DNA from: Octopus vulgaris
Taxonomy: Eukaryota
Length of the DNA: 64,000 nt
Direction: 5' to 3'
Assembly: GCA_951406725.2 (NCBI GenBank)
Contig: OX597833.1
Location: forward strand, 50,034,001-50,098,000
Position 1 is the first letter of the stretch; each line of letters opens with the position of its first letter. The notes beneath the pieces were generated by a model. The model was not told the DNA's origin, did not search any database, and saw only the letters and a list, made by a program, of their open reading frames with translations. Both the position numbers and the translations under genes were made by a program. Positions 1 through 64,000 of this stretch are shown piece by piece.

Positions 1-902
1 ATGAAATATAATAAAAGTTCATAAATATTCTCTCTCGCTCTCTCTCGCTCTGTTCCTCTCACGCGCGCGCACACAAACACACGCACATGCGCACAAAAGC
101 ATAATATTTTACACGTGTGTATTAAATACTTGTAAGATCTGATTGAAAATTGCGATAGACCCACTGAGGGTATGAAACTTTTTCATATTTATTAAGAAGA
201 ATGCATAAAGAATTTTTCATAGCTTAAATTTAAAGCTCCCTGCTTTCATTTTTCTCTGTTGCTTGAAAGCCATGTAAGTTATTTTATGAAAAGTTAAATT
301 TTAGGGGGGCCCCATAAGGATATTAGTTATAAAATATCGAGCACCATTTAAGCCCCCATGGGATATTAGGCCTATCTTATATAGATGGCTGTTGGATGAA
401 GTGACACTGAGAGGAAGAACGATCGAGCAAGGGAGTGAGGGGGTGAGAGGGACAGACAGAAATAGAGAGACAAATAGACAATGAGAGAGAGAGGGAGAGG
501 GGGAGGGAGAGAGAGATGATCTATGCAAATATTGATGTGTTGTCACAGAGGAGTAACGTGTGTAGCGGAATGGTCATCAAATGTCCAGCAGTGGAAAAAT
601 AAAATTGATAAACAAAACGACTATATTTCATTTTGGACAGTCCATTTGTCAATGAACGAAATAAATTATTAGTTGAATCGTAAGTAGGTTCATGTTCAAT
701 GGCGGCTAAAAGTATGAGTGCATGGCTATGTCCATATATGCATGCGTGTATGTATGCATCTACCTGTATTTTTATATCCATGTCTGTGTGTGTTCGTTTT
801 CTATGAAACCACATTGGTTAACCTGTTATGATTTTCTACATATTTGAAAAGACCGGTCACTGCATTTTTGCCTTTGATTCTCAATTTTCATACATACACA
901 CG

Positions 903-1211
903 GATCTTTTCGGTTTGAACGGCAGTTTTTAACATAATTTCTAGGTAACTAAAAACATTTAAACTTCGTATACTGGTAGAATTTGTTTATAAAACATTTA
1001 TTTCTCTGACTTTATTGAGAAAATTCTATAATTTGTAAGATATTTGTTGTTTTTTCTTCAATTTCTGCAATTTCAACCAATTACTGACGTCTATTGAGGT
1101 AAAAACATACTGTGCCGTATGAATATGTCCCTCGATACTATGGTCATAATTATGAGTGACAATTTCATATGACACCGCTAGAAAAAAACTGCCGATCAAA
1201 CCGAAAAGATC
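903..1211. mobile_element. MITE (non-autonomous DNA transposon) with ~28-bp terminal inverted repeats
   Basis: gatcttttcggtttgaacggcagttttt (903-930) is the reverse complement of aaaaactgccgatcaaaccgaaaagatc (1184-1211) with 1 mismatch; no ORF; flanked by CA-rich repeats. Confidence 0.8.
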
Positions 1212-1216
1212 ACACA

Positions 1217-1274
<58 letters not shown>

Positions 1275-2509
1275 TATATGTATGTGTGTGAACACTGAAA
1301 ATCAAATATGAAAGTTTAGTGCAGGACCATTTCAGAGTATATTTAATAGCATATCTTTGATGCAAGTCTGAGAAAATGCCTATCCAATGCCTAAAACGGC
1401 AAATATTACGTAAATTTCCTTTTAGAATTTTCGTGTAAACTGGCGTTGGAAACGGAGTTGGTACGGAAACTTTTGTAACTTATAAAGTATTAAAGAACTT
1501 TCTTTGTCTTCTTTTCATTGGTTTACGTGTGTGTATGTATGTATGTATATACATATATATATATATATGTGTGTGTGTGTATATATGTATGTATGTATGT
1601 ATATACACAGACATATATTCATATATATGCACATATATCTATATGTATATGTGTGTGTGTGTGCGTGTGTGTATAATCAATAATCATAACGGGTAAAATT
1701 TATTAATCAATTAATAATTAATAATTTTACCAAGAGGTTCGGTATGTTAAAAGAACCATAATCGGTAACTTTATACAAAAATTCTATAATTATAAGCATA
1801 ATCATAATTAGGGTTCAGCAAAAAGTGCTTCACCACATACCGAAATTTAGTAATAGCAGTTAAATACCACTACCATAAGATATCCCCCAGCAGTAATATT
1901 CTCAGCTCACGCAGTTAAAGAGAAAATAATAATAATAATAACGAATCCACTCGGCTTTGATTAACTATATACGCGTTGCTGGGTTAAAGAGATGTAAAAA
2001 GATGTAAAATCATATTTCTACTCACTTACTCCCGTCATCAGCATAGTGATTCAGTTTTAAATTTGAGAACACTGATAATTAACATACGTACTCGACCAAG
2101 TCCCACATTTACATATTATTAGTATGCTCTCACATAAATACAAAAACACGTGTACTATATTATGTATGCATACACATAAATGTATATATACACCATACAT
2201 TCATATGTAGGTATATGGTTAATCCATCGTTGTCTCATACTCAGTGATAAAGTTTTTCTAGTGAAAGAGGGACTGGATGTTTTTCCCTTGATGAAAAATT
2301 CGAAAATAGAAACAAGAAAACATACATGCATATAAATACTTATAGTAAGATAAATATATAAGGATCACTTAAATAGCTGTAAAAATATATAATGATATAA
2401 CTGTTACAATATACCATAGCGAGAAATGAAATAATTCTACACAGTAGTATTATTGCAAGCGAAAAGTGTAATGGACTACATTAAGTTAGAGAGTTCAAAC
2501 ACACACACA

Positions 2510-2581
<72 letters not shown>

Positions 2582-2634
2582 CACGCAATAAACTATAAAC
2601 CTGAAGTGTCGGTAAATAAAATACTGGTTTCAAA

Positions 2635-2869
2635 TATTTCTTTATTGGCCACAGGGGGCTAAACAAACATAGAGGGGACAAGCATGGACAAACATAGGGA
2701 TTAAATCGATTACATCGACCCTAATGAGTATCTGGTACTTATTTAATCGACCCCGAAAGAATGAAAGGCAAAGTCGACATCGGCGGAATTGGAACTTAGA
2801 ACGTAACGGCAGACGAAATGCTGCTAAGCATTTCCCCCGGCGTGCTAACAATTCTGCCAGCTCGCCGCC
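2635..2869 (-). mobile_element. tRNA-derived SINE, family A
   Basis: Minus-strand head GGCGGCGAGCTGGCAGAA..., B-box-like GTTCCAATTCC, central GCCTTTCATnCTTTCGGGGTCGAT..AAGTACCAG, tail ...AAAGAAATA; many copies in the window. Degenerate pieces also at ~2891-2995 and ~3060-3250. Confidence 0.85.
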
Positions 2870-3767
2870 CTATTGGTTTCAAGTATTAGGAAAAGGTAAA
2901 GTGGACCCCGGTGGAATTCGAACTCAGAACGTAAAGACGGACGAAATGCTGCTAAGCATTCCACCCCACCGGCATGCTAACGATTCTGCCAGCTCATCTC
3001 CCTTTCCAATAAATTAAATATTAAGTCTTATTTTACTTATATTTTTTCACCTTACCTAAGGCGGGATATAGCAAACTCGTTAGCATGCCCAGCTTTTGGT
3101 CCGTCCTTACTTTCTGAGTCCAAATTCCCCCGAGATCGACTATGCCTTTCATAATTTCGTGATCGATAAACAAATATCGTAACGCATTGTGGTCGATTTA
3201 ATTGATTAGTCTCCTTCCCATAAAACTTCAGGCCCTGTAGCTATAGTAGAAAGAATTATTACAACTTACCGAAAATGTACGGTCATTACCGAATCAGTTG
3301 AATATAAAGTTGGAGGCAGTCTGTTTCCGCAAATTCCTCCTTGACCACCAGCATCGTCCTGTCAACACAGAATGCAAACAACGTATCACAGAGAAGAATC
3401 GTATAGATAAAAATGAATTATACAATGATGAAGTTACAGTTTCAATTTTCTTACGTTTGCTTGGGATACAACTAATAAATACATCAAGCTTTCAAGGATC
3501 AGTTTCTGCCCGCATATAACGAGTTGAGTAGAATGAAAATACTTGGCATGTTGATGGGAAAGAAATACCTAATAAAAATTATTCATGGAATTCTGTGAAA
3601 AATCACACTTAATGCAGTCGTCAAGAAAGAGACAGAGGATAAGTTCGAAGTTCAAATTTATTAAAGACTAAAATGGATGTATGTAGTAGGGAATATGTTT
3701 GATGTATGATGAAACGGTGATAACTCTGGACAGGTTTCATTCTTGTAAATTCTCCTTAGCCAATATT

Positions 3768-4072
3768 GTTGTTTGTTCCTTCTCGAGACTCGCCTAGCTC
3801 ATAAGGGCCGGTTTCCCGGTTTCCTTGGCGTATAGGTTCCCCACCTGGACGGGACGCCGGTCCGTCGAAGGTGAGCTGCAAGATGCAGGAAGAAAGAGTG
3901 AGTGAAAGTTGTGGCGGAAGAGTCAGCAGAAGTTGGCTATTACCTTCTGCAGGAGCCTCGTGGAGTTTAGGTGCTTCGCTCATAAATACACGCATCGCCC
4001 GGTCTGAGATTCGAACCCGCGATCCCAAGACTGTGAGTCCGCTGCTCTAACCACTAGGTCATGTGCATCCAC
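3768..4072 (-). mobile_element. tRNA-derived SINE: family-C head with a family-D-like 3' part
   Basis: Head GTGGATGCACATGACCTAGTGGTTAGAGCAGCGGACTC..GGTTCGAATC; 3' part GACCGGCGTCCCGTCCAGGTGGGGAAC..GAAACCGGGAAACCGGCCC shared with family D; flanked by ~163-bp direct repeats. Confidence 0.8.
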
Positions 4073-4417
4073 TACACTTAATGCAGTCGTCACGAAAGAG
4101 ACAGAGTATAAGTTCGAAGTTCAAATTTATTAAAGACTAAAATGGATGTACGTAGTAGGGAATATGTTCGATGTATGATGAAACGCTGATAACTCTGGAT
4201 ATGTTTCAATCTTGTAAATTCTCCTCAGCCAATATTAGCTTTCACTTAACTGTATGGTTTCACCGATATATTTCCCATTGTCATTTTTTCAAATTACTTA
4301 ATCAAAGATTTTTCTCTCAAAACCGATTTATGTATAGATTTTAAACATTGAATGGAAGGTACCGTAATTTACTTCAAATATGCTTTACATGTAATGTGTT
4401 TTGACTGGTACGAGACA

Positions 4418-4800
<383 letters not shown>

Positions 4801-4802
4801 TT

Positions 4803-5330
4803 TAGTTGGATGGGGGGGATACTTGAGTTCGTTCAAAAGCTTCATAGCGCGTGTCTTTCCCCTTTTCCTAATGGCTTGGGATAAAAAATTGGCCCTTTCA
4901 CATCTTGTATGAGGAATATCGAATGTCTTCATGCACTACCTGCCTGATGTCCCTGGCGAAAGACCATACTGACTTCGCAGGATCGTTGTCAATCATGGCC
5001 TGGATCTCACCAACAAATTCAGGAGTTGTTTTCTTATCTGAACGATCAGAGTGAGTTTTCAGTGCTGCTGTACCTTCGTAATCACCATTAGACTCATCCA
5101 ATTCTTACTCTGCACTCTACTCAGATTGACACCCAAACACTCTGAAATGTTTGTAATGGAGCTTTCGTCGCGAATTCCAAGCAGTACAGCATACCGTTTC
5201 CAAATTTCTAGTACAGTAAATAGCGTCGTGGTCCTGTTTTTCTCACAGACGTTGCTCAACTGATTCTACTATGCTGTATAATCGACAAACTCATAAACAA
5301 ACAATGCGCATGCGCGAAATAAAAAATGAT
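4803..5330 (-). pseudogene. Tc1/mariner-superfamily transposase N-terminal fragment (decayed)
   Basis: Frameshifted translation WKRYAVLLGIRDESSITNISECLGVNLSRVQ...RSDKKTTPEFVGEIQAMIDNDPAKSVWSFARDI..VVHEDIRYSSYKM..GQFLSQA..KLLNELKYP resembles the paired HTH region of mariner/maT-type transposases; catalytic domain absent. Confidence 0.7.
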
Positions 5331-5363
5331 GTAGCGATAGCCATTGCATCTTATATATATCTA

Positions 5364-5750
5364 TCTATATATATAAAGCTGAAGTTGTCTGTGTGTGGCA
5401 GGTTTGATAGCCTTCAACTAACACTATCTCCTCCGAGACTCTGCGGCGCAAGTTGACCAAAATTGAGAGTATGATAGAAGAAGGCTTGCTCTTCACTCCG
5501 TAGAGGATAAAATTCAAATCAGACCATGTTAAAGCCAAAAAATTATTTACATCAAAAACGTGCTTTTTTCTATGAAAATCCCTATTTTTATGATTTTTTT
5601 GACTGCTGTGTCACCATTTTTCTGTGTATTTCAACCAGAAAAATGTTCACTTGAAGAGAATAACAAGCTACATAATGCAAAATTTTTACTTTTCAAAAAT
5701 TTCAATTCTAAAGGGTCGAAACGAACCCGAGCTACGCCGGGCGATACTGC
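5364..5750 (+). mobile_element. Non-autonomous Helitron-like element, copy 1
   Basis: Begins TCTATATATATAAAG; ends with GC-rich hairpin CCCGAGCTACGCCGGG then GATACTGC (terminal CTAG eroded); near-identical copy at 52756-53155. Confidence 0.7.
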
Positions 5751-6149
5751 ACACAATTTAATTACGTATGTGCATGGTATGTAGCTATCTGGATGATTAA
5801 ATATAGAAGACATAGGAGTGTTTTTGTTTCTAAGTGTTTATGGATGACTAAATTCACAAAATCTCCATCTTGAATTTTTTAAACTGTCAGAAATCAGTTA
5901 ACGTGTCAAAGAAACAAAGAAACGTTTGCGCAGGCTCGAATCAGCTTTTTGATGATATTACATAGACCTTTGTACCGCCTTTCTCCTTTTCTGCCCAATT
6001 AGGCTGTGTAATTGGTGTAAATACACTCCCTCCCTTTTGCCAGCGGGAACGACTTGGTATTTTATTTGATGTAACCGACTTGAATATTTATTACACGCAT
6101 TTAACACACTCAGCGTTGTCCTTTTTTAATGTAAGAAGCTTCCTCTTAA

Positions 6150-6896
6150 GTGACGAGCTGGTAGAAACGTTGGCACGCCGGGCGAGATGCTTAGCGGTAT
6201 TTCGTCTGCCGTTACATTCTGAGTTAAAATTCCTGCCGAGGTCGACTTTGCTCTTCATCCTTTCGGAGTCGATTAAATAAGTACCAGTTACGCACTGGGG
6301 TCGATATAATCAACTTAATCCGTTTGTCTGTCTTTGTTTGTCTCATCTGTGTTTAGCGCCTTGTGGGTAGTAAAGAAATAGGTATGTCATCTGCCGTTAC
6401 GTTCTGAGTTCAAATTTCGCCGAGGTCGATTTTGCCTTTCATCCTTTCGGGGTCAATATAATCGACTTAATCCGTTTGTCTGTCCTTGTTTGTCCCCTCT
6501 GTGCTTAGCCCCTTGTGGGTAGTAAAGAAATAGGTATGTCATCTGCCGTTACGTTCTGAGTTCAAATTTCGCCGAGGTCGATTTTGCCTTTCATCCTTTC
6601 GGGGTCGATTAAATGAGTACCAGTTACGCACTGGGGTCGATATAATCGACTTAATCCGTTTGTCTGTCTTTGTCTCATCTGTGTTTAGCCCCTTGTGTGT
6701 AGTAAAGAAATAGGTATGTCATCGGCCGTTACGTTCTGAGTTCAAATTTCGCCGAGGTCGACTTTGCCTTTCATCCTTTCGGGGTCAATAAATTAAGTAC
6801 CAGTTACGCTTTGGGGTCGATCGCATTGACTTACTCCCTTTGTCTGTCCTTGTTTGTCCCCTTTGTGTTTAGCCCCTTGTGGGCAGTAAAGAAATA
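6150..6896 (+). mobile_element. SINE family A: one headed unit plus three head-less tandem units
   Basis: Body repeated four times; junctions AAAGAAATA-GGTATGTC at 6381, 6533 and 6713; followed by an older A copy to ~7060. Confidence 0.9.
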
Positions 6897-7340
6897 AAAA
6901 TCGTTAGCACGCGCCGTGCAAACTTCTCAGCAGTATTTTCTCTGTCTTGACGTTTTGAGTTCAAATTCCACCGGCATCAACTTTGACGGTCGATAAAATA
7001 AGTATCAGATGAGCACGGGGGCCGATATAATCGACTTAACCCGTCTCCCAAAATTGCTGGTCTTTTGTCATGATTAGAACCCCAATATTAGAACCCGAAA
7101 TATTTCCAAAGAAATTTGACAGTTTTGATCACTTTAGAAGACGTCTTTCATGTAGAGACCAAATGAAACAAATGTTAAATTTTGATCAACTGGTTAAGAG
7201 TACCTTAAATTACTTTTGTATACTATGTCGCACTATTTCAAACGACTTCATAACTGAAAAATAAGTGGGATGCTATTTATACTCGAGTAAATGATTCAAA
7301 ATATATATTTCCCAGTCACTTTTCTTAGACACCATATAAA

Positions 7341-7400
7341 TAATACGAATGATAAATCTATAATACGAATGATAAATCTATAATACGAATGATAAATTTA
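7341..7400 (+). repeat. 20-bp tandem repeat x3
   Basis: taatacgaatgataaatcta repeated three times (last copy has 1 mismatch). Confidence 0.9.
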
Positions 7401-7595
7401 TAACCATTGAATACGATAAAAGTACTTGTTTGCCATTTATGCTATCGACCCAGGAAGAAGGAAAGAATAAAGTGAGGATCAGCAGAAATTGAACTCCGAA
7501 CATAGACGATAAATACATCATTACATAGTTTATCTGTCATTTGATTTACGAATAACATAAAAGCGGTGTGCATAGCAGATTATGCTTTTGATTTT

Positions 7596-7979
7596 GTAGG
7601 AGTGGCTGTGTGGCAAGTACCTTGCTTACCACATGGTTCCGGGTTCAATCCCACAACGTGGCAGCATTGGGAAAGTGTCTTCTACTATAGCCTCGGGCCG
7701 ACCAAATCCTTGTGAGTGGATTTGGTAGATGGAAACTGAAAGAAGCCCGTCGTATATATGTATGTGTATGTGTGTGTATATGTTTGTGTGTCTGTGTTTG
7801 TCCCCCCGCCAACATCGCTTGACAACCTATGCTGGTGTGTTTACGTCCCCGTAACTTAGCGGTTAGGCATAAGAGACCGATAGAATAAGTACTAAGGTTA
7901 CAAAGAATAAGTCCTGGGGGTCGATTTGCTCGACTAAAGGTGATGCTCCAGCATGGCCACAGTAAAAGAGTAAAAGAAT
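7596..7979 (+). mobile_element. tRNA-derived SINE, family B (CORE-like centre, internal microsatellite)
   Basis: GGAGTGGCTGTGTGG A-box-like, GGTTCAATCCC B-box-like, TTGGGAAAGTGTCTT CORE-like motif, internal (TA)/(TG) tract, (GTAAAAGA)n tail. Confidence 0.85.
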
Positions 7980-8020
7980 AAGCGTATACATTTAAGTATA
8001 TCTTACGTAGGTCGAAGCAC

Positions 8021-8252
8021 GGCGGTAGTACTGGCAGAATCGTTAGCACGCTGGGCGAAATGCTTCGCAGTATTTCGTCTGCCGCTACGTTCCGAGTTCA
8101 AATTCCGCCGAGGTCGACTTTGTCTTTTATCCTTTCGGGGTCGATTAAATAAGTACCAGTTACGCACTGGGGTTGATATAATTAACTTAATCCGTTTGCC
8201 TGTCCTTGTTTGTCCCCTCTGTGTTTGGCCCCTTGTGGGTAGTAATGAAATA
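8021..8252 (+). mobile_element. SINE family A
   Basis: Full head-body-tail match to other A copies. Confidence 0.85.
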
Positions 8253-8968
8253 GGTAGTATAGATTTGAAACGATGCTTTTATAAATTCGCATCAAAAGAC
8301 GCTCAAAAACAACTTTTATAAGAGAGGTCTATATTTAATTGAATCGATCCTGGAGCGACGCCAAAATTGACAACGGTTGAAATTTAACTTGGAATCGAGG
8401 ATGAAACTGAATACTCTATTTCATTTAGTTCTAGGTGGTTTGTCTTTTATCTGATCTATCTTTAACCTGTTTAATGACACAATAATTGCGCGTTAAAATC
8501 TTTTGATTCACTGCAGTTCACGAACGTCACTCCTGCTTTCACATCTGGAACTTTGAAGATACAAAAATTGGCTTAACTTAGACGGTTTGAAACGTACCAA
8601 ATGTGTGTGAATGTTTGCGTGAATATATATCTACACACGCATTTTCATTCATTCACATCATGTGTGTGTGTGTGCAGTTAAATAAAACCAAACAATGTCC
8701 ATATCTGAGTATACATATATATATGATGTATATATTAAGTTAGATAAACTTAGATATGTTTCGACCAAAGATTGGTCCAGGCCATGTCTAACTTAATAGC
8801 ACCACCTGATTTATATATATAATATTTTTTTTTTCTTTTATTCTTTTATTTGATTCAGCCATTTGACTGTGGACATGTTGGAACACCACCTTTAGTCGAG
8901 CAAATCGAACCCACCACTCAATCTTTGTAAGCTTAGTACTTATTCTATCGGTTTCTTTTGCCAAACTG

Positions 8969-9004
<36 letters not shown>

Positions 9005-9369
9005 TCATATGCATGCATTTCTTGGACTATTTTCCCCCTTCTCTGCTTGCCTTTCCTCTTTGTGAGGAAAAACCAAGCTCGAAACGTCATATTCCCCGTA
9101 CTTTTTTCCATTTTAAACTTACCGTTGACCTAATACATTCACTATGTACGTCATTTTCGCTCATATTGATTTTCTCTTTATTTTTATTTTCGATTACAAA
9201 TTTGACTTTCATGCATGAAAATATATGCTCTTCTTTTGCATACTGAGTTCCCGTTTATCTGGTCGTACCAAGAAACCTAAATACGTATGTTTTAATACGT
9301 GTCCAGCACTATTATTACACACGCATACATCGATATGTATGTCTAAATATCTAAGTGCACGTGCGTGTA

Positions 9370-9386
9370 TGTATATACACATTTTT

Positions 9387-9444
<58 letters not shown>

Positions 9445-9722
9445 AGATATGTATATATTTATTATATGTATATATATATATATATGCATACATACATGTA
9501 CGCACACACACACATATACTACATATGCACTTTTATAAAACATACATACATGTATGCATACAGATGCATACACACACATATATACATACATATACAAACA
9601 TACATATACATATATGCACATACACATATACGTACATATACATTTCCATATACATATATGCAAACATACATACAAACATACATACATACATATATATACA
9701 TACATATGTACATATATATATA
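9370..9722. repeat. Compound TA/CA/TACA microsatellite
   Basis: Direct inspection. Confidence 0.95.
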
Positions 9723-10389
9723 GTTGTACACTTTATAAACAGTAGTAAAATACATTAAACTAGTAGCACGAGATATACAGGCCCCTGGCATTAATTAATC
9801 TATTTTAATTAACTTTCCGCCAATAACGTTTCGTTTTTATCCTCTTTTATTTTATTTCTTATCATCGTCAATTATTATCTTAATCAATCATGTTCACAAT
9901 CAACGATGAAGATAACCTCTGCTGACTGAACCGAAAGTCACTTGCTATAGATAAAAATATTGATTATATACATAGATGGAAATATAAATTTATAACCATT
10001 GAATACGATAAAAGTACTTGTTTGCCATTTATGCTATCGACCCAGGAAGAAGGAAAGAATAAAGTGAAGATCAGCAGAAATTGAACTCCGAACATAGACG
10101 ATAACTACTTTAGTAATTAAAGTTTTTAGTTTCGTTTTTTCTTTTTTTTTTTTGTTACTGTAAACACATCCGCTTTAATTAGTTAAAATATCCATGTCTG
10201 CAATAGGGGCGCAAAGCCTGAAATTTGTCGATGTTGGGGGCGTAGGGCTGGTCGATTAGACCGGCCCTAGTACTCGATTGGTACTTATTTCCTCGACTAC
10301 GAAAGGATGAATGACGAAGTAGACTTGAGCGGAATTTGAACTCAGAACGTAAGGACGGGCGAAATGCCTCAAAGCATTTTGTCTGGTTA

Positions 10390-10775
10390 ACTCTTTTACT
10401 TGTTTCAGTCAGTTGACTGCGGCCATGCTGGAGCACCGCCTAAGGTCGAGAAAATCGACCTCAGGACTTATTCTTTGATAGCCTAGTACTTATTCTATCG
10501 GTGTCTTTTGCCGAACCACTAAGTTTCGGGGACGTAAACACACCAGCATCGGTTGTCAAGCGATGTTGGGGGGGACAAAAACAGACACACAAACATATAT
10601 ACACACATACATATATATACATATATACGATGGGCTTCTTTCAGTTTCCGTCTACCAAATCCACTCACAAGGCTTTGGTCGGCCCGAGGCTATAGTAGAA
10701 GACACTTGCCTAAGGTGCCACGCAGTGGGAATGAACCCAGAACCATGTGGTTGATAAGCAAGCTACTTACCACAC
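10390..10775 (-). mobile_element. SINE family B, inserted within an older family-A copy (~10205-10805)
   Basis: The A body stops at ..agcattttgtctgg (10386) and resumes after B as gctaataattctgcaagttcgctgtc (~10780-10805). Confidence 0.8.
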
Positions 10776-11019
10776 TATTGCTAATAATTCTGCAAGTTCG
10801 CTGTCTTTAATTAGATAAAAATATTAGTTTCAAAGTCTGGCACAGGGCCTGCAATTTTCGGGGAGAAGTAAGTCTATTACATCAACCCCAGTGTTCAGCT
10901 GGTAAGTATTTTATTGTAAAGTCAACCACGGCAGAATTTGAACTCAGAATTGAAAAATGGGCGAAATGCTGCAAAGCAAGCTGTCCCAGTTCATCGTCTT
11001 TAGTTAAATATTTTTTTCT

Positions 11020-11263
11020 CGCCCTTTTAAAGCCTAGCCAGGCTCATGGGCCCAGTTCCCGGTTTCATTGGCGCATGTTTTCCCCAGCTGGACGGGACGC
11101 CAGTCCATCGCAGCGTTCCTCATTTTTGCCAGCAGAGTGGACTGGAGCAACGTGAAATGAAGTGCTTTGCTCAGAACACAACGCGTCGCCCGGTCCAGGA
11201 ATCGAAATCACAATCTTACGATCATAATGCTGACACCCTAACCACTAAGCCACGCGCCTCCAC
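11020..11263 (-). mobile_element. tRNA-derived SINE, family D (CORE-like plus V-domain-like centre)
   Basis: Head GTGGAGGCGCGTGGCTTAGTGGTTAGGG..TTCGATTCC; TGTGTTCTGAGCAAAGCACTTCATTTCACGTTGCTCCAGTCCACTC; GCGATGGACTGGCGTCCCGTCCAG; copies at 12292 and 55907. Confidence 0.85.
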
Positions 11264-11832
11264 AATTAGATAATATATTAGTTTTAAATTCTGGCACTTT
11301 GTAGGGAGGGGGTAAATAGATTACATTGACCCCCACTGCTCAGTTGGTACTTATTTCATCGACCCCCAAAAAGGACGTAGTGCAAAGTCGACCTCGGTGG
11401 AATTTGAACTCAGAGTGTAAAGACGGAACGAAATGCTGCTAAGCATTTTGCCCACCGTGCTAACGATTCTGCCTGCTCGCCGGCGTTAATTATTATTATT
11501 ATTAGATGAAATATTAAATTGTTTTCTCGTAAATAGGACAATAAATATTCAATTACGATATATTTCTCGTATACTTCAAAAATTCTTAATAAGTAATTCT
11601 ACTATTTTTTTTATACTCATTAAGAAACGATTCATTGGCAATGTTAATTATTAGGTAATATAATACAACGAATAATTGCTTTTAAGACGTCATCGTGTGA
11701 CAAGTCATTAGGCGTTACGAAGTTAAAATCTAAAAGCTGTCACTTTCAGAAAGATGGCATATTCATTGGACTGCTATCTCGACAAGAACAATTTTGATCG
11801 CAGTCAGTGAATTTCACAACCCATGCCTATTC

Positions 11833-12010
11833 CTCTATTATATGAAATCTGTTCTGTCTGTCCGTGTATGTGTCTTCTAGGATCTCTGGCATCCTCCATC
11901 CGTTTGCGCTCAAATTTGATACGTAAATACCGACGGTATCAAGGCGTGTATAAGTCTTGAAAAAGTCACAAAAATCGATTCCAGGTGAGAATGCGATCGA
12001 TAAAGCCGCT
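11833..12010 (+). mobile_element. Possible 5' fragment of a second Helitron-like family
   Basis: TCTATTATATGAAAT start, then GTCTGTCCGTG and CCGTTTGCGCTCAAATTTG, the same layout as the 5' end of the 5364 element. Confidence 0.4.
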
Positions 12011-12291
12011 TTTGTCCTGCTTTTCTTCCGTCAACATGTACATAAACTGCACCTTCCATTTTTTGTTGTTTTTGTACTGCTTAAAGGCACGTTTCTTTCC
12101 TGCCAAGCTTACTGTTTAAACCATGTTTGTGTTCTCCCAGTCAACAGCCTTATCATTACTGGTACTTTAAACTCTTCGGTTGCATATTTGTGTGAATAAA
12201 ATCGTTTTTCTTTGGAATAGAAAAAAAAGTCTATCTTTATTTCTTCTTTTGCTGGTGTCTCAAATTTAGGTTAAATCAGTGTTTCTCAAAA

Positions 12292-12544
12292 GTGGAGGCG
12301 CGTGGATTACTGGTTAGGGTGTCAGCATCATGATCGTAAGATTGTGGTTTCGATTCCTGGACTGGGCGACTCGTGTTCTTGAGCAAAACGCTTCATTTCA
12401 CGTTGCTCCAGTCCACTCAGCTGGCAAAAAGGAGTAACACTGCGATGGACTGGCGTCCCATCCAGGTGGGGAACATATACGCCAATGAAACCGGGAAACC
12501 GGGCCCATAAGCCTGGCTAGGCTTTAAAAGGGTGCATTTATTAT
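12292..12544 (+). mobile_element. SINE family D with 15-bp TSD
   Basis: TSD tcagtgtttctcaaa at 12276-12290 and 12545-12559. Confidence 0.9.
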
Positions 12545-12570
12545 TCAGTGTTTCTCAAAGGGGAGGCCTA

Positions 12571-12788
12571 TACTCTTTACTCTTTTACTCTTTTACTTGT
12601 TTCAGTCATTTGACTGCGGCCATGCTGGAGCACCGCCTTTAGTCGAGCAACTCGACCCCAGGACTTATTCTTTGTAAGCCCAGTATTTATTATATCGGTC
12701 TCTTTTGCCGAACCGCTAAGTGACGGGGACGTAAACACACCAGCATCGGTTGTCAAGCAATGCTAGGGGGACAAACACAGACGCAGAA

Positions 12789-12843
<55 letters not shown>

Positions 12844-13007
12844 TACGACAGGCTTCTTTCAGTTTCCGTCTACCAAATCCACTCACAAGGCATTGGTCGG
12901 CCCGGGGCTATAGCAGAGACACTTGCCCAAGATGCCACGCAGTGGGACTGAACCCGGAACCATGTGGTTGGTTAGCAAGCTACTTACCACACAGCCACTC
13001 CTGCGCC
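12571..13007 (-). mobile_element. SINE family B, full length
   Basis: Head GGCGCAGGAGTGGCTGTGTGGTAAG through (AAAAGAGT)n tail. Confidence 0.9.
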
Positions 13008-14653
13008 TATGGGACGATCGGACAAGTTGTTTTGAGAAAATTTGGTTTAAATGTTTGGCAACTCAGCACCGTCCATTGGACGGGAGGCGTTTTGCTCGTG
13101 CTTCATGTTGACATACTGATTTCCATTCTTGTAGTAGTACAAACCATCGCATTAACTGATAAAATACTTATGGTAAACTATAAATTTTTGTTATACTACT
13201 GAAGTCTACAAATATTTTGAATACAACATTTGTATAGAGTCAAAACTCTTCGTTTTTCTTTCCCCTTTCTAAATCAAATATTGAATACAAAGTTGAATTC
13301 ACTTTGCCTTTAAAACAAACAACATAAGCTTCATCCTTTCTCTTTTATATCGTCACACGCCATAGACATATTTGAATTATATTTACATTACTATTTATAT
13401 TTTTTGTTTAGCTTTTATTTTAGCGGTTTTTAACGGTCAGAAACATTCGAAACCTGTTACATTTTGTTATTACATATGATGGATTTAATTGGATAACTAG
13501 AGCTGAAAAATTTCAGGCTTATGGGTTATAATAATACGAAGTAACTGGGGGGCGGGTTCAGGGCGATTTCCAGTGTTTACATAGATGCCATCTAGACAGG
13601 AACAGATCTGCTGCAGACTTCGTTGAATAAGAATTCTTCACTGCATTTGCTTAGAGTATGATTAAGAAGACGAAGGCAACGACTGCAATAATGATGCGGA
13701 TGATGATGATAATGATTATGACGACGACGATGATGATGTTTCTTTCAATTTTTGGCAAAAGTTCAGCAGTTGTTAGAGGGAGGGGCAAGTCGGTTTCATT
13801 GCTTCTAGTACTTGACAGGTACTTTAATTTATTTTTCGACCCCGAAGTTATGAAAAGGCAAATCGACCTCTGCGACTTTGTTTCAACTATTCAGAGATAG
13901 CTCAGAATGAATATATAGAGTTTATGTGAAGATCACTGTAATAATTTACTGGAATTTTAGAATTTTAGATGCAAAACCTCGAAAACGATTAAGTGAGTTG
14001 GTTGAAGGATTTTACCATACAAATCCCAAAAGAGTAGCACACATCAAATCGGATTAATGTAGTCGTCTACTAGTTGAAACCATATATTGTAATCCAAATA
14101 GCGCCCATTTGATATCAGATAAAAAGTTAAGGGAAAAAGGAAAAGAGAATATCACAGCAACATGAAGTACCAAATCTTCAATTGCCTTATGAACAGTAAG
14201 AAAACATCTGAGAACAAGTCTTGGTCGATGAAATAAGTACGAGTTGAGCACAGGGGTCGATGCTATCGTCTATTCCCCTCCCACGAAATTTAAGGCCTTT
14301 TGCCTATAATAGAAAGGATTATTGTTATTAGCATACACTGCGGAATTAGTAGTATAATTACCAGATTCTCGCAATTATCGGAATTGATATGATCGACTAA
14401 AGTCCTTTAAAAGCGTTACTCCTAAAGGACGCACACCAGAGATTGGAACCAGTAAAAGACTAAAGCAAACGAACAAAGCGTTGCATCAGTTATTTCTTTC
14501 TGCTCCTAATTAATAATACTGCCGCTTCGGAGATTTGGGCGTGGTAGAGCGACAATATTCCCGTGCTAGAGTGCAAGCAGAATTGATAGAATGATGGTAT
14601 TTAGTTATTTTTCTTTAGTTTCCACCCTGTCTTTTAATTTACCGGCGGAAGAA

Positions 14654-15178
14654 AGCAGTGAGCTGGCAGAAACAGTAGCACGCCGGGCGAAATGCTTAGA
14701 GGTATTTCGTCTGCCGTTACGTTCTGAGTTCTAATTCCACCGAGGTCGACTTTGCCTTTCATCCTTTCGGGGTCGATAAATTAAGTACCAGTTACACACT
14801 GGGGTCGATGTAATCGACTTAATACCTATGTCTGTCCTTGTTTGTCCCCTCTGTGTTTAGCCCCTTGTGGGTAATAAAGAAATAGGTATTCAGTTATTTT
14901 TCTTTAGTTTCCACCCTGTCTTTTAATTTACCACAGGAAGAAGGCGGCGAACTGGCACAAACGGTAGCACGCCGGGCGAAATGCTTAGAGGTATTTCGTC
15001 TGCCGTTACGTTCTGAGTTCTAATTCCACCGAGGTCGACTTTGCCTTTCATCCTTTCGGGGTCGATTAAATACGTACCAGTTACGCACTGGGGTCGATAT
15101 AATCGATTTAATTCGTTTGTCATCTCTATGTTTGTCCCCTTGTGGGTAGTAAAGAAATAGGTATTTCGTCTGTCTTTA
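14654..15178 (+). mobile_element. Two tandem SINE family-A copies, each preceded by the same ~58-bp flank
   Basis: ggtatt(t/c)agttatttttctttagtttccaccctgtcttttaatttacc..ggaagaa at 14596-14653 and 14885-14942; A copies at 14654-14884 and 14943-15178. Confidence 0.85.
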
Positions 15179-16499
15179 CTCAACGGTAAGCCTTGTGCCA
15201 GAAGGAAAAAAAAAACATGATCACTTTTGCTATGTATATTAATATTATATTGAGCGAGTGAGTGCGATAGAACAAATACTATTGAATTCAATATACAGAC
15301 TGGTCTTGATTCTCTGCAGGAACCAATTTCGATGGGACAACACTGTTCAATTCGCCATAATTATCTCCCCTTCTACTCTCGCTACAACTGTACCATATAA
15401 GAGCCAATGACAAAGCCGCTTCGTCAGGACTAGAGAACTTTTAATCTGCGGGCAAAATTATGCCAGACGCTGACAAAGTTTTCATAATTAAGAAAAGATA
15501 CGCGAAAATTCAGTTAAAGATTTCAGATCAAAACGTTCATGAGTTGCTTTCAACAATCAATAACATATTAAAACATTTATTTCAACCATAATATTTGTCT
15601 TGTGACATTAACCAAGACTCGAAAGACGAGTGAATTGATGACGTAGTAGCCGTACCCTTAATACAGCCAATTTAACTTAAGCATTTGTCCTACGACCACC
15701 ACATACACACGCTCACACAATCCCCGTTCTGCAATTATTTATTCCTTCTCATTAACTATTTTTAGTGGTTTTATACAGCGTGAATTTAAATGGTGTCTAT
15801 TTCTGTTGTCGGTTTTTGAGTTCAATAATTTTGAATGCCGCTAACATTTACAGTTCATTTAATAATTTTTATTAAGTATTTTAAAATCAATATTGCAAAG
15901 TGCATACAATTAACTCCTTCTCTAATGTCTAAGACTAATCAAAGAGAAGGAATGGCCGGCGAAATATTCTTTGTTCTTCGGAAAAATAAAGCGATAATTA
16001 CTTTTTCATAGAGGTAAATGGAAAATGTCTGCGTCTTCTTTGTAAAGAATCGGTTGCAGATCATAAAAACTACCATCTAGAACGTCACTATTTGAAGAAG
16101 AAGAAGAGATAGAAAAAAAAAATGGTAGAGACACTATGTTTAAAGAAATTGACAATTTTAAGAGAATCTCAGAAAAAAAGAGAAGAAAAGTTATCTTTTT
16201 TTTTTTTTTAAATAAACCATTAAAGAAAAATATTCTCAGCAACGCAAGTGAATTATGGAGTGTTATGTAACGTGTAAAGATCGGGAAATAACACTTCACA
16301 GGCAAGTTTGAAAGGAAAGTTGTTTCTTTTACACGAATTTCACCTCCAGAAAAAAGTCAAATCGTTTGAAAAGTGGTGTCTTTATTCAATAGTTGCCAAC
16401 GTGAGAACTGACTGTAAATGCGATACAGTTATGATTATACACGGCAAAATGTTTCAATGATACGAGAAGATTAACTTCCTTCGATATTGAATGCTAGAA

Positions 16500-16998
16500 G
16501 GCGGCGAGTTGGCAGAATCGTTCGCAGGCCGGGTAAAATGCTTGGCGGTATTTTATCCGTCTTTACGTTCTAAGTTCCAATTTCGCTGAGGTTGACTTTA
16601 CCTTTCATCGTTTCTGGGTCGATAAAATAAGTACCAGTTGATCACTGGGAGTCGATGTAATCGATTTAGTCCCTCCACCGCAATTCCTGGCATTGTGCTA
16701 AAATTTGAAACCAGTATTTTTTTCTACTCTAAGCACAAGGCCCGAAATTTAGCGGACGGGGCCTAGTCGATTAGATCGACACCAGTACACTGCTGGTACT
16801 TAATTTATCGACTCCGAAAGGATGAAATGCAAAGTCGACATCAGCGGAATTTGAGCTCAAAACGTAAAGACAGACGAAATACCTATTTCTTTACTACACA
16901 CAAGGGGCTAAACACAGAGAGGGGAACAAACAAGGACAGACAAACGGCTGACGAAATACCGCTAAGCATTTCTGCGCGTGCCAGCGTTTCTGCCAGCT
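16500..16998. mobile_element. Tail-to-tail pair of family-A SINEs (plus 16500-16712, minus ~16720-16998)
   Basis: Sequence match to family A; aatttgaaacca repeated on both sides of the minus copy. Confidence 0.75.
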
Positions 16999-17023
16999 TT
17001 AATTTGAAACCATTACTATTTTA

Positions 17024-17232
17024 ACTCTTTACTCTTTTACTTGTTTCAGTCATTTGACTGTGGCCACGCTGGAGCACCGCCTTTAGTCGAGCAAATCGAA
17101 CCCAGGATTTATTCTTTGTAAGCCTAGTACTTATTCTATCGGTCTTTTTTGCCGAACCGCTAAGTTACGGGGACGTAAACACACCAGCATCGGTTGTCAA
17201 GCGATGTTGGGAGGACAAATACAGATACAGAA

Positions 17233-17287
<55 letters not shown>

Positions 17288-17466
17288 AATATGTACATAT
17301 ATACGACGGGCTTCTTTCCGTTTCCGTCTACCAAATCCACTCACGAGGCTTTGGTCGGTCCGAGGCTATAGTAGAAGACATTTGCCCAAGGTGCCACGCA
17401 GTGGGACTGAACCCGGAACCATGTGCTTGGTAAGCAACCTACCTACCACACAGCCACTTCTACGCC
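17024..17466 (-). mobile_element. SINE family B, full length
   Basis: Match to family B consensus. Confidence 0.9.
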
Positions 17467-17673
17467 CGTTATTGAATATTGGAGGGGAAATTACTTATTT
17501 TGGGGTTAAAATCAAAATAAAATGAATTCGTGTTACCAACTGAAAAGCTTGGCATCTTAATTGTGGACGGTCTTTCACCTAGGGTAAAATCTTTTAAAAA
17601 ATGAGAGTTAGGGTTATATATACTGATCTACTGTACGACGGTGAGGTTTTTGTAACTAAATAATAAGCGTATA

Positions 17674-18055
17674 GTGGAGGCGCAATGGCCCAGTGGTTAG
17701 GGCAGCGGACTCGCGGTCGGAGGATCGCGGTTTCGATTCCCAGACCGGGCATTGTGAGTGTTTATTGAGCGAAAACACCTAAAGCTCCACGAGGCTCCGG
17801 CAGGGGATGGTGGTGAACCCTGCTGTACTCTTTCACCACAACTTTCTCTCGCTCTTTCTTCCTGTTTCTGTTGTACCTGTATTTCAAAGGGCCAGCCTTG
17901 TCACACTCTGTGTCACGCTGAATCTCCTCGCGAACTACGTTAAGGGTACACGTGTCTGTGCAGTGCTCAGCCACTTACACGTTAATATCACGAGCAAGCT
18001 GTTCCGTTGATCGTATCAGCTGGGACCCTCATCGTCGAAACCAACGGAGTGCTCC
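17674..18055 (+). mobile_element. tRNA-derived SINE, family C, full length with 12-bp TSD
   Basis: Head GTGGAGGCGCAATGGCCCAGTGGTTAGGGCAGCGGACTCGCGG..TTCGATTCCC; TSD taataagcgtat at 17661-17672 and 18056-18067. Confidence 0.9.
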
Positions 18056-18208
18056 TAATAAGCGTATGCTCAAGTGTTTGTACAAGCAGAAAAATGAAGC
18101 AAATCTCTTTAAAGGATATTAAAGTCACAGACATTAAGAAAATAGAGGAGTAAATATGTTTATTTGATTTCGGATGTCCGATCGATATCAATAGCCACAT
18201 AAAATAAT

Positions 18209-18612
18209 CTCTTTACTCTTTTACTTGTTTCAGTCATTTGACTGCGGCCATGCTGGAGCACCGCCTTTAATCGAGGAACTCGACCCCGGGACTTATTCTT
18301 TGTAAGCCCAGTACTTATTCTTTCGGTCTCTTTTTGCCGAACCGCTAAGTAACGGGGACATAAACACACCAGCATCGGTTGTCAAGCAATGCTGGGGGAC
18401 AAACACAGACACATAAACACACACACGCATATATATATATACATATATACGACGGGCTTCTTTCAGTTTCCGTCTACCAAATCCACTCACAAGGCTTTGG
18501 TCGGCCCGAGGCTATAGTAGAAGACATTTGCCCAAGGTGCTACGCAGTGGGACTGAACTCGGAACCATGTGGTTGATTGACAATCTACTTACCACACAGC
18601 CACTCCTGCGCC
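18209..18612 (-). mobile_element. SINE family B, full length
   Basis: Match to family B consensus. Confidence 0.9.
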
Positions 18613-18882
18613 TAATCTACTTTTAGAATTTTAAAAACTGAATCACTTATTGCTCCGCTTCTTCCTAATAGAGATTTCAAATTTTGGCACAAAGCAAGCA
18701 AGCAAGTACGGGGAAAGGGATTAGTCGAGTACATCAGCTGGTACTTATTTTATCGACCCTGAAAAGGTAAAAATCAAACGTGGCAGAATTTGAACTCAGA
18801 ACGTAAAGACGGATAAAATACTGCTGAGCGTGCCAACGATTCTGCCATCTCGTTGCCTTCCATCTCACTAATATGGATGGAA

Positions 18883-19262
18883 GCACTCCGTCGATTACGA
18901 CGACGAGGGTTCCGGTTGATCCGAATCAACGGAACAGCCTGCTCGTGAAATTAACGTACAAGTGGCTGAGCACTCCACAGACACGTGTACCCTTAACGTA
19001 GTTCTCGGGGATATTCAGCGTGACACAGAGAGTGACAAGGCCGGCCCTTTGAAATACAGGTACAACAGAAACAGGAAGTAAGAGTGAGAGAAAGTTGTGG
19101 TGAAAGAGTACAGCAGGGATCACCACCATCCCCTGCCGGAGCCTCGTGGAGCTTTAGGTGTTTTCGCTCAATAAACACTCACAACGCCCGGTCTGGGAAT
19201 CGAAACCGCGATCCTATGACCGCGAGTCCGCTGCCCTAACCACTGGGCCATTGCGCCTCCAC
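18883..19262 (-). mobile_element. SINE family C, full length
   Basis: Reverse complement of 17674-18055 with few differences. Confidence 0.9.
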
Positions 19263-19408
19263 TAATGTTGCATTAGCTTGTAAAGCAACTGAAAAACCAC
19301 AACAAGGTATCTTTCCCAAACAAAATCTAGAATCAATGGTGGAATTCCCTTTTTTGTATTTGGTTTGCAAGATTCTTTATATGAGTTCTCGTGTTGAAGC
19401 ATATTCTG

Positions 19409-19574
19409 TTGTATCTGGGGAGAGTCATTTTCTTTTTGTGCCTTATAATTTAACACAGTCACCGGTAAAATGTTTAGGAAAATAAAAATAAGAAATAAGT
19501 GGAAATTGTACCGGTGAGTGTGTTAAGTTAAATTATAAGGCACAAAAAGAAAATGACTCTCCCCAGACACAATA

Positions 19575-19646
<72 letters not shown>

Positions 19647-19724
19647 AGGAAATAAGTGGAAATTTTACCGGTGAGTGTGTTAAATTATAAGGCGCAAAAA
19701 TAAAGTGACTCTCCCCAGACACAA
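19409..19724. repeat. One inverted plus two direct copies of a ~65-80-bp unit around a (TA)n tract
   Basis: gaaataagtggaaatt..accggtgagtgtgtt..aaattataaggc..aaaaa..tgactctccccagacacaa at 19492-19572 and 19649-19724; reverse complement at 19409-19471. Confidence 0.85.
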
Positions 19725-20222
19725 CACAATGGTGGAATATATATTCTATATATATTTCAACATTTTAAATCAATTACAAAGATTTCTTTGAGTTTTGCAA
19801 AATTATGATCGGAGAACTCTGAATATACGAAATTAAAGGTCAAAGTACATGGAACCTTGCATCTCAAGATAATTTATCTAAAATATGATAAATACATTTA
19901 TATCTTAAAGTAGTGGTTTTCTATTGAGTAATGCTATAATATTATTGATCTTATTGAGAAATATTGACTTTTGAGAAATCTTGGATCGATAATTGCATCA
20001 TATTTTCTTTCCCTCAGCAATGTGAACAGTTTTGTTCAACGTTAAATCTAGTCAAAAACTATTTTGTGTTAGACATACTGATAATAAAGCTTGCAAAACA
20101 AATATAAATTGATGTATCATCAATACGATCTCACATAAGCGAGCTTTAGAAATGAAAATAGAAAGCAGTTTCTTCGTAAGAAGGATTCTAAAATGTTTTG
20201 ATGTGTAATATTTTAAATTCCA

Positions 20223-20436
20223 AAAGCGGCGAGCCGGCAGAAACGTTAGCACGCCGGGCGAAATGCTCAGCGGTATTTCGTCTGCCGTTACGTTCTGAGT
20301 TCAAATTCCGCCAAGGTTGACTTTGCCTTACATCCATTCGGAGTCGATAAATTAAGTACCAGTTACGTACTGAGGCCGAGCTAATCGACTGGCCTCCTTC
20401 CGCCAAAATTTCGGACCTTGTGCCTAGATTAGAAAA
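20223..20436 (+). mobile_element. SINE family A (alternative short tail) with 17-bp TSD
   Basis: TSD taatattttaaattcca at 20206-20222 and 20437-20453. Confidence 0.9.
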
Positions 20437-20719
20437 TAATATTTTAAATTCCATGAATTTAAAATATCAAAGTGCAGTCAACATTCAGGGTCGTAATTGC
20501 TGTTTCTGTATTTGCAATAATTGATACCTTGGACTGAACTGGATTGTCCATGTGCAGTCCACTGCAGGACGAAGGGCTCACGCCTTAGCATATTCTCTCT
20601 ACCAGACACTGGCTTGAGATCAAACTGGTTTCATAAGCCTACTTTCAGACACTGGTTCAACATACTTTGGGAAAAGTATGTAACAGTTTTAAAAAAATTT
20701 CAATATTCTGACCCAGGAG

Positions 20720-21109
20720 TAATTAGGTCGATTATATCGACCCCAGTGCTCAACCGGTACTTATTTTATAGATGCCGAAAGGATGATAAAACAAAGGCGA
20801 CCTTGTTGGAGTTTGCACTCAGAACATAAAGGCAGACAAAGTACCATTAAACATTTCACTCGGCATGCTAAAAATTCTTATTTCTTTACTGCCCACAAGG
20901 GGCTAAACACAGAGGGGACAAACAAGGACAGACAAACGGATTAAGTCGATTACATCGACCCCAATGCGTAACTGGAACTTATTTAATCGACCCCGAAAGG
21001 ATGAAAGGCAAAGTCGACCTCAACTGAATTTGAACTCAGAACGTAGCGGCAGACAAAGTACCATTAAACATTTCACTTGCCATGCTAACAATTCTGCTAG
21101 CTCGCCGCC
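20720..21109 (-). mobile_element. SINE family A dimer
   Basis: Two A bodies sharing the private variant agacaaagtaccattaaacatttcact. Confidence 0.75.
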
Positions 21110-22200
21110 TTTTAATACCTTATAATTATCTTATAATATTTTAATTACTTTTGTTTGCTGACAAACTTTTCACAACTATAGAAAAGTTCTAGAAAAGTTT
21201 CAATATTTCTAGCAGCAGAAATGCACTGCCGTCTACTTACATAATGCTAAAATAATTCCACAATCAATGCACTTCGAAAGTTCGGTCTTTTAAATTACCA
21301 TCGAAATACTTTACAAATCCCACTCTAATCTCTTTTGTGTAATGTAAGCTGAATTAAACTCTCCGAAAAGACGGAATGGACATTGTTGCAACGTCTTTAA
21401 TCATGGCTCTGTAATAACTCAGAGAATAATAAGTCAGATCAATACTGACTTGGAACTAAACAATAATTCTGTCTTCTGCTATTTTACCACGACTTAACAC
21501 TAGAGTCTCTGTGTGGTCATTTCATTAGCTACAATTGGTGAAACACAAAATAATTGAAGAGAGCTCTAGTATTTGATCGCAAAATCTACAACGCACACGC
21601 ACACACTATTTGTCTCAGTTCTCATCACTGCTTTAGCTATCACTGCTAAGTTGAACCACATCATTCTCTCTCACTCTCTCTCTCTCTCTCTCTCTCTGTT
21701 TCTGTCTCTCTCGCTCTCTCACACAGAAGCACACACACAAGTGAAATGGATTAATTAGATTGACATCTAAAAATTACTGGATCTGAGTATAATCGAACAT
21801 GTATGGTGCATTTGGGAACAAGTGTGAAATCGCTTATGTTCACCACACAACGTCTAAAGAATGGAGGCATTTTCCGATGACGAAAGAACAACAGCAATCA
21901 GATATACAAATTCAAATCTGGACAACGGAATCAAGTAAGAATAAATTAGTACATTGTTATTCCTTGCCAAGCATTCATCTTTGTTCAATATCAACTCCAA
22001 CAAAATAACCGATCTGAAGACAGATATGTGGAATACACTCGTTGTTGTCTAACCCTATGACAATACTGCTTGATCTGACCTACGATCAAAGGAATACTTG
22101 ATAAGAACGAGTTCTTTTTCTTTGGTAATATTTAGTATTACAAAATATGTGTATATGTATCCTTGTAATTATGCGTGTGTGGTTTGCATTTGGGAATTAT

Positions 22201-22247
<47 letters not shown>

Positions 22248-22310
22248 AATACATACACACACATATATGAATACATACGTACATATGTATATATATGTGT
22301 GTGTGTGTGT

Positions 22311-22591
22311 GTGGAGGCGCAATGGCCCAGTGGTTAGGGCAGAGGACTCGCGGTTTCGATTCCCAGACGAGGCGTTGTGAGTGTTTATTGAGCGAAAACA
22401 CCTAACGCTCCACGAGGTTCCAGCAAGGGGTGGTGGCGATTCCTGGTGTATTTTTTCGCCACAACATTCACTCCTTCTTCTGTTGGCCTGCTCGCTTAGC
22501 CCCCGAGGTGGCGTGATTTCAAGGCTAAAACAATGCGAAGCGCATTGTGACCAGCGATGTGTAGCAACATCTGATAGCCTGGTCGGTCACG

Positions 22592-22595
<4 letters not shown>
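22311..22595 (+). mobile_element. SINE: family-C head with a third type of 3' tail
   Basis: C head, then ..GGCTAAAACAATGCGAAGCGCATTGTGACCAGCGATGTGTAGCAACATCTGATAGCCTGGTCGGTCACGGTGA followed by (TA)n. Confidence 0.75.
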
Positions 22596-22640
<45 letters not shown>

Positions 22641-22642
<2 letters not shown>

Positions 22643-22754
22643 CGGGAAGCTTTATGAAAATAAACAAAAGACGAAGGCAGGTGGAAAACAAACGAACAAT
22701 TGTATTAGTATGGCGCTCAGGAAATATAAATAAAACAAGTCTTTAACGTTTCGA
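22641..22754 (-). repeat. 3' pLTR terminal repeat of the Penelope-like element
   Basis: Identical to 27161-27274 by inspection. Confidence 0.95.
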
Positions 22755-22777
22755 GCCTACGCTCTTCAACAGAAAGA
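22740..22777 (-). ncRNA. Minimal type-I hammerhead ribozyme in the pLTR (core variant CUGUUGA)
   Basis: Minus strand UCUUU-CUGUUGA-A-GAGC(GUAG)GCUC-GAAA-CG-UU-AAAGA: 5-bp stem I, 4-bp stem II, palindromic ACGU stem III; predicted cleavage between 22745 and 22744. Confidence 0.75.
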
Positions 22778-22959
22778 TACACAGAGAGAGAAAAACACAG
22801 AAAGAAGGAGAGAAAAAAAATGCGTGCAGTAGCTAACGAATCAACATGGCGATCTGATTTCGGCCAGAGGTCAAAGATCAAACATGAGACGCGAGAGCGA
22901 AATAAGGGGAGATAATAGGGTTGATAAAAGGGTTGAGGGACCAGCTAAAAGTGCGTGGG

Positions 22960-23275
22960 AGGGGTCTGGATGTGTGTATGTATAGGGTTGGTGTATGTAT
23001 TAGTATGTATAAGGGTGTGTGTGTGTGTGTGTGTGTGTGTATGAGAGAGTATTAGTGCGTAAGATTGGTCTGGACGTGCGTATGTATGGGGTTGGTGTAT
23101 GTATTAGTATGTATTAGTATGTATTAGTACGTATTGGTATGTATAGGTATGTGTGTGTGTTTGTGTGAGAGAGTATAAGTGCGTATGCGGCGTCTGGACG
23201 TGTGTATGTATAGGGTTGGTGTAAGTATTAGTATGTACTAGTATGTATTAGTACGTATTAGTATGTATTAGTTGG
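22960..23275. repeat. Tandem ~105-125-bp units with (gtattagtat)n inside the element's 3' UTR
   Basis: gtctgga(t/c)gtg..tatgtat.gggttggtgta.gtattagtatgta starts at ~22963, ~23068 and ~23192. Confidence 0.8.
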
Positions 23276-23621
23276 TGTGTGTATTAGTATGGCACATCAT
23301 ATGTGATGTGATGTGTAAAGTCATGTGGTGTAGTGAGGAGAAGAGGGGGAGGGGGAGAAGAGGGGGAGAAGGGGGAGAAGGGGAGGGGAAGAAGAGGGGG
23401 AGGAGAAGGGGGAAGAGGAGAGGATGGGGGAGAAGGAAGGGGAGGAGGGTTATGAAGGAGGAAAGAGGGAGAGGGGGAGAGAGGGAGTGAGGGAGCAGAG
23501 AGAAGGGGAAGAGGGAGGGAGAAAGAGGGAAGAAGGGAAGGGGAGTAGGGGTGAAAGGATGAAGGACTGAAGAAGTAGGGGTCGGGGGGAGAAAGGATAG
23601 GTGGGAGGGGGGAGAGGGGGG

Positions 23622-25925
23622 TTAGATGAGGAGGGGGGCAGAGTTGAGACCAAATGGCGTATAAGAGCGAAGAGAGAAGATTAATTCCTGTTCACGGCGC
23701 AAACGGGAATCCGGATGGCCTCTGTGTAAGGACAAACCGAACACAGATAGGTGTTGCAAGGAGTGACCGGTGGAGCGGAAATGGCGTGAGACCGGTGTGT
23801 CGTTCGCAAGGTGGATGTCACGAAGGTGTTCCGCGAACCGGTCAGCCAAGCGGCGTCCCGTTTGTCCGATGTACAAGGAATTGCAGAGAGAGCAAGAGAT
23901 GCAATAGATAATATTGCTGGAGGTGCAGGTGAAGGAGTGGATGATGGGATAGGGTCGATGGTGGGTGCTAGTGAGGCGGGTGGTGTTGGAGAGGTAAGGG
24001 CAAGTGCGGCAACGTGGGCGGGAGCAGGGGAACGAGCCGGGTTGGGAGGTAGGGTCAGGGAAGGAGCTATGGACCAAAAGGTCTCGAAGGTTGTGGGCTC
24101 GTTTGAAAGAGGGGAGGGGTCGGTTAGGGAAGAGGTGTGAAGTGGACGGGTCGGACTGGAGATGACGGAAAGCTCGAAGAATGGTGCGTTGGAGACGTAG
24201 GGTCGTGGGGTGGTAAGTGAGGGGAAAAGGGAGGCGGGAGACTACAGGGCGGGTTCGGGGTGAGAGAGCAGATACACGGTCCACGGACCGTGCTCTGGCA
24301 AGGGCGGTGTGGATAGTGGTGAGGGGGTATCCACGTAGGGTGAAGTGGTGAGCCATACGTTGAGACTGAGTCTCAAAGTCATGGTCGTCACTACAGAGCC
24401 TACGTAGACGGAGGAATTGGGAATAGGGGATGGAAAGCTTGGTGTGTTCTGGGTGGGAGGAAGAGAAGTTGAGGTATGAGTGTGAGTCTGTGTGTTTGTA
24501 GTGAATGGAGGTGGTAAGAGTGGAGTGAAGAATGCTAACCGAAATGTCGAGGAAGGAGACAGAGGTGTTGGAGATAGTGGAAGTGAAGTGGAGGGCTGGA
24601 TGGAAAGATTGGACGAAAGAGAGGAAGGAATCTAGATGTTCGCGGGAGAGTGAGGTGGCACCGATAATGTCGTCAATATAACGACCATATAGTTCAGGAG
24701 TGGGACCAGTGAAATTAGAGAATATTTGGGCCTCAACATAGCCAACGAACAGGTTCGCATAGTTGGGGCCCATTCGCGTTCCCATGGCCACTCCCGAGAC
24801 CTGATGGTAGAACTCGCCCGCGAACGAGAAGCAGTTCAGAGTAAGGACAAGTTCGGCCAGACGAATGAGTGTGGAGGTGTCAGGTACAGGGTTAGAGCGG
24901 AGGTCAAGAAAGTGTCGAAGGGCCTGCAGTCCTTCGTGGTGAGGGATAACAGTATAGAGGCTTTGGATGTCCATAGTAAAAAGGATTTTGGAGGAGCCGG
25001 GAGGAAAGGAGAAAGAGTTGAAAAGCCGGAGAGCATGGTTGGTATCGTGGATGTGGGAGGGAAGAGATGCCACTAGGGGGGCAAGGACACGGTCGAGGTA
25101 TTTAGAGATGAGCTCCGTGGGGCAGTTACAGGCGGAGACGATGGGGCGGCCAGGGTTGTTGGGTTTGTGGATTTTGGGGAGGAAGTAAATGGTGGGGGTA
25201 CGTGGGGTTCGCACAATTAGGTTGGATGCGGTGCGGGGGAGACGGAAGGACGAGATGAGGTCTTGGACGGTAGAGGATACCGTCTGTTGGTAGCTACGTG
25301 TGGGGTTAGAGGGCAGAGGGGAATAGAAGGAGGTGTCATTGAGTTGGCGGAAAGCCTCGGCCCTATAGAGGTCCGCGCGCCACACCACTACAGCTCCACC
25401 CTTGTCAGCCGGTTTGATGATAATGTCAGCGCGCCGTTGGAGGGAACGAAGAGCCAAGAGCTCAGCCGGGGAGATGTTGAGGCGGCGTTGGCGCCTGGAG
25501 AAGTTGAACCGCTCCAATGCACGCTGACAAGCGCCCGCGAAAAGATCCACTGCTAGGATCTGGCCAGGGGCAGGCGTCCACGGGGATGGTCGGCGGCCCA
25601 GGCCAGTGAAGCAGTCGTCCTCTTCGTGGGGTGTGGGTGGCGAGTCGTGGTAATGCGCACCCAACCGGACACGGCGCACAAAGCTGTGGACATCAACTCG
25701 CGTCTGGAATTCCTTACAGGATGGAGTGAGGGGGATGAAACGCAGACCCCTACCAAGGACGGAGCGTTCAGCCGCAGAGAGGGGAAGATCGGGGGGAATG
25801 GTAACAACAGACGGAAGTGGAGAAGGGGTGGGTGGAATAGAAGTAGGAGGGGTGGTAGGTCTCGTGGAGGTCTGAGGGGAGGGATTGTGGAGGTGTGTGG
25901 GGGGTGGTTGGGCGGGGTAGTAGGG
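23622..25925 (-). CDS. Penelope-like reverse transcriptase + GIY-YIG endonuclease (open frame extends upstream of the GTG at 25679 to a TAA at 25926-25928)
   Basis: LSAAERSVLGRGLRFIP, KPADKGGAVVVW, YFLPKIHK, GRPIVS, TMDIQSLYTVIP, GVAMGTRMGPNYANLF, YGRYIDDI; Cys linker PCSRPRCRTCPY; GIY-YIG NIIYCISCSLCNSLYIGQTGRRLADRFAEH..RHF..REQELI..GLN. Confidence 0.95.
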   Translation of the reverse strand, partial: PYYPAQPPPTHLHNPSPQTSTRPTTPPTSIPPTPSPLPSVVTIPPDLPLSAAERSVLGRGLRFIPLTPSCKEFQTRVDVHSFVRRVRLGAHYHDSPPTPHEEDDCFTGLGRRPSPWTPAPGQILAVDLFAGACQRALERFNFSRRQRRLNISPAELLALRSLQRRADIIIKPADKGGAVVVWRADLYRAEAFRQLNDTSFYSPLPSNPTRSYQQTVSSTVQDLISSFRLPRTASNLIVRTPRTPTIYFLPKIHKPNNPGRPIVSACNCPTELISKYLDRVLAPLVASLPSHIHDTNHALRLFNSFSFPPGSSKILFTMDIQSLYTVIPHHEGLQALRHFLDLRSNPVPDTSTLIRLAELVLTLNCFSFAGEFYHQVSGVAMGTRMGPNYANLFVGYVEAQIFSNFTGPTPELYGRYIDDIIGATSLSREHLDSFLSFVQSFHPALHFTSTISNTSVSFLDISVSILHSTLTTSIHYKHTDSHSYLNFSSSHPEHTKLSIPYSQFLRLRRLCSDDHDFETQSQRMAHHFTLRGYPLTTIHTALARARSVDRVSALSPRTRPVVSRLPFPLTYHPTTLRLQRTILRAFRHLQSDPSTSHLFPNRPLPSFKRAHNLRDLLVHSSFPDPTSQPGSFPCSRPRCRTCPYLSNTTRLTSTHHRPYPIIHSFTCTSSNIIYCISCSLCNSLYIGQTGRRLADRFAEHLRDIHLANDTPVSRHFRSTGHSLQHLSVFGLSLHRGHPDSRLRREQELIFSLRSYTPFGLNSAPLLI

Positions 25926-26530
25926 TTAGGTGTAGGTGGATGGAGCCTAACGGGAGGGGAGAAGGGGTTGTAGGGAGGGGCAGTGGGGTTAGGTGTGGGT
26001 GGATGGAGCCTATCGGGAGGGGAGAAGGGTGGTGGAGGAGTTGGGGTAGTGGCGTCGGGTAGGGTGGAATGGAAGAGTGATTGGAGTTTACGAAGTTTGG
26101 TATCAGAAAGAAATTGATGGAAGAGTTGATTCAAATGGATAATGAAGCGTAGCGTGTTTGGAGCATAGAGAGGCGGCAGAGAGGAGAAGAAGGTGGAGAA
26201 AGCAGGAGGAAGAAGGCGGTTGATGGCATGTAGTTTGGAGAGATTGGAGCGAATGGTGGCCCGCATAAGGCGGTAAGATGTGGTGCGGAGTATGGGTAAG
26301 ATGGAAGAATCCGAGTGGAGAGCAGGGTGGAAGTGGAGGCGGAAACCTTTAGGGATGAGTCGGTGATGTAGGCAGCGGCTTAGGAAAGAGACATGGCTAG
26401 AGAAGCGGGTTTTTTTAAAAAGAAGTAGAGAGAGATTAACGGACGGCTGAAGGCAATATACAGGAAGCGAACGTAGATGATCCTTCAAACGGTGATGGAG
26501 GGTGAGGAGGTAGGACCTAGGATCCGGCAT
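25553..26530 (-). CDS. N-terminal part of the Penelope polyprotein (ATG 26530, MPDPRSY...), separated from the RT frame by a -1 shift
   Basis: FLSRCLHHRLIPKGFRL resembles the N-terminal motif of long PLE proteins; Pro-rich linker with a 21-aa duplication; adding 1 nt between ~25925 and ~25810 would fuse both frames into a 969-aa ORF. Confidence 0.75.
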   Translation of the reverse strand: MPDPRSYLLTLHHRLKDHLRSLPVYCLQPSVNLSLLLFKKTRFSSHVSFLSRCLHHRLIPKGFRLHFHPALHSDSSILPILRTTSYRLMRATIRSNLSKLHAINRLLPPAFSTFFSSLPPLYAPNTLRFIIHLNQLFHQFLSDTKLRKLQSLFHSTLPDATTPTPPPPFSPPDRLHPPTPNPTAPPYNPFSPPVRLHPPTPNPTTPPNHPPHTSTIPPLRPPRDLPPLLLLFHPPLLHFRLLLPFPPIFPSLRLNAPSLVGVCVSSPSLHPVRNSRRELMSTALCAVSGWVRITTTRHPHPTKRTTASLAWAADHPRGRLPLARS

Positions 26531-27160
26531 GATGGGATAGCGGAAAAAAAAACGTTCGAAAAAACAAAAAAAAAAAAAAAACAAAAAACAAAAATTATCG
26601 TATGAAAAAAATAGAAGAAAAGGATAGCGAAAAAAGGGGAAAAAACAAACGTTCAAAAAAAACAAAAAAATAATAATCGTATGAAAAAACTAGATAAGTA
26701 AGCGATAGGGGCAGAAAAGACGGGGCAAACGGAAAAGGGAAAGAAAGAAGGGAAGCAGAGAGAGGGGGAGGCAAAAAAGGGGGTGCAGGCAGAGGAAACG
26801 GAGTATGGACATCCAGAGAGGGAAGAAAGACGGAAAGGAGAACAAAAATTCAGGAAAATGTGGGAAGCATGAAATGAATGTAAAAAAAGTGGTAATATAA
26901 GAGAAAATAAAAATACAACAAACGGGACAGTTTATGCGAACAAGTTCAAGGTTGAAAGTTCAAGGTGAGAAATATGTAGACGTCGTGGTATATTTTTTAA
27001 GGATTTCACATCAATGCAAAGTCACTTTGATCCGCGAAAGAGAGGTGCAGCCAATGGTAAGTATCCAAGAGGTAAAGAAAATCCAAGGTAGAGGTAAGTG
27101 TTGATAGTGGTATTGGTAGAATATAGGATGAAAGTGAGACCACGTGAGCGCATAATATAT

Positions 27161-27274
27161 AACGGGAAGCTTTATGAAAATAAACAAAAGACGAAGGCAG
27201 GTGGAAAACAAACGAACAATTGTATTAGTATGGCGCTCAGGAAATATAAATAAAACAAGTCTTTAACGTTTCGA
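27161..27274 (-). repeat. 5' partial pLTR of the Penelope-like element
   Basis: Identical to 22641-22754; starts inside the hammerhead (TCGAAACGTT). Confidence 0.95.
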
Positions 27275-27483
27275 TATATATATATACATATATAACTTTT
27301 CTCCTACTAACATGGAATGAAAACTTATCAAGCAAGAAGTAACATTATCGCTAACAACTTAGTCATGATTATAATAAGTAAAACCAGTCGACTATGTATT
27401 TTATTTAACACACACACACACAAATGTATATATATGTATATATATATATTATTTTTTAGGCAGCAGTAACCAAATGTTTCCAT

Positions 27484-27559
<76 letters not shown>

Positions 27560-27768
27560 ATATATATATATGTATGTATGTACGTATACACACATAAACA
27601 CACACGTTATATACATTCAGATAGATATATAGATAGATATTATTGAACAAATATTTGTACATTTTCGTTCTTTAAATATACCTTCCACTACAATTCACCA
27701 ATTCTCGAAATTTTTCCCCATGTGTGTGTGTGTGTGCGTGTGTGTGTATGTGTGTGTATATACACACA

Positions 27769-27808
<40 letters not shown>

Positions 27809-27848
27809 TACATATGAATTGATGTATATATGAATGTAAATAGGCATG

Positions 27849-27882
<34 letters not shown>

Positions 27883-27960
27883 TTTGATACTTTGATACTT
27901 TGATAGGTTTCGGCCATTATTGGCCCAGGCCATGTCTAACTTAATAGCACCACCTGGTGC

Positions 27961-27993
<33 letters not shown>

Positions 27994-28757
27994 GCCATGT
28001 ATTGAGTACCTTATTTACTGTGGTTAACCCCGACTCAACCCGGGACCTACATATATATATATATATATATATATATAAATGCATTTAGTGATCGATCGAT
28101 AAATATATATAGACATTATATATATTTCTATATATTTTCTGATTGTGTATGTATGTTACCTAATACTTTTACGTTTTTTACACCGGAGGCCGTGATTTGA
28201 GGTAGATTTCGGTGTTTCTTCTTAAAAAATTTAGTAACCCCGTAACAAAATTTAAAAAAAAGGAAAGCTTACACATTGGTTCCTCTAAATTCGGTTCAAA
28301 AATATCGCGCAAACTGTAATCATCAGCAAAACTTAGAAATTCATAGCAAAACTATTTTTTTTCTTTTTCCTTCTTTCGATAACATTCAGAGAATTGTAGA
28401 AACGCGTTAGCTAAATCTGAACCAAAAACAGCGGCCGGCTGTTTCATTACATGCAGCTGTGGGCTTTGACATTTTATTTAAGAGCCATAATGAGCGGAGC
28501 TCAGCTTGAGAAAACAGCATCAAAAAAAAAAAAAACAACACAACAAGCACGCATGCGCACACATACAAATACGCAAACGTACATAGACAAGCACAAATAA
28601 ACAAGAAAAAACAAACAGAAAACCCCCAAAACTATTCTCATTCCATCTGCAAGCGTGTGTCGGTATTACAAATCATACAAGTCGGAAATAGTTGGGACGG
28701 AAATTACTTCACATGTTTATCGTATTATTCTCACCAACTTGACAAATAGTCAAGCTT

Positions 28758-28777
28758 TTATACATATACATATACAT

Positions 28778-28836
<59 letters not shown>

Positions 28837-29271
28837 TAGTCATATATCTATATATATATAGATATATAGATATATGACTATCTGTACGTGTACGAACATA
28901 CGCAGAAGAGCAAATACGAACGTACATACATACACACGTATATGCATCATTATTCATACATACAAACATACACTCATGAATGCATATATATATATAAACA
29001 TGCATAAGCATAAATGAATATGTGTACACATGCATCAAAGTAAATATGCACGTATTGTATGTGCACGTATGTATATGTTTGAATGTGTATATGTGTGTGT
29101 GTGCATGTATATGGAAATGCATATATATGTGACGGTTGTATATATATACATATATACATATATATATTATATATATATATTATATATATTATATATATAT
29201 ATATTATATATATTATATATATATATATTTTCCCTGTAATTTTGGATTCATTCCCTAATATTTATTATTAT

Positions 29272-29312
<41 letters not shown>

Positions 29313-29362
29313 ATATAATATATATATATAATATAATATAATATATATATATAATATAATAT

Positions 29363-29425
<63 letters not shown>

Positions 29426-29455
29426 TGTATACACACACATATATGCGTATTTATA
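28758..29455. repeat. TA/TACA-rich low-complexity block
   Basis: Direct inspection. Confidence 0.95.
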
Positions 29456-29728
29456 TAAAACATATCCCATAGTAAATAACGATCACAGAATTACATCTTC
29501 AACTACTCGTGTAAAGAAATAGTATTTGATAATTTCTCGGTTAATCTATCCAATGATAGAAAGATGAGCCGTGGAGTGGATGTGAGGTCGACGGGGGTTA
29601 TAGAAATAAATTATTCCAGACCGTTGATTTATCGGGAAATGCTTCTGTCTGCTGCTCCTACTGCTGCCGTATCTCGCTGCTTCCAAAATGCCATTGCGAC
29701 AAAGGCATTTCCTGGATTGTGTGTACAA

Positions 29729-29731
<3 letters not shown>

Positions 29732-29789
<58 letters not shown>

Positions 29790-29805
29790 GTTATTGTTGT
29801 TGTTG
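29732..29805. repeat. (TAT)n/(TGT)n microsatellite
   Basis: Direct inspection. Confidence 0.95.
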
Positions 29806-30499
29806 CCAAATACTTCAAAGTACAGAACGATAAATCCGATTAGATTTTGTTCTTATCTGATGTGGTCCTGGTGGGCTGTGAAAGCAATTAATTATTTTCC
29901 ATGTAAAACAAGATTACACTTCACCTTCGCTGACCGTTTTCGTAAGAAAGGTGGCTTTTATAGAGAAATTATCTCAAGTTATAACAAAGGAGACAGCCCT
30001 GGTTGTTTGGTTGGGATGACAAAACTATTTAATCCGAACACAAATTACAAAAATTCGTGTCGTGGAATCATCACCTTGGCTGGACGAAGGCCAGTTCTGG
30101 TCAGCTCAAGTCTGGCAAATGATTGTCCTACACGCATTTGCTGATGACATAGGTCATCAGAAATGGTCGATTCGTTGAGATGATTTCTGCCGACTTTCAA
30201 TAAAAAATGATGTTCGTAAAGCAGAGCATCAAAATACAATTTGAAAGTAACATGGTGTTTAGTGGTTTAACTTCGACTTCTTAGGAGGAAACAAGTATAG
30301 TTTTCCGTGACTGATATATAAATCAACAGAATTATACTTCTCACTCGCTCACACACACACACACACAAATGCGCGCGCGCGCGCACACACACACACACGC
30401 ACACGCCACCACTCTCTCTCTCTCTCATTCTTTCCCTCTTTCTTTCGCTTTCTTTCCCTCCCTTTCACTCACTTCACATATGGATTCTGAACGAACGTC

Positions 30500-30503
30500 T
30501 ATA

Positions 30504-30545
<42 letters not shown>

Positions 30546-30714
30546 CATACATATATATATATACACACATATATATATATATATATACACATATATATAT
30601 ATACATATATATACATATACATATATATATACTTATATAGACATACATATATACATATATATACATATATACATATACATACATATACACATATATATAT
30701 ATTTATATATATAA

Positions 30715-30761
<47 letters not shown>

Positions 30762-30965
30762 CATGTATATATATATATACATATATATATATTTAACATG
30801 TTTACGTATTTATGTATAGTGCAAAACGTATGTATATATGTATAATATATATATACACACATACATACATCAACATATGCATACATATACACATACATGT
30901 ATGTATGTGTATGTGCATGCAGGTGTAACATTCAGCCATATGTATTTTTATATATATATATACAC
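30500..30965. repeat. Compound TA/TACA microsatellite
   Basis: Direct inspection. Confidence 0.95.
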
Positions 30966-31361
30966 GTTTGTACATATATTTGTTTGTGTGTCTATCTGTC
31001 TCTCTGTATCTGTGTTTACATGCTAACATTCATATGTATATGGCTGACTTGATATTATGAGTACTTTAATAATATGAAGCGCCGTTCATACAACAGACGA
31101 AGACATTAACAGTCGTATAATTTCAATAGCAAATCATTTGAAACGTTCATTTTCAATTGTCACAAAACGCTCTCGCACCTAACGTTCAACTATTTCTTAG
31201 CTTAATCACGTAAGTTAGGTCATTTATAAAATGGTATTATTCAGCTTAGAAAAAAAGTAAAGTTTTCCTATGTACAGGATTTATGTTAACGCGAGAAGCT
31301 TAACAGAAAGCTGTACTTAGAAGTTTAAATGGAGATGAATGACACATCCTAGGTGGAAGTA

Positions 31362-32005
31362 GGCGAAGTTGTGTGGTAAGAAACTTGCATCGTAATCACT
31401 TGGTTCTGGGTTCATTCTCAGGCGCAGCACCTTGGGCATGTGTCTTCTATTATAACCACGGGCCGACCAAAACTTTTTGAGTGGACTTCGTAGACGGAAA
31501 CTAAAGAACTAAAGGTGGCGAGGTGCCAGAAACGTTAGCACACCGGGCGAAATGCTTAGCGGTATTTAGTCTGCTGCTACGTTCTGAGTTCAAATTCCGC
31601 CGAGGTCGACTTTGCCTTTCATCCTTTCGGGGTCGATTAAATAAGTACCAGTTACGCACTGGGGTCGATGTAATTGACTTAATCCGTTTGTCTGTCCTTG
31701 TTTGTCCCCTCTGTGTTTAGCCCCTTGTAGGTAGTAAAGAAATGAGAAACTAAAGAAGCCCGTCGTATATATCTACGGGCGTATATGTCTTTGTGTCTGT
31801 GTTTGTATAAAACCCTACCACCACCACCACCAACGCTTGATAACCGGTGCTGGTTTGTTTACCTCACCGTAACTTAGCGGTTCGGCCAAAAAGATCAATA
31901 GAATAAGTAAGAAGCTTTTAAAAACGTAAGTACTAGGGTCGATACATCTGACTAAAAATTCTATAAGATGGTGCCCCAGCATGGCCGCAGTCTAGTGACT
32001 GAAAA
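31362..32005 (+). mobile_element. Diverged SINE family B interrupted by a family-A SINE (31514-31744)
   Basis: B halves are collinear on either side; gaaactaaagaa duplicated at 31497-31508 and 31746-31757. Confidence 0.85.
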
Positions 32006-33009
32006 AATAAAACAAAATCAAAATACAGAGGTGACATATTGAAACAGACAGAGAGTAACACACTGTTACACACATACAAAAACGCACGTAGATCTTGTCT
32101 TGCAAATCAATGCAAAACCGGCTTGTATGAATGTGGGTAGGATTTTTAATGAGAAATCGACCCATAAAACCTGAAAATCTATTCATAGCTTATAGAAACT
32201 GGCCGTAATTTTTTTCCTTCGTTACGATCGCTTCAATAATACATGGTACAAATCCATCCTGATAATGAATTATCGTGTAATCCTGGATTCACATTTTGGC
32301 ACAAGGCCAATGATTTCGGTGAAGCGGAGTCTAGTGGTAATCGGGTATATATTTTATGGACTCCGAAAGAATGAAAAGCAAAGTCGACCTCGGTGGACTT
32401 TGAACTCAGAATCTAAAAATACGGACGAAATGACGCTGAGCACTTTGACTGGAATACTAAGGATTCTCCCATCTTGCTATGAAAGATATAACGAAAATGA
32501 TTATCTTTATATCTTTCTAAAGAAATTGTACGGTCGATAAGGGAAACAACTGCTGATTCGAGCTCATAGTTTTCAATTCATTTTCAGATCCCGTGGGTAG
32601 ACTCCCAACGATTTCATCACCGTTTATCAGAGGCTGAATGATGTATCTGCTATGTTATAAAGATTGCTAATTTCAACTATTATTGCTTCTGTCATCCATA
32701 ACGAATACGTGTTCAGCCTGCGGGCTTATTTCGACATAAATGAATATATCAATCACGGTTTTACAATGTACGCAGCGGTTGATATTTGTCTTAGCTGGCG
32801 ATTTCCAGGGAATATTTGCTTCTGATGAAGCGCAAAGAGAGAGAAATACGTAATTTACAATGTCACCTCATCAGCCGGAACATTTTCATCTGCGACTGTT
32901 ACATTTCTGCTTTTTAACACTACACATCTGTAGGAGATGCTTGGGATGAACGCTACAGTTTGTCAGATGGTCAATAAAGTATCCGCTTTTAGCATGATCT
33001 ACATATTGG

Positions 33010-33069
<60 letters not shown>

Positions 33070-33077
33070 CTTTTCTG

Positions 33078-33403
33078 GAACTCCGTTGGTTACGACGACG
33101 AGGGTTCCAGTTGATCTGACCAACGGAACAGCCTGCTCATGAAATTAACGTGTAAGTGGCTGAGCATTCCACAGACACGTGTACCCTTAACGTAGTTCTC
33201 GGGAAGATTCAGCGTGACACAGAGTGTGACAAGACTGGCCCTTGAAAGAATACAGCAGCGTTCGCCACCCCACTCTGCTGGAGCCTCGTGGAGCTTTAGG
33301 TGTTTTCGCTCAATAAACACTCGCAACGCCCGGTCTGGGAATCGAAGCCGCCATCCTACGCCCGCGAGTCCGCTGCCTTAACCACTGGGCCATTACGCCT
33401 CCA
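33078..33403 (-). mobile_element. SINE family C with internal deletion
   Basis: Match to 18883-19262 lacking the central pyrimidine-rich segment. Confidence 0.85.
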
Positions 33404-33406
33404 CAA

Positions 33407-33437
<31 letters not shown>

Positions 33438-33568
33438 CAGGGTGTCCCAAAAAAATGTATACACACCTTAAATAATTGTAAATTTGTTGTTCTTTGTAAG
33501 CCTAGTACTTATTCTATCGTTCTCTTTTGCCGAACCACTATGTGTATACATTTTTTTGGGACACCCTG
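33438..33568. mobile_element. Tc1/mariner-type MITE carrying a SINE-B fragment
   Basis: Perfect 28-bp TIR cagggtgtcccaaaaaaatgtatacaca, TA on both sides; internal 33489-33540 matches family B. Confidence 0.9.
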
Positions 33569-34092
33569 TATATATATGTATGTATGCTACCCGAGCAGGC
33601 TAACATTCACCCTGAACGGAAAACTTTTCATCATATATATGTGTGTGTGCATTTATACCTATACATACACGCATACTTACATACACACATATGTCTATTC
33701 ATATATGTACACAAACTGCATTGATTCAAATTTAGTATGAAGTCTTCCCCCGTGAGGAAACTTTCCGTATTTATTTTGCCAATCGCCTTTAAATAACCTT
33801 AAACAAACATTTACACAGACACACACATGTCACGCGCGCGCGAGAGAGATAGCACCCATAGATGTGTTTGCGCGTGTGACATTAGACACCACACGTGCAT
33901 TTTCAGATTTACAAACGATCTCCACATGTAACCTAGGCATGTTGTGATTAACGTGCTTCAATGAGAGTTTATGAATGTCAATAAAAATTCCAGACATAAC
34001 AGTTCTGTTAAAGGCATTAGTATTATTAATTATGAAAATGATTTATAATTTCACACCCAAACGTGTGTGCATATGTATATGTATATGTATGT

Positions 34093-34205
34093 ATGTCATT
34101 ATTCAGATTTTGTTTCAAGATTTCTTGCCAATAGACAAAGCCGGTTTCTAACCATGATCCAAGTTGCCTTCAATGGAATATCGACATCAACAAAAGGGTT
34201 TTTTT
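34093..34205 (-). mobile_element. 3' terminal fragment of an R4/Dong-like LINE (second, diverged copy)
   Basis: Homologous to 34633-34746; ends ..AATAATGAC in (ATAC)n. Confidence 0.65.
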
Positions 34206-34206
34206 A

Positions 34207-34368
34207 GGTGCAGGAGTGGCTGTGGGGTAAGTAGCTTGCTTACCAACCACATGGTTCCGGGTTGATTCCCACTGCGTGACACCGTGGACAAGTATCTCCT
34301 ACTATAGCCTCGGGCTGACCAAAGCCTTGTGAGTGGATTAGGTAGACGGAAACTGAAAGAAGACTGTC

Positions 34369-34430
<62 letters not shown>

Positions 34431-34631
34431 GTATATGTTTGTGTGTCTGTGTCTGTCCCCCAACATCGCTTTACAATGTGTTTACGACCCCGTAACTTAG
34501 CGGTTCGGCAAAAGTGACCGATAGAATAAGTACTAGGCTTCGAAAGAATAAGTCCTGGGGTCGATTTGCTCGACTAAAGGCGGTGCTCCAGCATGACCGC
34601 AGTCAAATGACTGAAACAAGTAAAAGAGTAA
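34207..34631 (+). mobile_element. SINE family B, full length
   Basis: Match to family B consensus. Confidence 0.9.
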
Positions 34632-34632
34632 G

Positions 34633-35453
34633 TATGTCATTATTCAGTTTATTTCAAGATTTCCTGCCAATAGAGAAAGAACCGGTTTCTAACCTATATC
34701 CAAGGTCCCGTCATTGGAATTTCAACATCAGCAACGGGATATTTTTGTGTGTATGTATGTATGTATGTATGTAAGTAAGTATGTATGTATGTATGTATGA
34801 CTGTACGTATGTATGTATGTATGTATGTATGTATGTATGTATGCATGACTACGTATGTATGTATGTATGTATGTATGCATGACTGTACGTATGTATGTAT
34901 GTATGTATGTATGTATGTATGTATGTATGTATGTACGTATGTATGTATGTGTAGATTTGTATGTTTTATTTAAGTATTCTCAAGCATATAGTTACATATT
35001 TAGACATGCTCGTATATATTTAAATGATAAACTTCTGGAAAGTATTACAGATTTCTACAGTTACAGTGATGGATTGGATCTGTAACCTTCGAATTAGCTT
35101 TCTCCTTTCTGGTTTTGAGAAGCCAAATTTCTGAACATTTGTATTTAGGCAGTGCGTTTCTTATCCCAGAGCCCCAATAATGACAGGTATAAACCTGAAT
35201 TTGTAATCTGGATAGAGTAACTGCAGATTTCTCAATAGTTCAGCTTAGGTGTTCTCTATTTCATTGATTTTCAGCTTTATGTTGACAATTGCTGAGCAGT
35301 TAATTTCCACTACTGCACACAGTTTCTCTTGTCTGTCCCAAATGATTATATCAGATCTGTTGTGCTTACATTTCATTGAAGTCTTCACTGGTACATTCCA
35401 TCAGTACTCCTTTTTATTATGAGTGGCTATGGCTTCTACCACACTATGGGTTC
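34633..35453 (-). pseudogene. 3' fragment of an R4/Dong-clade non-LTR retrotransposon (restriction-like endonuclease domain plus 3' UTR)
   Basis: Minus-strand translation EY*WNVPVKTSMKCKHNRSDIIIWDRQEKLCAVVEINCSAIVNIKLKINEIENT*AELLRNLQLLYPDYKFRFIPVIIGALG*..KLIRRLQIQSI matches the RPD..D/E..IPIIIGALG RLE signature; in-frame stops; (TACA)n in the UTR. Confidence 0.8.
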
Positions 35454-35454
35454 A

Positions 35455-35850
<396 letters not shown>

Positions 35851-37744
35851 AATGGTAAATTGCGACATGGCTACTGTTCAAAACACGCGGAAAGGTGTGC
35901 CTATCCGTTGGAGGATTGAAAAGACATGTCGAAAGAGTTCATACTGTGGTACCTGTTTCTTCTGCCAGCTAGCATCGCTGTGCTTTTGGTAATAGAATGT
36001 GCAAAATTTTCGCCGGGCTCTAGAGTCATACAAGGTCCTTATATTGCTTCAATATTGACTCGTTTTAATGATTCTTTCTAGCAATAGCTTTGCTCGTATA
36101 CGAGAAAGCAGCTAGGATATATATGTGTGTGTGTATGTATGCACGTATATGTATATATGTATAGAGAGAGAAGGAGAGAAAGGGAGAGGGAGAGAGAGAT
36201 GTAAAACTATTCTTCATACGTAGGGTTATGTTGAGACTAAATTAAACATTTTGTGGTATATTGGCTCAATACAAATAGCTGAGATTACGCATGCAGAGAC
36301 ACATATGTATATGTATGTATACATCTACACATTGCATGCATTGATACATAGTTACATACATGGATATTAAGAGCAGATACACAATTATATATACACACAC
36401 ACATACATGTATGTATATGTATACATGCTTGCATATATATATATATATCTATGCATAAATAGATTCTAATTCGTATACAGATATATACATTGAACAATTA
36501 AACAGAATTACTCACGCACACGTTTATCAATGATACTTTGGAAAACGTTTGAATTCTAAAACATTCCGTGATATCATATGTTACATAATTACTCTAAGCG
36601 AAAGGGGAAATGCGTACTTCTTTGTCCTTTGTTAACGATTCCTAGACATTAAGGCACCATCACACACTTTGGACAGCTGCATAATGGCATCAACTGAACT
36701 ATACACTCCTTTACATGTATTTTTATACAGAAATAAATAAAAATGGGTTCGTATTTTCCAAGTTGGTTTAAAACCACCTGCGCCAATCAGAAAGTTTCTG
36801 GTTTCTTGCTGGTTATATTTTTCCTTGATTAATCTCTTACGTATTGACATAAACGAAGTTAATATACGTACGAGAGCCTGATGGGCTTATAGTGATGCTT
36901 TTGAATAAATAAACGGAATTGTGCATGACATTACATGTCTTGTCAGCATCAAGATTCACCTTTCGATAGCACTGAACATTAAACGAGATTACGCGTTCAG
37001 CCGACCTACAAGAAATAGCAGCTAAATCTCCCTCAAAGTACAAAGGTACAGTGGATACGGTGGTTTTGCGTTGCTTGCCCATAGACACAAGAAACGATGG
37101 ACACAGCTTAATGAGTTTGTTCGTCGGTTTTTATCGATTAGAGCTGGGTAAGATGTGAAACAACAATAACAGAACCTATATTATCAAGATTAACAACATT
37201 AACAAGATTATTGATACCAACAACAACAGCAGCAGCAGCAACAACAGCAGTAGCAGCAACAACAGCAGCAGCAACAACAGCCGTCCAAGAATTTGGACCT
37301 GGAGATCTCCATTTCCAGCGACTTCGAGGACCACCTCCCAGTGGTGTCAGGCGTCAACAAAGAGCCCTCGACTACAACAAGACGACCAAAGTTTTTTTTT
37401 CTAAGGTCTGGGGTCTCCCGCCCCTAAACCCTAGACCATCACCTAATCACCCTTACCCGTCTTCTTGCTTAACAACAACAACAACAGCAGCAACAGCAGC
37501 AACAGCAACAACAGCACCACCGCCGCCACCACCCCCACCTCTAGCCCCACCATCGTGGGCACATGATATATGCATCTGATCCTGGGTCTATCAAATCAGG
37601 CCAAACACAACTATATATACACAACAGCAATAACAAAAAAAGAAAAACGACACTATAGTTGTGAAGAACTAAAATAGAGTACACTATATTACTGACCTGC
37701 TAAATCTTCATAAGATCACACTTTAGTATCTTATCAATCCTTTT

Positions 37745-37908
37745 TACTGGAGGTACAAGGCCTCAAATTTTGGGGAGGGGACTAGTCGATTACATCGACC
37801 TCAGTATTTCATTGGTACTTAAATTATCAATCTCGAAAGGACGAAAGGTAATGTCGACCTCAGCGGAATTTGAACTTAGAACGTAGCGATGGCGAAATAC
37901 CGCTAAGA
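37745..37908 (-). mobile_element. SINE family A fragment
   Basis: gtcgacctcagcggaatttgaacttagaacgtagcg..gaaataccgctaag. Confidence 0.75.
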
Positions 37909-37987
37909 TAGATAGATAACACGCGTTATAGGCCAGTGACTGCTATCTTTTTATGGATAGATATGTGTGAGTTTGTATGTGCGTATC

Positions 37988-38031
<44 letters not shown>

Positions 38032-39089
38032 AGTAACAAATGTGTTAAGGTTTACTACGGCATGTTTCTTTTATTGATTACATCATGAAAAAAAAATTAA
38101 CCCGTTTTCTTTAGATGAATTTGGTTCGAAGAAAAAAATATAGCAGGATGTGTAATGTGGGTGGACCCTCTCATTTCGACAACAAAAAAGAGATTTAAGA
38201 CATACAGAGGTTTATGCTTACGGGTCATAAAACAATCAGCAGACAACTCTGCATTAAATTTATGTCTGGATGAATAATGCAGATAGTGTGGACTGAACAA
38301 TAATAAGAATAACGAAAGCAATCACTGGCCTATAACGCGTGTTACAGTCTAATATATCTACAATCGTATAACTCATTATTAAGTACGCCACCGAATCGTT
38401 CGTCTTGGAATCAAACAAATCAGTAGAACACACTGCATTTCCACAGAGGAATCGTTGGCCTTTGAAAATATCAGAGGACCTATTACGAAATGCTGAATCA
38501 AAGCTGGATATGGTTCCATGATCCTTCAGACAAGAAACCTTCTGCTTGGTCAATGTAAGTTCCTCGTATATGTGCTACATAAAGCTACTTTCTCCCATTC
38601 TGTAGACATCCTTATCATACGCATCAGTTCGCTGTGTAATGAAATGATTTGATCCCAGATAACGTCTTATGAATATAAAATTGAAATATAAACCCAAGCA
38701 TGGCGAGAATATAATTGAACAAAGCAACGCATTCTGGTAGTATGGTATAATAATCGATTAAAGCACTTTCAATGCTTAACTTAAAGAGTAAACGTTAACG
38801 ATGTAAGAATCTGTTCCTAGAAACGAACAAGGATACATTTAAGTATTACAAGATATTAAATCCGACGCTCCATTCTTTCATTCATTCATTCCGCCATCTA
38901 CTACTACTGCTGCTAATATCGACATGTAAGCGAAGCACACATGAACGCACATATGCAGATGCATATTATTCAGCGATTTGTAAATCACGGCAGTTCGTTA
39001 TAGCACAAAATCCAAAGCAAATTAAAAGAAAACAATTGCAACCTTTAGATGCTACCGAGGTCCGTCCGGTTATCTTATTTGGCAATTTT

Positions 39090-39098
39090 ATATATATG

Positions 39099-39157
<59 letters not shown>

Positions 39158-39273
39158 CATATATATATATAAATATATACATACACACGCACATATATAT
39201 ATATATATATATATACACGCACGCACACACACATATATATATATATATAAAAATATATATATATACACACACG

Positions 39274-39317
<44 letters not shown>

Positions 39318-39388
39318 CACACATATACATACATACATACACACAGATATATATATATATATATATATAACACATATATATATATATA
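39090..39388. repeat. Compound TA/CA microsatellite
   Basis: Direct inspection. Confidence 0.95.
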
Positions 39389-40804
39389 TTTCTTTGTCTT
39401 CGTTTTATTTTTCAGAGACACCCCGCAACCATATACAAAATTTAGAGAAACACAACAAGACATTTTGGGGGTTCTGCTTGCTGCTCACCGTATTCATACG
39501 CTTATAAAATGCTGATGCGAAATCTGTGTCGTTTGAGCGCCTCCGACCGGTACAAAAACACTAGAGTTGGATTTCCACTGTATAATTTGCATATTCCCTT
39601 CAAAGCTGAACCGTTAGAAAAATAAGGGCAAAAACCGAAAAGACAATGGTGATAATCTCAATTCCATAATGAAGATAATGGCCTTTTCCCTTAATAATGG
39701 AAGCTGGAAAATCGATTCAAGAAATAAAAACAATGTTTTCTTTTCACAGTTATATCGACAGGGTTACGCTGAGTTATAGCGACAGGATTTTTACATTAAC
39801 CATGTAACTATGACAAACGTTTATAAAATTGAGCATAGATTGTATTATTCCTTTGCTTTGATATTATCCATTGTCATTCAGATTTTTTTCCTGTTTGTCT
39901 CTGTCTCCTTTCGTCTTTCTCTCCCCTTTTTGTTTTATCCTGTATGTGCGTCAACACTCTCTCTTTCTGTTTCTAGTGAACGGATTGTAGAATCTGGTGT
40001 TATTGTTTACTCAGAGATGACAGTGCTGAGCTAGAAGTTTTATAGAACAACTCTGTTAGCTCATCACTTTAGTGTCGACCGATTAAAATATAAAACGTAA
40101 TCCTCTCGACAAGGAAAGTAAATACAGTCTCCAGAGAAGAAGAAAACACTACACACCGCCACCGTCATTAAAATAACAACAATACTGTAAGAGTAATGAA
40201 ATAAGGTGATTAGGTACTTGCTCTTTCAGTGTGTTTGGTGGAGATTGTATGAATCAACGACAGAACAGATTAGAGCTGTTTTATAGGAGGAGAGGAGTTA
40301 AAAAGAAAAAAAAAAGAACAATGAATGACGAAGTAGAATAAACATCGGTAACAAAATTGTTTCCCATCTTTGCTGAAGTCTCTCCTACAGTACACAAATA
40401 GTAGAAAAGTGAAAGTGAAAGTAGTCGAATAATATAATTCTGTTATCTATATTTCAGTGCAATGAACCAGAAGAGTTCTATATCTGTTTCTCTTATCTCT
40501 AGTAGTAACAATGGGAGCAATAAAATGTTGAAAGATCTAAAGACAAATTCAACGACCTCTGAGATTAATTTGAATCTACAATATGTTTTATATGTGTAAT
40601 ACTAAAAACTTCAATTGTTGCTATATTTGGTTATAACTTGATAAAAGCGGAATAAAATACCAAATGAATGGAAAATTATATGCCCTCACCGTAATGGAGA
40701 CCAACGGGTCAATGAGAGAAGAGAGCCTCTGCGTGGTCAGGCGAGTTGCGAGACGTAGCTTCAGAATCTCCCTCAAATCATGCAGAATTTTGTTGATAAA
40801 AGAA

Positions 40805-41251
40805 ATGTGAGAATACCAGTTGTGATGTTCATAACTGGAAAACCCTTGTTCATACTTATACTGGATTAGAGCATATTTAGGAGACAGATATCGGATAAAA
40901 GGGTCTTGAAATATTATGTGGGTACACCAGATGTGATGATCATGGCTGGAAGACCTTTGTTCGTAGGTACACAAAATCAAGATATATTTAGAATCTTGTG
41001 TTCCTGAAGGAAACATGGATCGGATTAAAAGATCGTGATATACTACGTAGAAATACTAGATGTGGTGGTCATAGTTGGAAGACCATTCATAGATGCACTT
41101 GTTCAAGGCATATTTAGGATCTTGTGTTCCTGAAGAGAACAGGGATCGGATTAAAAGGTCGTGATATACTATGTGGAAATACTAGATGTGGTGGTCATAG
41201 TTGGAAGACCTTCATTCATAGATGCACTGGCTCAAAGTATATTTAGGATCA
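40805..41251. repeat. Diverged tandem repeat, ~3.6 units of ~110-130 bp
   Basis: Motifs like ..ta(c)cagatgtg(a/g)tg(g)tcat..tggaagacc..atatttagga..atcgga(t)taaaa.. recur at ~40805, 40916, 41045 and 41171. Confidence 0.8.
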
Positions 41252-41581
41252 CTACAACCTAGCACCTTTATGTGCTTTTTGGAGAATTTATTCTGTATCA
41301 AACATTGAAGCTAGGTATCTGCTTTGAGTTTAATCCCACAAGCCTTCCCACCAATCTAGGAGGCTCTAATGTAATCGGCTCTGCTGTCTCTACTGACCAA
41401 AAACAAAAATGCAAAATATATAATCTAAAACATGCAACCATTTCTCAATACATTGCAACAATACCTATTATAAACGGCCCTTAGAGAAGGAACTTATTGC
41501 GAAGAAGATGTACCAGAATAATTGTCTTCATGGCGAAAGAACATATCGGATAATGTGACCGAACACCGTTATGTATAAATA

Positions 41582-41998
41582 GGCGCAGGAGTGGCTGTGT
41601 GGTAAGTAGCTTGCTTACCAACTACATGGTTCGGGTTCAGTCCCACTGCGTGGAACCTTAGGCAAGTGTCTTCTACAATAGCCTCGGGCCAACCAAAGCC
41701 TTGTGAGCGGATTTGGTAGAAGAAAACTGAAAGAAGCCCGTCGTATATATATATATATAGATGTGTGTATGTGTGTGTATATGTTCGTGTGTCTGAGTTT
41801 GTTTGTCCTCCCAACATCGCTTGACAATCGATGGTGGCGTGTTTATGTCCCTGTAACTTAGCGGTTCGGCAAAAGAGACTGATAGAATAAGTACTAGGCT
41901 TACAAAAAATAAGTCCTGGGGTCGATTTGCTCGACTAAATGCGTTGCTCCAGGATGGCCGCATTCAAATGACTGAAACAAGTAAAAGAGAGAAGTAAA
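41582..41998 (+). mobile_element. SINE family B, full length
   Basis: Match to family B consensus. Confidence 0.9.
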
Positions 41999-42001
41999 GA
42001 G

Positions 42002-42320
42002 CCCCTTCGGACATGAATGACCATAGAATTGCACCTAGAAAGTTACCCTCTGAGGCACAAGTCCGGGCATAGTTGTTTTTGGAAGACCAGCAGTTTCCCA
42101 AGCATATCAGCCTCTCCTCTCCACGTCACCAATCTTATCCAAGGCAAAGGTCGATACAGTTTGGCACCAGTGACGTCGCAACTCAATTTTACGGCTGAGT
42201 GAACTGGAGCAACGAGAAATAAAGTGTCTTGCTCAAGAACACAACACAGCACGTCCGGGAATAAAACTCACTACCTCAAGATGGTGAGTCCAACGCTATA
42301 AACACTGAGCCATGCGCCAC
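42002..42320 (-). mobile_element. tRNA-derived CORE-like SINE with a distinct tail (family F)
   Basis: Head GTGGCGCATGGCTCAGTG..; TGTGTTCTTGAGCAAGACACTTTATTTCTCGTTGCTCCAGTTCACTCAGC shared with family D; different 3' half. Confidence 0.75.
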
Positions 42321-43281
42321 TGAGCCATGCACCACTTAGCCTGCGGTGTAAATACAGCATAGCTTACCATCTTAAAAGTGTTAATTTAGGAGAATATAGC
42401 GTGGGTGAATACGTCCAAGCAAAAAAAAAAAAAAAAAAGTAGAGCGACGATGGCTGGAATGACTTGGATAATATGATTTGCTGAATAACCAACGTAGGAA
42501 TACACAACAACAACAACAACAACAACATCAACACTTATAACCCAGTACATTTTCACTTTAATATAGTTTTACAGAAGATAGTTTAAATAGCCTTGAATTG
42601 GAAGGAAACGTTTTATATTGTTTTACAATTTTGTTACCTTTTTATCAAAATGTATTTCGTCATTTTTTTTTTTTTGCAGAACCAAGGAAAAGATTATGAA
42701 TCCAAAATATATTCGAAAAAAAAATGCGGAATGAATTACGAGTAAAAGGAAATAAATCTGTAGTGTGAAGGAGATCGCAAAAAAACCCCCATCTATTTTT
42801 CAACTCAGAATGTTGTTGAATAATAGATACCTGAAAACCGATCTATAATATGTCATTCTGTATTTGGATATGCTCTAAATTTGATTTTTTCCTCTCATAT
42901 ATCTAATGTCAAGTACTTGTATTTTATGGCATATGCGACGCCACCCTCCACCACCAATACCACCACTTAAAAAAAAAAGTCTCTAAAAATCACCCTGAGT
43001 TCTTGACGCGATGTCGGGCCTTCCATAAGCTTTGATGCACTAAAAACATTTTGTTTCCCACGTATCGGCTGCTAAAATTGAGATGGGGGCCTAATAAGTC
43101 CATGCGTCTATTATGTCATCTAAATACATTAAGTTGGGGTGAGTTTGGTATATAGTAAATTTGTATCCCAACCGCCTGGTTCTGGGTGACCTCTTGGGTA
43201 AGTATCTTTAACTATACAGCCTCGGGCTGACCAGAGCCTTTTGAGTGGATTCGATAGGACGAAACTGAAAGTAGCCCGTCG

Positions 43282-43331
<50 letters not shown>

Positions 43332-43334
<3 letters not shown>

Positions 43335-43532
43335 CGGAGATGTACTCGCATAGCAAGTAATTTGATCTGAGATCGTGTGCTGAAACGAAAACAATTGCAG
43401 CGTGGAAGGTGTTTGTAAGCCATTTAAGGAACACACAAAAGCCGTTCGATTCACTTCAACATCTAAGTTTAATTTGTCAAAATATTTTCGTCGCTTTAAG
43501 ACCGCGACCTGTTCTCTGACAAAAAATCCGTG

Positions 43533-43535
<3 letters not shown>
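43332..43535 (-). mobile_element. Probable Penelope pLTR relic with hammerhead-like fold, between (TA)n tracts
   Basis: Minus strand TTTGTCA-GAGAACA-G-GTCGC(GGTCTTAAA)GCGAC-GAAA-ATATTT-TGACAAA at 43473-43523. Confidence 0.6.
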
Positions 43536-43588
<53 letters not shown>

Positions 43589-43655
43589 AAATGTATATAT
43601 GTATATATGTATGTATGCATGTAGGTATGTATGTATGTTTGCGCGCGCGCGTGCG

Positions 43656-43687
<32 letters not shown>

Positions 43688-44834
43688 TGTGTGTGACTAA
43701 ATATATGATTCAAGGATCGAGGTGTGGGAAGAAAGTTAGCTTCAAGCAAACCGTAGTAAATAGAAAAGGCAAGGTTCAGAGACAGTAGTGGTTTTTTGAA
43801 ACGGAAGGTTGTGGATTTTTTTTTTCTTATCGAAGTAAGATAAACTGAAAAAGAAAGTTCGTTATATTTCACGGTAGAAAAATAGGGTTGCCGAGTCTGC
43901 GAATAAGAATGCAAGAGTTAAGGAATGGAGTAAATAAGATCCGAGCCAAGATAAGTTTCATAGTGAGCAGAACCTCAGAAGTGGTAAATATCCAAGCGAG
44001 GTGTATACCGCAGGCTACTCTTTAGGCTATGGATATCTTGATTAAATGAAAGTTTAAATTGTCGCAGGAGGTACATGTTAATACATGCATATGTGTGTGT
44101 GTTTGTGCTTGAATCTGCGTTTGTCCACCGCCACCGCTTGACAACCGAAGCGATGCTGGTGTGTTTACGTTCTCGTAACTTAACGGTGCAGCGCAGGAAC
44201 CGATAAAATAATTACCAGGCTTAGCAAACGTTCTCAGATCAGGTCACTTGCTATGCAAGAACATCTCTGTAATAAAAGATATTGCCGTTAACAAAATATA
44301 CAGCCTAGTTTCAAAGTAAAAAGCCAATTAACAAAGATGGTTTTTCACACAAAAAAAATCATAACATTTGGGCTGCGTATCTCAAGAAATATTTTACCAG
44401 GACTATATTTTCGAAATTATAATACGACTAAATATGATTACGTGTAGCTATTTATCTTAAGACGTATAAAATGTTGATTTGAGAAGAAATGGCATTGCCG
44501 TTCCATTATTGTTTCACGTCTTACCCTAACTTACCATTCTTCTGTCAAATCAGATTCTTTTGTTCTACAGAGTAACGTTATTGTTCATATTTATTAGTTA
44601 TTTCTAAGTCTTACGGTATAAGCGTTCACCTGATGGAAGTTATTCTTTGTATTTGTTTAGCGTATTGCATATAAGTGTGGATGTGTGGATGTGCCTGTGT
44701 AATGCGAGAAACGGAGTGGGAAGGAGAATAGAGAGGGACAGAAAGAGTGAAAGAGAATACGAGAGAAAGAGAAAGAGACATAAAGACAAAAAGAGATTTA
44801 AAGGAGAAAGAGAATAATTGAAAGACGTATGTGA

Positions 44835-44995
44835 GTCCATATATATACATATATATATATATATAAATATATATATATACATATACATATATATATATAT
44901 ATATATACATACATACATACACATATATATATACACACACACATATATATATATACACATATATATACAGAAACACAATGTATATACATACATAC

Positions 44996-45033
<38 letters not shown>

Positions 45034-45796
45034 TGTATGCATATATACATGTATATATACACACACACTCACACATAAACACAGACACAGACACAAGCAT
45101 ACACACATATATATATGACATATATAATATACTTAAAAGCATTATATATCATACATATTTATAAATACATATATAAATATATAAATATATATTCATATAC
45201 CACATTCATATACATGTATACACACATACGAACGCATACATAAACAAGTCTAGTTAGCAATGTATATTATGCATATACGTGTGCATGTGTGTGTGCGCGT
45301 GCACACACAAGCACACATGTTTATATAGATAGGTACTTAGCTAAATCCGTCCAATATCATTTCTATCCTCTTTTCAGCTCAAGGAGAGTTCAGAAGAGGA
45401 TTTTCTTCTGTTTCTTTCATCTAGTTGACTTGAAGCTAATGCTAAATTCATATGTAAATATGTACATACAATATGACCTATGTATTACTGCTTAGTAGTT
45501 TTGCATACAGGCACCAGCTGTAAACGCACACAGACGCTTCTTTACGCATATGTGAGTGCGTTTGTAGGCATTTGTATGAGCGTGTGTTTATGAGTAGTTT
45601 TGTTTCTATATAACGAAGGTAATCCCTTTGCTTTTAGTTTCCTAAGAAACAAAGGAAATCGATGTAACTTCTGCACACGTCCAGTGTTTAATATCACAAA
45701 TATATCGAACTCAGACAAGTTTAAAGACATGCGCCTAATCTTACACGTGGAGTGTCTTAACACACACACACGCACACACACACACCCACACACACA

Positions 45797-45833
<37 letters not shown>

Positions 45834-46045
45834 TATATAACATCTACGGATATAGGTACGTAAATATTATAAGCATAATATCCACATGTTTACGTACACA
45901 GATGCATTCATGTTTGTGTATGTTTAGATTTATAGAGAAATATGCACATATATGCATATATACATATATATTCATAAATAATAAGCATATGTGTACATAT
46001 ATACATATATATGTATATATATATGCATATATATATACATATAAT

Positions 46046-46089
<44 letters not shown>

Positions 46090-46151
46090 ATACATTTATA
46101 TATATATATATATTTAAATGTGTATATAAATGCATACATATGTACATATAA

Positions 46152-46200
<49 letters not shown>

Positions 46201-46412
46201 ATTATGTATATATAGATACATATATACGTCTAGTTACATATATGTACATATATATTCATACGTACGTATATGTACATATATGTACATATATACACATATA
46301 TATATACATGAATACACACACATATATACACGCATACATATATGTATATAAATACATATGTATATGTGTGTGTGAGTGTGCATGTGTGTGTGTATAATAT
46401 ATATATATATAT
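44835..46412. repeat. Extended TA/CA/TACA low-complexity region with short unique spacers
   Basis: Direct inspection. Confidence 0.85.
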
Positions 46413-47235
46413 TGCAAACATGCGACACGTTTAAGATATTTTATTACATCGTCTTACGTACATTTCATTGACATAACATGGTTATTGGTTACATAATCTA
46501 GATTGCATAATCGAGACTTATTGACAAATTGACAGAGCCGTGTAACTTTTATACGTAATATTACAGAAGTGAAAAGGTGCTGACATAATATACCGCCGTA
46601 GCAATAGCAAGCGACATCTGCTAAAATTCCACTGTGAAATTAAGCATAAAATTTTTCTAATTACACTGCACATTCCTCCGAATTTATGTAACAAGAGTGG
46701 AGATATTTATTGAAATTTATTTATTATTTCATACAATATTGACCAGCAGTGATCCAACGTGTTTTCGAGAAATATTACGTAAATTGGTTCCCTACTTTGT
46801 TATCATTGAATCTTCTTTCGCTGTTTTGTTTTCTCCTTTCATTGTCACGTTCTGAACCCCATCTTACTTTCTCTCCCCGCCTCATACGCGCTCACACATT
46901 CCTTCCTTCCTTCATTCTTTCTTTCTCCCTGTTTGTCTTTCTGTCTATCTTTATCTATCTCTCTCCCTACCATTTTATTAACTGATCTGCTTTTAAGTTT
47001 GTTGTATACATATGCCTTTTTATATTTTTCGAAGTGAATGCGTTATCTATGCGCCTGCACCAACAATATATATATATACTTCAGCAAAAGTACCGACACT
47101 ATAAACCTATTAATACTGCAAAGATATTCGCACGTAAAATGTTATCAGTAAGGAACGCCAGATGCCGTGTACCTAATTTTAATGTCTATAAAACAAGACA
47201 GAGAATTTCGTTAAACGCCGCCATATATACATACA

Positions 47236-47311
<76 letters not shown>

Positions 47312-47329
47312 TGTGTATGTGTGTGTGTG

Positions 47330-47393
<64 letters not shown>

Positions 47394-47974
47394 CACAGGC
47401 ATATTCTTTTGAAATCTGTGATGTTATCTCTATGGTTTACTCTCATTAAATCTCAGGTTCTCAGGTATTCAAAAATTTTTTTAAAAAAACCTCAGATAAT
47501 ACAGTTTTATAATACATCCGAGAATGGATGAAACAGCATAAGATCTTCACATTAGCTATATGACGTTATCAGTATACTACACTAAATTATTTAGAAATCT
47601 TCTGTTGGCTATGTTCTATAAGACATACTTCTTTAAGATGCTTAAATATTAATAGGAATTCTCTCAAGTTTTAAATTATAATTTTCTGGAAATCTGAAGC
47701 AGACCTATATATTTCCCTTGTGACACTTCAGTAGGTCGTGGCACACTTTCTCAGAACGACCAGTCAAGTCAAAGTGGGGCTTGTTTGATTTGTCGATAAA
47801 CAGTATCACATATGAAAACCACTGTTTATTTAGCTGCAAGCTTAAGTCTTCCTATTCGTGTAAATTAATTTTTCGAAATTAATTCATAATTCATTGAAAT
47901 CTTGTCCTTTCTCTTGAGCGAGAGTTGCTAATACCGCTTATGTGATTCCCTTCTACAACTAAGAAGGAAAATTC

Positions 47975-48295
47975 CCCAACCACTTGGTTCCGGATTCAGT
48001 CCTACTGCGTGCAGCCTTAGGCAAGTGTGTTCTACTATAGTCTCACACCGATCAAAGCCTTTTGAATGGATTTAGTAGACAGTAACAGAAAGAAGCTCGT
48101 CGTACGCATATATATATATATATATATAACACATATATATATATATACAACACGTACATATACAGACGCACGCACATGCGTACTCACACACACACGTCTT
48201 TGTGTGTACCTCTGTGTCTGCATTTGTCCCCCATCCCACTTGATAACCGGTGTTGGTATGCTTATATCCCCGTAAGTTAGTGGTTCGGTAAAAGA
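47975..48295 (+). mobile_element. Degenerate SINE family B
   Basis: ccaaccacttggttccggattcagtcctactgcgtg..ggcaagtgtgttctactatag.. Confidence 0.7.
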
Positions 48296-49922
48296 ATGCA
48301 ACATAAAAGAGGAATATATATATATATATATAAGCATTCATAGACACATTTATTAAACAACTCTGAATGATACAACGACGGAAGTAATTCCATACAGGGA
48401 GGTGGAGAGATCATTTTCAAATATTCTTCATGACGTCTAAACCTTTCGGTGGTAGTTTATGATTTGTTAGTGTCTTATGAAGTTTAATGTTATAAAAAGG
48501 AAAGACAAATGCGTTTTATATAGGAAATCCCTGCGAAACGGAACGTATCTGGAATTACTTTCTGCGCCTCCAGGGAATCCCAAACAAAAATAAATTATTT
48601 GGGGAAACGCCAGTTTAATTTATGCAACTTTCTTTGAGACAGACGATACAATGTGATTTCAGGCAGATTCCTAATAGGTCGAACAAATATATAGCACCCC
48701 TTTTTAAAAATTTATTTTTCCGCATGCTTATAACATATAAATTATCTTATGTATAAGTCCTTTTTTTTTTGTTTAATAAGTTACAAAAATCTCGACTGCT
48801 GGATATCCCGTACGGCTGTTTATGTAATTATATATTTGCTTGCTCATTAAATTAATTAACTGAATTTTGATTATTTTATTTTATTTTATTTCATTCTATT
48901 CTACATTCATGGAACACTGATAAATCATTAGAGAAGGATGTGAAAGCGAAAAAAATAATACAGATTGGCAAATTCCACGAATGATGATGATATTCACAGC
49001 TTGTACCTTAAAATATGTTTGTGTTTGGGTGTTTCGTATTTAAAAATTTTTCTTTTTATCATTTCAATATATTATTGTTTTATTTGAGAAATCCGCGTGT
49101 TTATTTTATAAATGTTTAATTTATGGAATCATATTTTCCTAACCATGGCAGGTGCACCACTTCCGGATGTCTGTTAGGGAGGAAAAAAAAACAACATAAC
49201 ATTAAGTCTCACTCATCGCCCCGTTTTGCTGGAACGATTCACATATTTTAGGTTGCATAAGGATTTTAAAGACAGATGGTGGCACAAAACAGTTTCTACA
49301 TGATGAAGATTCGTTGATATTTGGGTGACTCAAAAAAACGCTTAGACGAACATTTATCACACACAAAATATTCGCAGGCGCTCATATACACATAATATAC
49401 ACACATATATATATACGCATATGCGTAATCAGACATTCGCCTACTGACAAACTGACATGCAAAAGGTGCATACGTAACTATCACAACAAAAAACAAAATA
49501 TCACGTGAGTCATTAATTTCTTTTTCAGCAATTGAATAAATATTTTAATATGCTCTCTGATACACATTATAAAGGGCATACATAGACTCGTATTTATGCC
49601 CCGAAAACAGATACCGTGTCGCTGGAACATAGAGCTACAAATACATTTACAGCAGGTTTTTATATAAAACAACACATTTTAACATTTAAGAAATTTAACG
49701 ATGTTTCCTTAAGTGGAATCATTCCGGGTTGCATATAAAAATTATCGATCATTGCTTTTGAGATGTTGCTATTATAATAGAAACACGATCTGAAGCTGGT
49801 TTTTGCAGTGAGACTGAACCCAAAACAATGTAGTGGCGAAGCGGACGGTTTAACCAAACGGCCATCTCTGCGGTAATGTACACATATATATTTAACTTAG
49901 CTAACGAGCGAGTCTGTATATA

Positions 49923-50527
49923 TGTTTCTTCATTACCCACAAGGGGTTAAACATAGAGGGGACAAACAAGGACAGACAAACGAATTGAGTCGATTACATC
50001 GACCTCAGTGCGTAACTGGCACTTAATTTATCGACCCTGAAAGGATGAAAGGCAATGTCGACCTCGGCGGAATTTGAACTCAGAACGTAACGGCAGACGA
50101 AATACCTATTTCTTTACTACCCACAAGGGGCTAAACACAGAGAGGGACAAACGAGGACAGACAAACGGAATTAAGTCGATTACATCGACCCCAGTGCGTA
50201 ACTGGTACTTAATTTATCGACCCTGCAAGGATGAAAGGCAACGTCGACCTCGGCGGAATTTGAACTCAGAAAATAAGGTCAGACGAAATACCTATTTCTT
50301 TACTACCCACAAGGGGCTAAACATAGAGGGGACAAACAAGGACAGACAAACGAATTAAGTCGATTACATCGACCCTAGTGCGTAACTGGTACTTAATTTA
50401 TCGACCGCGAAAGGATGAAAGGCAAAGTCGACCTCGGCGGAATTTGAACTCAGAACGTAACGGCAGACGAAATACCTATTTCTTTACTACCCACAAGGGG
50501 CTAAACTCAGAACGTAACGGAAGACGA
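49923..50527 (-). mobile_element. Head-less multimer of SINE family A (three bodies plus a partial unit) bounded by one TSD
   Basis: Junction gaaatacc-tatttc at 50105, 50291 and 50475; flanking repeat agc(g/a)agtctgtatata at 49907-49922 and 50528-50543. Confidence 0.9.
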
Positions 50528-51098
50528 AGCAAGTCTGTATATAGTCAGTTGACCTTCTAGAACTAACAGCCAAATTTCACTCAAACCAACACCCTGTCAT
50601 TTTAAAAAAGGGAGAAAGGCTCATCGAATTATACGCTAGATATACGGTCTTTGATTTACAAACACATGAAAGACGGGATCATTGATGCTATATTGCATTT
50701 TGATCACTGGTCTTCCCTATGAGAGCTGACCAAGGGTTAAACAAGAAGAACTTGTGATAAAAGCTGTTAAAAGCGATATGCAACTAGAATGAATACAATT
50801 ATCTGTACTTCATCACAAATTTTTAAATCTTAATACAAGTCCTAAATATTTAGATCAAATACATCAAAATTATGTACTATATCCTGTTAGATTGGATATA
50901 GAGAGAGAGCATCAGCGAGGGCCTCAAATGAACAAAACCATGATTTTTACGTAGGATGACATCTTTTCCTGATCACTGCTTACAAAATGCTTCAAGGAAA
51001 AATAAGACAGCGACGGCATTGAAAATATATTTCTCTGAGCGAGAACTTCGCCCTAAATAACGCGCATTTGTACTGCTATTGGTAACATTGATGTGGCT

Positions 51099-51123
51099 GT
51101 TGCTGCTGCTGCTGCTACTACTG

Positions 51124-51213
<90 letters not shown>
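51099..51213. repeat. (CTG)n(CTA)n trinucleotide repeat
   Basis: Direct inspection. Confidence 0.95.
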
Positions 51214-51438
51214 GGTGAGCGGCGTCATCCCTGTACCCCTTGTCGTCTTGTTCTGGCTTTTACTTTTTCATTCTAAATTCCTGCACGAAATATTTGTTAC
51301 ATCATTCCAAAGTCATTACACCATCTTTAGGTATTCACTCCCAATTATGTGCAACCAATTAAACTTCTGATCCTTCAAAGGCTTTAAATTGGGCAAATTA
51401 ATACACCCGACCCATCTTTACACTTCCACACAAATATT

Positions 51439-51503
<65 letters not shown>

Positions 51504-51505
<2 letters not shown>

Positions 51506-51742
51506 GCCGGAGTAAGCACATAAATGTGAAACAAGGTGGAAAAAAGAGTACTCAAATACCAGAGGTAGAGTAATATGCTTCATTTAAAAGCAGCAGAAAT
51601 GTAACAAAAGCTGTTACTCGGAGTTTCATATTCCCGTTCGTCGGACGAATTCTTATTCAAGAATTTTCGTCGGACGAACGGGAACGTTAAACTCCGAGTA
51701 ACAGCTTTTGTTACATTTCTGATGCTTTTAAATAAAGTATAT
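51504..51742. mobile_element. Probable Penelope pLTR relic in inverted arrangement, with two hammerhead-like motifs
   Basis: ~74-bp inverted repeat 51573-51646 / 51669-51742 between (TA)n tracts; arms read GT-C(C/G)GACGA-ACG(GGAA)(CG/TA)T-(G/T)AAA-CTCCGAGT-A-ACAG. Confidence 0.65.
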
Positions 51743-51750
51743 ATATATAC

Positions 51751-51787
<37 letters not shown>

Positions 51788-51788
51788 A

Positions 51789-51881
<93 letters not shown>

Positions 51882-52439
51882 TGAGTATGTGTGAGCGTAA
51901 ATGTGCCGGTGTATGTTTGTGTTTGTGTGTGTGTGACGCGCGAGCACGTTTTTGTGTAACACTGTGTGTGAGTGTATATATATATACATGTGTGTGTATA
52001 TGTATGTTTGTGTGTGTGTGCGTATATCTATGTATTTATATATGCATGTATGTAGTATGCATACATATACAGGCTTACACTTACATGCCACACTATAACC
52101 ACGCTCACACAGAACTGAACTGAACATAAATTCATTGAGTAAATGTGAAGAAATCTTCATTTAGAGGTTCTGTTGTAAAGCTTGTTTAGAATGACACAAA
52201 CTTGTACTATTATCAATGATACAGTTTCCGTCTACCAATAACCCTCACAAAGCGTTGGTTAACCCGGAGAAGACGTAAAAACACTTGAGCATATTGCTGT
52301 GCACAGGGACTGAACCAGCAGCCAAGCAATGGCAAAGCAAGCTTCTTAACGACACAGCCATGCCTGCACAATTTAAATTCCGATTTAATTTTCAATTAAA
52401 ATTCATTAATTCCAATTTATTCTTTATCTTATCTTTTAG

Positions 52440-53422
<983 letters not shown>

Positions 53423-54094
53423 TATATATACATCTTACAGCTAAAACATATTTAATTTACAATTAAAAAAATGTTTAATTCCAATTTAATTTACAATTAA
53501 AACATTTAATAATACTAGTGTTCTCACAATAGCGGAAGCGATCGTAAATTAGCACTTCGCTGGACAGTTCTTTCTTTGCTGCTAACCTTAGCTTCGGTTT
53601 CGCGTTTGTTTGTTTAGTTGTTGTTCTTTCGGAAGCTTGTTTTATTGATTGTACGAAAATTGTGAAGTTTCTTCACTCTAGTTGTAACTTGTCATCTTTA
53701 ATTGGCCAACTGACACTGATATCTAGTCAGACTGACAAACATGCACTAAAACATTATTATGAGATTGGCTGTAGACAAATTATTGATGATAGAATTGATA
53801 ATTGATAGACAGAAAAACGTGGTTTATGCGTATGTGTTTATGCGTATATGTTTGTTTGGGGAGAAAGAGAGAGAGAGGGGGAGGGAGAGAGAGAGGAGAG
53901 GAGAGAGAGAGAGGTGGAGGGAGAGAGAGAGGAGAATGCAATACGGAGAGACACGTAGTTAAATTAAATAGCGTCAGACAGAAATTAGACTGATAGATGA
54001 ACAGAATGAGAGGTATAATATATATATATACACACATGCATATATAATATATATACACACATCCATATATATTGGTGCCTTGTTGTACCACTTA

Positions 54095-54102
54095 TCTAAT
54101 TA

Positions 54103-54156
<54 letters not shown>

Positions 54157-54157
54157 G

Positions 54158-54195
<38 letters not shown>

Positions 54196-54272
54196 ATGTA
54201 TATAATAATTTGTAAATATATATATATATAAGCATGTTTTATATATATATATATACATATTGATAGATAGAT

Positions 54273-54307
<35 letters not shown>

Positions 54308-54450
54308 CACATACATAGATACATACATACATACATACATACATACATACATACATACATACATACATACATACATACATACATACTTACATACATACAT
54401 GCATACATACATATATACATACATACATGCATACATGCATACATACATAG
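54095..54450. repeat. (TA)n/(GATA)n/(TACA)n compound microsatellite
   Basis: Direct inspection. Confidence 0.95.
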
Positions 54451-54997
54451 ATAAATTGAAGGAAAAGAGGTATGTAGACAATATGGCGAATCGGTTCGAG
54501 AGTGGAACATTTGAGGCTGGGTTGAGGAAGGTTTTCCTAATAATGGGAGTCGAATTAAGGGGTTGAGAGATAAAAGTGCTGTGCTGAAAGTGGGCAGGAA
54601 TTTCTGAGTTAATTTAAGCTAAAAGGATAGGAAATGGCTTGAAAGTGTGTTGAAAGCGAATAATTAACGGTGATGTAGAGATACGAGAGGATGAAGTAAT
54701 TAGTAAGTTGCTGGCTCCAGTCCTGGCTGCCAAACAGCCCAGTAAATTTGGGACAGATGGTCACTGCATAGCATACGCATCATGCAGGCGAGTAGACATA
54801 CATATATATATAGAGACGTGCGTACGTACATATCGAAAACACACAGGCGCGTACGTACGTTTATGTGTCTTACACTTCTATTTCATAGACGAATAAGCGT
54901 GATAGCGTACACTAAGGATATTACAATTGGCAACGTTAACATCACTGACGCTCCTACTGATCCACAGAACCCATCCACTACACACTCAAATGAAAAT

Positions 54998-55054
<57 letters not shown>

Positions 55055-55289
55055 AGAAGAAAAGGGGGAGAGAGAGAGAGAAAAGGGAGAGAGAGAGAAA
55101 GAGAGAGATGGAGGGAGAGAGAGCCTTTAAGAATGTTCCAATTCAGATAAATGGTTTCATTGATAAAAAGAACGCATAGGTGCATATATATAAATATATA
55201 CCTACATACATATATAAATATACATACATATATGTGATACATACGACATGCAAACATACATACTTACATACATGCATGTGGTATATACT

Positions 55290-55355
<66 letters not shown>

Positions 55356-55641
55356 TCTTTTACTTATTTCAGTCATTTCACTTTTAACAAAGCACCACTT
55401 TTAATCGAACAAATAGACCCCAGAACTTATTCTTTGTATGCCTAGTGCTTATTCTATCGGCCTCTTAAGTCGCACCGCTAAGTTACGGGGACGTATACAC
55501 ACCAGCATCGGTTGTCAAGCGATGTTGCGGGAACAAACAGACACACAAACGTATACACACACACACACACATACATACATACATACATACATACATACAT
55601 ACATACATACATACATACATACATACATACATACATACATA

Positions 55642-55844
55642 CAGTAATCCTTCGATTATCGCGAGTGTTACGAACCAAAACCCCCCGCGTTAAGTGAAAA
55701 TCCGCGAAGCAGAAACAGTACTGTATATCTTTTTTAATATTGTTATAATTTGTATATATCTATTTTATCATAAATGCAAAACAATACCACGGAGAAATAG
55801 ACGTAAGCTTAAATAATAAATCGCAATATGGCGAGGGGTAACTG
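55642..55844. mobile_element. Tigger/pogo-like MITE, copy 1
   Basis: TA-CAGTAATCCTTCG..CGAGGGGTAACTG-TA termini; similar to 56312-56548. Confidence 0.8.
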
Positions 55845-55906
55845 TATGCTTATATATATATATATATAAACACATATGCAATTTTTATCAATGCAACCAT
55901 TCATTT

Positions 55907-56167
55907 GTGGAGGCGCGTGGCTTAGTGGTTAGGGTATCAGCATCATGATCGTAAGATTCTGGTTTCGATTCCTGGACAGGGCGACGCGTTGTGTTCTTGA
56001 GCAAAACACTTCATTTCACGTTGCTCCAGTCCACTCAGCTGGCAAAAATGAGTAACGTTGTGATGTACTGGCGTCCCGTCCAGCTGGGGAACACATACGC
56101 CATTGAAACTAGGAAACCGGGCCCATGAGGCTGGCTAGGCTTTAAAAGGACGCATATATTATTATTT
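55907..56167 (+). mobile_element. SINE family D with 12-bp TSD
   Basis: TSD aaccattcattt at 55895-55906 and 56168-56179. Confidence 0.9.
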
Positions 56168-56311
56168 AACCATTCATTTATATATGTATATGTATGTACG
56201 AGTATATGTCGTATATACATATATATATGCACCCATGCGTAGGTTTATACCTATATATATATATGCAGGTATATACTTATGCTGATATACAGTTATATAT
56301 ATGCAGGTATA

Positions 56312-56548
56312 CAGTAATCTCTCGACTATTGCGGGTGTTACGTTCCAAAAAACCCCGCGATAGGTGAAAATCTGCGAAGCGGAAACAGTACGATACTATA
56401 TATATTTTTTTATTATGTTTATAATTTGTATATATTTATTTTATTATAAAGGCAAAACAACACCACGGAGGAAACGACGTAAGCTTCAATAATAAACAGC
56501 AATAGGTGAACCGCGATAAGTGAACCGCGATACGGCGAGGGATTATTG
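56312..56548. mobile_element. Tigger/pogo-like MITE, copy 2
   Basis: TA-CAGTAATCTCTCG..CGAGGGATTATTG-TA termini. Confidence 0.8.
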
Positions 56549-56762
56549 TACATACATACATACACAGAAATCAACCAGCTAATTCGCATGTTACAAATAC
56601 AATACGTAAGCGGAACAGTAAAATTATGCAAGAATTTTCAAGAATTTTCGTAAGTTCAAAATGTGACATTGTTTTTGTTATCTACATCCGAACGAAAGAA
56701 CATTGTATCGTTACGCGAAACCAGCTGTTTCCTTACAGCAAAAGTTCAAGCCATTAAAAGGA

Positions 56763-57075
56763 ACATACATACATACACGTACGCATATATACACTTACAT
56801 ATATACGCGTATACCTACATATATACATATATACATGCATACATACATACACGCACCCATATACACACTTATATACATACACGTATACATACATAGATAC
56901 GTACATGCATGCATGCATATATATATACGCAAGCATATATACACTTACATACATACACATATACATACATACTTACACGTATACATACATAGGTATATGC
57001 ATGCTTGCATACATACACGCATACATACATACATACACATACATACATACATACATACATACATACATACATACA

Positions 57076-57108
<33 letters not shown>

Positions 57109-57335
57109 GCATGCATATACGCACTTACATAGACATATACATACATAGATACATATATATATACATGCTTGCATACATACATTCATACATACATACATAC
57201 ATACACGCACGCACTCAAATCCCCACTTACATACATTCACGTGTACATGCATAGAGATATGCATACATACATGCATACATACACGCACATAAATACACAC
57301 TTACATACATGCACGTATATATACATAGATACATG
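56763..57335. repeat. (TACA)n-derived low-complexity block
   Basis: Direct inspection. Confidence 0.95.
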
Positions 57336-57677
57336 TATGTTTGCATTTAAACTTGCTCTATAAACATTTGTAAGCAGAACAATAAGCATGTACAAGAATT
57401 TTCTTAAGTAGAACACGAAACTAAATTCTTCGCCAAATGGTTATTTAAATCCCAGCGACGAAACTTCGTTTATTTCTTGAGAAACAAGTTCCTTCCAAAT
57501 GCTTTTCTCAGTAAGAATTCAAAGAATGGGAGAGAAAAAAAGGTAGAATTACATAATGTTGATGACAGATAGGTAACAGGAAATGAACTAGATGCGTATC
57601 ATATATACTTTAACATCTTATGCGATATACTACTATCTACCCTGATGTGTGCATGTGTGTGTCTCTTGGTTGTGTGA

Positions 57678-57836
57678 AGTTAAGGTCTACGTAATCTATG
57701 GTCTAAATTAAAGTCTTTCTAATTTATGGTCTATGTAATCTATGGTCTAAGTTGAGGTCTTTGTAATTTGAGGTCAATGTAATATTTGGTCTAAGTTAAG
57801 GTCTATTTAAGATCTATATAATCTACAGTCCAAGTA
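57678..57836. repeat. Degenerate short-period tandem repeat (..ggtcta.gtaat.ta..)
   Basis: Recurrent aaggtctacgtaatctatggtctaagtt variants. Confidence 0.7.
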
Positions 57837-57889
57837 ATCGGATTTATTACCACTGCCTACCATAAAACTACACTTTTAAGCCCATTGTT

Positions 57890-58275
57890 TACATTATTTA
57901 CATTCGACGGGTATTTGACCTCATCTTAACTACTATGACATACGACCACGGGCATATGGCGTAGTGGTTAAGAGCTCTGGCTACTAACCCCAAGATTTCG
58001 AGTTCGATTCCAGGTAGTGATGTGAATATTATTATTATTTTTAATAATAATAATAATGATAATGATGATAATAATAATAAAATAATATCAACAACAAGAT
58101 CAAAAAATACCTTAGAAATGAGAACCCAAGTTCAAAATTTCTCCAAGACATCTCATGAAGGCTGGAGGGTGTATAAGCTGAAACTTTGTGTTAACAACAA
58201 ACAAGGTGAGGACAAATATCCGTCAAATGTAAATAATGTACGTAATTCCTCATCTCTTAAATATAGAACTGTACA
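57890..58275 (+). mobile_element. tRNA-headed element with hammerhead-like tail and an inverted 5' partial copy
   Basis: tRNA-like head 57950-58020 (TGGCGTAGTGG A-box, GTTCGATTCC B-box); (AAT)n; GACAT-CTCATGA-A-GGCT..AGCT-GAAA-CTTT-GTGTT at 58147-58192; 57890-57927 is the reverse complement of 58203-58240. Confidence 0.65.
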
Positions 58276-58990
58276 ATTCTAAGTTCATTTTGGGCTGCGC
58301 TACTTCACATTATTAGCTTTCCTTGTTCGGTAATAGCTGAATGATACAAAAATGTAAAACTATTCACATTCACAAAATTATTGGCGAGGGTAAATAATAT
58401 AAAGTAATACAGTAGTGTAATGCAAAAGCTAAGAAATCAGTGATTACATCCAGGACTTGCAATAAGCGAATGCTAAATTAATTTCTCCAGCAATATATTA
58501 AGTAAACTGTGTATAAGATTTGTTACTTATTTCTTACTGAGAAAACGCAATGTCTTATTGAAAGAGACAACGAAACACTTGTAGCATGAACTAGACTATC
58601 TATCTATACGTTATCTCAGCAATAACAAAATGGCGTATATTTTTAGCTTATTCAAATTTCCTTTCTGCTAGTGTATTTATAAAATGTCTATTATATATCC
58701 ATCCTATTGCTTATTTTAGATAACATCTCATTATAAGATTTAGCAAAATCTTTGTTATTGTAAGAGAAAAAAATTTGAATTCTAACATTAGCTGAAAAGT
58801 TCGCGTGTTTTCCTCTATCAACAATTTAACAATTAGATATATTTTTATGAAACACGGTGTTATGGCAACCAGCCAGTATTATACAGCTTCATACATCAGT
58901 TCAACTCAGGACAATTTATACTTTCGGAAGAATTCACCAAACTTTATCTAAACTGTATATATTGCTATTTTATTATATATATATATATAT

Positions 58991-59410
58991 ACTCTTTTAC
59001 TCTTTTACTTGTTTCAGTCATTTGACTACGGCCATGCTGGAGCACCGCCTTTAGTCGAACAAATCGACCCCAGGATCTACTCTTTGTAAGCCTAGTACTT
59101 AATCTATCGGTTTCCCTTTTGCCGAGCCGCTAAGTTACGGGGACGTAAACACACCAGCATCGGTTGTCAAGCGATGTTGGAGGGACAAACACAGACACAC
59201 AAACATATACACACACATACATATATATGTATATACATATATACGACGGGCTTCTTTCAGTTTCCGTCTACCAAATCCACTCACAAGGCATTGGTCGGCC
59301 CGAGGCTATAGTAGAAGACACTTGCCCAAGGTGCCACGCAGTGGGTGGGATTGAACCCGGAACAATGTGGTTGGTAAGCAAGCAACTTACCACACAGCCA
59401 CTCCTGCGCC
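58991..59410 (-). mobile_element. SINE family B, full length
   Basis: Match to family B consensus. Confidence 0.9.
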
Positions 59411-60275
59411 TTTATATATATATATATAAAGTCTTTCAGGATATGTGCTATATCTACCACCACATATCAACTATCATGAGATTTTACCCACACACATATT
59501 ATATTCCCTAAGTTAACTGTTAATAAAAATTCGACTCTTCGTGGTCTTCATATGTTGTTTTAATTTCACTCAGGTTACATAAATCATTCTTATTGCCTCC
59601 ACCTGGTTTCACTCATCTCGAACATTATAACAGATGACTTAGATAAGATATTCAATATTTTAAGTAAAATCTGCCATGTCTCTCTACATATGCTAAGACT
59701 TCTCATAAAAATGCATAATTTCTGCTCTATATTCTAACTCTCATGTCTCATCCCAGCTCTTATTCAGCATATTATTCGTCTATTCTATATCTTTCTATAA
59801 AATTCTGCTGTTTTCCTTCTTTCGGTTGAACTACATCACGTTTGGTTTTCTTTTGCGTGATTCTTCTCAACTATCAAATACCAGATGATGCAAGATAATT
59901 ATGCCAAAGAAGAAAGCATCTCTCCTCTTCCTCCCCTCCTTCTCCTCCTCGTCTCACTCTCTCTCTCTCTCTCTCTCTCCCTTTATATATATATATATAT
60001 TCTTTTACTTGTTCCGGTTCTTTGACTGCGGCCATGCCGGAGCACCGCCTTTAGCAGAGCAAATCAATCCCAGGACTTATTTTTTGTAAGCCTAGTAGTT
60101 ATTCTATCGGGGTTCTTTTACGAGCCGGTAGATTACAGGGACGTAAATACACCAACATCGGTTGTCAAGCGATGGTGGGATAACACAGACACAAATACAA
60201 GCATGCATGCATGCATATATATATATATATATATTGTATATGGATAGATAGGAGTGGCTATATTGTAAGATAGGA

Positions 60276-60314
<39 letters not shown>

Positions 60315-60594
60315 TGTATACACACACAATATATATGTGTAATATATATGTGCACACATATATTGAATGAAGTGTGAAACAATCATATTTAACTCGTTCC
60401 TGTACGCTTAGACGGGGGAAGACCTTTTGCAGTAGTTGCAGTCTCGGAGAAAATTTCTTACACATAAACAATATGTGCAGACACATCATTTAATGTATTT
60501 CTCCCGAGACCATTTCCCACGTTCAAGTGTATACGATGTGTATACGCTGATACTTATGCGTGTATATACATACATACATACATACACACATATG

Positions 60595-60632
<38 letters not shown>

Positions 60633-60635
60633 AGA

Positions 60636-60747
60636 GAAGAAAAAGAAAATGGAGATTGGGAAGTTAATAATTGTCTGCCAAGATGATTAATTTGCTGTTA
60701 ATAATGAACGATTATTAACTTTCCAATCTCCATTTTCTTTTTCTTCT
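60636..60747. repeat. ~35-bp inverted repeat between (TA)n tracts
   Basis: aagaaaaagaaaatggagattgggaagttaataat ... attattaactttccaatctccattttctttttctt. Confidence 0.85.
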
Positions 60748-60813
60748 TTTATATGAATATATATATATATATATATCTGTAAATGTAATATGTGACAATT
60801 ATTCGGTAGCCAT

Positions 60814-60874
60814 GATAAACCTCCGAGTTTCGGATGCCGAGGTGGAAATCCACGCCGCCATCTCTTCAGTTATC
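60814..60874 (-). ncRNA. Hammerhead-ribozyme-like motif (CUGAAGA core) in a probable pLTR relic
   Basis: Minus strand GAUAA-CUGAAGA-GAUG..GUGG(AUUU)CCAC..CAUC-C-GAAA-CUC(G)GAG-GU-UUAUC; position 16.1 is G rather than U in this copy. Confidence 0.6.
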
Positions 60875-60934
60875 CGGCCATCGGAAAAATACTATGAAAA
60901 ATGTTGTCTCACCATTTTTATCAATATATATTTA

Positions 60935-60997
<63 letters not shown>

Positions 60998-61525
60998 ATA
61001 TATATATATATATATACATATATACACCACGCGCTTCGTTCAGTTCCTGTCAGTTTACCAAACCACCTTAACAAACTCACTCACAAGACTTTGATCAGCC
61101 TGAGATTCTTATAGAAGGCACTTGCCCAAGGTGCCACATGATGTGAGGGAACCTGGTACCATGTAACTGCGAACCAAGCTTCTTACCACAGAGCAATATA
61201 TATACGAAAGAGCGAGAGAGAGAGAGAGATGGGTGGAGGGTGGCAATCTCAAAGAGTTTCAAATGGAGAATGTAATACAAATACGAAAAGGAATTCTTGG
61301 AAATCACGAACGAACATATACAAGACAAATGAGACGTTGTCTGTTGCCTGATTTTCTTCATGTCTTAGATTGGTTGTTCAACTCTAGAAAATAATAACTA
61401 GTTTCGTGTGTTGGTCTTCTTTTATCATAGATTCACTCACACACATGTATAATATACAGTGAGATTCTTAGTTGGGTATATACACTCATGTATGTAATAC
61501 AAGTGCAACATATATGGGCATATAT

Positions 61526-61571
<46 letters not shown>

Positions 61572-61703
61572 GCATCAATTTGTACTCACACACAGACAAA
61601 CATACAAACATACTCACACACATACACACATGTACAAACGTGCGCACACGCATACATGTATAAATAGATCATCACACACACAAGCACATACATGTGCAGG
61701 TTT

Positions 61704-61704
<1 letters not shown>

Positions 61705-61740
<36 letters not shown>

Positions 61741-61759
61741 TAGATAAATAGATAGATAA

Positions 61760-61828
<69 letters not shown>

Positions 61829-61971
61829 CAAACAGACAAACAGACAATTAGAGAGATTGAGTGTGAAAAAGGAAAGGTAGAGAGCGAGGGAAAGAGTTAG
61901 GGAGAGAGGAGATAGATAGATAGATACATTGAGGGATAGATACATTGAGAGACAGAGATAGATAGAGAGAC

Positions 61972-62056
<85 letters not shown>

Positions 62057-62280
62057 CAGAGACAGATAGAGAGGGGGAGACAGGGGTAGACAAAGAGAGA
62101 GATAGAAAGTGAGGGATAGGTAGAGATAGATAGAGATAGATAGATAAACAGATAAAGTAGATAAATAGATAGATAAATAGAGAGAGGGGGGAGAGAGATT
62201 GAGAGAGAAAGACAAGGGAGAGAGATGGAGACAGACAGACGAACGGACAGACGGACAGACAGATAGGTAAGTAGATACAT
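61705..62280. repeat. (GATA)n/(GACA)n/GA-rich block
   Basis: Direct inspection. Confidence 0.95.
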
Positions 62281-62538
62281 ATCAACAATCTCTTATATAG
62301 GTACCGTTCTCAACACACAATACAACACACATAAACACTACAAAAAAAAAAGGAACCGCATACATCCTTAACACACACAACTATACACCTTTGACATGTC
62401 CATTTCCTCTGCCAAATTGATTCGTAATTTTCATTGTCCGCCATTTCCTATGGCAACATTCTTGACTATTTGCCAGACTCTGTTGCTCTGTCACATGCAA
62501 TTAGAACCAGCACAAGGATCAAGAGTGTATGTAATGTA

Positions 62539-62589
<51 letters not shown>

Positions 62590-62727
62590 AAAGAGAGAGA
62601 GAGAGAAGAGGAAAGAAAGAGAGAAAGAGAGAGAGAGACTCCCTCTCCGTTTTTCCCGACCTTAAAAACAATACCACACTCCACCATAATAATTACAATG
62701 ATAATATGGATGCTGTGCGACGTCTTT

Positions 62728-62760
62728 AACAACAACAACAACAATAATAATAATGATAAC

Positions 62761-62795
<35 letters not shown>

Positions 62796-62832
62796 TAAAA
62801 AATAATGATAAAAATAATGATAATAATAATAA

Positions 62833-62864
<32 letters not shown>

Positions 62865-62927
62865 ATAAAAATAATGATAAAAATAATAATAATAATAATA
62901 ATAATGATAATAATGATAAAAATAATG

Positions 62928-62982
<55 letters not shown>

Positions 62983-62993
62983 TAAAAATAATG

Positions 62994-63060
<67 letters not shown>

Positions 63061-63149
63061 TGATAATAAGAATAATAATAATGATAATGATAATAACAAT
63101 GATAATAATAATAATAATGATAATGATAAAAATAATGATAATAATAATG

Positions 63150-63210
<61 letters not shown>

Positions 63211-63225
63211 TAATAATGATAATGT
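62728..63225. repeat. ~500-bp (AAT)n/(GAT) trinucleotide array
   Basis: Direct inspection; source of the poly-I/L/N pseudo-ORFs. Confidence 0.95.
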
Positions 63226-64000
63226 TAATGCAATACAATGCGAAAACGGGGTTCAGAAAGCTGAACTCCTTGGTCCATGTTTACGTTATATTACTCCTTA
63301 AAATTGTCAGAGAGTATATAGATCAACCGTTGTTTATATCAAAAGAGGCTTTATATCAAACAATGTTAATAACACGCCATTGTTTATGCCTATAGAATAT
63401 ACTGTGGAATACTTGTGGCAAATTCTAGCGGAATTCTAGACGAAATGCAGTCTGTGATATTATTGTATTGGATGGAGAGGAGTTCGCTTAAGGAATTTCA
63501 TGGTTCAAAACTTATAGGTAAAGCTTATAGCCTTGTTGTCATCGTCGTTGGTGTTTTTATTTTTTTATTTTTTGTTGTTGATATTGTTGCTATTGTGCTT
63601 GTTGAGGCTCGTATTGTTGTTGTTATGTTTTATCGGATTTGTGCGATGTAAGTTGGCGTGTTATAATATCGTCTTGGGAAATATCAACCAGTCTTCTAGT
63701 CTACAATCCTCTTTCCGCACTCCACCTTCTCTCTCTTTCTTCTCTTTCTCTCTCCCTCTCTCTCTCACACACTCACATATCCATACACAGAATTTTGCTT
63801 GTTCTATCTCACTCTTTCACTTTCTTTCCCAGTGTTTCACACAGTTACACACTTACACACATCCGGAAAAATCGGGGCACATACTGAGACAATGACACAC
63901 ACACACACACACACACATTCGTATATGAATTCTGTGTGTTTATAGCAAAAAAGCTGTACGAAATTGTAACGTATACGTGTGTTGTGTTACTTAGTGTAGC

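Follow-up and report, generated by a model that had tools for sequence, protein, structure and literature searches.

An abundant octopod repeat with a tRNA-like head and a hammerhead-bearing tail is probably copied by a Penelope-like element

The stretch of Octopus vulgaris DNA analysed here (64 kb; hereafter the window) is AT-rich animal DNA that is rich in microsatellites and SINE-like repeats. Positions 57946-58273 of the forward strand hold a composite element of 328 bp, in which a tRNA-like head (57946-58021) is followed by a degenerate (AAT)n spacer (58022-58102) and a hammerhead-bearing tail (58103-58273). Up to a first 3' end at 58240 the tail resembles a Penelope pseudo-LTR (pLTR), with borders taken from contigs and from related spurious ORFs. 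Behind that end it carries an optional 3' extension of 33 bp (58241-58273), the 'tail' signature of Penelope-like elements, and the element's end at 58273 is set by the loose ends of contigs. A piece in the opposite orientation lies just upstream of the head. Its first arm (57890-57927, minus strand) is a 5'-truncated tail copy that matches 58203-58240, begins exactly at the first 3' end of the family and lacks the extension found on the direct copy. The piece continues as a copy of head positions 57955-57973 (57924-57942, minus strand, 16 of 19 identical), which overlaps the tail arm by 4 nt. Neither blastn nor nhmmer found a second copy of head or tail within the window, if the inverted arm and some weak similarity to the heads of other SINEs are set aside. 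The copy at the locus is short (<700 bp), non-coding and one of many, as SINEs are, and its ORF relatives are spurious only. The window also has at least two more SINE-like families that are abundant and whose tRNA-like heads are weakly related (e.g. 8058-8182, 10251-10380, 32333-32477 and 59020-59410). A degenerate minisatellite (57680-57804; period 44, 2.8 copies, 85% matches, single-copy depth) lies just upstream of the element.

The head contains an A box at 57957-57967 and a B box at 58002-58010, in line with the Pol III boxes noted there by the first-pass annotation. They form the sole strict A..B pair in the window; at least one such pair arose in 33 of 300 shuffles, so that the pair by itself is weak evidence. 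The head is also in the register of a class-I tRNA. Position 1 is the G at 57950, the distance from U8 to G53 is 45 nt, a 7-nt CU...AA loop occupies positions 32-38 (57981-57987) and the variable loop has 5 nt, in canonical tRNA numbering. The cloverleaf stems are decayed, and no tRNA was called in the head by ARAGORN or Rfam (no covariance-model match). When folded freely, the head and the hammerhead of the window itself did no better than shuffles. With boxes at canonical spacing, a tRNA register and a cluster of 5' ends at 57946 (see below), the element has the kind of head that is expected of a SINE, that is, one derived from tRNA, 5S or 7SL RNA with internal Pol III boxes. The annotated (AAT)n spacer was recovered by TRF with a period of 3 and 15.7 copies (58042-58087). 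In this copy the spacer includes a T5 run (58038-58042), a Pol III stop, and there are no T4 runs from 58043 to 58273.

The minimal type-I hammerhead layout reported in the tail by the first-pass annotation is present at 58147-58192. Stem I is formed by 58147-58151 and 58188-58192 and stem II by 58160-58163 and 58176-58179, with the core CTCATGA at 58152-58158 and GAAA at 58180-58183. As had been noted, the motif has suffered damage in this copy, where 58154 is C and 58185 is T; cleavage is predicted after 58187. A relaxed scan for minimal hammerheads on both strands of the 64 kb yielded two sites, where 100 shuffles gave 0.05 on average. One is this motif; the other (22777-22740) falls within a pLTR, that of an intact Penelope-like element, and served as a positive control. 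Rfam matched neither hammerhead of the window; since it misses that of the resident Penelope-like element too, its silence is uninformative for 58147-58192. Minimal hammerheads have a short helix I, one additional base ahead of helix II and a palindromic remnant of helix III, and did not cleave as monomers (PMC4209133). The gap from GAAA to stem I in the octopus motif is only 4 nt (58184-58187), which is the minimal layout and not the canonical helix III of the schistosome elements Sm-alpha and Sj-alpha. The locus has a single hammerhead and not the tandem units, each with a complete hammerhead, that define retrozymes. Because of the T5 run in the spacer and the broken hammerhead core, the copy at the locus is probably dead.

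The family was examined with contigs from four of 24 listed runs, X1 (organism A), X5 (organism B), X14 (organism E) and X10 (organism A; RNA by guess), which were aligned to 57560-58560 at 80% likeness. In X1 the summed contig depth, which is no copy number, was about 50 in the flanks and up to 2.5 million over the head and 6.2 million over the tail. The shape was the same in X5, X14 and X10, with about 16-54 in the flanks of the DNA runs and 0.5-7 million over head and tail, that is, four to five orders above the flanks. In each of the three organisms examined the element is thus a sharply bordered repeat of very high abundance. One X5 contig, with 10 differences, enters the head from the left flank, so that organism B shares the insertion at the locus. 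Two spurious ORFs that translate the tail, P0001 (78% identical) and P0013, bear the database label Octopus bimaculoides, which makes the family octopod. P0013 is the gene model 'dystrobrevin beta isoform X1' of that species, and its first ~25 residues come from the tail of the element, through either exonisation or an error in the gene model.

Pattern scans gave no hits in viral contigs or prokaryote genomes, and in metagenome contigs none and then one chance match in an unrelated, GC-rich, coding-like stretch. Two single-protein searches returned no match, an alignment-based search returned eight proteins, none of them new, and P0009 had no match in viral contigs. A single 41-nt match of the head to phage records (E 8) was disregarded.

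In the family majority the hammerhead core is intact and both stems pair better than in the copy at the locus. Base differences from the family were taken from 40 of the 61 difference rows. G is the majority letter at 58154 (99.6, 95.4, 96.0 and 99.5% of depth in the four runs) and restores the CUGAUGA core, an outcome on which the first-pass annotation had made its reading depend. Majority C at 58151 (92-99.8%) converts a G-U pair of stem I to Watson-Crick C-G, and majority C at 58175 (95-99%) adds a fifth G-C pair to stem II. Positions 58179 and 58185 lie outside those 40 rows and were inferred from the codons of 18 hammerhead units in 14 spurious ORFs (10 units of the close family, 8 of a related tandem family), counted after a false pattern match had been discarded and an overlooked unit entered by hand. 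Codon 58184-58186 reads R, H or C in 14 of the 18 units (6/10 in the close family alone), and codon 58178-58180 reads P in 10 and L in 5 (5 P and 3 L among the 10 of the close family). These residues fit CCG and CGT together with their CpG decay products, and hence point to C58179 and G58185. The majority letters undo the decay of this copy and do not amount to covariation. The family very likely has a full minimal hammerhead core with the features given above for minimal hammerheads (PMC4209133) and, with 58179 and 58185 supplied by the codons, a minimal type-I hammerhead in its terminal module, as is expected of a non-autonomous Penelope-like element.

The other point on which that annotation had staked its proposal was whether head and tail occur together at other loci. 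They do so in 7 of the 15 junction rows listed (114 in all). In six of these, an inverted tail piece is joined to 57940-57951, the piece being cut at 58155, 58166, 58222, 58224, 58226 or 58243, and the seventh is an internal deletion. The short side has at least 30 letters in 4 of the head junctions listed. Side lengths of 31 and 52 equal the exact distance to 58273, from which we infer the opposite-strand orientation of the joint. Of the remaining listed junctions, four connect an inverted tail with a direct tail that is 5'-truncated, and four lie within the tail. Beyond those 15, two further head-tail joins were found: one is another deletion form, and in the other a tail runs into a head as a direct tandem. 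The deletion forms connect 57969 to 58186 and 57975 to 58236, and the tandem joints are 58271-58214, 58238-58207 and 58244-57946. An independent copy is represented by ORF P0012, which reads through the end of a head, an N-rich spacer and a tail in that order. Its head match was equalled by 3 of 3000 shuffles of its N-terminus, but in 25 of 500 trials in which all 14 proteins were shuffled. P0012 is the only one of the 14 ORFs in which the head is present, and pairwise BLASTP of the head frame against it gave no alignment.

These joins bear on the possibility that no composite family exists and that pLTR fragments of an abundant, ATT-favouring Penelope-like element have landed repeatedly behind a tRNA SINE that ends in (AAT)n. 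Such recurrent nesting would be in keeping with the preference of Penelope-like elements for microsatellites (PMC8557442, in its accessible part) and with the cutting at ATT by an anole element (PMC11167929, likewise in part). It would also agree with a tail depth that climbs toward the 3' end, as in truncated Penelope copies, and with a head depth (2.5 million) that is higher than that of the 5' tail (0.6 million). This excess may reflect heads without this tail, or fewer contigs recruited there by the damaged copy. The contigs are cut within the spacer and none among those shown crosses it; the longest aligned ones start at 58100-58108, and many stop at 58237-58241. However, nesting predicts that the inverted copy lies at the spacer, whereas 6 of the 15 junctions listed (of 114) place it 150 bp off, at the 5' end of the head. 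The inverted copy at the locus moreover contains head sequence, head-to-tail deletion forms exist elsewhere, and P0012 joins spacer and tail in the same register. We therefore regard recurrent nesting as quite unlikely.

The inverted piece at the locus is informative about the template from which it was made. The first-pass annotation had described it as an inverted copy of the tail, 38 bp long. That arm is real, with 34 of 38 positions identical, but its extent had been set too short, as the piece runs on to 57942 and measures 53 bp (57890-57942), with both tail and head sequence in it. When the same overlap was required, the head match was equalled by 5 of 20000 random 15-mers of the window, and by 513 of 20000 when it was not. 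Because the inverted copy joins head and tail sequence, its template held both together. The inverted copy at the locus is a head-plus-tail deletion form.

Several marks of insertion resemble those of Penelope-like elements, which carry a tail of 30-40 bp, often at one end only, and an adjacent inverted 5'-truncated copy at the 5' end (PMC8557442, available part). According to the accessible part of PMC11167929, this tail is unique to Penelope-like elements and owes its origin to a pair of sites, downstream of the hammerhead, at which RT starts. In the octopod family, loose ends gather behind 58240 and behind 58269-58273 in all four runs (among 24 rows listed of 1056); X1 has 279 of them at 58240 and 303 at 58273. 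The family thus has two 3' ends that are 33 bp apart, and the optional tail falls in the 30-40-bp range. Both are represented at the locus itself, where the inverted arm starts exactly at 58240 and the direct copy stops at 58273. Inverted 5'-truncated copies are found at the locus and in 10 of the 15 junction rows listed (of 114), and partial tandems at the three joints given above. No TSD of at least 6 bp was found at the locus with either 3' end.

The same marks were used to weigh the most conventional explanation, that of an ordinary LINE-dependent tRNA SINE that holds an old pLTR fragment, its inverted repeat being a local rearrangement. SINEs are defined as LINE-dependent (PMC3531059, accessible part), and octopus genomes contain many LINEs, while their unclassified SINE families number in the hundreds (PMC13282606, accessible part). 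Against this, the simple-repeat 3' tail that goes with a partner LINE is not what the element has. Its microsatellite is internal, and its 3' end, without simple repeat or poly(A), is a hammerhead module with two sharp ends 33 bp apart that the LINE explanation leaves unaccounted for. Inverted truncated copies recur at many loci and the TSD is missing at this one. Mobilization by a LINE is accordingly very improbable in our judgement.

A predicted stem-loop spans the first 3' end (58204-58255), with a 9-bp stem (58204-58212/58247-58255) and an inner 5-bp stem (58227-58231/58239-58243). Majority A at 58206 and at 58242 converts two of its G-U pairs to A-U. The folding z-score for 58200-58260 was -2.0 for the sequence as it is and -3.2 with majority letters. 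As a candidate RT-initiation structure it is suggestive only, because the score drops to -0.4 (-1.1 with majority letters) over 58188-58273. A recurrent short variant occurs before 58226 in all four runs (9-135 contigs, median 13-17 letters), and resembles a small duplication or indel in this stem-loop; it is a likely marker of a subfamily. Counted from the predicted cut, the far 3' end is 86 nt away, near the RT start region of the anole element at 85-92 nt past its cut (111-118 minus 26; PMC11167929, in its available part), whereas the same distance is 104 nt in the Penelope-like element of the window.

The latter is an apparently intact element on the minus strand (22641-27273) with an ORF for RT and a GIY-YIG-like domain (23622-25925) and an overlapping upstream frame (25553-26689). 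The GIY-YIG-like motif was recognized by eye. The element's minimal hammerhead (22777-22740) has the core CTGTTGA, its 3' end is repeated in part at 27273 as an exact direct copy of 113 bp, and (TA)n abuts both ends. A zinc-finger-like linker suggests that it is of the Neptune or Nematis type. As a partner of the composite family it was ruled out, since its pLTR is unrelated to the tail (best E 0.77). The proposal of the first-pass annotation that the composite element is mobilized by Penelope machinery is strengthened by its paired 3' ends, by inverted 5' copies of varying extent and by the missing TSD at this copy, but not by the resident element. That comparison covered the one Penelope-like element in the 64-kb window, and the available part of PMC13282606 counts 190 such families in O. 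vulgaris. Four ORFs (P0005, P0009, P0010 and P0014) contain a related hammerhead module, which in the first three forms tandem units of ~43-44 codons (~130 bp) in long ENA contigs. To judge from its sequence, this related family could be a retrozyme-like array or a pLTR tandem of the partner Penelope-like element, and it is the best lead to the partner's pLTR.

It is also conceivable that the tRNA-like head is passive cargo on a non-autonomous Penelope-like derivative, which moves as a unit and obtains its RNA through Pol II read-through or tandems; the element would then not be a strict SINE. The T5 run in the spacer of this copy and the decayed cloverleaf would fit a passive head, as would the existence of direct tandems and of many head-less truncated forms. 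Short non-autonomous Penelope-like elements are known (MRC1 in PMC8557442, accessible part; Heliconius in PMC6685494), and no head was seen in the tandem units of P0005, P0009 and P0010. On the other hand, the largest cluster of 5' ends among the rows listed lies at 57946 in 3 of the 4 runs, 4 nt before tRNA position 1, as a Pol III promoter of the internal kind would predict. The two boxes are intact and canonically spaced, and no T4 run follows between 58043 and 58273. A passive head is, in our view, unlikely. In the three DNA runs, a motif of ~14 bases immediately 5' of the head was observed in 79-102 contigs per run. The motif is absent at this locus, and nothing in the window truly matches it. 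A longer subfamily, or the sequence that flanks a master copy, might be behind it, and the 5' end may extend further in some copies.

Taken together, we consider that this is probably a high-copy, tRNA-headed element of octopods, likely transcribed by Pol III and likely copied as a unit by the RT and GIY-YIG endonuclease of a Penelope-like element. That it is copied as a unit by a Penelope-like element appears highly probable. We lean, with less assurance, to the stronger reading in which a major octopus SINE is a true Pol III SINE that is partnered by a Penelope-like element and so stands outside the LINE rule. As part of this reading, a cis-module of ~170 nt, with hammerhead, stem-loop and double RT start, would make any Pol III RNA copyable by a telomerase-related RT.

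The most likely history begins with a Penelope pseudo-LTR fragment that entered a simple tRNA SINE at its (AAT)n tail, as the preference for ATT would suggest. In master copies, the Pol III transcript that starts from the head would read through the spacer and carry the Penelope recognition module. The Penelope-like protein might then bind the 3' stem-loop and nick AT-rich DNA. On uncleaved RNA, reverse transcription would begin from one or the other of two internal positions, 58240 and 58273 in this copy, and would thereby give rise to the two 3' ends and to frequent 5' truncation. A second priming would lay an inverted truncated copy against the 5' end. Since cleavage after 58187 would part the head and its promoter from the 3' ends, uncleaved RNA is the more likely template of full-length copies. 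In the anole system, hammerhead mutations were without effect on insertion and uncleaved RNA was the main in vitro substrate (PMC11167929, available part). Most likely, the hammerhead was inherited with the pLTR module, acts only in dimers or together with protein, and is no required step of copying.

The combination of a tRNA-like head and a hammerhead has a precedent that the first-pass annotation did not mention. Sm-alpha and Sj-alpha of Schistosoma were reportedly described by Ferbeyre in 1998 and by Laha in 2000. In these elements, a tRNA-derived Pol III promoter is followed by a type-I hammerhead, and copy numbers are very high (PMC2770079 and PMC6765202, accessible parts). The octopod family is like them in its tRNA-like head before a type-I hammerhead and in its very high copy number. 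In the available descriptions, however, Sm-alpha has a canonical active hammerhead and propagates from tandem repeats by self-cleavage, and no partner is named. The octopod family, unlike Sm-alpha, has a minimal hammerhead of Penelope type, a double 3' end and inverted 5' copies, and the copy at the locus is a monomer.

The octopod family also resembles the pseudo-LTRs of endonuclease-positive elements (Penelope/Poseidon, Neptune and Nematis; PMC4209133, PMC8557442 and PMC11167929, in their accessible parts), with which it shares a helix I of 5 bp, an extra base before helix II and the lack of helix III. The optional tail of 30-40 bp, the inverted 5'-truncated copy and partial tandems are common to both as well. 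Unlike Penelope/Poseidon, Neptune or Nematis, the octopod element has no RT or GIY-YIG ORF, and its tRNA-like head and (AAT)n spacer stand in place of the body. Dependence on Penelope machinery has been proposed for non-LTR retrozymes (PMC7761336 and bioRxiv 10.64898/2026.07.22.740005, available parts). Like these and MRC1 (PMC8557442, available part), the octopod element is non-coding and has a type-I hammerhead, with a proposed reliance on that machinery. Non-LTR retrozymes, as described in the accessible parts of these sources, consist of tandem units with a hammerhead in each, form circular RNA and have no described tRNA head, whereas the copy at the locus is dispersed and has one hammerhead.

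The tRNA head with a hammerhead was thus known from schistosomes, and dependence on Penelope machinery had been proposed for retrozymes; what the octopod family would add, as judged from its sequence, is Penelope insertion marks on an element with a tRNA head. Octopus tRNA-derived SINEs are said to have been reported by Ohshima and Okada in 1994. The octopus SINE families OK, OR1 and OR2 are of tRNA-Arg origin and of a size class similar to that of the octopod element. The family may be one of these three, or an entry in Repbase, Dfam or the library of PMC13282606. No link of OK, OR1 or OR2 to a hammerhead or to Penelope was found in print. The accessible parts of octopus repeat papers name SINEs and Penelope-like elements without linking them (PMC13282606, PMC8967140 and PMC6962438). 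Our search, which lay outside most of the subscription literature and the repeat databases, found no published report of a Penelope-mobilized tRNA SINE or of a cephalopod hammerhead SINE.

SINEs are by definition dependent on LINEs (PMC3899998, accessible part, in agreement with PMC3531059). If the proposed reading is true, Penelope-like elements would be a second kind of SINE partner beside LINEs, and the Penelope dependence proposed for retrozymes would gain a case founded on insertion marks rather than on co-occurrence alone. The octopod family also suggests a re-reading of Sm-alpha. It offers a short natural RNA module for the study of Penelope reverse transcription and of the role of the minimal hammerhead, a role on which this family is informative because cleavage would sever the promoter from the template. 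According to the available part of PMC13282606, SINEs account for 11.6% of the genome of O. vulgaris, in which 893 of the 900 recently active SINE families are unclassified; the family described here may therefore form a notable share of octopus repeats.
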